Shown here: one piece after another, positions 1 to 64,000 of the stretch
Layout: each line of letters starts with the position of its first letter
How positions within the stretch are numbered: position 1 is the stretch's first letter
Assembly: GCA_030390025.1 (NCBI GenBank)
Contig: CM059429.1
Location: 32,736,001-32,800,000, forward strand
DNA: 64,000 bases
DNA from: Squalus acanthias
Lineage: Eukaryota
Direction of reading: 5' to 3'
Made by a program: the position numbers and the translations under genes
Notes under the pieces: generated by a model
The model's database searches: none
What the model was told of the DNA's origin: nothing
The model's input: only the letters and a program-made list of their open reading frames with translations

Positions 1-3000
1 TGCCACAGGAGATCAACCAATATATTTCATTTTTGACTAAATTTCCTACCTGTGTCATACTCTGTGAATGGAATGTTCCAAAAATTACAAAACAATTGTC
101 AGTAAGTGTCATTGTGAATTAGCACATGAAGAACTTTGTGCCTTGTTCAAAGTTTCTGCTGAACATCCAAAGGTTTGCCAGCGAATTGTATATTCTTATA
201 CTTGAATAAATCCAAAACACTAAAGTACAGTGCAGTGTTACATTTATAAACTAAAATAGCTTTTATAAAGCTATTTGAAGTGCATTAAATTCAATAAAAG
301 ATAACAGAAAATCTTGTACACATGAAATAGGGAAAAATTGGAAATACTATACATTTCTAATGCTCAGTAAACAATCTTTCCTTGCTGGAAAAAAAAACCA
401 GGGCCAAGTATTCTAACATTACTGCTGAGATCACAAGATGTGTGTTTCCAGGAAGACGTGAAAGAAATGGGGTTTGCAGTTACATTATCCAGTTTCTGTT
501 GAGGTCAGAAAGATGTAAGATCTGACAGTGGAGGTCAAGGAAACTTAGACCCTTGGTTATGGCCAGAAGCTATTCACCTAATCATTCAGAAAGGCCTGTC
601 AATCACCATATCTGCAACGAAGCTGTCATCCTCCTTACATGATAAAGATACAACACAATCTGGTTAATTAGGGCTGCAAAAACTGCATATTATTTTTCCA
701 GTGTCACATAATGAGCATAAGTATATAGGAGCATTTAACCTATTGCCCTCATCAAGAGACTTCGGATTTTTCTTTTGTAAAGGTAACAGGGTAGTGAGGT
801 GCTGAAGGCAAAAGATTAAAATATTATATGTGTATTGCGTGTATATATCTAATTGGAATTGAGGGTATTGTTTTAATTGTTCTTTAGGAAGGTTTTGACA
901 ATTAATAGTTACCGCAAGGGTAAATGAGCCCAGATAGTTGAGATGAATTACAGATGCCTGGATTTATTCAGCCAGAAAATGTAGCCTCTTTGACAGTACT
1001 GGTAAAGATTACAGCAGCACAATGAGAAAACGATGGTGAAACATTGTCATTGTTCATATCACAGGAGAAGGTTGTGTTGTCTCGTACGAGTTGATCTGAG
1101 TAGCAAATGTTCAGAATAACAACGCACCTTAGTGAAATCTAGCTCTGTGCACAAATGCCCTCAGAATAATGATTATATGTAGAACTGTTACTTGTCACGT
1201 CTCCACATTGTAGTTCCATTCCAGTCCAACTGGCTGCAGTACATGCTCACTGTAAAGATGCTCTGCAGTATTACAGTGTTTTAAACTTTTCCTTGTTTAT
1301 TTTGTAATTAGAGAATCACATATCTATTTCTTAACGTGATAAATATTTCAGGACTGTACAGGCACTGTATGAACAATATCATTTTCAGAGCATAAAAAGT
1401 GTGGAACCTCAAGATAGACAAGGTCTCCTTTCATTAACGTTAATTGCGTTGAATATGTCTGCACTAGGATATATTTTCTCTTGTTCACTGCCCTAATCCC
1501 ACAGTCCAAGCAACAAAATGATTATAATTGATGGAAATTAAGTTATACTTGATTTTAAAACTTGCTCTTCTATTTCAGGGAAAGGATTGTATAAAAATCC
1601 ATTCACCGCTTCACCGATAAATGATGAATGATACCTACATATCTCGCTTTCTTCAGTGCAGCAGCTTTTCATTTTGATAGTATTTCCAATATGTGTAAAA
1701 GTTTAATTGTATTATAGGACTTTGTGGAACGATTATGAATTTATAGAATGTGATGCATAATGGCAGGACTTACTAGACTACAATTCAGTCTTAGAACTGT
1801 CTATGAATGTCAGCAGAGATTGAATCTCTGACTGTGACGTACATATATACTAACTATCTGTGTTGATATGTAAATATAAACAACAGTAGGCGTATGGTAG
1901 AGGGGGGATGTAAGTTTTTTGTGGGACCCTGCAAAATGGAGGTTACAGCTATAGAAAAATAGTTTCACCTGATATGGAAATTATCATACAAAGTTAAATC
2001 TGCCTGCTACACAACTGTTATTTTATTGTGTAAATATTGTGATGAGAAATTGCAACCATATAGTATTTTTAACCATATAAGAGCCTTTCTAATTTTTGGA
2101 TCCCAAGACTTAAAGTTTATTTTGAAGCAATAATTAGAATTGTTATTCAAAAACAATCCAAAAAGAGTTGGATAGTGTGTGCAACTTTAAAAAAAAAAAA
2201 TCTCAGTAACATAAAAACACTGATTTTAATTTTTACTAACATTTAAGCAAACCTGTTGGGGATTATTAGTCTTCAATTTTTTTTGTCTGTGCACTGTCAA
2301 AACAAATCATAGTAAAAAATGCATGCTCAGTTTTATATCCATCTATCCTCATTCAAATTAGAAATTCTTCCAAATTGTACAATAATCTGTAGTGCTTCTA
2401 AAACTGGATGCGCAACGGAAGGGAAAATAAAAGAAAAGTTACAGCTGAAGGCCTGATGAAGAGAGAAGTTTTTTGGAGGCTTTTGAAAGTAGGGACCTTT
2501 GGACAATTGTTTGCAGTCAAATTGGAGAGCAGGGTAGGGACTGTGATACTGTGGTCTAGAATGTTAAATTCATTAATGCTGTGTTTGTGTTGTGTATGTC
2601 TTCGACACATATAGGTCTGTTAATGCCAACAGCAGAGCTTGGAATGGCAGTATTCCAGGTCTATCGCCTTAAGCTGGTGGGGGTTCATTGTACTTGTACA
2701 TTATAAAAGGTTTCAGTTTGCAAATCAACATGGTGTATCTGGGGTCAAATTCCCAGTGGAAAGGAATGGACGCTATAAAGTTGTACTGAACTCTGTACAA
2801 CTATTTCATTTTCATGTGCGTAATGCTTCCGGAATCATTTTTGGGCTTGAATGGCAGAATTACATTGAATTTCAAAATAGTGGAGAATGCACACAGGTGT
2901 CAAAGCTCAAAGGTTTTCTGTGGAGGGGTATGCTTCCAGACCCAGCTGGAAAATAAGTTCCTTCCTTCAGACCTCAGATCGCCCTTCAGAAATGTTTTAA

Positions 3001-3239
3001 TCCATAACTGCTGCTAAACATGCTTTAGTGTATTTTAGGTTTTTCCTTCATTATAAGTGATGGAATGTTGAATATCCCTGCATCTTAAATTTGATAATTT
3101 TTAGGCCTGTTTTCTTTGTTGGAGTTTTTATCTTTCCTGAGACTAGGTCAATTTTTTTTGAACTGTTGGCCAGCTTTTACTAGATTTTTGGTGTGCATCT
3201 GTGAAGTCCCTCCATATCATTTGTTATTTTATATACTAT

Positions 3240-3510
3240 GGGGTTGAAATTCAGCTTCATTCGCCCATTTATTGGGCATAAAATGAACGCTGGAAGAATG
3301 AATTTCAGGTCACGACCATCCGCACTCGATTTTTCCAGCAGTTGTGCCGGTCACCATATTGGAAGCGGACATCTTTTAGGTGTCCAAGGCACTCGCCTGA
3401 AACAAGCGTTAAGCACCTTGCATATGCAAACCGGGGTCCTAATATCTGTTGTAGGACCCCAATGCAAAATTCGGGTACAATTGCATTGTGCAAGGACCAG
3501 CGGGTGAAGC
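3240..3510. mobile_element. Degenerate Harbinger-type MITE fragment (one end)
   Basis: Begins GGGGTTGAAATTC, like the TIRs of other MITEs here. Contains the GGGGTCCT...AGGACCCC subterminal palindrome. No partner TIR found. Confidence 0.4.
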
Positions 3511-6500
3511 AATTGCTATGTCGACTTGACACCTTTTTTGAGCATATCCAATTTCTCCCTCATGACTCTAACTAGAAAAAAAATGGTTTAAACAGACATT
3601 TCTGAGATTATGTTTACACACCCGTTTAGTATTGCTGCAAAGTGGAAATCACTTCACTGCCACAGTAACATTGGTGCGTACACAGAAAATTAAATAAGCA
3701 ATCTGACTGTCATCACACTAAGAATGGTAAACTAAAAGCCCAGCTGCAATTCCCCAATCACAGTATAAAATGCAGTCTTCAGAGTTTCAAAGTCCTCCTT
3801 CCTGTCGCAAGAGCCTTTCAGCATTCTGACATCGATGAGCAAGGAGCTTCTATCACCAGATGAGCTTTTCCTTTGCATAAGTAAATGTCAGGCATGATGC
3901 CATCGCAGCAATGTCTGACGTCAGAACAAAAACTGACGTTGCAAAGAGGAAATGAGATCAAATCTGGAAGAGGCCAAATAAATCAGCTCTCCAGAATCAT
4001 AGTGAACTCGAAAGCAATTCGATTGGCATTCACTTTTTGAAGCGTAACTGTGCCCTAAGGAGAAAGTCAAGAAATTTTAATGAGAGTAGCCAATATTGCC
4101 ATAATATTCACGACAGGATAAAATATCTGAATGCAATGTCCAAAAAGCAGAGATTATAATGGAGCTGCTTTACAGAGTAATTGTGCAAATAGTACAAAAA
4201 AGGTTGCTTGTGTGTGTGAAAATCGGCAGTTCTCTTAATCTATCAGCAGAAGCTTGTGTGTATAACTATTGATGCAGATTCTCCGAGTTATAGAACCGCT
4301 AATTCCCAATTTAAAGTGTTACATGAATTGCTGCTGAATATAAAAGACACCCAACGTGAATGAATTTAAAACTGCTTCTTGTATTCTGTTGATTTGTCAT
4401 TAAATACTCTTGTTTATGTAGTTATTGTACAGATATCTTTCAGTTACTGGACTCCTGCTAAAATACTACTCCAGTCGTTTGGTTGAGTTTAAGAATTCTA
4501 ATAATGTTTATGAAAGAACTGTACTGACGGCATGAAGAATTAGAGTTTCCATTACAATCTAAAAGCATCTGGGATAAGAAATTACACAGTCTTTCCCACC
4601 CCACCCCAAACAAACATTGGCAATAGTCACTGGAGAACACAGAATGCAGTTTGTAAAAGATTTCTCTTCCAATTGATTAATTCCAAGTATTCGTTTTTCC
4701 GCACAACTGTCAGTTTGGATAAATACCTTTTTATAATTTCATGAAAAAGAGTTATCAGTAAGTTTTATAATGTCAAGTACTGTGTAGAGGCAATGGTTTG
4801 GAATCGCCATTCTTTCTAAAGTTTATAATTTTTGGTTCTTTTCTTCACTCTTTGAGTGAATAAAGGAATGTGTAATTTTTTTAAATTCGGTTCATTCTGA
4901 AGCAGAACTGCAGTGGGTTAAATAAGGTTTGGCACTGCTTCCCAGGCAGTGTTTAGAACAAAGTATTACAAAGCTTAATCAAAAATCTACGGTCTACAGT
5001 ACATCGTTTGAGAAACCCTAAACATTTTTGTTGTCGCAATTCGGCAGTTTATTTCTGAGCTTTCTGCACACAGCACCTGTACAGAGAACCACCCTAACCA
5101 GGTTTCCTAGACCATCAATCTGTGGGATCCAACAGCTTAGCATAAAAGCAAAGCTTGAAATAGAAGACGAAAATTGCACAGCAGCAGGATAGGAGTCAGC
5201 TATCTGAGGGCTCCAACTGAAACTCCATCCTCTCATATTAAATTTCCACTCACTTTTTCATATCACAGTCACCTGACCCCATTCCAGTGGCTGGATTGGT
5301 GTTTTTGCCTGCAGACTAGGTAATGATGTAACAGGAGTGTGTGGGAAACAGAACTCTGTACCACACTGTGTGATAAATACAATTTTCCCACTGATTTGCC
5401 CTGCCTGGATACTAATTTGCTTAGTCAACTAGGTTCTGCCACTGGTTATCAAGAAATTTGAACTGGTGCAGCATTAAATGACATGGTTCTCAAACTGCCG
5501 TGCTTCTGACAGAACCAGAAACCAAGAAACTTAAATGAATTTGAATGAACAGTGGTAAACAGCATTTAACAAAATTGTTTTGATTAAGTGAAGTCCTAAA
5601 TAAAATCATGGCTCATTGCCTCCGTGTCACCATTTAACTCTTTCATTACTTTGACACAGTTTCTTAGAGTAGTGAAAATCTTGCTTTGAATGAGCTTTTG
5701 TTTTACTGCTTGTTGTTGAGGAATAAAGACAACAAGGAAGTTTTAAAAAAATCGCAGGTGAAATATATAAACATGACACAAATAAAACACTTTGTGAGAG
5801 GTCCAACAAATTATCTGAAAGTTTAAATTCTGTTTTTCATTTAAAGTTCAAGTTTTGACACATTTCGAAGAAAGCTCCTGTAATTACAGTAACTATCCAC
5901 TTTAAAAAAAAAAGCCTTTTGACATGGGAGAGAACGGAAGGAGGAAAAAAATCATTGAAGAATGTTTGTCACATCTTCTCCCAAGGCAGCCCTGCTTTGT
6001 GATATTCTATAATGGACCCTGGTTGAACATTTGACCTTTTAGCCAATATGCAATTCTTTTAGCATGGCTACTTCGTTCTTTTCTTCGAGCCTTGTGGAGA
6101 GCACTGTGTCCCTTTGGTTTTCCTAACTCGTCGGTCCACCAAGAGTAACCTTATTTCATAATCAATGCCTGTGTTTTTAAACTGAGACTTGTCATTCACT
6201 AATTTGATTTTTTTGAAATGAACATTTACTTTAAAAAAACACCGTAGGAACCTCATAACCCAGCAAAGTGCAATTTTGCTTTAAGAACAGAAAAGGTGAC
6301 AGAGATATCCCGCATCTGCAGTGCACCTCTATTCAAAAATAGCTGCAGCTGAGTAAAATTAAAATGATTTAAAGCTTGATTTTTTTTTCCAGCATGGTGA
6401 CTAGTGATTATGGCATTGAAAGCTGCTACTAACTGTGATAGCATTGGATTAGGTCTATTCAAGATGGAAATGCACTCTGAAGGTCAAACCTTCAAAACTT

Positions 6501-7924
6501 TTTATTCCAAAGATTGTGGGAGACTCGTATGGAAATTTCCATATTGTGATTGCACTTTTTGAAAACGGGCAGCGTTGTATATTAGTAGACCTGCACTCCT
6601 CTGTTATTCCAGATACAGAAATGGACTGATTTGCTTACAAGCAGGAATTTCTGCATTGCACAACAGAAATTCTCGACAAGAATACCCCATTCATGTTTTT
6701 AACTGAATTAACCTGGCATTAACTGTGCCTTGCATCCACCTTCAGAAATTTGTCTCCATCTTTCAGATGCAATATCCATGTGTAAATTCTTTGCCCATAG
6801 TACTAATGTCAAATGATGGCCTTTTTAGGTTATTTTCTAATTTAAAATGTTTACAAACAGAAAAGAGTTATGCTTTTCTGTTGACTTCAGTAAATCACTC
6901 CAGCATACAGCAGTAAAGCCTTCTAGCTTTTTTCAATGATTGACTTAATGCTGTGTGCAGTTTAGAGTTAAACTAAATTTGGGAGCAATATATTCCTGCA
7001 ACAAAGTTAAACACTATGCAAACCTAAGCAGTGAACAGTGCTGGATTAAGAAGAGAATGGCTTGCTCTCCTAAGAGCCGTCAGGGTAAAGGGGAATGTTC
7101 CTATCGGTGCCCTTTAAAAATAACCAAGAATGAATTTTAACTGTTGCTTATTACTTCTTGGGAACATCTTTGTTCAAATAGCGAGTGTGGTGAAATCACA
7201 GTTACCCTGGGTTACTGAACCCAAGACACAGAGAGGGATATGAATTAATCACTGAATCTATAAATACTAAAATTTGAACCTGGTCTTCACAGTCTCCAGC
7301 TTAGGAATTTGTCTTTATTTAGTTTCACTGATTGTGTCCTCATTGTTCAATGTTTATTACAAAAGAATTCAGCTAAAAAGGGGGATTTTAAAGGAGCTAT
7401 AATTAAAATCACTGGAACATTAATGATTTGAGATTGAGCTGTCCTGTTTGTGGTAATGTTTAAAACGATTTAGTATTTACAGCAGAATGGTTATTTTGAC
7501 ATTAATCCTACTTTTGGCATAAATTCTACAAAGTTAATTCATCATGGGTACAGTGCATTTACACATAAGTAAGAATTTTTATCAACTTAACAGCAATAAC
7601 TACTTGGCTTTTATATAGCACTTTTAATATAGAAAATGTCTCAAAGTGCTTTACATAGGAAGAAAAAAAATGAAAGGAATAAAGAAGCACTTGCTGAAAC
7701 ACAGTGTAAGTTTGGAGAAGTAACTGAAAGCTTAGTCCAAAAGATCATTTTTTAAAACTTGTTGAAAGAAGTGGAGAGGTTTAAGCAAAGAATTCTAGAG
7801 AGTAGGGAAAGAGGCGGCTGAAGGCTGTGCTACCAATGGTGGGACAAAGGGGCGAGGGGGTTGCACAAAAGACCAGAATAAGAAGACCAAAGGGTGCAGG
7901 AGGGAATGGAAGGCTGGAGAAGGT

Positions 7925-8579
7925 GCGCACGCGCCTGTAGGCATGCGCTAAAACCCGACACTTGCGATCTTCTTGACAACAAGAATCTTCTTGACAGATC
8001 CTCCGCATCCCCAGGAAAAGGGCCTCTGCGGACGGAGAGTTGCGCTATTTGCCCAACTTCCACCTGCTGAATGCCCGGCTTTTACCAGCATAAGAGTTTT
8101 AAAAAATAGAAAAATAAAATGTTATCACTCATTTATACTTTAAAAACCCTGTCCAATAAGGTAAGTTTATTTTTAGCCCCATTAAAACATATACATCTTT
8201 TTTTCAAAAAATTTAATTTTTGTTTAAAATATTTAATAAAATGGCATTTTAATTCATTTTAACTATGTAATTTTAAAAAAATTATTTCATGTGTTCGTGT
8301 ATTTTTCAAGTGATTCCCATTCATAATTATGGAGATTCCGTTTGTATGGAACTCCCATAAGCATGAATGGGGATTCCCTTCTTTCATTGGTTGGGCCGGC
8401 CCACGTGATCCCAGGGGCGCTTGCAAACCGCATGCACCCCTGGGATATGTGGGCCTCTGCCCGTGGGTATCTGGAGAGGCCCAGGAGTGTGAATCTCCGT
8501 ACCTCCATGTAAATTCGTAGATTTTTTTCAGGTTGGAGGCATCCGCCCATGGGAAGCCTCCGACCACAAATTTTGGGCC
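7925..8579. mobile_element. Harbinger-type MITE, left end deleted, nested in L2
   Basis: GC/CpG-rich arms around an AT-rich core. Ends CACAAATTTTGGGCC followed by ATT. Related in reverse orientation to 28585-29582 (shared GGCCCACRTGATCCCAGGGG...CCCCTGGGATA block). Confidence 0.7.
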
Positions 8580-8717
8580 ATTACTTTGGAGAAGAACCAA
8601 TGTTAGTCAGCAAGGATGGACATGATTGGCGAACAGGAGGCATATGAGCAGCTGAGTTTTAGGCAAGTTAGAATTTATGGAGGATGGGAACCCAGCAAGG
8701 AAGACATTAAAGAAATT

Positions 8718-9205
8718 GGGGGCAAAATTCCCCTTGTTTGCGCCTCCAGTGGGAGGCGCTAACAGGGCGCAAATAGCTTTGCGCGCCCCCCCCCGAGGTG
8801 ATAACTGCGCCTCCCACAAAATTCAACGGGAGGTTAGCGGCGGCGCTACAGGTTTTCGCCCCGATCTTCTGCGCCCGGAGATCATGATGTCACCTCTGGG
8901 CACATCGAAGCAAAACTGCAAATGAGCATCTGGTGAATGATCGGACCTCCCCTTTAAGAGCTGCAAAGAAGCAGTGCGAGTGATCAAATCTGTTTGGAAC
9001 TCACCTGAAATTCAGCAGCTCTCTGGTGTTAGCGCCTCGGTAGCGCCCCACTGAGGACATTCACGCTTGATTTAGCGCCCCTCTCCCTTCCTGGGGCGAT
9101 GTCAGGGAACTTAGGTGAGGCTCAGAATCATTAGCGCTGGGCGCTAACTTTTCAAACTTTTTCCAGTTAGCGCCCCAAATGGCCCTCTAGGGGAATTTTG
9201 CCCCC
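8718..9205. mobile_element. PIF/Harbinger-type MITE with perfect TIRs
   Basis: 17-bp perfect TIR GGGGGCAAAATTCCCCT (8718-8734) / AGGGGAATTTTGCCCCC (9189-9205). ATT on both sides (8715-8717, 9206-9208). Removing it restores continuous L2 sequence. Confidence 0.9.
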
Positions 9206-11675
9206 ATTGAGTTTAGAGCTGACAAAGCATAGATAAGGGTTTCAGCAGCAGTAGAAGGAGATAGGGGTTGAAGCAAACAATATAGAGGATGTGGAAGTAA
9301 GTGGTCTTAGTGATTGATATGATATCAGATTTGAAGCTCAGTTCTGAGTTTAACATGCCGTCAAAGTTTCACACTAATTGCATCAGACTGAGCAGGTGGT
9401 TGAGGAGGGAATGGATTCAATGACAAGGAAATGGAGTTAGTAACATAGACCAAAAATGGGGGCTGCAGTCTTCCCGATATTCAGTTGGAGGAAATTTTGA
9501 CTAATCCATGACTTGATATCAGTCAGCTAGGTCAAGGGAGGCAGAAGGGTCAGGATGAGTGGAGGGTTAGAAGAGAGGGGCTTTGAGAGTGAAGGAGTGA
9601 GGGAGGTGGGGATTTTTTTCTCCAGAGAATAGATGGCGGTGGTAGGGGAAAGTAAAGGAATATGAGTGGGTATGGGAGACAAGCAAGTGGTCAGAGAAAG
9701 CCTGGTCAGTGTTTGAGACCTTGAAAGTGCAGAGGCCGGGAAAGCTGGTGAGGACGACAATGGCCATGGATATGATTGGGAGAGTTTATGTAAAGGGTAA
9801 GATTCACTAAAAGCAGGACAGCAAAGAAGTTAGAAGATCGGGAGCTAGGGGAGGTTAAGTGTAGGTTGAAATCTCGAAGGATTAGTTGAAGCTCAGTGAT
9901 GAGACTAAGGAGATCGTGGGGTGAAGTTAGCTTGTGGCTACACCATGACATTGCCTCTGCAATACTTTTATTTTGAAATACTATAATGGCCTGATTTCCT
10001 GGAAGAAGATAAACTGAACTGAATATAGAAGTGGTGTAAAGTGACTGTTTAACAAGTAGTCACTGAAAAATGAAATGATTCATATTGATATTTTTCCATA
10101 GTATAAAGAAAAGGTTAGAAATTAACTTCACTCCTGAGTATGCTAGTTTGGGAGGGAATTCAGCACTATTGGTGTAAAATTTTGGAGAAGGCATCCTACA
10201 AGGACTGAATGCAGGATCAGTCTGTGAAAGCATTTGGCGCATCGGCCACTAATATATGAAGCTGCCTTAACAACCCTGGCATCAGAGGACTCCAGGGACC
10301 TGTGACTGGTCACATCCAAGTTATGTGAAGGAAAGTGGAAGGGAATGAATTGGAACAACATTCATGAGAAGACCAATCTCGTTGCCCAGCAATCTGGGAA
10401 AGCATGATATAGCATTGACATGCCCCTATATAGCTACTTGAAGTCAACTTGAACAATAGTAAATGCACTTTTGGAGCCTGAGCTACCACAGCATTTCCTT
10501 TCTCCTGTTTCAAGGTATTGAGTGAGAGAAGGTTGGAGAAACGGGTCCTGATTCCTCTGGAATGTGTCCCTTTGTGTTTTCAAGATGTAAGCAAACATAA
10601 TGGTTATGACAACGGGAAGAACATTAGGATGAATTAAGATGGGTCAAATAGCCTTCCTCATCCATAATTATTCTGTGCTAATTGCATCCTTTTTCAAGGT
10701 AGCCCTGAGATGATCTTGCAAGTAATGTGACATTCTCCAGACTTGCTGTTTTAGATGACTGCATTATTAAGCTCAGACATGGGGTGTTATTCCATGATCC
10801 CAGTGGTGGCTACCCTTTGCTCTTTCTTTGCTCCTTCTTTCTCCATCGTCAGACTCAATGGTGCATTTCTACAAGGAATCAATCATTTCGAATGTGATTA
10901 CAGATCTGTGCAGTTATGAAAGTACGATTGATAAATGTATGACTATATTCTGCATCATCAGAAGACATTTTGCTCCGAATGCTGCATAGGATATTTCACC
11001 ATCTTTTTTCTTAAGAGTATATTGGAGAATGAAGATAAAGGTGACAACTATTAAGAGTACATGTTTGGCATTCATTTGGTATTATGCCTGGATGTCTTTT
11101 ACCTGTCCAAGTCAGAGAGTCAATGCAATCATCTCTTTTCAGGTTTTTTTTTACAGTAAACGAAATGCTAGAATTCAAAACCAGTTTTGTTTAGGATTCC
11201 ACACATAACAACATCTCCGATCATGACAGCTTGGGGCAGATCTTCCTCTTCTACACTTGGGCTTATATAATTGCCTGGGTGAAGCACAGAGAAAAATCGA
11301 GGGGGAAAGATCACACACCAGTAATGCCACCCTTGCCCCAATTTTCCATCCATTACTTTAAATTAGCAGAAACATGGGTGGGATCCTTTAGAGGCATGCA
11401 ACCGCCTGCCCCCACCCCGCCCCCCCCACCCCACCCCCTGCCTGATTCTCCTTAATGCACTCTACCCAAACAATTATTTACATCCAAGCATGAAAAGGAG
11501 AATCTGCTCCCATGTGTTCAAATCCTGTAGTTGGAACAATTTTTAATTATTTTCTGGTGTTTGCATTCAAACTCACATGGCCATGTTTGTGGGTCTGCGC
11601 TTTGTGAATCTGTAGATGGTGGTGTAACTAGTTGCTTTATATGAACCCAATTTTTTTTATTCAATTGGGGGGGGG

Positions 11676-12635
11676 TGTACGAAAGGCTGATATTTAAAGA
11701 TATTTAGTAGATGAGAATCATATATGTATAACTTCAAGTGTAGCCATTGACCAAATAATATTACCCATAGTTACTCCTGGGTAACTAAAAAAGCTAAGAC
11801 TTGTTCAAAATGCAGCTGCAGACAGTCAAAAGCAGTTTTGACTAAGTTTTGATAACAAACAGCCCCAGACTGCAAGTGAAGGTCAAATCATTAAATTGCT
11901 AAGAAAAACATATTATAATGCTGAATAGAACTTAGAATTCGCTTAACAAAACTCATTGCAACAATATTTAAAGGATAATTAGTATCAATTCCAATAAAAT
12001 GAGAGAGCTCATGGAAGTTAAGGTATTTACCTGGTAGATTAAAGTGAGATAGTCTGGACCTCAAGACAAGTGAGACAGCAGAATGATATGGGCCCTTGGT
12101 ATAAAGGCCTTGTACCAGGGAGACATGAAATGAAAGAGATTGGTAAATTCCAATGGGGTGAAAAGCTATAAACAAGATAACACGACAGCGGAACAGGGTT
12201 AATGGAAATATACTGGAAAAGGAGTGGCCAGGTTACTAGCCTTAACCTGAGTGACAATGGTATTTTGACCATTAGAACCAATTAAAAAGGTGATTTTGTT
12301 AAAGACCATATATGGACACTGGCCAAACGAACTGTTGATAAGGAAAGGGTTAAAACCTCGATACTCAAAGAACAGCTTTACACAGAGATTTGCTGCGAAG
12401 AAAAGGAACAGACCTGCGACGACGTTGCCTGTGTCCGAAGGGCTCCAGAAACCACGGGCTGCGAGCTATTCGTTTTACTATCGCCTAATGTTAAGTATTA
12501 ATTACGCTGTAAGCTTAATAAATCTGATCTATTGCTCAAACATATTGGCTGCTGCCTATTTGTGTCTTGTCCAAGAACTCTGAGTGGTCACTTGACTGAC
12601 TCACAGGGGGAATGGGAAAGCTAGCCAAATAGACA
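11676..12635 (+). mobile_element. Possible LTR (solo or 3' LTR)
   Basis: TGT...ACA termini, G9 purine run immediately 5' of the TG, and AATAAA at 12517-12522 in an R/U5-like position. No TSD seen. Confidence 0.3.
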
Positions 12636-13254
12636 TTGATTAGAATTACAATTGTTTCTCTTTCCCAATTCTTTATTCAACACCTCTGTTCACAGTAGGT
12701 GCCAGGATTTACCACTGCTACCTTTTGCAAATGAAAACAAAACATCACTCTTAGGCAGTGTGTCTATTTGGGCCTCTACAGTGAAAGCCAAAAAATCTGG
12801 TTTATTCATTTTAGTAATAGAACCTCCACTTAAGCTGTGGAGGTGGTGATAGTCTCATTTACCAATAGGGTTCCTTAACTTTCACAGTGACAGTGGCAGC
12901 ACTTAATTCTGCTACCAAAATCAACTGCTGAACAGGTTGGAGAATGGACCAATCATAGATGAATGTTGTGCTTGGTTAAGTGGGTATTGAAGGGACATGT
13001 ATGCAGTGGTGCAGTTGGGGAATAAAAAATTGACTCGCACAACTGTTTTGAGCATTCTGTATACCTACAAATTCAATTGTGGTGTCCAGGACTTGTGGGG
13101 ACCCATTTATATTGAGCCCTGCTCAGCTCCAGTTAATGAAGAACGTGGTTTATTGTCCCAGTGTGAATTTTCCATTTTCCATACCAATATTCTTGTCATC
13201 TCTGAATCAACTACAGATTTTGTGCAATTTGTACAGACTTCTGAGCATCCCTTG

Positions 13255-13393
13255 AATTGAGCTCAGTCCATTTTCACTTTGGACCCTTACAGCTGTCAGA
13301 GAAAGGACATTTTCATTCAATCAACTTGTAATGGATTCAAGCTCAACTTCAAAGGTTAATGTGAAGTATTCTAACCATTGACCTACCTAGGCC
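13255..13393 (-). mobile_element. Old tRNA-headed SINE 5' fragment (LF-SINE-like)
   Basis: Minus strand has a decayed A/B-box head followed by CTGACAGCTGTAAGGGTCC..GTGAAA, resembling LF-SINE as I recall it. Confidence 0.35.
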
Positions 13394-16300
13394 ACTAATG
13401 GGAGTACTGTCTGAGAGTAGCAACTTGAATTGGAAATTTGGTGATTACAAAGGGGAGAAAAATAAAAATAATTAATTCACAAATGACCAATAGAGTCAAT
13501 TTTAATAAACTGAAAATGCAATTCTCATCTTCACCTTTATAACATTTTCCAAATGTCAAATATTGGAAAATGCACCAAATAAAATGCTGGAAATCTAAAT
13601 TTTCTTTGAGGAGGTGGGCATTTCCCCAGATCCTTCTAGAGAGCTGGAAAATAAATATTGTGGCTTCAACACGTGTATCCTGTTAAGACTTCCAAATACT
13701 ACAATACAAAGTGAATCAAGGAATGTTAGGTATACCTACAGCTTAAGTTACAAATCTGTGCCCCTCTGCACTTTCAGTATAATTACTTGTTGTCACATGT
13801 CATAGGTTTATATTCGGGGTCATTTTTGAGTTGACAGCTCTTTAGGGCTGTGAATGCTTTTTTGGAGCTGTTGGTCAGCTTTTGCAGTTTCTGAAGTTAT
13901 CATGTATGGTTATAGCTTTACAAATATATAGATTAATTTATTTGGGAAGGCAAAGGTAAAGGATTGAACTAAATTAATTCTGGAAAAAGTATAGGGACTC
14001 TTAATATCTTCCCCCTTTCAGTTCAGAAGCATTATGGATGGGGCAAGTGATTTCTCACCATATGGCATCCATGACAAATTCTGTTGTTTTCTGTACTTTC
14101 TCTATGTAGCTTGAATTTTCTCCTGGCACAATTTAATGAAAAAATCCCAAAGTTCGTGGAAATGGCACTTTATGGCTCCAATTGCCACTAAGACTGCTCT
14201 CATCATTGATCTTTGGTCACCAGCTGGCACATGACTCATTATATACACATTCCCTGCACATACCTGCTGAATTAAATATCAGGTTTTCATATTGCCACCT
14301 ACAACTAATCTGGCCACTAACATTTAATTGGCTGTAGACCCTAGACAATGGGCATAGTAAATCAAGGGATGTAATTTAACAAGGAAAGTTATACATGATC
14401 ATCTCTGGCCTTGGCATTTAAGAAAAGAATAGCACATAAGCACCACTGCCATCACCAAGTATACAGGCATGGCTTGACATTTTATTTAAGCATGCTAGCA
14501 CTGAAAATATCACTTAAGCTGTGAATGAAAGCTAACTTATGTATAAAGAAAATGAAGCTAGTATGGGAGCTAGTAAGAAAAGGTCAGGTCACTTGTATTG
14601 GAATAATAAAAGATTGGTTGCATTCAACAGACCTCAAGTATAGGGGCTGTAAGTGTGAATTACTGGGAAAAGCAAAATAAGAATAGAACGGAATTCAGGA
14701 ATGGAGAGTCAATATATTAGAAGTTAAATGAAGAGCACACTCATTTTAGACATTTTAATTAAACATAAGCATTACTAATAACATAAGTAATTGTGAAGAT
14801 GAGACTTGCATTGGTACATTCAAATCAAATTTCAAATGATGAAAGTAATCTGCTGGACTCTTCAAAAAAACAAGTCGTTAATGATTTTGCCTGTGAAGAA
14901 ATAGGGGTGCGTATAATGCATCGATTTGATTATCGACAGGTTGCTAAAAATTATTAACCCTTTCAAATAAAAAATGAATCTTTATATAAAATCCCTTTGG
15001 ATGGAAATTCTGCCACATACCCAAAGGAAAAATTGGTATGGCTTGTATAAGAGAAACACAATATTTTTTGCTCAATTTTGGTGAATCAGACAAAGCTTGA
15101 GCATAAATAAGGTTGTACTAATTTACTAGCAATTTTCTAAATATGTCATATTAGCAATTATGTAACTGCAACAGTAATATATAGAGCGTGGAAACGTGTC
15201 CATATAGTAACCTGTATTAGTCATACTTAACTGGACAGCACAAAGTGGCCTAACACAACAAAAATGCTATGTTCAAGATGCCTTGTATTATTTTACCATA
15301 GTTATAAAATATTAGAGTCATCATTTTAATGTGTGATAGACGTATTACATTACTGCTGGGTGGAAGTTTGTTTGGCACTTCAAGGAAGGGTAGACTGCAG
15401 AAATAATGCATTAAATAAACAAGAATATAAAATTAACAAATGGAATTATGCACAGAGTATCTTCCAATATAGAAAACAATGATTTACTAAAGAAAATCTC
15501 AGAAGTTTCTTAAAATTACACAACTTGGTATATTTTTCATAGTTTTATCAAAGCTACTTATTTAGGACACAACAGAATAAAACCTAAGTGTCAGTTTTTT
15601 TACCTACACATCTTAAATCCAATGAAATGTTAGTCCAACGTACTGAATCCTATTATTACAGAAACTAAGATTTATCTAATACAACAGGTTTTCAGGTCAC
15701 GCCATCACTCAAAGTATTGCTCACTGAAACCATTGTATAAATGTTCTTTGATTTGCGATGTAGCTAGAAGAAATGATGGAAAATATAAATAGGTGAAAGT
15801 CCGATTATATTGGGCAAGCAACCTCCACAAGTGAGAGTTAGCATAATCACAGGCACCAAAAGGAATAATGCATGAACACGTGAGACAACTCAAAACCTTG
15901 GATAAAACGTCAATGAATGAGAGTTACACAAGGCCAAAAAATAACTTTTCTGCATGCCACTGCAGGCAAGACTGTAACATAGTCCAGCACCCATGAAAAT
16001 GAACCATATTGGAACCATCCAAAATTGTCTGTACCACCACAAAATGATAAACTATGCACTGAGCATGAAAGACACAAGAGAGTACAAACAGCAACTTGAA
16101 TAAACATGGTTCCCATTTATTTATAAAGCAAAGAAAGTCAAGTTTGTAGCATATACCGCCCTACATGCTTGTACCTGAAAAAAGTTTGGAAAAACAGATA
16201 TTTTTAAATGTTAATTTGTCTCAGTTTATATTAAATTAAAAATAACTTTATAAAGAGTTAAGCAACACTAATATGGCTCCTTATATTTGTGTCTTAATAT

Positions 16301-16749
16301 TCATACTTGAATTAATACTTTGAGTTCTCTCTCTCTCATTTGAAAGCCATACAAAAAGTGTTAGACAGCAGATTTGGATTACCTGTTACAGAAGAAGACC
16401 TAAGCACTACATGGTATGTGCGAGGTTGTAGCATATCAGAAAATTCACAATGAGAAACTGTCGAATTTCATCTTGTATCGAAATTAATTTTTATTTCAAC
16501 TAATTGAAAAACATTTCTAGTTTCAAAGACATTGGGCTAGATCTACTTCAGTTGGATTGTTTTGATGATTTTAAACATTTCTATTTTCGTGAGTTCTTGT
16601 GTGTCCTTATTATACTAGTTTTTAGTCCACTACCAAGTATTAGAAGCCTGCCTGTCCCCTGTGTTAATTGTTCTGTTTGTACTTCTGCTTCCTTCCTCTT
16701 GTTAATGGGAGCTTAGCGTAAAGGGCAGTGAGGTAGAACATGGTCATGA

Positions 16750-17400
16750 TGCAAAAACCAGCCAAGAAAATACTTCCTTAATTATTCAGTAGCCTTGCTC
16801 AGTTCTTCTTGTCTTCTTCTCAAGTCAATTATGTGAGCTTGATTAACTGCAGTTGTAAGGATAGGGCCATTGTTTCATTTCAACCACATCCAGGTGCTGG
16901 CAGACAATAGTTCTGTCCCATCAACTTCTTTATTTCACATACACCTCTTCAACACTTAATTGCTTCTTCAGCAGCTACACCACAACGGCAGATTTTTTTC
17001 ACAACTTGACCTTTTGCCATAACCTTTTTTAGTGCTGTTCCCTGAAGAACACGTGGCAGAAGCATCACAGCAAACACTTTACATTTGCACTTGTCACTAA
17101 ACATTTTCACTGCTATAGAACATGATCCAGACGAAGCATCTGCGACCACAAAGTGTAATTCAGCTGGAGTGCGATTCAGGTTTTTTGCCATAAATAAACA
17201 ATTAGCCTTTTTCATAATGTCTTGTTTAAAAGACATTTCCTTGATAACACATTTTACAGCTGGTGTATGTTTATATTATGAAATTATTTCAGTTTATTTA
17301 ACTCCCAAATTAACTGTCTTTAATTGGAGATACATTTATTAACTTTTTTAAAGGCACTGTAAGTGTTAAATTTTCTTTGCTCTCCTTTTACCTCCAAGTT
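16750..17400 (-). pseudogene. Possible ancient hAT transposase relic
   Basis: Minus frame LQLKTVNLGVK*...HTPA...LHFVVADASS...KVFAVMLL...ALKKVMAKGQVVKKI follows the hAT motif order (HT, TDN, CxxH, K-I-V) but is very diverged. Confidence 0.3.
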
Positions 17401-20400
17401 TCTGCCAACCTGACCTTAATTAATACAACACTTGCTGGAAACGGGAGCAAGGTTCGCTCTCAGACCCAGGCCTCCCCCTGAGCCTCTTGCAGTAATGAGA
17501 GTGTGTAGCATCATTATTCCCAGCTGAGGGGAAGGGTCACTGGGAATGGATTTACAGGACTCTGATTGAGAGCTCCTCCATGCTGAGAGTAGCTGGCCTG
17601 CACCCGGACACCTGGTCATTAACATTGCTAATTACCAGCCATTAATCAGGGCCCTCGGTTTTTTGTGTGTCACCAACCCAGAGGACCGCTTGAATAAGAA
17701 GATTGTTCCCTACCTCCACAAGAGGTGGAATAAAGAAGTTCCCATCAACTCAGGATGAGATGGATTAAGGAAAGGTTAGACAACAGTTTGAGATGAGCAG
17801 AAAGGACCTGAACTGCTTTCTAAGGGCAAATTAATCACCTATAATTAAAGAAATCTCTAACTAAATTTAGCTCACTGTCTCAGTTTCTGTAGTGATAAGT
17901 AAACAGTCTAATCAAGACTTTATGACCCATTTCTCTCCACGGGTAAAGTAATCTCAACCATTATCTGAGAAAATTAAGCCAGCTCATTAAAATATCTTTA
18001 TTTTGTAACCAATGATAGGGGAAGATTTCCTGCGTATGCTACATTTAATGGAATCGTAAAGCTGTTTATAAAGAATGCATTTATGATTTTGCTATACATA
18101 GTATTGAGGAAACCTTCTGCCAGTGTATTTTTTTGTTACTATTTACTCCTGGTTTGACAATTTTCGGGCAGGTTGCATTTTTTCTGTTTATCCATCACAA
18201 CATGTAGGTTTGATCTCTGCTGTTATTTGAACCTAAATTGATTTTCTAACGTTTGGATTGAACTGATACATCTTCTAAAATGCTAGTGAATTGTACACCG
18301 TTTGCTGGTACACTTTGCAACATAAACGCAGGCAGGATACACCAAGTCTTCCACAAATACTGTTTGCGGAGAGTTGTTTGAAGTGAAAGGAATCAAAAAT
18401 ATTCCTGTCAATGTAACATTTTATTCTGAAATCTACAAAATGTTGAATATAATGTGGTAATATGTCATAGTTTAATGCAACCATATATGAACACCAAAGC
18501 TATGTATTTTTATATTATAAATTAATTCAAGATTTATGAAATGCTTTATTTTCTGTTGTCTTCACTGTCATTTCAAGTATGGTATGGAAATAAGAAATTG
18601 TAGATTTCAACCCAAAATAATCTCCCAGAAAATTAGTGTAAAGTTTATCAAATGCTCTTTTTCCGTGAGTCAACAGAACATTTAGGAAAATTTTCAATTC
18701 CTATCCAACTCTTTTTCTGATGCCAGGAGAAAGAATCCACAGTATAAATCAGCATAACTTAAATATATAGTTCACCGAGTGCTCTGGCAAATTCTCTAAC
18801 TTTAATGTGTTCTTTGTCACCATGGACAATTCTTTTGAATTTGTGACCACATTCCTGTTGAGACCATCAATTTTAGACTTCTGACCTGTTGACAATTACA
18901 CAAAATGTTGTAAAGAGTTTCTTGATGTAAAACTCGCAAGTCTTGGTGACGTTCTTCATTCCATTTTTATTTCAACAATTGGCCATAAAAAACAGCAGCA
19001 AGAGAAATGATTTCATATGATTGTTGTGTTGCCTGGGAAAGTAGAATACTAAGAGAAATCATACAATGAACAGCTGAGGAGAAGTTGTGTTCTGGCATTG
19101 AAACATGCAAATAAAGCACATTCTTCAGTTTTCTCATGACGGATTGCTTCTGAAACTACTGTGCCAAGCTGCTAATATGCTAATGAGAGTGATGCATCAA
19201 TAAGCTGTGTCAGCCCCAGAGGGTTCTGGAAGGACAGTGGATAGTTGGAGAAAAGGGGGAGGGGTGGGGTACAAAAAGCCATTCGTACTTAGTCCAAAGC
19301 CAAACAGGTAGCCTTCATCTCCACAGTTAATTGTCCATGGAACAAGCAGCGCACCGAAAATAAGATGAACTACATGAACAATAATCTTCACAGCCTGCAC
19401 AGCCTACGCTCCATCTCTCAAACCACAGTGGATGAGGCTGCTACTGCTATGAAAAGCTCCTAGAACGACACAAAATTCCACATGCGTTATGTTCCAAGTG
19501 TCCTTGAGAAAACGGGACAAAAGTCTACTGACGCGATGCTGCCAGGCTACATGTAACTAATTAATATGGCTGGTCCCTATTTGCAGAAGGCCTTGTCATC
19601 CGCTAAAAAATAAAATAAGCCTGGCAGCCTGAAACTCTGCAATTAAAGTGTGAATTGCATGAGAGGATTACGTGAAGTGCTCTCGGCTGGGGAAGCCTAG
19701 ACGCTTCTGTTTGAGTACCACAAGCAGCTGCTTATAGGCTTTGCACCTGCCGGGTACCAGGCAGTCTTCACCTTTAAGTCCAGAAAGGCCAGGCCTGTTC
19801 ACTATACAAAACAAGATTTTTATTTTATATTTTTTTTTAAAAAGGAGAAAAACTTTTTTTTAACAAAAAGTCAATCGGTAAAAGAAGCTTCTAAATCGTA
19901 TTTTAATGGTCAGGAGCTGCCATATTCATATTTGAATGTAATTCAGATGGTTATTGTTTTGGCAGAGTTACAATGTAAATGATTTTCAGTGAAAAGAAAG
20001 AAGTCTTTACAGTTTCTTTCCCATAAGCCCTGCAAATCAGCATGCTCTGCTTGTACGTGCAGTGTATTACAATTATGCACAAAAAATGAGACTGTTTTCG
20101 TGAGGTTTTTTCACTAGGATTACAATCAAATCTGAACTGAATGTGTTTTCTTCTTTCCTCAAAGGACTCTGTTCAACACCAGAACTCTGGATAGCTCAAA
20201 TAATCAGATTTTAGACAGAAGAGCTTGTGCACAACAACCCACTAATTCAACAGAAAGTGTTTTATGGGTTTTCTGTGACACCAAAAATAGGCATTATTGC
20301 AAAACCAGGAGGTTAGCCAATGATACCAGTTATAACTTAAAAGTGCCTCGCAATTAAACTCTGTCTGAACATTGCAAACGTGTACACAGTGCCACTCAAA

Positions 20401-21211
20401 CACAGCACCTTCAAAAGATTTAATGAATCTATAAAAGGAATGAGGCAGAAAAACATTAAGACTTTAAAGATTAGTGGGCTGCACAACTTTGTATCCAAAT
20501 AAGTCTAATTGGAAGCACAATACCTTTACTCCGATTCTTTGGTGTGCTTAACTCAGGCCCTCATGCAAATGATAGCTTTGTAATAAAGCTACCGTGCAAT
20601 TCACTGAATACAGCTTTTGCACTAGACCATTGGAAAATGATTCTGAGGCAGAATGGGGATTTGTTTATAGATAACTTTTATAAGACCAATGAAAAGAAAA
20701 TGAAGGTGATTGGACTGTTGTAGTAAAACTTTACATTCCTAGAAATAGTTAAGTACATGTTGTGCCTGTTCCTGTACCTATATATGAAGATTTTTCTCCC
20801 CTTCTATAAAGCAAGCAGTTTTCTACATTAAAGATGCTACATAAACGTAGGTATCTGTTGTTTGCCTAAATTTGTAAGTCTGTTTGAAATAAACACAAGG
20901 ATTTTTCTTTAAAAATAAAAAAATTTTGAGGACTATCTTAACATCTTGGCCGCATATTAAAATGTATCAAGTTTTGATTTCTGATTTCGTTCAAAGGATT
21001 CTGCAAATATGGAAAAGCTTGATATTTGCACAATTTTTCTTAAACCTAGTTTGCACTATATGACATTTAAAATCTACAGAATATTACATTGGTAGATGTT
21101 ACAAGGCAATTGCAGGGGTATTTTGAAATTTACTAAGAAGATTGTGTGCTTGAAAGAATCATTTAATATTAGAGCAGGAAGGATGGCTTTTGAAAAACCA
21201 TTTAGACATTA

Positions 21212-21780
21212 GTGGCTGGATTTCCCTCTTCTATACCACCCCAACCTCCAATTTCCATCCTCCGCCAAGGCTGAGAAGACCTCCGCCCACCCTTTCACTG
21301 CCTCGCCGGAGGTAAATAATGATGGGGAGGTAGGATCCTGCAGCCCACTCCATTTCCCTACTTACCGCCACTGATGTTGTTAACCCCAGGGACTATCAAG
21401 AGGAGAATGGCAGTAAGCCCTAGTGCAGCAGCAGCAAGTACCCTCATTGATTAATTGGAGGGAGAGGGAGTAGAGGCCCTAGTCGCTCACATCTTGAAAG
21501 CCACAGTCAGCCCGAGAACTTGAATGAAAAATTTCATGCACACTTCAGTGTATTTCTGCCCTATTTAAATGGGCTCCCTCCTCTTCTGGAGCTACGTCTC
21601 CTCCTTTCAGTTGTAGCAAGCTCCCTGTTGGTGCTGCAGATTCCACCAGAAGCCTGCCCAACATAAGTAATGGGGCCCAAGGATGAAACTGGGCTGGGAT
21701 CACAGCGGAGTCAGGGCAGTGGGTGGAAGTCCCGCCACTACCCTACTGCGGTAGGATTAGGATCATTAGGATGGCCTTGC
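21212..21780. mobile_element. Degenerate GC-rich MITE-like element
   Basis: GC-rich island starting GGCTGGATTT, the complement of the TIR end at 43691-43704. Partner TIR not found. Confidence 0.35.
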
Positions 21781-22104
21781 CATTGAGTGACTCCCATGCA
21801 GCACAAGACCCTGTGAGCAAGGTCTCAGCAAACTGATCTGGATCAACCATCCTGGTTTTTTGGACTGCAGTTAATCGTGCAAATCATGATTTTCAGTCAG
21901 TCCTGAAGCAAATAAATCATTAACCGTATCCTTACAACAAGTGTACTTTTTTTTTTAAAAGTGAAGGGAAAAGAACTTGCTGCTTTTCTGTAAAAAAATA
22001 ATAATCTGAAGTCAGTCAGCTTTTTCCATGAGGTGCCAGTATTCACTTGGTCAGGTTTGATTAACATGAAGTTTAAGTTCTGTTGATAATTTAGTTGATA
22101 AATA

Positions 22105-22375
22105 ATGTGGTGCTGAGCATTCAGACCATGAGGTCAGGGGTTCAATTTTGTGCTGTGACAGTTGTTGCACCACATTTGGGCTCAGAGATCCTGAGCTAGG
22201 CCAGGGGAGAAAATTAGATAGGGTTCCCCCAATTGTGACCCCCTGTGTATGGAGATGTTGAGTGAGGACAGGATTGAGTTCAGCTGTGATTCCCTGCTGA
22301 CCTGCAGTCCATCCAAGTGCCTATTCTTCATGTGTGAGCTTAGATAGTATGAAGGAAGCCACTGTGCAGGGAACC
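22105..22375 (+). mobile_element. tRNA-derived SINE (family B), old copy
   Basis: GGTTCAAT B-box-like head. Shares body blocks (GGGGAGAAAA..., GAGGACAGGATTGAGTTCAGCTGTGAT) with copies at 40625, 47625 and 53240. Confidence 0.55.
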
Positions 22376-22919
22376 ATACCCGCAAGAAAAAAGGGAGGAA
22401 AATGTGGCGCAGGTGGTTGGGGGGAATGAGGGAGAAGTCTTAATTTCATTGCCTAATAATGTTCCAATGTATCCCAGCATGACAAAAAGTCCCTTGTAGT
22501 TTAGTATGTTTGGGGCATAAAAATAAGAGCCCAGCAATGTTAGCGCAAGATTTTTGGCTATCTTAAGGCAACCAGAATTTTTGAGAAAATAATGTGTATA
22601 TACTATTGATTTAAAATCTTGAAATAGGCTGCGTAAGAGCCATTAAAATCAATCATAACTCTGCGCAATTAGACTTCATCAACAAGAAAATTTGCAGCTT
22701 AAAGGTTATATAATTTAAAGGTATAGCTGAACAATACAAAGTCATTTGACAATCGGAATGATTCCCTGATTCTAGTAAAATCATTTAGTTAGATCCGGAC
22801 ACTGTTCTGTAACCTGGGGTCTGATTTAATACCTCTTTATACAGACCTACACATCAAAAGAAGTGTGTTCTTCAAATAATTTTTGTTCTAGTTGTACCAA
22901 TGATACACAGATATATTCA

Positions 22920-23021
22920 GAACAGGGGAGTGGGACTAATTGGCTAGCTCTCGCAAAGAGCTGGCACATGCATGATGGGCCAAATGGCCTCCTTCTGTAC
23001 CATATGATTCTGTGATTCTAT
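22920..23021 (+). mobile_element. CR1 LINE 3' end
   Basis: GATGGGCCAAATGGCCTCCTTCTGT followed by a (GATTCTRT)n-type tail. Confidence 0.75.
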
Positions 23022-23635
23022 CTGTGTTTGACAACTTATAAGTTTTATAGCTTATGAACTCCTAAACATAGTATTCATCCAATAACTTAAAATGGGTTTT
23101 TTTCAGTTTACTTCTTGTCTTTATCATGTTTAAACCAGTTAGATAATCCCAATTATGACAGTTATAATCGTGGACATGAGCCAACACATTACATAAGTTC
23201 TGACATAGGAAATCCAATTCTAGGCTGTGCCCAATGTTTTATCTAAAAATAGCGTTGATTGTTTTTATCACTGGTGGTCTAGGGAGAGTATCTTATCAGT
23301 CTGTTGGTAAGTATCTGGTCCTTGCCCATCTGTTTTCTGTTGGTCTAGAAAAGTCTAGTTTACTACCTTATATTATCAGGATCGGTTTTCCACTTTATTC
23401 CATGGTCTATGTGGTCCAAGCAGAACACTGAAGACATTTTTAATTGCTTACTGAATCTGGAAAATAGAAATTAAATGTTTTGGTAATATCACCAGACATC
23501 TAGTAAGATAAAGCATGGAATCAGAAAAAGTTGTTAGGCCTATCAACTCTGGTCCTTCCACAGACCATGTACATTCTACTCAGCCATGGATTTTACACAA
23601 GCCATTTAATTCCCTGAGGGAAAGTTCTGGTTTTT

Positions 23636-24457
23636 TTAATTCATTCCTGAGATGCGGCCGTCACTGGCAAGGCCAGCATTTATTGCCCATCCCTAACTGC
23701 CCTTGAGAAGCTGGTGGTGAGCTGCCTTCTTGAACTGCTGCAGTCCTTGTGGTGAAGGTACTCCCATAGTGCTGTTAGGGAGGGAGTTAAAGGATTTTGA
23801 CCCAGCGACGATGAAGGAACGGCGATATATTTCCAAATCAGGATGGTGTGTGACTTGGAGGGGAACTTGGAGGTGGTGGTGTTCCCATGCGCCTGCTGCC
23901 CTTGTCCTTCTAGGTCGTAGAGGTCACGAGTTTGGGAGGTGCTGCCGAAGAAGCCTTGGTGAGTTGCTGAAGTGTATCTTTTAGATGGTACACACTGCAG
24001 CCACGGTGCACTGGTGGTGGAGGGGGTGAATGTTTAAGATGGTGGATAGGGTACCAATCAAACGGCTGCTTTGTTCTGGATGGCGTCGAGCTTCTTGAGT
24101 GTTGTTGGAGCTGCATTCATCCAGGCAAGTGGAGAGTATTCCATCAGACTCCTGACTTGTGCCTTGCAGATGGTGGAAAGGCTTTGGGGAGTCAGGAGGT
24201 GAGTTACGCGCCGCAGAACATCCAGCCTCTGACCTGCTCTTGTAGCCACAGTATTTATGTGGCTGATCCAGTTAAGTTTCTGATCCAGTTAAGTTTCTGG
24301 TCATTGCTGACCCCAGGATGTTGATGGTGGGGGATTCAGCGACGGTAATGCTGTTGAATGTCAAGGGGCAGTGCTTAGACTCTCTCTTGTTGGAGATAGT
24401 CATTGCCTGGTACTTATGTGACGCGAATGTTACTTGCCACTTATCAGCCCAAGCCTG
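23636..24457 (-). mobile_element. CR1/L2-group LINE 3' portion (RT C-terminus plus 3' UTR)
   Basis: Minus ORF ATRAGQRLDVLRRVTHLLTPQSLSTICKAQVRSLMEYSPLAW...LDAIQNKA matches the non-LTR RT C-terminal region. Several frameshifts and a 17-bp internal duplication at about 24263-24298. Confidence 0.85.
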
Positions 24458-24508
24458 TGTCGTTTAATACTTGATGAGAATCATACTTAGCTCTATATCT
24501 TCAATACA

Positions 24509-24644
24509 ATAGCAAAATACTGCAGATGCTGGAAATCTGAAATAACAACAGAAAATGCTGGAAACACTCAGCAGGCCAGGCAGCATCCGTGGAGAGAGAA
24601 ACAGAGTTAACGTTTCAGGTCTGTGACCCTTCGTCAGAACTGGG
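24509..24644 (-). mobile_element. Penelope-like element 3' terminus (family 1), 5'-truncated
   Basis: Near-identical to 34071-34202 and 24921-25044. Imperfect flanking duplication CTTCAAT. Confidence 0.75.
24605..24641 (-). ncRNA. Minimal type I hammerhead ribozyme motif
   Basis: AGUU-CUGACGA-A-GGGUC(ACA)GACCU-GAAA-CG-UU-AACU. Core boxes, helix I (AGUU/AACU), helix II and a palindromic helix III are present. Activity untested. Confidence 0.75.
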
Positions 24645-24920
24645 CTTCAATTCCATTCCTAATCAGATCTTTGTCCAGCTTTATTTTCAACTCATCTCAA
24701 AGTTAAAAGCAGGTTATGGTTAGCCTAATATATGGAGATTTTTTATCATATCATAATAACAGCACTTTTAGTGTGTTTTTCACTGAATTTTTTAATTCAT
24801 ATTTTTGTACTTTTTAGCCCAAGAAATATATGGGAAGCTGTTATTATCAGGGCATCGATAAATTATTGAATTTTTAAAAAATCACTGGTATGTCTCAGTA
24901 TCAAACATGTATCTGTCTCG

Positions 24921-25044
24921 ATAGCAAAATACTGCGGATGCTGGAAATCCGAAATAACAACAGAAAACGCTGGAAAAACTCAGCAGGCCAGGCAGCATCC
25001 GTGGAGAAAGAAAGAGAGTTAACGTTTCAGGTCGATGACCTTTC
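24921..25044 (-). mobile_element. Penelope-like element 3' terminus (family 1) with 12-bp TSD
   Basis: GTATCTGTCTCG at 24909-24920 and 25045-25056. Truncated inside the hammerhead CUGACGA box. Confidence 0.8.
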
Positions 25045-25652
25045 GTATCTGTCTCGCTCTTCTGCTCTATTGAGTGTTTCTTTCAATGAGATTTGGATCA
25101 TCCATGTGGCACCAGCAATATACAGACAAAAATCCAACTTCCATACTAATAATTGTAAGTAACTTTGGAAAACAATACAAAGTCAAAATATATTGAGGTG
25201 TGTTGTATTTATTTTGGAAAAGAACTCAAAAGAGTAGGTAATCACAATTGTTATTTTGGGAATCTGCCACTGACTGACGGTATATTTACTTCTTACAAGA
25301 TTTCTAAAGTTTCTAATGCAATTCTCCCCATCAGCATCTTGCCAGCCTGAAAATGTGCTTTTGTCACATCATTTAAGTAGGCTTCTGATTGGTCTGGTAT
25401 AACAATACTTGACTGTGAAATATCTGCAGATCTTTTGGGGGAAAAATAGTTTCCGAATTCCCCAAAATATTACTCAGTGCTTCAGCAAGTGGCATGGGAC
25501 CGAGTACAAGCCACTATTCATTTAGACTTTGAAACCCGGGTGTTGCAAACCAGCTTAAAAATAGTAACCCCCTCCCTCCCCTGCTGGGAGTTTTCTTTTA
25601 ACAATCTGCTCTGCTTTTCTTGCCACAAAGCCTACAAGAGACAGGAAATAAT

Positions 25653-25728
25653 TCACGTGATTTGCCTTCACAAATAGTGTGGAGTTGAAACTTGGGGCTA
25701 GAGAGGTCATTTGAAAAAGGTCACGTGA
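25653..25728. promoter_or_regulatory. Candidate cis-regulatory motif cluster (2x TCACGTGA, AGGTCA DR8)
   Basis: TCACGTGA at 25653-25660 and 25721-25728. AGGTCA at 25704-25709 and 25718-25723. Motifs only. Confidence 0.3.
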
Positions 25729-26090
25729 TTAGCATTTGTAAGTAAGCTTTCTCTCACAGCCCACTGACACCTCTGGACGACATTGAATTACTAAGAGATT
25801 ATTTTCAGTATGCATTTGAGAGTTCTAGCTGTTCTATGAATTTGGGTTGCATATTTTGTCTGAATGTTGACTGAATAAATTGAAGACACCCATCATACAA
25901 AATATTAAAAGTTTCCCGAAGAATTGTAACAATGTCCCTGTTAAATAAAAATGACTGACTGTGGTCGGCATGGTGACACAGCACATTGGAACTCCAAATG
26001 GTAGAATGCAGGTTTGAACCACAGTTCTTCACACAGTGAATTTCCAATCCTAAACATCCAATGAAGGTTCCTAGCAAAGAGTAACTTATC

Positions 26091-26357
26091 AACAACAACA
26101 ACATGCATTTATATTGTGCTTTTAATGTAGTAAAACTTCCCAAGCACTTGACAGGAATGTTAACAAACAAAATTTGACACCGAGCCACATAAGGAGATAT
26201 TAGGACAGGTACCAAAAGCTTGGCCGAAATGGTGGGTTTTAAGGAGCATCTTAAAGGAGGAGAGGAGGTTTAGGGAGAGAATTCCAGAGTTTAAGACCTA
26301 GGCAGCTAATGGCACGACCGGCAATAGTGGAGCGATTAAAATCAGAGATGTGCAAGG
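26091..26357 (-). mobile_element. L2 LINE 3' end
   Basis: (CAA)n tail on the plus strand; closely matches 60001-60290. Confidence 0.85.
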
Positions 26358-26867
26358 AATCTTATCCACAGGAAAGAAAGGAAAATAGGAGGAAGGCTAC
26401 ACTCGCATACTTCTTTTTGGCTGAATTACAGATCAGCATTGGCAGAGGGTCATTGGAACAGGTTAACTCACAGGACTAGGGGACACCTGAAGCAGAAAAA
26501 GAAGATAATGAATATGACACTAAGCATAAACCAAACCTCATTAGTTCACAGCTATACCAACATTTTGAGGATAGAGCTCTGCATTTGGTGTTGCTGTATA
26601 TCCCTATAATTGAGGGTGGGGGGGAAACTCAAAACGGGAAGTCACCGTTCCATCACAAAAGTCCCTCATGTCTCATCAAAAGCAGAGTTCCAGAGGCCTG
26701 AATCCAAGGCAAGGATCAAAATAGAAATAATTGAAAATATATGCACATGTATTCTTTCTCTTCCTCTTGCTCTTACTCTCTCTCATACATACACACTCTC
26801 ACTTTCTCTTGCTCTCACTCTCTGTGAGAGAACAGATACTTGTTATTCCCCTGTAATCAATGTTATT

Positions 26868-27630
26868 GCCCCAGAATTTGCGGTTGTAATGACGGTGAAG
26901 CTGTCAGTGTTTGCCGTCATTACTGTATAAAATTGACAGCAACTTCTGGAGTCTGCACATGCGCATTTAAACGTGGAAATCCTGAGGTTGCTGTCAATGA
27001 TACCTTACTCCTCCTCAGGGGGTGCTGTTGCAGTCTTCGCAGATGGAAATCAATTAGAAATCACTGAATTGACATGAACTTCCAATTTTTATGCTTTATT
27101 CTCACTGTAAAAACCCTTGAAAAGGTTAAGCCTTGTTGAATGAGGTGTAACTGAGTTTTTAATGATGTACTAAGTCATAATTATTGCTGAACAACCTCTC
27201 TGGCCCTGAAAAACTAATTTTGTAAATGTGAAGTGTCATTTTTTCCATTCCATGATCAAAATTCCATAGATATTTAAAATACATATTTTTTTAAGTTTGT
27301 TTATGATATTTCAACTTCTACCTTAAGCCCATGTGTATGTCCCAATCTTTATTTTGCTTTCTGTAAAATTATAAAAAGTGAATGATAAAACCTGCTTGTT
27401 ACTTCCTTGTTTGCTGTCTGTGAGAATTCTTCAATGTGATTGGCTGCATAGCCTGCTTGATGACATCACTGTTGCTGGACACCAGAGATCTCCTGTAGAT
27501 GGCGCCAGAATGAAATTAATGTCAGAAAAGGTGAAACCAACGCCACAGAGCCCACTAAAGGTTTGTGGGCAGCTTTCTTCGAGGTCAGCGGCGAGCGCTG
27601 TCACTTCACACTGACTGCAAAATCCGGGCC
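26868..27630. mobile_element. Harbinger-type MITE
   Basis: Imperfect TIRs GCCCCAGAATTTGCGGT / ACTGCAAAATCCGGGCC. ATT on both flanks (26865-26867, 27631-27633). AT-rich core. Confidence 0.75.
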
Positions 27631-27987
27631 ATTATTTTGCTGAGTAACCAAGTGTTACTATTTCTCTTAGGGTTAAATATCAATCTCAATTATACCTTTC
27701 TATTTAGTTAATTCCAAACATCTCCATTTAAAATGAACTAACCCTAACAATCCTGAAATGTAATGAAATGATATGTATAGACTATATTGTACACAATAAA
27801 GAGTACATGGAAATGATTTTGAATAATCAACGTGTGGTCCAGATTGTAAACCGTTCAGCTCAATTGTATATTTGTGGTTTATGACACATCTGGAACTGAT
27901 ACTTTTAACTCACTCCCTGGTATCTATTACTCTATAAAATCAGGTTAAAAGAATATAGAATACAAAGGTCGTAACAAGGTTTAAAGC

Positions 27988-28316
27988 TATGGTAGTCTAG
28001 TGGTTATGGTGGTGGACCAACAACCGACAGGTCATAAGTTCAAATGCCACCATGGCAAGTTGTGAAACTGAAATTAATAAATCTGGTAATTTGTGGGCTG
28101 GCATCAGAAAAAGTAACCATGAAAGTTGCAAGATTGTCATAAAAACCAATTGGTTCAGAAATGACCATCAGAGAAGGGAATCAACCACCCCTCTCTCTCG
28201 GTCTACCCTACATGTCCCATGCTATGTGGTAGCTTCTTAATGCCCTCGGGGAAAGTACGGGTTGGCAATTAATACTGCCTTGTCACTGTCGCCCACATCC
28301 CAGGAACAAATTCAAA
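27988..28316 (+). mobile_element. tRNA-derived SINE whose tail matches the LINE at 23636
   Basis: A-box TGGTAGTCTAGTGG and B-box GTTCAAATGCC. 3' end GGCAATTAATACTGCCTTGTCACTGTCGCCCACATCCCAGGAA resembles the LINE 3' end. Confidence 0.75.
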
Positions 28317-29138
28317 AAATGAGAAGGAATGACTGATACTCAATAATATTGTGATATTCAATGTGTACTGATCGTTTAACAACATCAGAACAAGGCTGGT
28401 ACTGTTTAAAAAGTTGGTATCATAACAGACCTAGTATGTACATGAAGCCTGATTACTTTAGATACTGTGCCATCAATTGAGTATTAGTTTAGTCAACTTG
28501 ATTGACAACTATTAATGTCTTCCATTTTGCTTTAATGAGTGGCTAAACAAATGCATCATTCTTCCAAAGCATATATAACACAATGGGCCAGAAATTCAGC
28601 TCCCTGGCTTCCCGCGGGTGCAAGGATCGCACGCGCACCTACCTACCGCACCTACCGTTGACCTCTGGGCCCACGGGGACTTCGGCTTCTGGGCCTCCTC
28701 CAACTGCCGACGCGCAGTGCTTGTGTATCCCAGGGGCGTAGTTAGTGCGATGCATCCCCTGGGATCATGTGGGCCATGGAGAGCCAATGGTAGCAGACCA
28801 TCTTTCATTCATAGATTTGACAGGACCTGTCAAATCTATGAATACAGATCGGCCCCAAAACATCCCTAAAACTACAAATAATTTTTTTTAAAAACATCAC
28901 ATTTTTAAAATAACTATAAATTACATTAATTAACTATTTTAAACAAAAATTTAAATTTTTGAAAAAATTAATTACATTTTTTAACGGGGCTAAAACTAAA
29001 CTTACCTTTCTTTAAAGTAATTAAAAAAGATAAATCTGTGAAATTTTTTTTTAAATTTTAATAAAATCAACACTTACCTTGTTAAAAGAATGAGAAGTCG
29101 CACAACACCAGGTTATAGTCCAACAGATTTATTTAATT

Positions 29139-29177
29139 TTACAAGCTTTCGAAGCAGTTCGCTCCTTCGTCAGGTAA
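29139..29177 (-). ncRNA. Minimal type I hammerhead motif (mirror copy)
   Basis: Exact reverse complement of 29230-29268. Confidence 0.6.
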
Positions 29178-29229
29178 GTTAGCAGTGAGAGAATCTCCCA
29201 GAATTCTGGGAGATTCTCTCATTGCTAAC

Positions 29230-29268
29230 TTACCTGACGAAGGAGCGAACTGCTTCGAAAGCTTGTAA
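29230..29268 (+). ncRNA. Minimal type I hammerhead motif
   Basis: UUAC-CUGACGA-A-GGAGCG(AAC)UGCUUC-GAAA-GC-UU-GUAA. Helix I is UUAC/GUAA, helix II is 6 bp, helix III is palindromic. Confidence 0.65.
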
Positions 29269-29585
29269 AATTAAATAAATCTGTTGGACTATAACCTGGT
29301 GTTGTGCGACTTCTCATTTTTGTCCACCCCAGTCCAACGCCGGCATCTCCACATCTTCTCCGTGCTTACCTTCATGGAGGAACCTGTAAAAAAACCCGAA
29401 GTGCGAGGCGAACGCGCTGGCCCTCCGGCGTGCGCGTTCGACCTCTGAATCCCTTTCCTCAGGGGAACGGAAGTGCCGGTTTCCCGCGCATGTGCAGTGC
29501 ATGCAAGAAACCGGCACTTTCGTTCTGTCCACGGGTGAGTACACAGTGCGTACTCACCCGACAACAGCCGAATTTCTGCCCCATT

Positions 29586-29751
29586 GGGGGTGAAATTTGT
29601 CTTGGGTGGTTGCACAAAATGGGCGATAGCGAATTGAAAGCCCGTTTGACACCTGTCCGATTTTCTTTTCCATAAGTCAAAGTGCAGGGTGTAAAACAGG
29701 CTGCCGATTAGCTGTCGTCCGTTTTGCAGGACCCAAGACTAATTTAACCCC
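29586..29751. mobile_element. Short fold-back Harbinger-type MITE
   Basis: About 65-bp imperfect inverted arms (GGGGTGAAATTTGTCTTGGGT / ACCCAAGACTAATTTAACCCC). ATT on both flanks. Confidence 0.8.
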
Positions 29752-30002
29752 ATTGAGTGTAAATATAATCGCACATGTGAGAGATCACAGATTAAAGGTG
29801 TTACTGCATGCTGCCTCTTTTTGCAGTATCCCCCTTATCATGCCACAGCTGACATTAGTTCTTGGTATTGGAGCACACTTCACTAAGTTGTGCTTTTTTC
29901 CTCCATTCGGGGCACACTAACAAATACAGCATCAACATAGCCAATCCAAATTTGTGATTATGCTAATGATAGTTCATATGTGGGAAAATGTAATGCAATT
30001 TT

Positions 30003-30333
30003 ATATTTACAAAGTATTACAGCACAGACACAGGCCATTTGACCCAACAGGTCCATGCCAGTGTTTATGCTCCACATGAGCCGCCTCCCACCCCTCTTCA
30101 TCTAACCCCATCAACATATCCTTCTATTCTTTTCTCCCTCATGTGCTTATCTGGGTTCCCCTTGAATGCATCCATGCTAATTCCCTCAACTAGCCCTTGT
30201 GGTAGCGAGTTCCACATTCTAACCACTCTCTGGGTAAAGAAGTTTCTCCTGAATTCCCTATTGGATTTATTAGTGACTATCTTATATTTATGGCCCTTAA
30301 TTTTGGTCCTGCCCGCAAGTGGAAATACCTTCT
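30003..30333 (-). mobile_element. CR1 LINE 3' end
   Basis: ORF ...KGHKYKI...RRNFFTQRVVRMWNSLP...AFK is the typical CR1 ORF2 C-terminus. Confidence 0.9.
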
Positions 30334-30949
30334 GCGGCATATTTGTATGGTCAGCTGTGTCACGCTGTAATTCTGAATTTAATAATGTGCTTAAACTTCT
30401 ACTTAGGAGTATTGTTCATCGTGAGGAGTTCTAGGCCATTCTGCCACTCATATGAAAGACCTTCATAATTCATTCCAGTTCAGCAGCTCTTTCATACACT
30501 TCAAAAATACTTCTGTGACTCATCATCCTTGATATAAAATCCAAACTGAAGCCATGGTTTGAGCTCCATTTGAATGCTACAGTGTTGAATGTAGCAATGA
30601 CCCATGAGCAACCTATCACTGAATGTCATCAAGTACCACGCCACCCCCATGAAAACGAACACCCACAATAAATAATTGCAAATCCTGATTGAAAATCTTG
30701 TTCGCTGGCATTCTTGAAGTATACACAGATTATTAAAACTGAGACATGTAGTTTTATGATTTGACCATCACAACCCATGACTGGTGTATGGTCAAGTCAT
30801 TCATTGGGTGTTTTTCATATAGAAAAGTCCCCTGTTTCATATCCCACTGATACATTCCCTGAGAATATTAGTAGAAAATAACTTTTTTTAGGATGAACTA
30901 GCAAAATGTAGCTATCCAGAATGTGGTGGTACCTCTTATTATAAAGCTG

Positions 30950-32850
30950 CTAGAACCATAGAAGTTTACAACACAAGAGGAGGCCATTCAGCCATCATAT
31001 CTGTGCAGGGCTGTGCTACAGTATTTCACAATGAATCCCACTGCCCTGCTCTCTCCCCATAGCCCAGTATCTTCCTCTACTTTAAATATTCATCCAACTT
31101 TCCCTTAAAAGGCACCTCAGCTATTCACTCTGGCAAAGCAGTCCATGCTTCAACAACACTGTGTAAAGAAATTTCTCCTAACCACTCTCCTCACTCTGTT
31201 GGTGACAATCGTAAACTGATGACTTCTCAGCCAGCAGAAATAGTCTACAGCAGGGAGAAGCTGTGTGATTTGGATATTGTGAAATCCTTCAGGGAAAAAT
31301 TAAAGCAAATAATCGATGAAGAAAATCTACCCCCACAATAAGTCTGCAGCCATGATGAGATAGGATAATTCTACAAATTTCAGCAGAAGAATCTTGCTGC
31401 ATATACAGTTACTTGGGTGAGTGTACAAGCATAATAAGAATTGCCTCACAATCCTGCCATGCTACAATGCCAGGAGGACACATGACTTACAGTTAATGGT
31501 GATGGAAAACCTGTCACACGGTCAGCTTTCAAGAATCCTAACTTTAACTCTCTTCCTATTCACTACAAATTCCAGTCTGATGTTTGGATGAGCAGCAAAG
31601 TTTCATTCACAGTTTATACAGCACATGGTTCATTCCTTGCACAACAGATATCCGTTTCAAGTACACCCTCGTCTAGGACAGTGCATACAGTGCCTCAACT
31701 CTCTATCCATAATGATAATTTCCCACCTAGCATCATCCTGGTGAATCTATGCTGTATACTTTCTATGGATTTAATGTCCTTTCTATAAAGGTACACCCAA
31801 GCAACAGGAATTCCAATGTGGCCTAACCAACGGTTTGTACAAATTTATCGTTAGCTATTTATTCTTGTATTCTATGCTTGACCTTTTTTTATGGTTTTAT
31901 TTATCTGTACTCGCACATTCACTGAATTATGTATTTGAACCCCTAGGTCTAACTGTTCATCCATGCACTTTAACATTGAGTGCATATTCCCATTCCTTGT
32001 GTTTCCTGCCAAAATGTATCCTTTACACAAATCCATATTAAATTGCATCTGCCACCTGACTGCCCATTCCTCAAACCTGGCTATATCTTCCTGAAACCTT
32101 TTACAGTCCTCCTCACTGTTTGTCCAACTCCCTACCTATTATGTTATCAGAAAATGTTGAGATTGTGCTTCTTATGCTCAAGTCCAAATCATCTAAATAT
32201 GCTGTGAAGAAAAGTTGACTCAGCATTGATCCCTAGGGTTCACCACTTCCAACCCTTCTCCAATCTGAGCAACACCCATTTACCCGAACTCTTTCTATCC
32301 TGCTCATCAACTAACTTTCTATCCATGCTGCTACATGTCCTCTTATATTATACACTTGAATTTTTCTAACAAACTTCTTGTGTGACGCCATATTAAACAC
32401 CTCTTGAAAAATCACATACACTACATATCCAATTGATCATGTCTTCAAAATACACTATTAAATTTGTAAAACACAACTTGCCTTTAACAAATTTATGCTG
32501 GCTGCCGTTGATTAACCTATATATTTCTAAATGCATACCAATTTTATCTCAAATTATGGATTTTAAGAGTTTGCCCACAACTGATCTTAGACTAATTGAC
32601 CTCTGGATACGGGGTTTATTCTTCTCTTCTTGAACAAAGGTGTTATATTGGCTACTCACCAATCCCATGGCACAATCTTAATATTTAATGAAGATTGCAA
32701 AATTGTCAGAGCCCTTGCTAGCTCCTCTCTGACCTCTTTCAACAGCCTAGGGTATATGTTATCAGGGCTCAGCAACTTATGCACCTTCAATTTTGATGAC
32801 TACTTCAAAACCAATTTCTTTTCTAAAGTTATCTCTGACATTTGTTCCAT
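30950..32850 (-). mobile_element. Old CR1 LINE, interrupted at about 31245-31690
   Basis: 3' end (GGAGGCCATTCAGCCCATC) at about 30980. Degenerate antisense RT sequence continues 31690-32850. Confidence 0.7.
31250..31620 (+). pseudogene. Tigger/pogo (Jerky-like) DDE_1 transposase fragment
   Basis: EKLCDLDIVKSFREKLKQIIDEENLPPQ*VCSHDEIG*FYK ... NCLTILPCYNARRTHDLQLMVM ... SAFKNPNFNSLPIHYKFQSDVWMSSK matches the NxDETG, RLTV..NA.G..KL and AWM motifs. Confidence 0.8.
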
Positions 32851-33374
32851 ATCCTCCCCTAGCACACCTATATTCATACTTCCATCTGTGGGTAATTGTT
32901 CCATTATGATGGTGTTACACATTCACTTACATCAGAAGTGAAATTGGAAAGCTGGGTTTTTTCCCCCAATACAATGAAGCTTCACTGTATCTGAGTGCAC
33001 TGCAAGTGGTCTCACTGACGGTAAACTAATTCTTATCAAAAATCTAAATGAAATCTTTTTGTACCAATTGACTTATTGATAAAAGATATATGTATAATAA
33101 TGGAGTTCAAAACTAAATTTGCTAAAGTAAGTTATATTTTTAAATAGATGCCAATTAATTTCTTGTAATGACACCAGCATCAAATTATGTGTCAGATCCG
33201 AACATGATATTCTGTTTGATCGAGACCATTTCTAAATCATTTTCATCAACCACCTAAAAAATTCCAAAATTAGACCATAAAATGCAGTTTGTGTATTATA
33301 AACATTTAGTTCATTTCCAAAAATATTAATAATATTTAATTTTTATTGGTGAATTTTTGTACTCATCAAGTTAT

Positions 33375-33640
33375 GGGATGCCCTTACAAAGAGAACACTT
33401 GATGCACCCAGCAACAAGTGCTTGCAAGTCAGGTACAACATGGCCAAATTCAGAGTAAAGCTCCTTCTACTCTGCCCCAGAAATATTTGTCAGCATCCTT
33501 AGGGCAGCATCCTTACGCACAACGTGACCTTTCCATTTCACACACAAGCCATCCTTGCGGGCGCTGAATGAAATTGTCCGATTAATGCTGGTTAATGCCA
33601 AATGTAAGAGTTGGGAACTTGGTTGAGGCTGCCTAAATGC
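33375..33640 (-). mobile_element. LF-SINE-like SINE body fragment
   Basis: Minus strand GGGGCAGAGTAGAAGGAGCTTTACTCTG...GTTGTACCTG resembles the LF-SINE 3' region as I recall it. Confidence 0.45.
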
Positions 33641-33946
33641 TGTTCTTTTATAATATTACAAGTGCCAGTCTGGAGTACAAAACTGAAATCCCTGCAAACA
33701 AACCAAGTAGCAATTCAGTGAATCAAAGATGTTGGTGAATCTGTGAGTTCGCTGTACTCTGGATATCAGCAGTCTCAACATTCTGAAAAGCTTTCAAATG
33801 GAAATCTCACCTTTAACTGTGTCATGCCTCAGAATACATTTATTATAAAAGTTGTAGCAATTTCATTACTTATTTACGAAGTCTGTAATAAAGACTTCCA
33901 TCTTTCATCTTCCATTATTCTAAGAATAAGATGATACCAGCCCCAT

Positions 33947-34202
33947 TTGCAACATTTAACCACTCCGGCCTTCCACCCTAGCACAGACCGTTCCTTTTAT
34001 TCTTTCTTCCCCTTCCCCCTCTCCCTGCCTCTGCACCTGCTTAAAACCTGTTACATTTCTAACTTTTTTTCAGTTCTGACGAAGGGTCACAGGCCTGAAA
34101 CGTTAACTCTGTTTCTCTCTCCACGGATGCTGCCTGGCCTGCTGAGTGTTTCCAGCATTTTCTGTTATTTCAGATTTCCAGCATCCGCAGTATTTTGCTA
34201 TT
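33947..34202 (+). mobile_element. Penelope-like element 3' terminus (family 1), longest copy
   Basis: Pyrimidine-rich leader, hammerhead motif, and the tail CAGATTTCCAGCATCCGCAGTATTTTGC shared with the 24.5 and 24.9 kb copies. Confidence 0.75.
34072..34108 (+). ncRNA. Minimal type I hammerhead ribozyme motif
   Basis: AGUU-CUGACGA-A-GGGUC(ACA)GGCCU-GAAA-CG-UU-AACU. Confidence 0.75.
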
Positions 34203-35602
34203 GCATGCTACGGTTATGTATACTTACCAAATTTAGAATTCCAATCTTCGGAAGTGTACAGAAAGCTTACTTTGCCAGTGTTACATCATCGAAAAAGATG
34301 TCGAATTTAAAAACGTCATGAACTGAAAGGGTTAAAATGAATTGGGATCTGCGTTCTCAAACTTCAGAGTTGGGTAGGAAATCCACAAGAACGGGGAGGC
34401 CCATTGAGCATCTTCAGCATTTCAGCAAAACGCCCCAGTAGAACTTTGAAGCATAAGCATGAAAAGGGCACAGTTTAACAAAAGAAACGCCAGTCATATT
34501 TTTTTTTAGAGAGAACTACTGAAAGGTCTCCTTTATGTGCCACCAGAAACGTGGACTTTTTTTTTCTGTCACCCCCCAGGGCTTTCTTGAGGTTTTACAA
34601 GATCAGGAAAAATCCGCCTCATTTCTACTGGTCATTTTGTACAGACGATAATTTCAGTAAAACCACAAATGCCATCAAATCTGTGTGTTAGCTGGGCATG
34701 AAACTGAGCTTTGAATCATTTATTTGTGCAGGAGAAACTGGTGCCAACTCTGTGAATTAATTCAGTAATAAAATAGAAAGTGATGATGAACAGGGAAGCT
34801 CGACTTTGCGTTTTCGACACATGTATCATCAGTGCAATAAAACATTCTTGGCAGTCGGATATCTTTTCAGGGGCTGATGATAAGGAGCGTTACAGAAAAA
34901 TGCTCCAAACAGCATCATTTCACAGACAGGCAAAAATGATGAATTTTCTATAGCTTCAACATGTAACTTCCAAATTCCCTTAAAATGAGGAAACAACTTC
35001 TAGTTTCTGTCTCTTCAAACAGTATTATAGTGAAATGTTAAATTTGAACTCTATATTTGTCTGTAATCTCACATCATCTAACTCTTTGTAAACTGAAAGC
35101 GGCGTTAATGATTGTGTGGGTGCAGCCACTACCATTTCTAATGTGGTTAAACCCTACCAAGAAGATACCATTGTCACACATGTTGGTGTTTATGAGCCCC
35201 TCTGTACTTACGACCACTGCCACTGAGGTGTTTTATGACCTCTAATGTTTAGTAGTTGTCAACGCTATCAAAAGGTTCACAACCTCAATTGACACTCCTC
35301 ATTAATCCTATGCTACAACAAAGATCAGGATTCAGACATAAACTATTTGTGTTTTTATACCGGTAACAGGATTGCTGCAGCATTGCAGATCATTTTCATT
35401 GCTTTATCTTTTGGTGAAACCTCATGACTATAATGGTCCTGTCCATCTGACTGTGTAGCATTGTGACTTTAATGGAGCTGAAATATCTCGTCTACGATGG
35501 TGAAATTCAATGAGATGTTACATTAAAGGACATGTTTGAATTTCAGAATTATAAGTCACAAAAATACAAATACTAAAAATGTTGGCATTGACTTACATTC
35601 AT

Positions 35603-36140
35603 TTTAATGAGGGTTTTAATGAGGATTTTGAAGGAAGAGAGGGAGATAGAGAGGCAGAAGGGTTTAAGGAGGGAATTCCAGAGTGTGGGGCCTAGGCAGG
35701 CTGAAGCCATGGCCACAAATGGTTGGGATGAAAGGAGGGGGGGATGCACAAAAGGTTAGAGTCAGAAAAACTGAGAGTTTGGGAGGGGTGGGGGGCGGAG
35801 TTGTAGAGCTGGAGGAGGTTATAGACAGACTACATAGGGAGGGACGAGACCATGAAGGGATTTAAACACAAGGATGAAAATTTTAAAACTGAGGAGTTGG
35901 GGACTGGGAGCCAATATAGGTCACCAAGGACAGGGTAAGCAGGATTTGATGCAGGCTAGGATACAGGCAGCAGGGTTTTGAATAAGCTTAAGTATACGGA
36001 GGTTGGAAGATGGGAGGCCAGCCAAGAGAGCATTGGAATGCTTGAATCTGGAGGTGACAAAGGCATGGATGAGGGTTTCAACAGCAATAAGCTAAGGTGG
36101 GCAGTGCTACAGGTGGGCGTTGGCGGTCTTCTTGGATAGA
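35603..36140 (-). mobile_element. L2 LINE fragment
   Basis: Collinear with 60150-60570 and with 8590-9300. Confidence 0.8.
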
Positions 36141-39100
36141 CAAATTAGGCTGATTCTGACTTCTTACCCTTGCTGTAAAGTCTGTAAGTGTGGACATCAC
36201 GCACTTGCTGGCTTGATTCACAGGATGAGCTACCAGAGAGCAGCTGGCATCTGTAGAATTGTATCTCAGCTCGAGTCACTGCCTTCAGAAGAGGGCAGAG
36301 GAGCAGAGAATCAGAATAATCAATCTATCAAGTATTACTACATAACTTTTGCGCATACTAGTGAGAAAAATCCTTCTGCTGTACAGAATGACTTTTGTTG
36401 AAAGCAATCTGACTGTAAGGGAAAAGACTTGAATAATATATGTTGTTACTATTAAACAGATAGAAATCAGTCCAGATTAGTGCCACAGCAAGTGGAATTA
36501 TCAGTGTAATAGAACACCTAATGTATAGTATAGTGTTCACATGGTGAGTTCTTGATCCCAGCTGGACTGTTGGGAGATAGTATTATGCATAATACTACAG
36601 GGAGGAATGGAAGAACAACGATTGGTCACCCCAGGCTATGGCCATGCACCTCCTAGCAGCTGGTTTCACACCAGCATTCCAAATGGCCTGAGAGCCCATC
36701 GTCACACCAGAGGAATAAGGGCAGGGGCGGGGAGCACCTCAAAGAATGAAAAAATTGTATGGAAACTAAATGAGCTGGACTTCATAGTGAGAGCTGTCTG
36801 ATTCAGCTGCAGCATTGTGTGCCATGGGTGGAATTTGAAGACCCAGACTGTGCAAGCAACTCAAACTTTATCTGAACCCCCCAGTATGTGGATTGATGCA
36901 TTTCAGTGGCATGGCTATTTGTTTATTTTATTTTGCTTTGTTTCTGTTATTGGTGCATCTTCAAAGTTGATGCCAACTACACTTTGTGACCTTACTGACA
37001 TTTGATGAAGTGTTGTCCATGCCAGTGAGATATTACAGAACACTTAACAATCGGAGAGGCACACACATGGACAAAGCCATTGTCTTTTAAGCCGCAGTAT
37101 AATAAATGTCTGGGTGTCCCTTAAAGGGATTTATAGAACATAAACTTTGTACTCATCCCTGGGACCTGATATCAGCTTTAAACTGATCCCATGAGATGTG
37201 AAATTTATACTTGTAGAGGGATTCACTCCTAAATCTTCAAAGCCTACTGTTCCAGCATGACCATCCAGTCTCCGCATTGCCCGGACAGTCTTCACTCTAA
37301 AGCAGAATCTAAAAGGGCTTTGTTGTCTCGTAAACTGTCTTGCAAGGCTATTTACCAGGTCAATGAACAGAGATCATACTGATCAACGATACAATAATAT
37401 CTGCCATCAACTTTTTAAATCAAATTTTTTAAAGAAACCCTTAACAGTAAAATAATAATATAAGACTCCCACTAAGAAAGTTCACAGGACAGTGGATATA
37501 GCCATTACCACACAAACTGCATCTCATGAACAACAAAACAATGTTGGAGTTCAGATTGCCCCAGCACTCCCTGATGAATTGACAAATACCCCCACCCTTT
37601 ACTTTACATGAATATGATCCACACATGGGTTTCTGTGCATAATAGAGGGTATTTTCCATATCTCTGACCATTTCAACCATCCAATTTAAAGACACGTGGC
37701 GATGCACATTTTACTTGTATCACAAGCAAGTGAAAAAAATCGAGAGCTTGTAACTGTTTCAGTGGTCTAACCTGCTACTGAAGGTTTGTTATCCCAGTCA
37801 TCCAGCTACTGTGCTTATACATTATCAACGCATGCTTCCGCTGCTTTTGTCCACAAAGAGGAAATGATAAGGCTTTAACTCGGTAACTTTTGAATTACCT
37901 ACAAATAATGTGCTAGATGAGGCAGACAGGATTGGGACATTTCATTTTGCAGGTGCACCACATGTAAAATATATGTAAAGTGCGAAGTATTGTTAAAGCC
38001 TATCAAAACTTTCTGGCCATTGTGATAGTGTAGACTCCTCTGATAAATGTGGGTTTGATTTATTATCCCCCGATACGCAATGTAGTGTCCCTGGGTGCAT
38101 GAGCAGGACAGCAAAAGATAGAGAAGAAAATATAGTGAAGAAAGAAGTTGATTTTATATAACCTTTTTATTTGATAAAGAGGAACCATTAAGCAGGGGGG
38201 AGCCACTTTACAAGGTTTTCAGACTTGATGAGTTCTGTAAACCTAACAGCAACTCTTGACAAGTCACTATTTTTTTCCAAAATAGTGATACTGATATCTG
38301 AATATTGAATATCCTTCCCCTTTACTGATTTTATTCACATAGCTCAGTGTAGATTGGAGCATTCTACAGTCTGGCTCTAGCCCTATTGTTTTCTAGTTTA
38401 TAGGATCCCTCAGATTAGTGCATGCAAAATGAACCGCAGTGAAATTATTGGCAATACAAAGGATTATTGAAGCATTTTGCTAACATTTAATAAATAATAT
38501 CAATTTAGAAAACCCACAGTCAACAGTGCTGAATTATGATACCGTCTGAGGTACTTTAAGGTATATTGATGGCACATGGAAAACGAGATAAAGACTGTGT
38601 AGAATTCTGCAATATTACTAAGGTGTTGGTTAAAAAAAATTGTCTGACCATAGTCCCATTGCTTTTTGATTAATGATCTGCACCTTCTGGAATCCCAACT
38701 ACAATGTCAACATCAGAAATTAACTTCCTTTGTTATCCTGGAAAACAAAACCCCTGAGAAATCATTATTTTTGAATTTAAAGTAGAACAAACAATAACTA
38801 AAATGAGTTTGTATACTGCTGTTATATATCCATAGGAGAGTTCACTTGAAAGATTAAAACTTATACCATCGGCAATTAAATAGTGCTTTTGTGATAATAC
38901 CTTATTATGTTATGTTCCCCTGACAGAATTTAATAGAATTTAGTGTGAGTATAGATTTCTAATACAGAGAGTATAGTCAGGCATGATTAGAGGAACAGTG
39001 GATGCCTGCCCTGTGTGGTGAGTGCCCCCTAGTGTCTATTCAGTGCATCTGCAGCATATTGTATTCTAAAATTGACAATGTGAATTGAAAGACATATGGC

Positions 39101-40624
39101 ATTGGGGATAAGAATTTGTTTCACAAAACTGAAATTCTTACTTGTTTTACGATAACAGTGGTTTTTTGAAAGTGGTATCAAAGTGGCATGGTGCCACGGT
39201 GGTACTGCCAGCTTATCCACAGTGCCATAACATGGTAGCATTGGTCCATTATTCCCCACGGATTGAAGTCCCGATCTTTCCTGTCCCACTGGGGAAAAAC
39301 GCCATGCAGAGGCTAGGTATTCCTCCACAGAAAAAAGAATGAAATTCAGAGAGCAAGCTCTACAAACCTGTTGGTGGTCATTTGAAGTGTGTCACCAACA
39401 GCAGCTTCAGGGAAGTTCTGTAGGCCCATTCTGTCGGCCAACAAATGGTGCACAGCACAGGGGGAGAGGGGGGAAAAAACATTTTAGAAGTATAAGTAAG
39501 TTTTATTTCTTAGATGACTTCAAAAGTGCAGAGATTTAAAATTACACACTTTTCGTACTATCCGAGGACAGCTTTGCTGCAAAGGTTAGGGTTCACTCTT
39601 GTCTGGCATTATCATTGGTTGTACCAAATCGAAGCTTATTACTATGCTAAAAGCTGAACATTCCTGCCAATCACAAAGCCAGGAATGAGCAGAGCAGTGG
39701 TCAGTGGGATTTGTAAACAAAATACACGACCAAGGGTCTCGACCTTAGTTACAAAAATAATAAAAGTCTGTTAAACTTCTGGTGTCATTGTTTATCGATA
39801 AATTGCCCAGTTTAACTCTAGAACCTGAAAGACTTTAAGATGGGCTTTGCATGTAAAATACTCTGTCATAGATCAGCACTGAGCCTAAGCAACACTTTGT
39901 ATTGGATCAAGAAAGAAAATAGATTTGGAACTAAAATCCCCAGAAGCCTAGGATTCCAGCCATATTAGTACTGCACTTAAATATGCTGCTCAGCCGTTCA
40001 GTAACCTGGGTTGTTTATCTGTCTGTATTGAGTACACAGAAGAGTTTAGGGTATTATCCCAGTGAATATATGTGAAAAGCTCAGTGAGACTGCATTTGGT
40101 TCCTGTTCATCAGTTTGAGAGGCATTACCTCTGTAAAGCAAACACATTTACAGTCCAGCAGCTCTCAATATTGTCTAACATTTTTTGATATTAAAAGTAA
40201 ATATTGCTAAATTATCATTGAGAAAGGAATGGAACAATCATTTGCTGCACAATGTCCTACGTTCACAGATTAGGAGTGGTATTGCCAGTGGATAGGAATC
40301 ATTGTCTGAAATGAGAAGATAATGTCCTGATTTATAAATTCTTATCATTATCCTAAACTAGTAAAATTTCTACATTAAATAGCACAGTTCAAGTTGAGAA
40401 TATTAGTTGTTTGTCAGGAATCTATTTTTGATTTGGAACTATTTTATATTGCGGAGATTTTCTTGGGGAAAACTGCTGTACCAGTGACTCTCTGTACCAG
40501 GTCTAAATCAGATTTCTCTGAAAACGAAAACTATAACAGATTTATCTTATTACTGTAATGCTATATTCTATGTTACTTTACAGAATGTTAGTTGCCTTTA
40601 TTTTAATCACATTTAATTCCTTTA

Positions 40625-40946
40625 TTCCCTCTTTCCTCTCCTCCTTTCCTGAAAACACTGCCTCTTGCTGGGGTACAGTTACACAGTGCCGCCAGCCTTC
40701 CAGCATCTCACCCAAGTGGCTATTCTTCATTTACTTTTAAAATTAGGGAGCTTAGCCAATGGGTTTCCACAGGCTATTCAACCAGTGAAGGAATCACAAC
40801 TGGGCCTGATACTATTCTCAACTATTGCTAACATGTGCACACTTTCCAGCGGGGGTCTCTGCATAGCTATCAGGATTGGGAAACTCAGCATTTTTTTTTC
40901 TGTTTTGTTCTCCCTCACCCTGGGGCACCAAGGCCAATTGTAGTGC
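40625..40946 (-). mobile_element. tRNA-derived SINE (family B)
   Basis: Reverse complement of the body of 53360-53660. Confidence 0.6.
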
Positions 40947-41143
40947 CTCTGAGTCAGAAGTTTGTGGGTTCAAGTCCCACTGCAGGACTTTGAGTGCATA
41001 ATTGAGGCTGCCACTTCAGTGCAGTACAGGTAGTGCTGCATTGTTGGAAGTGCCATCCTTCGGATGAGAATTTAAACCATGGCCTAGTCTGTCTGTGCCG
41101 GTGGAGATAAAAGAACTCATCGCATTATTCAAAGAAGGGCAGA
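40944..41143 (+). mobile_element. DeuSINE (SacSINE1-like) 5' part
   Basis: GAGTCAGAAGTTTGTGGGTTCAAGTCCCACT head and CAGTGCAGTAC...GTGCCATCCTTCGGATGAG; reverse complement of 49815-49953. Confidence 0.7.
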
Positions 41144-42354
41144 GATTTTAACAGGTGCAAATTGAGGTGCACAGAAAGTTGGGCCAGTTCTCTGATCTGC
41201 TCACCTGTCAAGTGAGGCTCCACACGGGGAGCACAGTCTCACCATTTAAAATTTAATTCCCAAGGCTTGCTATTATTTGAATCTGAATTTGGCCTGTTTT
41301 TGTACTGCCTACGAACAGAGAACTCCGTCTCATATAGATGAATAATTTTGCTGCTACCGCTACTTCCAGTCACCCACACATAGAGAAAAGGTGACACAGC
41401 TCACTCTCCCTCCTCGCTTAGGCTCTGCAGAACTGTGGTGATTTATGGGAAATTAAGAATATCAGAGAATGTTTTTTTTGGCCGTTATTATTTTAGTTAT
41501 TCCCCCAGGTATAAACCGCTAACATTGTTCTACAAAATAAATCAGCCTTTTTTTCTGCTCTGGTCAATAACTTTATAGGTTAAAGAATGGACTAAAATGT
41601 TCTCTCTTTGTAAAGCCATCCTGTGTGCTTATTGTGTTTTAATGCGTATGGACATATTGCATTTGGTAAGTGAACCCTTTTTGTTTGTGAAAGTCTCTTG
41701 ATTCTTTCGATATGCAGATGCGGTTGGTTAGAGTGCAGCTTTCATTTTACCTCACGTATAGAAGTGATCCTCCATCTACCACCTGAGCAGCAATTAGACT
41801 GCTGCAGAAAGTTGAGCTGAATAAGCCAACGCTGTGGCTAGCCTTCTACTTCTGCCTCAGTAAAGAATAAATCGTCTCCATTTCCTCCTTTTTTTTGAAG
41901 TAGCCCTTTTACAAAAAAAAACATGTTTGTAGTCAGCCTTAGATTAAGAGAGCTTGTTTTAATGCGAGCCTGAGCTTTGCTTTCTTTGGTGTAACACTGC
42001 AGCTGCTTGATGCTGGTTTTTAAAAAGAAAAGTCCAAATATTTTCTCAATTTTAAAACTGTACCTTTCACTAAGTCACACTTAAAAAGCATAATTACATC
42101 TGTCAGGACCCTAGCTTAGTTGGGCGTACTTATCATTAGAATATGAAAAATAATCCAGGTTTATGCATGGCAAGATAATACATGCCCTGAGCCTTGGCAA
42201 AATACATTTTTATTGCTTGATTAACATTAGGGAAAGTGGCACATTTTCTTTGTTCTTTAACATAGCCCCATGTTTTAGAAATGTCAATACTGTACCTGGG
42301 ATGTATGGATGCAGACCACAATAAGTCATGTTGAGCTATTGAGTAAAGGTGAAA

Positions 42355-42440
42355 TAGATAATTACATGGAATTGACAGCACAGGAACAGGTCACTTGGCC
42401 CAACCAGTCTTTGCCAGTGTTTATGCTCCCCATGAGCATT
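42355..42440 (-). mobile_element. CR1 3' end fragment
   Basis: Matches 30010-30082. Confidence 0.65.
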
Positions 42441-42627
42441 AGATAAAGAAAAGATGTTTAAAATTATAATCTTTAAAATTATTGCATCTGTTTAAACAAT
42501 CATTAAAAGATGTACCTATTTGCTTTCTGCCATCTGCAACATAATTAAGATAATTTAATTAGACTGCTCATTGCATGAAAACAGTTACATTGCCTGAAGT
42601 CAGATATATGTGGCTACACAGGTCTGT

Positions 42628-42830
42628 CAGTTGAATTCTTTGAAGAAGTAACAGAAAGAGTAGATGAGGGCAATGCAGTGGATGGTGGTATACATGGACT
42701 TTCATTGGGCCTTCGATACTGCACCACATAAGAGACTTATGTTAAAGGGCAGGGCGGGTGGAGTCAGGGGCCAGGTAGCAGAATGGATTGAAAGATGGCT
42801 ACTGAACAGAAAACAGAAGGTTAGGAGTTA
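42628..42830 (+). mobile_element. CR1 reverse transcriptase fragment
   Basis: EFFEEVTERVDEGNAVD/VYMDF..AFD..PHKRL...GVRGQVAEWIERWLLNRKQKV with a frameshift. Confidence 0.85.
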
Positions 42831-42967
42831 AAAGAAGTTTAAATGGAAAATCATTTTTAAGATTGTTTCTTTAAAATATTATTTTAATTACTTGTAGTCA
42901 GTTACATAGTTTCTACCTAATAATAACCATTTCTAATCTACGACTAATATTAAACGGGAACTTGTTA

Positions 42968-43095
42968 AAAAAGAACTTTCATTTATATAGACCATTATCA
43001 CATCTGAAGTGCTCTGCATAGAATGAATCGCATTGTGTAATTATTCTTGTTACGTGGCTAAATAAGGCAGCCATATTGCGCAGAACAGGATCCCT
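42968..43095 (-). mobile_element. DeuSINE-type 3' fragment
   Basis: Degenerate match to 49570-49705. Confidence 0.45.
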
Positions 43096-43149
43096 GACTG
43101 TTTCTGTGAAGCTGTCAAACACTGACATTCTGTGTAGTTTGATGAGTCC

Positions 43150-43704
43150 TTATGTTCAGGACTCATCAAACCTTCCTACTTTGCAGAAATCAGCTGGCTG
43201 TTGTATCGGAGGATACAACAGCCAGTCTGTGATCTCTACAATGGAGATGTTGGGGACTCCGGCTCCACAGCTGCTGAAGGCTGTAGGTAGAAACAAAGGT
43301 AAGTTAACATTTTCTAACACTTTACACTCACCTCACATACTTACCACACCACACTTGCACCCATCACTCACCTCTACATCGCACTTTCAGACCCCTCCGA
43401 CCCCCGCAGACCTCCTACTCGCCTCCTACACCCCGGCGGGGTTCCCCCAGGTCAGGAAGCCCACACTTCAGGACGAAAAATCCTATTTTCTGCCTGTTAA
43501 CTACCTGTTAACAGACAGTTAATAGGCTTTAATCCCTTCCCGCCTCCAAGGAGATGGGACCCGGGGCAGGACGGCTTCCCGCCTCCTGGCAAGAGGGCAC
43601 GGAGGCGGGTTGGGGGCGGATTTGCCACCCGCCCCCAAATTCTGCAACTTGCCCGACAGTCCTGCCTCCATACCCGCCTCCTCGAGGCTGGTAAAATCCA
43701 GCCC
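43150..43704. mobile_element. Harbinger-type MITE fragment (right TIR GTAAAATCCAGCCC)
   Basis: GC-rich arm ending in a TIR-like sequence. Left end not identified. Confidence 0.5.
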
Positions 43705-43713
43705 TAAGTCTTT

Positions 43714-44285
43714 GGGGTACAATTGAAATAGGATCAGACGTAGGCTCCGGTTTTAACTGCCCCCACCTAGTTATTTAAACTGGGCAGGGGGGTGGTGGGT
43801 TGGCAGATAAAATAAAGGAATCACTTACCCCCACCGATCCCGCTTTCTTCCCAGCGTGCCCCCATATTAATCTGCTCTTTTTAGTGAGCAGGACACATGC
43901 AGGAAGGAAGTGGAGTCCTGTTTTGCAGATCGGGCCCAATTATGTCATCAGGACCTGATCTGCAATATCAATCTGGGAGCCGGATCCTGAGCCAGAAGAC
44001 ACCCAGAAGGTAAGTTTTAAATTGATTTTTCAGGCTCCTCCTGGCCTCAGAAGGAAGCCTTGGGCCACCCTTGTGCCACCTTTGTGCCACCCTTGGGCCA
44101 CCCTTGGGCCACCCTTGGGCCACCCTTGTGCCACCTTTGTGCCGAGCTACCTCTCCTCCCGACGATTGTGGCAAGACCCCTGACTCTCGATCACGGCCAC
44201 GAACTCTTGCCCCCCCCCCCCCCCCCCCGAAATCACGGCTCCGAACTCTCAGTTTCCCCCCCATCTCGATCGTGACCCTGACCTG
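43714..44285. mobile_element. Harbinger-type MITE fragment
   Basis: Starts GGGGTACAATTG. Contains the palindrome TGCAGATCGGGCC...GGACCTGATCTGCA and the CTCCTCCTGGCC motif shared with the 51.2, 54.3 and 55.8 kb elements. Confidence 0.5.
44058..44145. repeat. 11-bp minisatellite, 8 units
   Basis: Units CCTTGGGCCAC, CCTTGTGCCAC and CTTTGTGCCAC. Confidence 0.9.
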
Positions 44286-45871
44286 ATGTGTTAGGAGATA
44301 TTATCAGCTAAGGCAGTTTGAAATGGTTTATCAACTACTTTCCACCTGTATTAAAAGTGCATGTTAAAATAAGTGCAAGGCAGCTCATTGCTTTCCTAAC
44401 ATAAGTGGGCTTGTGATTTTTGTAAGCCAAAGCATCACCAGTAACTTGCTGTCATTGGTAAGATACGTTATTTGGTTTTGTCAGGGTACAATCCCTGAAG
44501 CAATAATCCCTGAAGCAGTGTTGTCAATTGTTCTTAAAAGCTGCAAGGTACTGACAGCCATTAATTGACAATCCACTGGAGTGTATTATGGTTTTTATTT
44601 TTCATTTGAATGAATTGTCACTTACTTGAGCAGTGAAAATGACATTCGCTCCTGTAGAATAAATATCCTGATTCTTAAAACTCAATTATCCAGTTGCAGT
44701 TCTTTTGGGTTTATTAATTGAATTTGTTTCTACATGAGAATGGACTGTAATCTCCGTGTACCTGACCCTCTGCAGCTTGGATGCTTTTGACTCTAGATTC
44801 TGCACATGCCCAGCAGCAGGGATCCCTGGGACTGTCTCCAATTTTCTGTTGTTCAACTGACTTAGAAAGGGTTTAACCTCAGGCTACATCTCAAACAGGT
44901 GTTCTGAAAAATTAATATTGATGCGGCCATGAATTTCTTCTCTGCAGATGTCATCCCAGCAAAATTCATGTCCAGCTAAGTGTTAAGTTGGTAGCTAGGC
45001 TGCTTCTAAACACTGAAACAAGAGAACTCTGTGGAAATACTTCCAAAGTCAGCAGTAGAAATGAGTATTTTCCATCCATTTATCAGAATCAGCCGAAAGC
45101 CCATAAGACAAGAGATGCCAGCTCTTCAATTCTAGTGTACAAAGCACACATTGCCTTAACAAAGGTTAATTTAGTGCAGGTTATCAACAAGATGGAGTCA
45201 GCACAGCCTATGACTAATGAAGTGGTAGTTCAGGTCACAAATGTGCAGAAAATTAAAATGTTAATTCAAGCATTGCTGAAAATGTGATGATGAAGACAGA
45301 TTAACCTCTCTAATGGATAACGTTAGGGCCAGTGCAGCACCTAAGTATATGCTAGCTTCAGAAGATGATTATAATCTATGCTCTTAATATAGAGGAATTA
45401 CAGTCATTGAGGATAATATAGTTGATCCAGGTGATAAGAATACTCTAAAATTGAAAAGATCATGAACCAAACCAAGAGGGACTAATGGAAAGGTCCTCGG
45501 AAAGCTAATGTAGTACATAAATAAGAGCTCAAGGAACAGGGAAGGACCCTGGCAGAGAATATGGCATGTTTTTATTTCAAGGTTATTTGTATTTCTTTTC
45601 TTAGCAAATCTGAACCCTTCGCTTTGAATTCATAACATGTAAGATTACTGAGTTGCAAAGGGTCTTTAAAACAACATTTTTAACATCTGTTTAACAACTC
45701 AGTAAAAAAATTAAATCTTAAAAAACTGCAATGGTGGATAACCAGTATTAAAAAAAACCTCACAGCCCAATTCTATATTATCTCTGTTGGTACTAAACTT
45801 TGTCTCACATATTTGGGTACCCTGTGTTCTGTTTATTCCATGGTGCTGGCATTCTGTGTTCAACCACAACA

Positions 45872-45949
45872 GAACACCAGTGTGTTCACACTGACCTAAA
45901 ACCTTTTGGATGTCCTGACTGTAATAAGAGCTTTAATAGCTTCGATGAA
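45872..45949 (+). pseudogene. Isolated C2H2 zinc-finger-like fragment
   Basis: EHQCVHTDLKPFGCPDCNKSF fits HxxxH-linker-F-x-CxxC-x-K-x-F. It does not continue. Confidence 0.4.
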
Positions 45950-47624
45950 AGAAAAATCAGTTTCATTTTGAGTTTTCAGTTTCTGATGTGTGTTATAATT
46001 TTCGATTGTTTGTTGGCGAGCTTTTTTAAATCAAGAAACCAAAGTGAAAGGCCACTGCCTGCAGTGCAGGGCATCAGCGAGGTTGAAAAGAACCAACAAA
46101 AAGATAGAATCGAGATAAAGTGACTTTAAGTTGGGTTTTTTAAATTTTGAAGATTGCAGGAGGATGAAAAAGCTGAAGGCGTTTCACATCTTTAAGATCC
46201 AGTAAAAAGAGTTTGTGATTCGGCTGTTAAATGAGTTTTGAGTTCAACACAGTGGGGAGATAGGGAGGAGGAAAAGTGTGTAAGGTGGCATCTTTGGAGT
46301 TTAGAGGGGACAAAAGAGGAAAGTTCAGAGGAGCATTGACCATAATAGCATTAATTAAAATAGAGAAAGACAAGAAGGTTTGCAACAGAGATCAAGGCTG
46401 GAGACGAGAGGTCGGCCTATCAGATGATAAGCTATTTCTTGCATCCTGTCCAGGAGTTTGGGAGAGCTGCTAGAATTCAAGGGTTGGACAGACCAGGGCT
46501 TTAAAGGGTGTTAAGAGGTGTTGAGGGGAAAAGAAGTGTTTGGCATGAAAGAGGAAACTGAGCTTCTTGATGAAAACTTGAGCAAGGGAGGAAATGTGAC
46601 AAATAAAACCCTCTGCCATATATACTCGCTTTTAAGGCATTCTACACGCAAGACAACCTCCACTGTGTTTCAGCTAAAAGAAAACTTTCAAACAGCAGAA
46701 AATGACAGAACTACAACCAATTCAAATTTCAACTAGAATCCTGCAGAAGCTATCATTACAATCAGGCTCTCTCTGACTCCTGGTCTCACATTGCTCTGGT
46801 TCTCAGTTTTCCATTCCCTAACTGTGTTGGTGTGTGGCAGCGGCAGCACGGTCAGTATGCGCATTAAAAGGCATTTTATGCCTTTATTTTGGAGTGTTTT
46901 CTGTATCTCTCTTCCCCCCTCCCTCCCTATTTCTGAGGCTTCCCTCAGGTGAGGTGTCTATGATTGCTTAGGGGATGGGGGATGGAAGGAGGGATGAGAA
47001 GAGAAGAGCTTAAAAAAAAAGTTCAACTAATTACATTAAATGATATCCAATGAAATTACTCAGAAACACTGTCATGTTCATAACATTTCTATCTTAAATC
47101 TTGCAGGCAGAAATATATAAACAGTTTATTCAGTGTCTATTGTGGTAACCTGAGAATATGGAATGGAGGGGTTTTGAGTTTGAAGTAGTCCTGTTGGAGA
47201 TCTATAACACCAGGACTGTTTCAGCACCTCACAGAGTTCAGGATGACAGATCTTCAGTGGATGATTTGACTAATATGTTGTAAAAAGATCATGCCATCTG
47301 GCTATTCCTTTGAAAAGCAGATGACTGACCGGATCAGGTTTTTATTAAGGTAAACGAGACAAGTGGCAAAATCCTCTGAAGTAAAAATCTAGCTTGAATC
47401 ATTTAACAGCCCAAAGCATAGGGGCAGAAGACCTAGAATGCAATTGTTATTAATACCTAGTTTCTCAATAGTGCACTTTTAACAAGTGATTCTTATCACA
47501 ACTGGTTAAGACCTAAAAGCCCTGCAGTACCTGTATGGGTTTACACACATGAAAAAAGGTCTGCAATTAGATTTTTTTTTGTTTAATTAGACACTATCTT
47601 GTCCTTTGTCAAAAACCAACAGTT

Positions 47625-47880
47625 GCTTTTTATTACATCACCCAAGTGACCAGTGTTTGTATTTGAACTTTGACAGTGAGTGCTGGCAGGCTATTCAACT
47701 GCAGGGGGTATACATTGGAGGTCAGTCCGGCCCTCGCCCAATATCCACTACCTTACGTAACCCAGTGTCATTGGGGCCAATCATAGTGCTCCTACAGCCA
47801 CCCCAGTTGAGACCAGCTAATGCAACACAGACCAGTGATTGAACTTGGGAACCGTCTGGTCTGTATGCCACAGCTACTCA
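47625..47880 (-). mobile_element. tRNA-derived SINE (family B)
   Basis: Reverse-complement similarity to 53250-53580. Confidence 0.55.
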
Positions 47881-47882
47881 TT

Positions 47883-48292
47883 GTCCCCGAACACCTCGAT
47901 TTTAAAATTCTCATCCTCGTGTTCAAATCCCTCCATAGCTTTGCCCCTCCCTACCTCAATAACCTCCTCCAGCCCTACAACCCTCTAAGAATTCTGCAAT
48001 CCTCCAATTCTGGCATTCCCGACTTCCTTCACCCCACCATTGGCAGCCGTGCCTTCAACTGTCTAGGCCCTATGGCCTGGAACTCCCTCGCTAAACCGTC
48101 CCACCTCTCCACCTCTCGCTTCTCCTTTAAGATGCTCTATAAAACCTACCTCTTTGACCAAGCTTTTGGTCACTTGTCCTATTTCTCCTTCATTGGCTCG
48201 GTGTCAATATTTTTGTCTGATTGTGCCCCTGTGAAGCGCCTTGGGATATTTTACTACATTAAAGTTGCTATATAATTGCAAGTTGTTGTTGT
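47883..48292 (+). mobile_element. L2 LINE 3' end
   Basis: LDFKILILVFKSLH..APPYL..LLQPYNP...AF...P.AWNSL; (TTG)n tail. Confidence 0.9.
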
Positions 48293-49479
48293 AAACTCAC
48301 TGAACCAACAAGGAATTGTTCCTTAAAATGCTTCTGATCTATTTTTCAGTCCTTCGCATGATGTTACCTGCGCAATAGCACAGAATATGGAAAATGAATA
48401 CCAGGAAACTTTGCAAGTATAATATGTCTCTAATGAAAGGTAAAATGTTTTTAATGTTTACCTTAGAGGTGACCTAACTGACCAAAGTAAGACATGTATT
48501 GGCCCATTGCCTTCACATTTCCACCTTCATTGGATAGTAAACAGAAGGTTCTATGTACCTTTACTTATCAGTAAATGCTAGGGGTGCTAGGGCAGAAAAA
48601 AACACAAGTGTAAATACCATTGAAACCAAAAATATTTAGCTTTATATTGTTGAAGTATTATATTTGGGAAATTAATTGAAGCAACAAAAGAGCTGTTCAC
48701 AAACATGGAACAAATGTAGCCGATTTTGTCAGTACCTTTAACAAAATCCATTTTGACCTCACTCATAAAAGCATTCAAAATTTCATGTCAATATTTACAG
48801 TTCCTTAAGGGCACAGGTTCATAGATCTTTGAAGATTTGTGCCTTTAGATATTCTGTGTAAGAGCCAAAAGAGAATTCTAACACGACAACCTTTTCCCTT
48901 TCATATGGGCATGGATTTGCAAAGTTGAGGGTTTGTGAAACTTTTTGTGTGTCCTCGGTTTTAAACTATCAGTATTTCCGCTTGTACTAGTGGAGGATTA
49001 TGGTCTTTGAAAACAGTAAAAGCAAGCAAACAACAAAAGAATTTCTACGCACAAAGCAGTCGATGAAGTCAGTTCTCTTACTGCAGTCACGCAGGCTGCT
49101 AACCACAATTTGTTTGCACCAAACATCAATCTGCACTTGTGATTGTTACTGTACACCTGCATGCAATTTCTCAAGTTCACCTGCCTCTGGCTAACTATAT
49201 TTGAAACTGTATTGATCTAATAATTCAGGTACTGGATTTCCACTCTGTTAAACAAGAATGCTCAATGAAGCATTACACTGGTAAACAAAAACAAAGCCAG
49301 CTGAGATAGCTATTAATTAATCAAAAACAAAGTGCAATAAAATGAACTGAAAATTGTGCATTTCTACTGTGTCTTTCTTTATTATTACAGATTTATACAT
49401 TTTCATTAAGTATTTTTTCTGTCACTGTCTTTTTATATGTGTATACCATGCGGAGCTCTGAATTAAAGTCTGTTAAGAT

Positions 49480-50435
49480 TGAAAGAAACCTAGGCGGTCT
49501 GGTGCATGAGTCTCTAAAGGTCCATGACCAGAAGCTATAGTGAAAGCCATTAGAGAAGGACTTGAAAAAGAAAAACTTTTATATAGCACTTTTTACAAAC
49601 TCAAGATGTCCCAAAGCACTTTACAGCCAATTAAGTACTTTTGAAGTGTAGTCAATGTTGTAATGTAGGAAACACAGCAGCCAATTTGCACACAGCAAGG
49701 TCCACAAACAGCAATGTGACAATGACAAGATAATCTGTTTAGTGATGTTGGTTGAAGATAAATGTTAGCCAGGATACTGGGGAGAATGCCCCTGCTCTTC
49801 TTCAAAATAGTCTTTTGGGGCCTCAGTTTAATGTTTCATTCAATAGATGGCACCTCCAACAGTGCTGCATCCCTCAGTACTGCACTGGCGTGTCAGTGTA
49901 GATTTTGTGCTCAAGTCTCTGGAGTGGAACTTGAACCCACAACCTTCTGACTGAATATAAGCTTTGTAAGCATAGAACTAGGTTAGATATCAGAAGGTTT
50001 TCTTTTTACAGGGGCCATTGACTTTTGAAATGTTGTCAACGCATGCAGTAGATGCAGATTCACTGCAAATGTTCGAAAGGGAGCTGAATGAGGTGCTGGA
50101 TATTGCTACATATAAAAGGTAGGTGGGATGTTGGGTAATGTACCTCATGATCACCGTTATCTCCTGGAACTCATTTTTGTTCGCCTTTGAGGGCCAGAGA
50201 GGAATTTCCTCGAATTCTTTTCCCCTGAATTGGCCTGGGAGATCACATGGCTGCTGGTAGGTTGGGAGCATACTGTTGCCTAGCAGACGTGCTGGACCAG
50301 CTGGTCTTTTGCTGTCCATCTATTTTGCATGTTCGTATGTATGTGTCAAAGCATATTGAAGCACTGGATAGGGTTCAAACAAGGGCCACAAGGATGTTTC
50401 CAGATCTTAGATCATTAAGTTATGAGAAAAGGATC
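49480..50435 (+). mobile_element. Fragmented CR1 with a DeuSINE inside
   Basis: RNLGGLVHESLKV at about 49485, 3' end region at 49965-50343, KHIEALDRVQTRATRMFPDLRSLSYEKR at 50349-50432. Confidence 0.65.
49563..49953 (-). mobile_element. DeuSINE (SacSINE1-like), near full length
   Basis: tRNA-like head (GGGTTCAAGTTCC), Deu-domain-like TCACATTGCTGTTTGTGGACC-TTGCTGTGTGCAAATTGGCTGC, and an L2-type tail. Confidence 0.8.
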
Positions 50436-50666
50436 TCAAATTCTTCTCATCAGAAGAAATACCTGGTTTGGTGGGGAGCGAGTTGGCAAGTGACATACAT
50501 ATGGCTAGATTAATGCAGTTAAAGGCATAAGGGAAATCAAAGAATGCAACAAAACCTTGAGCTCTCGAACAGTGAGGGCAGTTGGATGCTGATTTTAAAT
50601 TTGGTAACACAGACTGACTACACACATTGAAAATAACTATTTACTATTCCAACAGATATCTTTATA

Positions 50667-51176
50667 ATATAAACTCTGCTGCCAGTGTCCTAACTCGCAC
50701 AAAGTCCCATTCACCCATCACCTCTGTGCTCGCTGACCTACATTGGCTCCCAGTTAAGCAAAACCTCGATTTTAAAATTCTCATCTTTGTTTTCAAATCC
50801 CTCCATGGCCTCACCCCTCCCTATCTCTAAACTCCTCCAGCCCTACAACCCTCCAAGATATATGCGCTCCTCTAATTCTGTCCTCTTGAGCATCCCCGAT
50901 TTTAATCGCTCAACTATTGGTGGCCATGCCTTCAGCTGCCAAGGCCCCAAGCTCTGGAATTCCCTCCCTAAACTTCTCCACCTCTCTACCTCTCGTTCCT
51001 CCTTTAAGATGCTCTTAAAAGCTACCTCTTTGACCAAGCTTTTGGTCATCTGCCCTAATATCTCCTTACGTGGCTCAGTGTCAAATTTTATTTTATAATG
51101 CGGTTGTGAAGCGCCTTAGAACGTTTTACTACGTTATAGGCGCTATCTAAATACAAGTTGTTATTGTTGTTGTTGT
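50667..51176 (+). mobile_element. L2 LINE 3' end
   Basis: NSAASVLTRTKSHSPITSVLADLHWLPVKQNLDFKIL; (TTG)n tail. Confidence 0.9.
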
Positions 51177-51236
51177 AATGGACACGTGTTCTAAGAATTA
51201 TTATTGTATAGCCACTTGGTATTATGAAAGCTCATT

Positions 51237-51928
51237 AGCCTAGATTATGGCCCATTTTCTGATGCGTAACCAGCAGTGCTCAGACAGCACGCACCCCAAC
51301 CGGGAAGCCCGTGGCCAGCAGTGCTCAGACAGCACGCACCCCAACCGGGAAGCCCGTGGCCAGCAGTGCTCAGACAGCACGCACCCCAACCGGGAAGCCC
51401 ATGGCCAGCCCAAAATTGGGCCTCAGCCTCATTAACATTTTCTGGGCGAGCTGCCAACACCTGTCGCACCTCCACAGGCAGCTCGCCTATTTTACATCGA
51501 TGAAATTTGAGCCGCTAGCCACGCTGGCAGAGGCCTGAAGGAAAGTTGCTGGGGTGGGTGGAGCAGCAAAGTGGGGGCGATCGGGATACTATGGAGCCGG
51601 GGATCACTTCTGCTCCTCCTGGCTCCACTGAATTGTTTTTTATTGTTGTTAAAAATGTACCTTTTGATGGTGGCCGCAGTGGCCACTAAAGGATCTGGAG
51701 CAGAGCAGGCCCCACTCCTGCTCCACTCTGCGATGTCAAATATCATTTACATATCTAAGGGACCTGTTTTAGGTGGCTACCAGGGACCTGAACAATGGCC
51801 CGATCCAATATCGGGTCGAATGTCTTTCATGCGTCCTTTGGCCGTGGGACGTTGGTCCCCAAAATTGGCCCTCGTTGCGCCGGTTTTACACCCATAAAAC
51901 GGCTGCAATGAGCTCCAATTTCTAGGCC
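51237..51928. mobile_element. Harbinger-type MITE
   Basis: Imperfect TIRs AGCCTAGATTATGG / CCAATTTCTAGGCC. ATT flanks at 51234-51236 and 51929-51931. Confidence 0.75.
51270..51409. repeat. 45-bp tandem repeat, 3.1 units
   Basis: CCAGCAGTGCTCAGACAGCACGCACCCCAACCGGGAAGCCCRTGG three times, one substitution. Confidence 0.95.
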
Positions 51929-53239
51929 ATTTTTTGGTAGAGCTCTTTTTTGACCTGACGTGCTGCTGGACTGACTGTGGGAAGCAGCTATAAAGGTTTG
52001 TTTTCTTGGAAAGAGTGGCAGTCACCTGAGAAAAGCAGCATGACATGGACAAGGTTAATACCAGTTCTGAGACCCACAGGCATGTCAAATGAGTCAGAAG
52101 CATAAAAAGGTCCATGCTGCTGTGACCTTTACAATTACAGGCAGAGCATGAGTTCTGACAGAATTGGCATCAAGATCCCTCTCAACTCAAAACTGAGGTC
52201 CAGCTTGCCTGCCTATTGATGCAGATCAGCTGGGTGTCCATCTGGCCCAAGTAAGTAAGAAGTTATTAGGCAAAGTTAACCACTCTCCAAGATTTCTATG
52301 ACATTTCCTAACTTGTCCTGTCTGCATCAGATAAATTAGGACCATGAAGCCATAAATATAATAAAAATCAATGCTGTGTGGTTTTCATATTGTTTGTTGA
52401 TAATTAGTAGGAACTGGAGTTTCCTGTAATTCTACTTGCTGCAATTTGCTGGTCGGCAGAACTTTCTGAATACCACCTACATACTGATCTGCAGTGGCCT
52501 GGTTCCAAGTTGGTGCTAAATGTCACATTCACTTAAAAATCTATAGCTGACTACATTTTCTGCAAAAAAAAGGCACAAAGTGAATACTCCACAGCCATAA
52601 AAGGCCAGAAAATGGAAACATTTGAAGGAACGCATGTTACAGGTCTGCATAACCTTTGTAAGTAACCTGCTTTTTAGCCACAGTCTGGTCAATAAAGAAA
52701 GTAACGTGTTGACCAATCAGAGCTGTAGCCTGGATTATCCAATGTGTTTTGTTGGGTGGGGAGGGAGGGGCCAAAGGGCGATCTGATGCCAGGATATGTG
52801 AGTGCCCAAATTGCAGCTGACTGCTGCTGTCATGCAGGGTCAGACTTAGAAACTAATGATGGGACTCCAAGTGCTGAAGGCACAAGACTTCGTTTCTTTA
52901 TTGGAGCTCCTTCACTGCCTTTTCCTCACTTCATACAGTTGTCAGCGTCACACGAGCAGCCGCAGCAGCCAGTAAGCTTGTACGCACAGCCAAGATTTGA
53001 CATTTCTCAATACTCTCAATCCACTGATTGCATTTGAAATGACTCAGACATTGATAACGGGGACTCGCCACAGAGACTGACACTATCAAATCAATAATTG
53101 TTTCATTTTGGGGGCTCGTCCAACGTATTCAAACCCTTCTACTTTACAAGATCGGTAGCGTAGAATCAGGCTATTTGGATTATTACAACTTAAACTTTAC
53201 AATATAACAATGTATTCTCAAATTTGTATGTATGATATG

Positions 53240-53665
53240 TCAGCTCGCTCAGTGGATTAAGTGAACCACTTGGCATGGTACTATTCCATGTAGGCTAGCA
53301 GGCTCCCAGGTTTAATCCGCAATGCGTATAAAGTGAGCTGAATGTTATCCAGGGTGGGCAGGGGTGCTACAATCGGCCTGGGTCTTCCTGAGAAAGGGAG
53401 GGGGGAAAAATCGTCAAATTTCCCACTCCTGATCACTATCCAGTATTATTAACCCTGCTCAAAAAGGTATGTGCGCAGATGTCATGGGCGTATTAGCTCA
53501 GGCTCAGCTATGATGCCCCCATGGTTGAACAGCCTGCCTCACTGTCTAGCTTACCCCATGAAGAATGGCATTTGAGCGAAGTACTGGCAATTGCAGGTGC
53601 CCAGGGAGCTGTAGCCCAGGGTGTGTTTGCAGCTTCAGAAAAGGACAGGAAACATTTGGGCAAAA
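53240..53665 (+). mobile_element. tRNA-derived SINE (family B), near full length
   Basis: GCTCAGTGG A-box-like and CCCAGGTTTAATCC B-box-like head. Body shared with three other copies. Confidence 0.6.
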
Positions 53666-54299
53666 ATAGATCAACGGCACGAAAAATAGATAATGTTGGT
53701 CAAAGGTGGAAAAAAGTGGACCCGGCAGTAAGCTTAAGGCTGCAGCCCCAATCAGGAGGTCAGGGGTCATCATTCAAAGAGCAATGATCCGTTGGTTCAT
53801 GAATATTCTGCATCCAAAGGGTAGAATACAGTCTTTAACTCGCGCACTGTTTTATCCTATGACAGATGACAGTATAGAATTTTAAGTTAAATATTTAGCA
53901 TTTATGTGAAGGTTCCCTGGTTTCTTTTCATTTTGAGAGGCACTCCAGTGCATGAGTCCAGTGGTGAATAATGTTCATCAAAATGTATTGTATTCCTTTG
54001 TGACATGGTTACAGTAGGTGCATAGGAAGTTAATTTGAAGTAAATTACAGGGACGTTCCATACACCCAATATATATATCTTAGATTAGACTATTAAAAGG
54101 ATTGTAATCACCAGCTGCTGAGAGAACACAAGGGGAGGGCTTCATTAGCAGTTCCAAAGCAGATTGATATTTAAAACCTGGGCTAACTGTAATACAATAT
54201 AAACAACTTCTCTGATTTGAGATAAGCACAGAAAAGCGCGCAGCTTGCTTAACTGTCATGATTTAATTTGAAAGTGAAATTCTTTATGGTATTTTCTAA

Positions 54300-54890
54300 A
54301 CAGTCTAATTTTAACACACCCTGCCCAGCAGGAACAGGCGTGCAGTTAAAATAGCTGTGCAAAGACTTGCCGGCCCCTTCCTGCTCAATTCCTGCCCGCC
54401 GCCATCTTAACTGAGCACTTTTCTTAGGCAGCTGGGGCACCCGCTTGAGTCCGGGACCAGCCTCGTTAACACGTGCTAATTCGGACCGTATGGGCTTCAT
54501 AGGATCCCAATGGAAATTTTAATGGCCTCAGTAAAACCGAGTGGGGAAGAAGAGGATGCCCTTAATGGGGCCAGGAAGAGCAGGAGTGCTTCTTCAGGCC
54601 CCACAAGAAAAGTCTAGGTCTCTGCTGCCCAGGGTTCCTTCCGCCTTCCCTCCCACGAAATGGCTCCGACTATTCCCATCCCCCCCACAACTTAGCTTGG
54701 TGCAGCGGGCAGCGGACAGCCTCCAGGCCATGTGATTGTAACCAATCGGAAGCCGGCCAGTCCCCACAGTCTGCCTGTGTCAGAGGGGCAGCTGGATGGC
54801 GGGATGCAAATAATGTCAGGCTGTTAAAATTGGTCACGGCCTACCAGAGGGACTCACGGGCGGAAAGGCCATCAGCTCCCCTGGATTCCT
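54300..54890. mobile_element. Degenerate GC-rich MITE
   Basis: Shares the ATTTTAAC...GCAGGAAC start and the GGCCCCACAAG motif with 55800-56130. Confidence 0.5.
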
Positions 54891-55799
54891 CCCTTCTGTT
54901 TTATGCTGTTTACCGTGATATCCTAAAATAATTTTAGAGCGCAATTAATCATTACAGCAGTTATTAGTATTTATATTAGTTATTGTTTGATCTGCTTATA
55001 TGTGTGGCTTTTGAGGGTTCTGGTGCAGTCACACTGTAATGTGGTTAGCTGATCAACATTAATCGCCACTTTAAGGTTTAAGATGGTAAATTTTTATAAC
55101 AATTTAAAGCAAAAAAATTATTCATGAACTTCTGATGGATCATTCTTTACAACACATTTGTTTCAACTGGTGTCTCCATAGGTGAAGAGCAAAGAGTGTG
55201 TTTAAAACTAATCGTGTAGGGAAAAGTATTCTTGCAAAAAATCCATAATGATCATGTTTATTTGAATTTAGATAACACATCTAAGTAATTCAGTATTTTG
55301 AAAACCGGCAAAACCTTGTTCAATTGTTAATTGTATGATTTATGAAAACCACTACAGCTAATGAGGGCATGTGTTCTCCTTCAGGGCACTGGCAGTTAGT
55401 ATATCCATCAGTGTAATACGTTCAAATGAGGAGTAACTACGGCAAGATTGAAATCATTCTCTGGAGGCACACAGCAGAACAGCTAAGGATTTACATAAAC
55501 AAAAATAAGTAAAGAGTGGCCCCTTGTGGTCAGACTCCTGGCTTTGAAACTGCTGAGAAAATTCTTTTGATGCCTTGAAATTTTGCACAAAGATATTTTT
55601 AATAAATGACAAGGTAAGATTTTGTTCCTGTTTTAAGGATTGAATCTCACGCGGATATAACGAAATTCTAAAATTTTGAGGTAAGAAACAAAAAAGGGAC
55701 TTGTTAAATTATCACTATGCAAACTGCAGTATTGCGAAGGCATGAATTTTTTTTTTCCAAAAAACTTGCTATCAGTAATTTGTTACAAATTAACGCTTT

Positions 55800-56130
55800 G
55801 GGCTCGATTTTAACTCCCGGGCAGGAACACAGCAACACGAGCAGCCGGCCCGTTTGGGAGCAGGAGCAAGGAGGCAGACTTCGTTAATATGCTGCTGGAC
55901 CACCTCCCAACCAAAACACCCGAAAAGTCGGTGGGAAGCCGTTAAACCTGGGCGACAGGAGGTAAGTGCTCCTGAAAGGGAATCCTGCTCGAGACAAGGA
56001 GGGTTATAGCCCAGGGCATGGGAAGCCCAAGGTCCTCCTGCTCCTCTTGGCCCACAAGGAAACTAAAAACACATTTTTTGAACTTCCCTTGCTGGGCCCT
56101 TTCTGTACCCAGCAGGATTTGCCTCGAGGG
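55800..56130. mobile_element. Harbinger-type MITE fragment
   Basis: Starts GGGCTCGATTTTAAC (TIR-like) and contains the CTCCTGCTCCTCTTGGCCCACAAG motif. Confidence 0.5.
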
Positions 56131-57069
56131 TTTTATTGATAAGTTCTGAAACGTGATTTGAGTAGAAAGGTGCGTCAAGTGCATTTAGAACATATTACGC
56201 AAATTTCTGTAATAATATAATTCATCAGTGTCACTTTTGCTGTGGCGATGCCTACTTCATCGTCTTCTCCATTTTGATGAGCACAGCAATGGATGGTGGT
56301 GGGCTGACACAGCTTGTGTAACCTCATCACACTCAACATGCTATTGATATCTACTCCCTAGGATTGGTACTTCAACCACCACATCCATTTTTATTTGCCT
56401 CAAGTACAGGATAAAATAAACAAGTGCCAAAATCAATAATTTATTCATGAATCAGGGGTGCGTTACTCTAAATATTTATTTGCTTTTGAATATAGTAAGT
56501 ACCGACCTTCATTTAATGTCCCCCATTGAGCCTTGTAAGGGACAGTATTATGCTCTGTTTAATTTTTGAATATTTTTAGCACCATCAGACGGAATCTTGC
56601 TTTAATGCTCTGCAGATTGCATGTTATCAAGAAATATGTTATTTTATAAATTGAAGTAGGATTCTTTGACATTATATTGTAGAGATGATGATTACTCTAG
56701 GCTTTTCTTGGTTATTATTGCTTAAGAGAATAATTGGAAAGCTGCAGTATTCAACATATATTTTTAATGCGAAAGCACCTGCAATTATTTTAAATATGTG
56801 GAATAGGTAAATTGAATATCAAAATTATAGAGCATTTCTAACAGGCTGCTCACAAACTAAATCTAGACTGAATATCACTCTGGCATAGCAATCACAGAGC
56901 AACTTCCTCAGTGGATTGGAGAATCTGGTTCTATGAAATGTCATTAAAAAAGGACTAATCCATTTAAGAGATAAGCTAGCATGATTTAACCCTTTCGCTG
57001 ACAGAACCCTATAAATTCTGTGCATACTTTTGATGAAAAATGTGTCCTAAGCAGAGATTCTAAAATGTA

Positions 57070-57158
57070 AAATAAAAACTGAAAACACACAGCTAATTGA
57101 TGAGCATGTGAAAGGGAAAGGTAGATTAATATTTCATCTGTTGTCCTTCATCAAAATG
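57070..57158 (-). mobile_element. Highly decayed Penelope-like terminus
   Basis: Minus strand TTGATGAAGGAC...GAAATATTAATCT is collinear with the family 1 hammerhead region. Confidence 0.35.
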
Positions 57159-57869
57159 TGTATCTCTGTCAGAATTATTCTTCACAATTTTAAAATGCCC
57201 CGTGAACATTTTGAGCTCAAGCACTTCCTGGTTCCTGTTGTTTTGATTATTTCTTCCATCCTTTTTTTTATCTAGTTTTCTTTACCCATTTGTTCCTTCA
57301 CCCCCGCACTGTGTTTATTCTCTAGCTAAGAGATGGGCAGACAAATTCCTCCAGACTACTGATTGCTTGGAAGCATGTGAGAGCAGGCCAAGATCATGCA
57401 CATTTCAGTGTTCCCTTCTTACCTGTGAATAGTACCAAACCTCCAGCACCTCCCACATCATAAAGTCACCGAGAACCCTTCTGCAAGTGCAGCAATACAC
57501 TGTGTCAGTTTTTATAACCCCTGTTAATATTGACCATTATGTTGTAGCCTGACCCTAAAATCTACTGGAACGTTATGGTCCTAATATAAGTTTTCTAATT
57601 TAGATAGATAGTTTGATTATTGGTAACGAAAAAAGATGAATTTCTGAAAAAACACAGATCATTCTCAGAAAAGTGTTAAAACAATTAATAGCTAAAAGTA
57701 CACCCAAAAAACTTTCCTAAAGGTTAGTTTGCCTCCTGGCATCAACATAGATTTTAATCTTCTTGGCCATATAGTGTACATAAGATGGTTTGAGCCGCAT
57801 GGTCCTGCACAGACTAAAAACATTCCAACTGCGTCTTGGATCGCAATTCCATGGACAACTAGTTAGATT

Positions 57870-58485
57870 AGACTAAAAACAAAGGCTTAAAAAAACATAC
57901 AACAAAGTTAAAGCTAGTGATGCAAAAGGGAAATACCATAAACTACAAATGGAAACCAAAAAAGAGAGGTAAGAAGAGCTAAGAAGTATGAAAAAGAAAC
58001 GTGCAGCCTAAGTAAAGGGAAATAGCAAATACTTTTATAAATACATTAGGAAAAAGATAATCATTAAAGAGAGGTGGGGCCACTCAGAATTGAACATGCT
58101 GAGATTATTATGGTAGATAAGGAATTGACAAGGTAGCTTAATGAGAACTTTGCTTAAACATTTGCAGAGAATGAAGGAACTCTTCAAAGTCTTGGAAACA
58201 AGAAAGTAGAAGGGCAATGATTAAAATATATGCACTAATAAGAAAACAGTTGATAAAGGGTCTGACGGCATTAACATTTTATAAGTATGCAGGATAAGAT
58301 GGAATGCTCCCCAGAACTCTCAATGAGGAAGTAATGGAGAAACCAACCATATTTTTAAAAATTCATTAGAGAAGAGAGCTGTTTCAAAGGATTGGAGGCT
58401 GGTATGTGTTATACTTCTGTTCAAAAAGAGGGAAAAGAATAAGCCAGGTAACTATTGACCATTTAGTTTTGTCAGTAATAAGAAA
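57870..58485 (+). mobile_element. CR1 ORF2 fragment
   Basis: KGNSKYFYKYIRKK...AG*DGMLPR...DWRLVCVILLFKKREKNKPGNY*PFS. Confidence 0.85.
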
Positions 58486-59991
58486 GTGAACAGAGATTAA
58501 TTGAACTGAGGAGGTTCAGTGTTGGAACAGGCCGTAAACTTTATTTCTGGAGTTTGATGGTGATTTTCCTGATGATTATTTTTCTTTTTCTTTCTGGGAC
58601 CTGTACTGTATTTTACATATCTTTGAATGCTTTATTATCGCCTCAGAATCTGTAACATTAAAGAGAAATGGCAGGTGATGCCTACATATTTACTCAGCCT
58701 TATGTGTTGTTTATAAGATATGTTGGATCATTTTTGCATATATTTTCAAGTTTGTTAATCTTACTATTTTTGTGTCATGGTCCTGTGCATGGAAGTTGTG
58801 CACATATTTAATACAACTTTTACACTTATTATTTACCATAAAATTTAATAAAGGTAATCGCAATCTTGTTAGTACAATCTTGAAAGTTATTAATGTTGTG
58901 ATGTTTTAATGCATGATTAAACATTTTATGAAGCAAAAGGATTGCTGTTTGAAGAGGCAGTAAAAGTAAATTAGATGCCTTTGATTTACAGTTTTTTTTT
59001 CTTTTAAACAGCATATGAAGCAGGGCAGTCACACGGTCCAGATATGGGTGAAGTATGTGATTTCAATCAGAATAAGCAGGCATGTACAACACTTCTTAGA
59101 TTTCTTGTTAAGATACAGTGGTTGCTTCACAATAACTGATACCGAGGCCACACAGACTGTGGATGGGCCCTGTCAGACTTGTTGGTGTGGCCACAGCATG
59201 ATGAAACTTCCTGGCAAAAGTTGCCAGAAAAAAAAATAAAGAACAAAGATTTTGAAGTTCTTGGCTACTAGCAGCTTTGTAGTGGCACATTGCTAATCAA
59301 GTACAAGGCGAAGATTTCTAGATCTTGAGCAGTTGAAATATCGTCGGTACCTCTATGTTAACACAGTTGTAGACATTTTGAAGTGTTTGTTAGGTCTTGT
59401 AGGAAGCTAATTTTATCTCAGATTCCACAGACAACGTTGGGGGGCCACAACGTTTTGAGCTTAGCTGCTGTGCCACAGGACTGTAAAAGCCGCAGGTGTT
59501 TTCTGACAAAATCTTTACATTCTTCTCTTGCACTTAGCCATAAGCAAAACAAAGAGGCGGTGGATTAAGCTGCATACAGGTAATAACAGATGTGAAAGAT
59601 ATTTTACATTACATTTAGCCAACACAGGAGGTCTCTGATGATGTCAGATCAGACACCCTAGCAACCGTGAAAGAAAACTTTACCACCAGCCACGCTGAAA
59701 ACCTCAGTCTGCTGAGACTGGCATCTAATCACGGTTTATCCAGTCAACAAGTCCCTGAGGTCCAAATGAAACTAGCAAAACCATAATAACCCATAGCATT
59801 CAATGCCAGGTGCAATGTATGCTTGCAACAGTGCTACGTCCTGAACCACTGTGGTAAATACACACTATAGCTAGATCAACCCTACCAGGTGCCATCTTGA
59901 GTTATTCCTGTAGGTATGCTTAATCCATGAAACTTTCAGTAAAGAATAACGTGGCAATTTGGTGTAGATTTAGGTGTGGATAATAGAATGC

Positions 59992-60571
59992 AACAAGATA
60001 CAACAACAACAACTACTTGTATTTATACGGCATCTTTAACGTAGTAAAACATCCCAAGGAGCTTCACAGGAGCGTTGTAAAACAAAATTTGACACCGAGC
60101 AACACAAGGAGATATTAGGGCAGATGACCAAAAGGTTGGTCAAAGAGATAGGTTTTAAGGAGCATCTTAAAGGAGGAAAGAGAGGTAGCGAGGCGGAGAG
60201 GTTTAGGGAGGGAATGCCAGAGCTTAAGGCCTTGGCAGCTGAAGGCACGGCCACCAATGGTGAGCGATTAAAATCAGGGATGCTCAAGAGGCCAGAATTA
60301 GAGGAGCGCAGATATCTCAGAGGGTTCTGGGGCTGGAGGAGATTACAGAGATAGAGAGGGACGAGGCCATGGAGGAATTTGAAAACGAGGATGAGAATTT
60401 TAAAATTGAGGCGTTGCTTAAATGGGAGCCAATGTAGGTCAGCGAGCACAGGGGTGATGGGTGGACGGGACTAGGTGCGAGTTAGGACACCAGCAGCAGA
60501 GTTTCGGATTACCTCAAGTTTACGGAGGGTAGAGCATGGGAGGCCAGCCAGGAGTGCTTTAGAATAGTCAA
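59992..60571 (-). mobile_element. L2 LINE 3' end
   Basis: LADLHWLPFKQRLNFKILILVFK...LRSS; (CAA)n tail at about 60001. Confidence 0.9.
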
Positions 60572-61104
60572 TACAGGCAAAAGAAACAGGAAAATAAATA
60601 AAGATACTTAAATTTATGTAATGAGTAGTAGACATTGATTTCAGTGAAGTCTGATAGGACTCCCTATTAAGGTCCTCCTGTCAATATATTGCCTTGTTTC
60701 TAATTGTCTCAAGTTTTGTTCTGTGAAGTACCTGTTACGGATATGATGGGCAAGGAAGAAACAGGCAGATAGTGATTAGACAACAGTAAAGAGAAGCTGT
60801 AAGAGAACTAAAAAGATTAGTGGACTAGTACAGGGAATATTATGATTATACCATCTACTGTAGAAGAGATATGGGGGGCTAAACTGGATAAGGCCTGAAA
60901 ATGGGCGCGGGGATTGCAATGTGCGATCTGCCCGCACTACCAATGCACTGCTGGTTGGCTCAGTGCCCAACAGGGGGCCCAAAATCGTGTGGTGTCTGTT
61001 CTCTATTTAAAGGTTGCCTACATAGTGAAAGGCTGTCTGCACTTCTTAAAGGGGAGGTGCTTTGTGAGAGAAGTACTTCACTGTGACTGAGCTGCAACTT
61101 AGCA

Positions 61105-63012
61105 ATGTCTCAACATGGCAGAGAAAGGGCACCTCGGTTCTCCGATGCAGCACTGGAGGCCTTAGTGCAGGGTGTCTATAGGAGGAGACAGGTCCTCTAC
61201 CTGCAGGAGCACAGGAGACCTTCCAGACACACCATTAGAAGGCAATGGGAGGAGATCTCTGAAGTCGTCAATGACACCAGTCTTTCCCTCAGGACATGGA
61301 TCCAGTACCGGAAGAAATTTAATGACTTCACACAAGTGGTCAAGGTGAGTGAATGCATCTTCAAATGCCATAGCCCACCAACTGCACTACTAGCCTCACA
61401 CACTGCTCAATGCACCACACCCCCATCACTCTTCTACCAACAATCTCTAGCAATCACGACTCATACCTCACAATCATAGCTTCACTTCACCCTCACACAC
61501 TTACCACTGCTGCAAACCTCACATTCACATCTCACACCATGCACACAATGCCAGCTATTCAACCATGATATGCACATCACCCAAACACATTGCACCACAC
61601 TCACTGACACACTTCCCTTTCTCTTGCAGGCCAAGGTGGCTCACAACCGCCGTGAGCGGGAACAAACAGGCGGGGGGGCAGGCACAGCTGCAAAAACCTG
61701 ACCCAGCTGGAGGAGACAGTGCTGGATATAATTGGAGGAGCCGTCACTGAGGCCGTGGCGATCAGCGAGGCTGAAAGCATTGATGATCTCAGTTTGCTCA
61801 TAATCCTTCTTCTCACAACCCACTTCCCCATCATCCCACAATCTCTTCTCACTTACAAGCTGCTGATTGTGTAAGCATGCAAATCTTGCATCCCCCCCCA
61901 CCCCCTCACCGCAATCCGACCCTTGTGCCTTTCTCCTTTCAGATACCCAAGAATTGCCAGCAGCCCAGCCAGTCCACGAACAACTACAGAAAGAGAGTGA
62001 TGGAGAAGAAGAGGAACCGTCACTCGATCTGACACTCCCAGGTACCAGCTCAGAAAATGGCACTGCGCAAACTTTAGAGAATAGTATAGAGGCGGGATCT
62101 GCACGTGGTGAGTCTCCGGGCACAAGTGGGCTGCAGCCAGGCCAGGGGAAAGGGTAGCGTAGGTGCCAGCTCCCCGGAGGACAAGGTCACACATGAGTTT
62201 TGCTGCACACGACTCAGATGAGGACTTTGATGGGGAGACCTTCAGAAGAAGGATGATGGGCATGCACACAGAAATAGGTCTGCCAGAAAGCCTCTTGTCA
62301 CTGTCAAGAAGCATGGAGGGGTCTGTTTCCAACATTGCATGGAGCTTTGTACAGAGCTTGGAGCCCGGAGCCCATGATTTCCAGGATGGAAGTGATGGGA
62401 AACTCCATTAGAACACTTGTGGACTCAACCATGATGCTGGGTGTGATGGGCGATGTCGCAGCTTCCATTGCAACACAAGCGAAAGCGACCCAACGTCTGG
62501 GTGCTGCAGTGGAAGCTCAGACTTCTAACATGCAGGCTCAGCTTGCTGCCACGCAAGATCAGACTTTTGCCATCGTGGCTGGGTTTACGAATGTGGAAAG
62601 GGACTTACAGGATCTCGCAACAGTCCAGTAATCTGTCCTCCAACAGATTACTAGGGATGCTGAGGTGCTGCCCCAGGGAAGTGGCAGTGGCTCCGTGGAG
62701 CAAGAACTCTCTCAGGATGACAGCATTCATACTTCCACCACTGCCACTCCGCCAGTGCCATTGCAGTTGCCTGTCAGCCAGCCAGCCTAGACTGCTGCCA
62801 CTCACACCAAGGTGGTATAGCCTATAGCTGAGCCTTCTCAGCCCAGAGCTGCTCACGGTCGTCCTGCAAGGCCATCTGCAGTCTCCCCCATTGAAAGTCA
62901 GCAGACTATCACCAGCCATACTGCAGCCACTGGGGTAGCACTGCGTAGGAGCACTAGAATAGGCAAAGGGACACGAAAGACAGACACTGAGGGAATGCAC
63001 AAGGGTGATTAG
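61105..63012 (+). pseudogene. Harbinger Myb/SANT-like DNA-binding protein pseudogene (3 exons)
   Basis: Exon 1 61105-61344 (RAPRFSDAALEALV...WEEIS...RTWIQYRKKFND, then GTGAGT). Exon 2 from 61630 (AKVAHNRREREQTGGG..LTQLEETVLDIIG, two +1 homopolymer slips). Exon 3 from 61943 to TAG at 63012 with internal stops and a frameshift. Confidence 0.85.
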
Positions 63013-63181
63013 TCGTCTTTGTAATGCAATATTGGAATTAATCATTTATAAACTATGTTTGGAATTTTTGTATTGTGGTGGCTTTCATTTCAGCATTGTG
63101 TCCAAGAGGACACTGTGATGTTCTGTGACAAAGGGATGGCAAGGTGGGGAAATGTTGAGCAACGGGTATCTGAGGTTTCAT

Positions 63182-64000
63182 TCAGAGGAACCGGAGTCTG
63201 ATGACGCACTCACGGACAGCCTGTCCAGAATGGGGATTTGCAAGCTGACTCCTCCCTTCCTCCTCCTCCTCCTCCTCCTCTTCCTCCTCCTCCACTTCCT
63301 CTTCCTCCTCCTCCTTCTCCTGAGGTGCCCGTGGAAGCTGTGGTGGCAAGGGCTGCGCCCTCATGATGGCCAAGTTGTGGCACATGCAGCAGACCACCAC
63401 GAAGTGGGACACCAGCTCTGGTGAGTAATCGAGAGCTTCTCCCGAGCGGTCAAGGCAGCGGAACCGTTGCTTGAGCACCCCGATGGTTTGCTTGATGATG
63501 TTCCTCATGGCAGCATGGCTGTCATTATATGATTGTTAGCCACGAGTGGTGGAGTTGCGGAGGGGAGTCATCAGCCCGGTGTAGAGCGAATAGCCCTTGT
63601 TGCTGAGCAGCCAGACTCGGGTTCAACGTGATGGCTGGAAGATTGCTGGCACAGCGGATTGGCGCAAGATTAAAGCATCAGGACTGCTGTCAGGATACCT
63701 GGCATTTACCATCATGATATGCTGGGCGTGGTCGGACACCTACTGCACATTAAAAGAGTGTTAACCTTTGTGGTTACGGTACATCTCAGCATTGATATGC
63801 GGCGCTCGCAAAGCCCCGTGTGTACAGTTGATGGCGCCCTGCACCATGGGGAAGCCTGATATCCTGGCAAAGCCACGTGCGCGCTCCTCCTTCTTCTCTC
63901 TGTTTAGATCTGCTGGCAAAAAAATTCAGGGCCACGGTCACCTTGAGGGCCACTGGCAGAGCCGTCATCGCTCTGCTCTGAGGCTGTAGGTCTGGTTCCA
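63182..64000 (-). pseudogene. Harbinger (HARBI1-like) DDE transposase pseudogene, C-terminal part
   Basis: KVTVALNFFAS...GFPMVQGAINCTH...NHKG*HSFNVQ*...ARYPDSSPDA...WLLSNKGY..LMTP...YNDSHAAMRNIIKQTIGVLKQRFRCL...CCMCHN. At least four stops and an apparent internal deletion. Confidence 0.92.
63247..63321. repeat. (CCT)n microsatellite encoding the poly-Glu tail of the transposase
   Basis: Directly visible. Confidence 0.85.

Follow-up and report, generated by a model that had tools for sequence, protein, structure and literature searches.

The closest described counterparts of the locus analyzed here are the inverted-pLTR insertions of the Pen2a_Av type, which, in the portions of the two reports available to us (PMC3846280, PMC8557442), are likewise head-to-head and 5'-truncated, bear a tail of 30-40 bp on one side and meet at a palindromic junction. 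These insertions are flanked by a short target duplication, as are the sister loci of the present one, and occasionally lose it with microhomology. They differ in the length of the duplication, which is 8-10 bp there and 11-17 bp here, and in that the insertions described below occur as thousands of stumps with both arms of about 120-155 bp and no ORF. Close pairs of hammerheads on opposite strands, 100-700 bp apart, also appear in the accessible part of a survey of metazoan Penelope-like elements (PMC4209133). Hence, the layout as such (inverted repeat, one-sided tail, duplication and palindromic junction) is already known. The formation of an inverted repeat with a one-sided tail is nonetheless left open in the available text of PMC8557442 and PMC3846280, and we found no paper with counts of arm lengths or tails across such insertions in a literature search covering openly accessible main texts.

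Other described systems resemble the locus in its parts. The minimal type I hammerheads reported for metazoan Penelope-like elements in the same portion of PMC4209133 share with those found here a short helix I, an extra base between positions 9 and 10.1, a G10.1-C11.1 pair and a self-complementary loop 3; here, however, helix II has 5 bp, the monomer is predicted to misfold and the two cores lie only 60 bp apart. The Neptune clade, as presented in the consulted sections of PMC8557442, likewise has a single ORF that encodes reverse transcriptase (RT), then a CX5CXXC linker and then a GIY-YIG-type endonuclease; the present element is assigned to this clade by motif. The Anolis Poseidon element PAc (PMC11167929) shows the same two-ended bounds of the tail, AT-rich targets and lack of a pile-up of ends at the ribozyme cut, but it belongs to another clade, and its ribozyme overlaps the ORF start and its tail lies inside the ORF, whereas the present element has its ribozyme about 90 nt before the ORF begins and a tail that runs up to the start codon. 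Finally, non-LTR retrozymes, to judge from the part of their description at hand (10.64898/2026.07.22.740005), are likewise short, non-coding, hammerhead-bearing and derived from Penelope terminal repeats. They form head-to-tail tandems; an identity with them was considered and rejected, the arms here being head-to-head and not tandem units each with its hammerhead. As a consequence of this orientation, one strand cannot form a dimeric ribozyme.

The palindrome and its parts

The window is the whole stretch of DNA analyzed, 64,000 nt of the Squalus acanthias genome (GCA_030390025.1, contig CM059429.1, positions 32,736,001 to 32,800,000), and all positions refer to it. According to the original prediction, 29089-29318 is palindromic around GAA|TTC, with arms of 115 bp and one mismatch (29185 G / 29222 T), and recomputation returned the same coordinates, arm length, centre and mismatch. 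This is the sole palindrome in the window with arms of at least 22 bp. The signals said to lie on both strands were located as well: the hammerhead cores from 29234 (+) and 29173 (-), AATAAA at 29274 (+) and 29128 (-), and the antisense CAG|GTAAGT, as CAGGTAAGT, at 29171 (+) and 29228 (-). The tail assigned to the right arm only is indeed one-sided, but it measures 34 nt (29322-29355) instead of about 37 nt, and the span of 29081..29362 given to the feature has to be narrowed: set against the empty site described below, the element occupies approximately 29089-29355, and 29081-29088 and 29356-29362 are host DNA. The element comprises the following features.

29089..29203, minus strand: tail-less inverted terminal-repeat arm, covering the element from position -33 to about +88 relative to the hammerhead core (window copy, locus L035); its initial AA is common to element and target
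29139..29177, minus strand: mirror copy of the hammerhead motif
29171..29179, plus strand (mirror at 29228-29236, minus strand): CAG|GTAAGT, resembling a splice donor and antisense to helix I and the start of the core
29201..29206, no strand: GAATTC arm junction, a self-complementary 6-bp word that the element itself contains; 6-bp overlap
29204..29321, plus strand: direct terminal-repeat arm
29230..29268, plus strand: minimal type I hammerhead motif, predicted cut after 29264
29274..29279, plus strand (mirror at 29128-29133, minus strand): AATAAA in the terminal repeat, candidate poly(A) signal, also found in the sister family
29322..29355, plus strand: tail of 34 nt, corresponding to the sequence directly upstream of the element's ORF start codon; its final ATC is common to element and target

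Each arm reads, in order, TTAC-CTGACGA-A-GGAGC-loop-GCTTC-GAAA-GC-TT-GTAA, followed by AATAAA. The native context of the junction in the element is TTGT-GAATTC-TGGG, and the centre of the palindrome is thus the element's own self-complementary word, at which the arms meet with zero spacer. The window copy is 98-99% identical to the parent element, and its tail falls a few bases short of those in sister copies. A pyrimidine run at 29310-29332 (+) ends inside the tail in CAG at 29332 and looks acceptor-like by eye; paired with the donor-like antisense site at 29174 it would, again by eye, frame an intron of 159 nt on the plus strand only.

The parent element

Long copies elsewhere in the genome reveal the parent as a 3,025-bp unit in partial tandem. 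In two of them (L041 and L162) a truncated direct copy accompanies a full unit, forming pseudo-LTRs, with a period of 3,025 bp in L041. Reverse transcriptase (RVT_1) was matched in three of the four ORF frames scanned (E-values of 7e-9 to 4e-6). In the single ORF P0001, DKG, YIDD, a CX5CXXC linker (CHGNLCKTC) and a VVY-YIG endonuclease motif can be made out by eye, so ordered that RT is followed by the linker and this by the GIY-YIG-type endonuclease; a Pfam search of the ORF gave no GIY-YIG match, and a search of PDB sequences gave no match. The ORF stops about 225 bp upstream of the hammerhead, which in turn lies about 90 nt upstream of an ORF start, and the tail ends at the ATG of the next ORF. 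Two parent copies are 99% identical in protein, which indicates that the family is young.

Judged by these motifs, the parent is an endonuclease-bearing Penelope-like element, in which an ORF for RT and a putative C-terminal GIY-YIG domain is joined to the terminal repeat. The Penelope-like origin proposed for the palindrome, and the link of its arm to a Penelope RT/GIY-YIG ORF elsewhere in the genome, are hence borne out by the long copies with their RVT_1 and VVY-YIG matches. The designation of the element as Neptune-type is suggested by the linker motif (clade criterion CX2-5CXXC), which is shared with Nematis; in the part of PMC8557442 available, a linker of the CX5CXXC type marks either Neptune or Nematis.

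The host repeat and the target site

The palindrome lies inside another dispersed repeat, one 26-base word of which has 843 exact copies in the genome.

28581..29586, no strand: mapped part of the host dispersed repeat holding the stump, with inverted ends of 21 bp (28581-28601 and 29566-29586)
29073..29080, plus strand: CTTACCTT, copy 1, native to the host repeat
29079..29090, plus strand: TTGTTAAAAGAA, the real target word; its right-hand copy is absent here, along with 27 bp of target
29365..29372, plus strand: CTTACCTT, copy 2, native to the host repeat

The two CTTACCTT words, preceded by CA on one side and TG on the other, had been read as a target duplication with decay of a CpG, and an automatic duplication finder also called them, as a false 8-mer. 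The right-hand flank word recurs at 19 loci, 16 of which are empty sites, and these rule out both calls: 15 of the 16 already hold both words with their CA and TG prefixes, and the remaining one (L062) has one substitution. Against the empty site, the window insertion lacks 27 bp of host target. Other insertions at the identical host position duplicate TGTTAAAA(G) in 9 of 11 independent loci (12 were fetched, L218-L229, with L221 and L222 as duplicates of each other). On the evidence of these alignments, the window copy either lost its target duplication or never formed it. The host word followed by this element group at this position (29079-29090) gave 22 matches, and no insertion at this position was seen among the first 30 host copies listed; going by these sequence matches, the position is a target hot spot.

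Abundance of head-to-head insertions

Copies were counted by exact patterns over the 3.7-Gb genome. There are 2,048 exact copies of the 32-base hammerhead core and 11,552 of the 31 bases that follow it, and the genome-wide count of the palindromic architecture that accompanied the original prediction as a possible check amounts to 5,120 loci with head-to-head hammerhead cores at most 70 bp apart, the window's and sister families included. Spacing between cores ranges from 5 to 64 bases in the first 50 loci listed, and up to kilobases in pairs listed by hand. In 31 of those first 50 close pairs at most 20 bases separate the cores and in 4 more than 40, compared with 60 in the window copy; most short stumps end at the 5' edge of the hammerhead, and the window copy falls in the long tail of spacings.

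The window's family was represented by 65 pairs, listed by hand from loci fetched with exact patterns, mostly on one contig, with duplicates removed; single-arm loci exist and were left out of the pair count. Exactly one arm is tailed in all 65 pairs, which, together with the identity of the arm, bears out the inverted, tail-less copy of the original prediction. Target sequence of 11-17 bp (mode 12-14) is duplicated in 59 of the 65, as against 26 of 2,072 mismatched flank pairs, and the window copy is among the six pairs that lack such a duplication. In the window copy and like stumps the arms are reduced to about 120-155 bp, and consequently no ORF remains. The palindrome is therefore an ordinary, 5'-truncated head-to-head insertion like thousands of others in this genome. 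A single such locus carries little weight, but a young and abundant family allows counts that can separate priming from both target strands from self-priming.

Formation of the head-to-head arms

We consider it probable that a Neptune-type element inserted here head to head and with severe 5' truncation, its tail-less and tailed terminal repeats, joined at GAATTC, having been made by reverse transcription primed from both strands of the cut target. The endonuclease would cut the target with a stagger of about 12-13 nt, and each 3' end of the target would then prime cDNA on RNA of the element, with one start at the far boundary of the tail and the other at the near boundary. Both new strands would stop, anneal by a few complementary bases and be filled in; should both stop at a self-complementary word, zero spacer would result. 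The terminal repeat of the parent brought the ribozyme and AATAAA along as passengers, and the donor is a chance antisense reading.

Several observations support this reading. Both arms can be read as antisense strands that extend inward from the two ends of the target, each end with the duplicated word, and this suggests the geometry of priming from both strands of a staggered cut. Among 53 pairs whose selection did not depend on the centre, 16 have a tail-less arm that exceeds the tailed one by more than 30 nt and 11 show the opposite; the arms overlap at the junction by 1-9 bases in 30. In the sister family, the two arms agree at the subfamily site in 28 of 28 pairs (14.7 when shuffled), and yet a one-base insertion (A or C) in loop II separates otherwise agreeing arms in 8 of 30 (L084, L089, L094, L173, L176, L178, L180 and L184). 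Recurrent loop II differences combined with subfamily concordance are what would be expected of two separate copying events. Ten sister pairs are discordant in length, of which two (L085 and L175) are not loop II indels; the comparison of arms left out one locus of the window's own family (L039) and three of the sister family (L086, L177 and L179), in which no arm could be parsed, as well as two further pairs per family. A precedent comes from the Anolis element, for which both strands were cut and extended in vitro from two start sites bounding the tail (PMC11167929).

Other observations weigh against double priming or are at least neutral. The positions of the 5' ends correlate strongly between the arms (Spearman 0.64), lying within 30 nt of each other in 26 of the 53 pairs as compared with 7.2 after shuffling. 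Perfect palindromes recur at two native self-complementary words, GAATTC and AAGCTT, as a fold-back would likewise predict. In the window's family, helix II is concordant between arms in 52 of 55 pairs, many of which were selected by an exact match; taken by itself, this family thus cannot demonstrate separate copying. At the present locus the expected duplication is absent. The correlated ends, the palindromes at native words and the concordant arms fit two copies of one RNA, or joint stopping, and also fit self-priming in a symmetric subset.

Self-priming is the foremost alternative. It starts from the same element and the same ordinary insertion, but has a strand end at GAATTC, fold upon itself and be copied back, and junction palindromes are interpreted in this way by Arkhipova et al. 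2013, in the portion of the paper available to us (PMC3846280). The correlated arm lengths and the centres at native palindromic words speak for it. A folded strand, however, should make one type of arm always the longer, and both types occur (16/53 and 11/53); the tail cannot be gained by copying a tail-less strand; and loop II differences recur between arms in 8 of the 30 sister pairs. We thus regard self-priming as an unlikely general explanation, although the symmetric subset, the window copy included, may still have arisen in this way. Overall, the copy statistics speak more for reverse transcription primed on both strands of the target than for self-priming as published.

A preferred zone for the 5' ends of the arms is the 25 nt ahead of the hammerhead core, where 19 of 91 arms at risk end (0.91 per 100 nt, compared with 0.20-0.40 in neighbouring bins), and one guess is that the RNA starts in these 25 nt. 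Cleaved RNA as the template was considered and discarded, since only one of 100 arms starts at the predicted cut site. The palindrome pattern centred on AAGCTT, beside the cut, gave 18 matches (3 inspected), which is not above the 20 loci with the exact 24-base GAATTC centre, though the two patterns differ in length. Taken together, the stumps may well record the insertion chemistry of Penelope-like elements, with a dimeric enzyme, a stagger of 12-13 nt, always one strand primed per end of the tail, the same or a sibling transcript as template, and run-off mostly immediately 5' of the hammerhead, at a likely RNA start; we give this fuller scheme about an even chance. If true, it would settle the origin of the inverted repeat and its tail, against antisense self-priming, and would make loop II of the ribozyme a copying-error hot spot, which would explain the noted variability of the motif.

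That the 230-bp palindrome might be a non-autonomous element moving as a unit is suggested by the identical 24-base centre at 20 loci, but this is very improbable. The ten centre-sharing loci inspected have different flanks and different tail-less ends, and they carry several subfamily variants that are mostly matched within each locus; furthermore, centres in the family are widely spread, with 5-64 bases in 50 listed loci and up to kilobases, and there are no retrozyme-like tandem units.

The hammerhead motif

The motif has a helix I of 4 bp, an extra A after position 9, a helix II of 5 bp and a self-complementary AAGCUU in place of helix III. The core elements CUGANGA / GAAA / UH, the extra base after 9, G10.1-C11.1 and the self-complementary loop 3 are all present. 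A descriptor of the minimal hammerhead gave 274 matches of 64 variants in the window and the fetched loci, the latter selected because they contain the motif, whereas three shuffled versions of this DNA gave 0; A-NN-T is self-complementary in 61 of the 64 variants. An Rfam search returned 8 matches at E-values of at most 10, with no hammerhead family among them. Among 25 variants, 7 of the 9 pairs of helices I and II are altered on both sides, and 97.8% of cells are paired, in rows that were picked by a descriptor demanding pairing and that come from about three families. This choice of rows favours the structure, and the pattern supports, without proving, selection that keeps both helices by compensatory change. 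A second minimal hammerhead family of distinct sequence, with all four helix I pairs changed, is seen at 34072-34108 (+), in a repeat at about 34071-34206, and at 24605-24641 (-), in a repeat at about 24504-25046.

Folding predictions divide these variants. In a single arm of the window variant (GCTTC), helix II has a pairing probability of 0.09-0.11 and a wrong register is favoured, as compared with 0.98-1.0 in six GCTCC variants; at 29238-29257, the GCTTC helix II would let the catalytic core pair in the wrong register. When two arms are co-folded, AAGCUU is predicted to pair between them and helix II is again misregistered in the window variant. The GCTTC form, for which misfolding is predicted, is the one with 2,048 exact copies, which suggests that easy folding of the ribozyme is not needed for spread. 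In the available part of PMC4209133, single minimal hammerheads show no cleavage in vitro.

Read-through RNA and the cassette reading

The original prediction interpreted the locus as an orientation-independent RNA-processing cassette, in which transcripts from either side would meet a donor, a ribozyme and a poly(A) signal, or fold into a Dicer/ADAR hairpin. The signals do follow in that order on both strands, and the hairpin is predicted to be very stable. The order, however, is produced automatically by mirroring, and the symmetry is a by-product of insertion at thousands of loci. Of the two folds proposed for read-through RNA, the 115-bp hairpin is upheld by the predictions (-217 kcal/mol) and the hammerhead is not, both hammerhead helices having a pairing probability of 0.0. 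RNA prefixes that end inside or just past the second ribozyme are already zipped in the predictions, so the upstream antisense arm is predicted to capture the ribozyme during synthesis and to leave both ribozymes locked in the hairpin.

Further points count against a host cassette. To helices at 0.0 in the palindromic RNA and a helix II at 0.09-0.11 in one arm is added the lack of in vitro cleavage by single minimal hammerheads (PMC4209133, in the part cited above). The copy is 98-99% identical to its parent and sits inside another repeat, and the acceptor-like tail is on one arm only. The donor, which is the reverse complement of helix I and CUG, differs between subfamilies: GTAAGT is found in 168 fetched arms and GTGAAG, GTAGGG, GTAGAG and others in the rest, in a sample biased to the window's own family. 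None of the 63 open frames of at least 90 aa in the window has a host gene domain. A GT..AG joint near the 5' region or the tail acceptor was sought in three presumed-RNA contig sets and none was seen, nor was a 68-nt sense intron running from the cut-site GT to the tail CAG, a candidate we set aside; these sets cover the element, but contigs carry no strand or level information and cannot show absence. We therefore hold a cassette maintained for the host to be highly improbable. Thousands of long perfect hairpins in one genome are, on the other hand, a possible load for RNA editing or silencing.

A fold-back artefact of sequencing or assembly is extremely improbable, even though no bridging piece is among those listed in four DNA contig sets (contigs, not raw reads) over the left junction and centre, and no public contig is listed as bridging the junctions of the locus, because the tail is one-sided, the arm mismatch falls at a family-variable site, an empty site is known and thousands of like loci have target duplications.

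Other features of the window

Two fragments with a Myb/SANT-like DNA-binding domain and DDE_Tnp_4, respectively, face each other at 61087-61476 (+) and 63185-63535 (-), and are presumably the remnant of a Harbinger-type DNA transposon. Short tandem arrays with units of 11 bp and 45 bp are found at 44047-44154 and 51265-51409.
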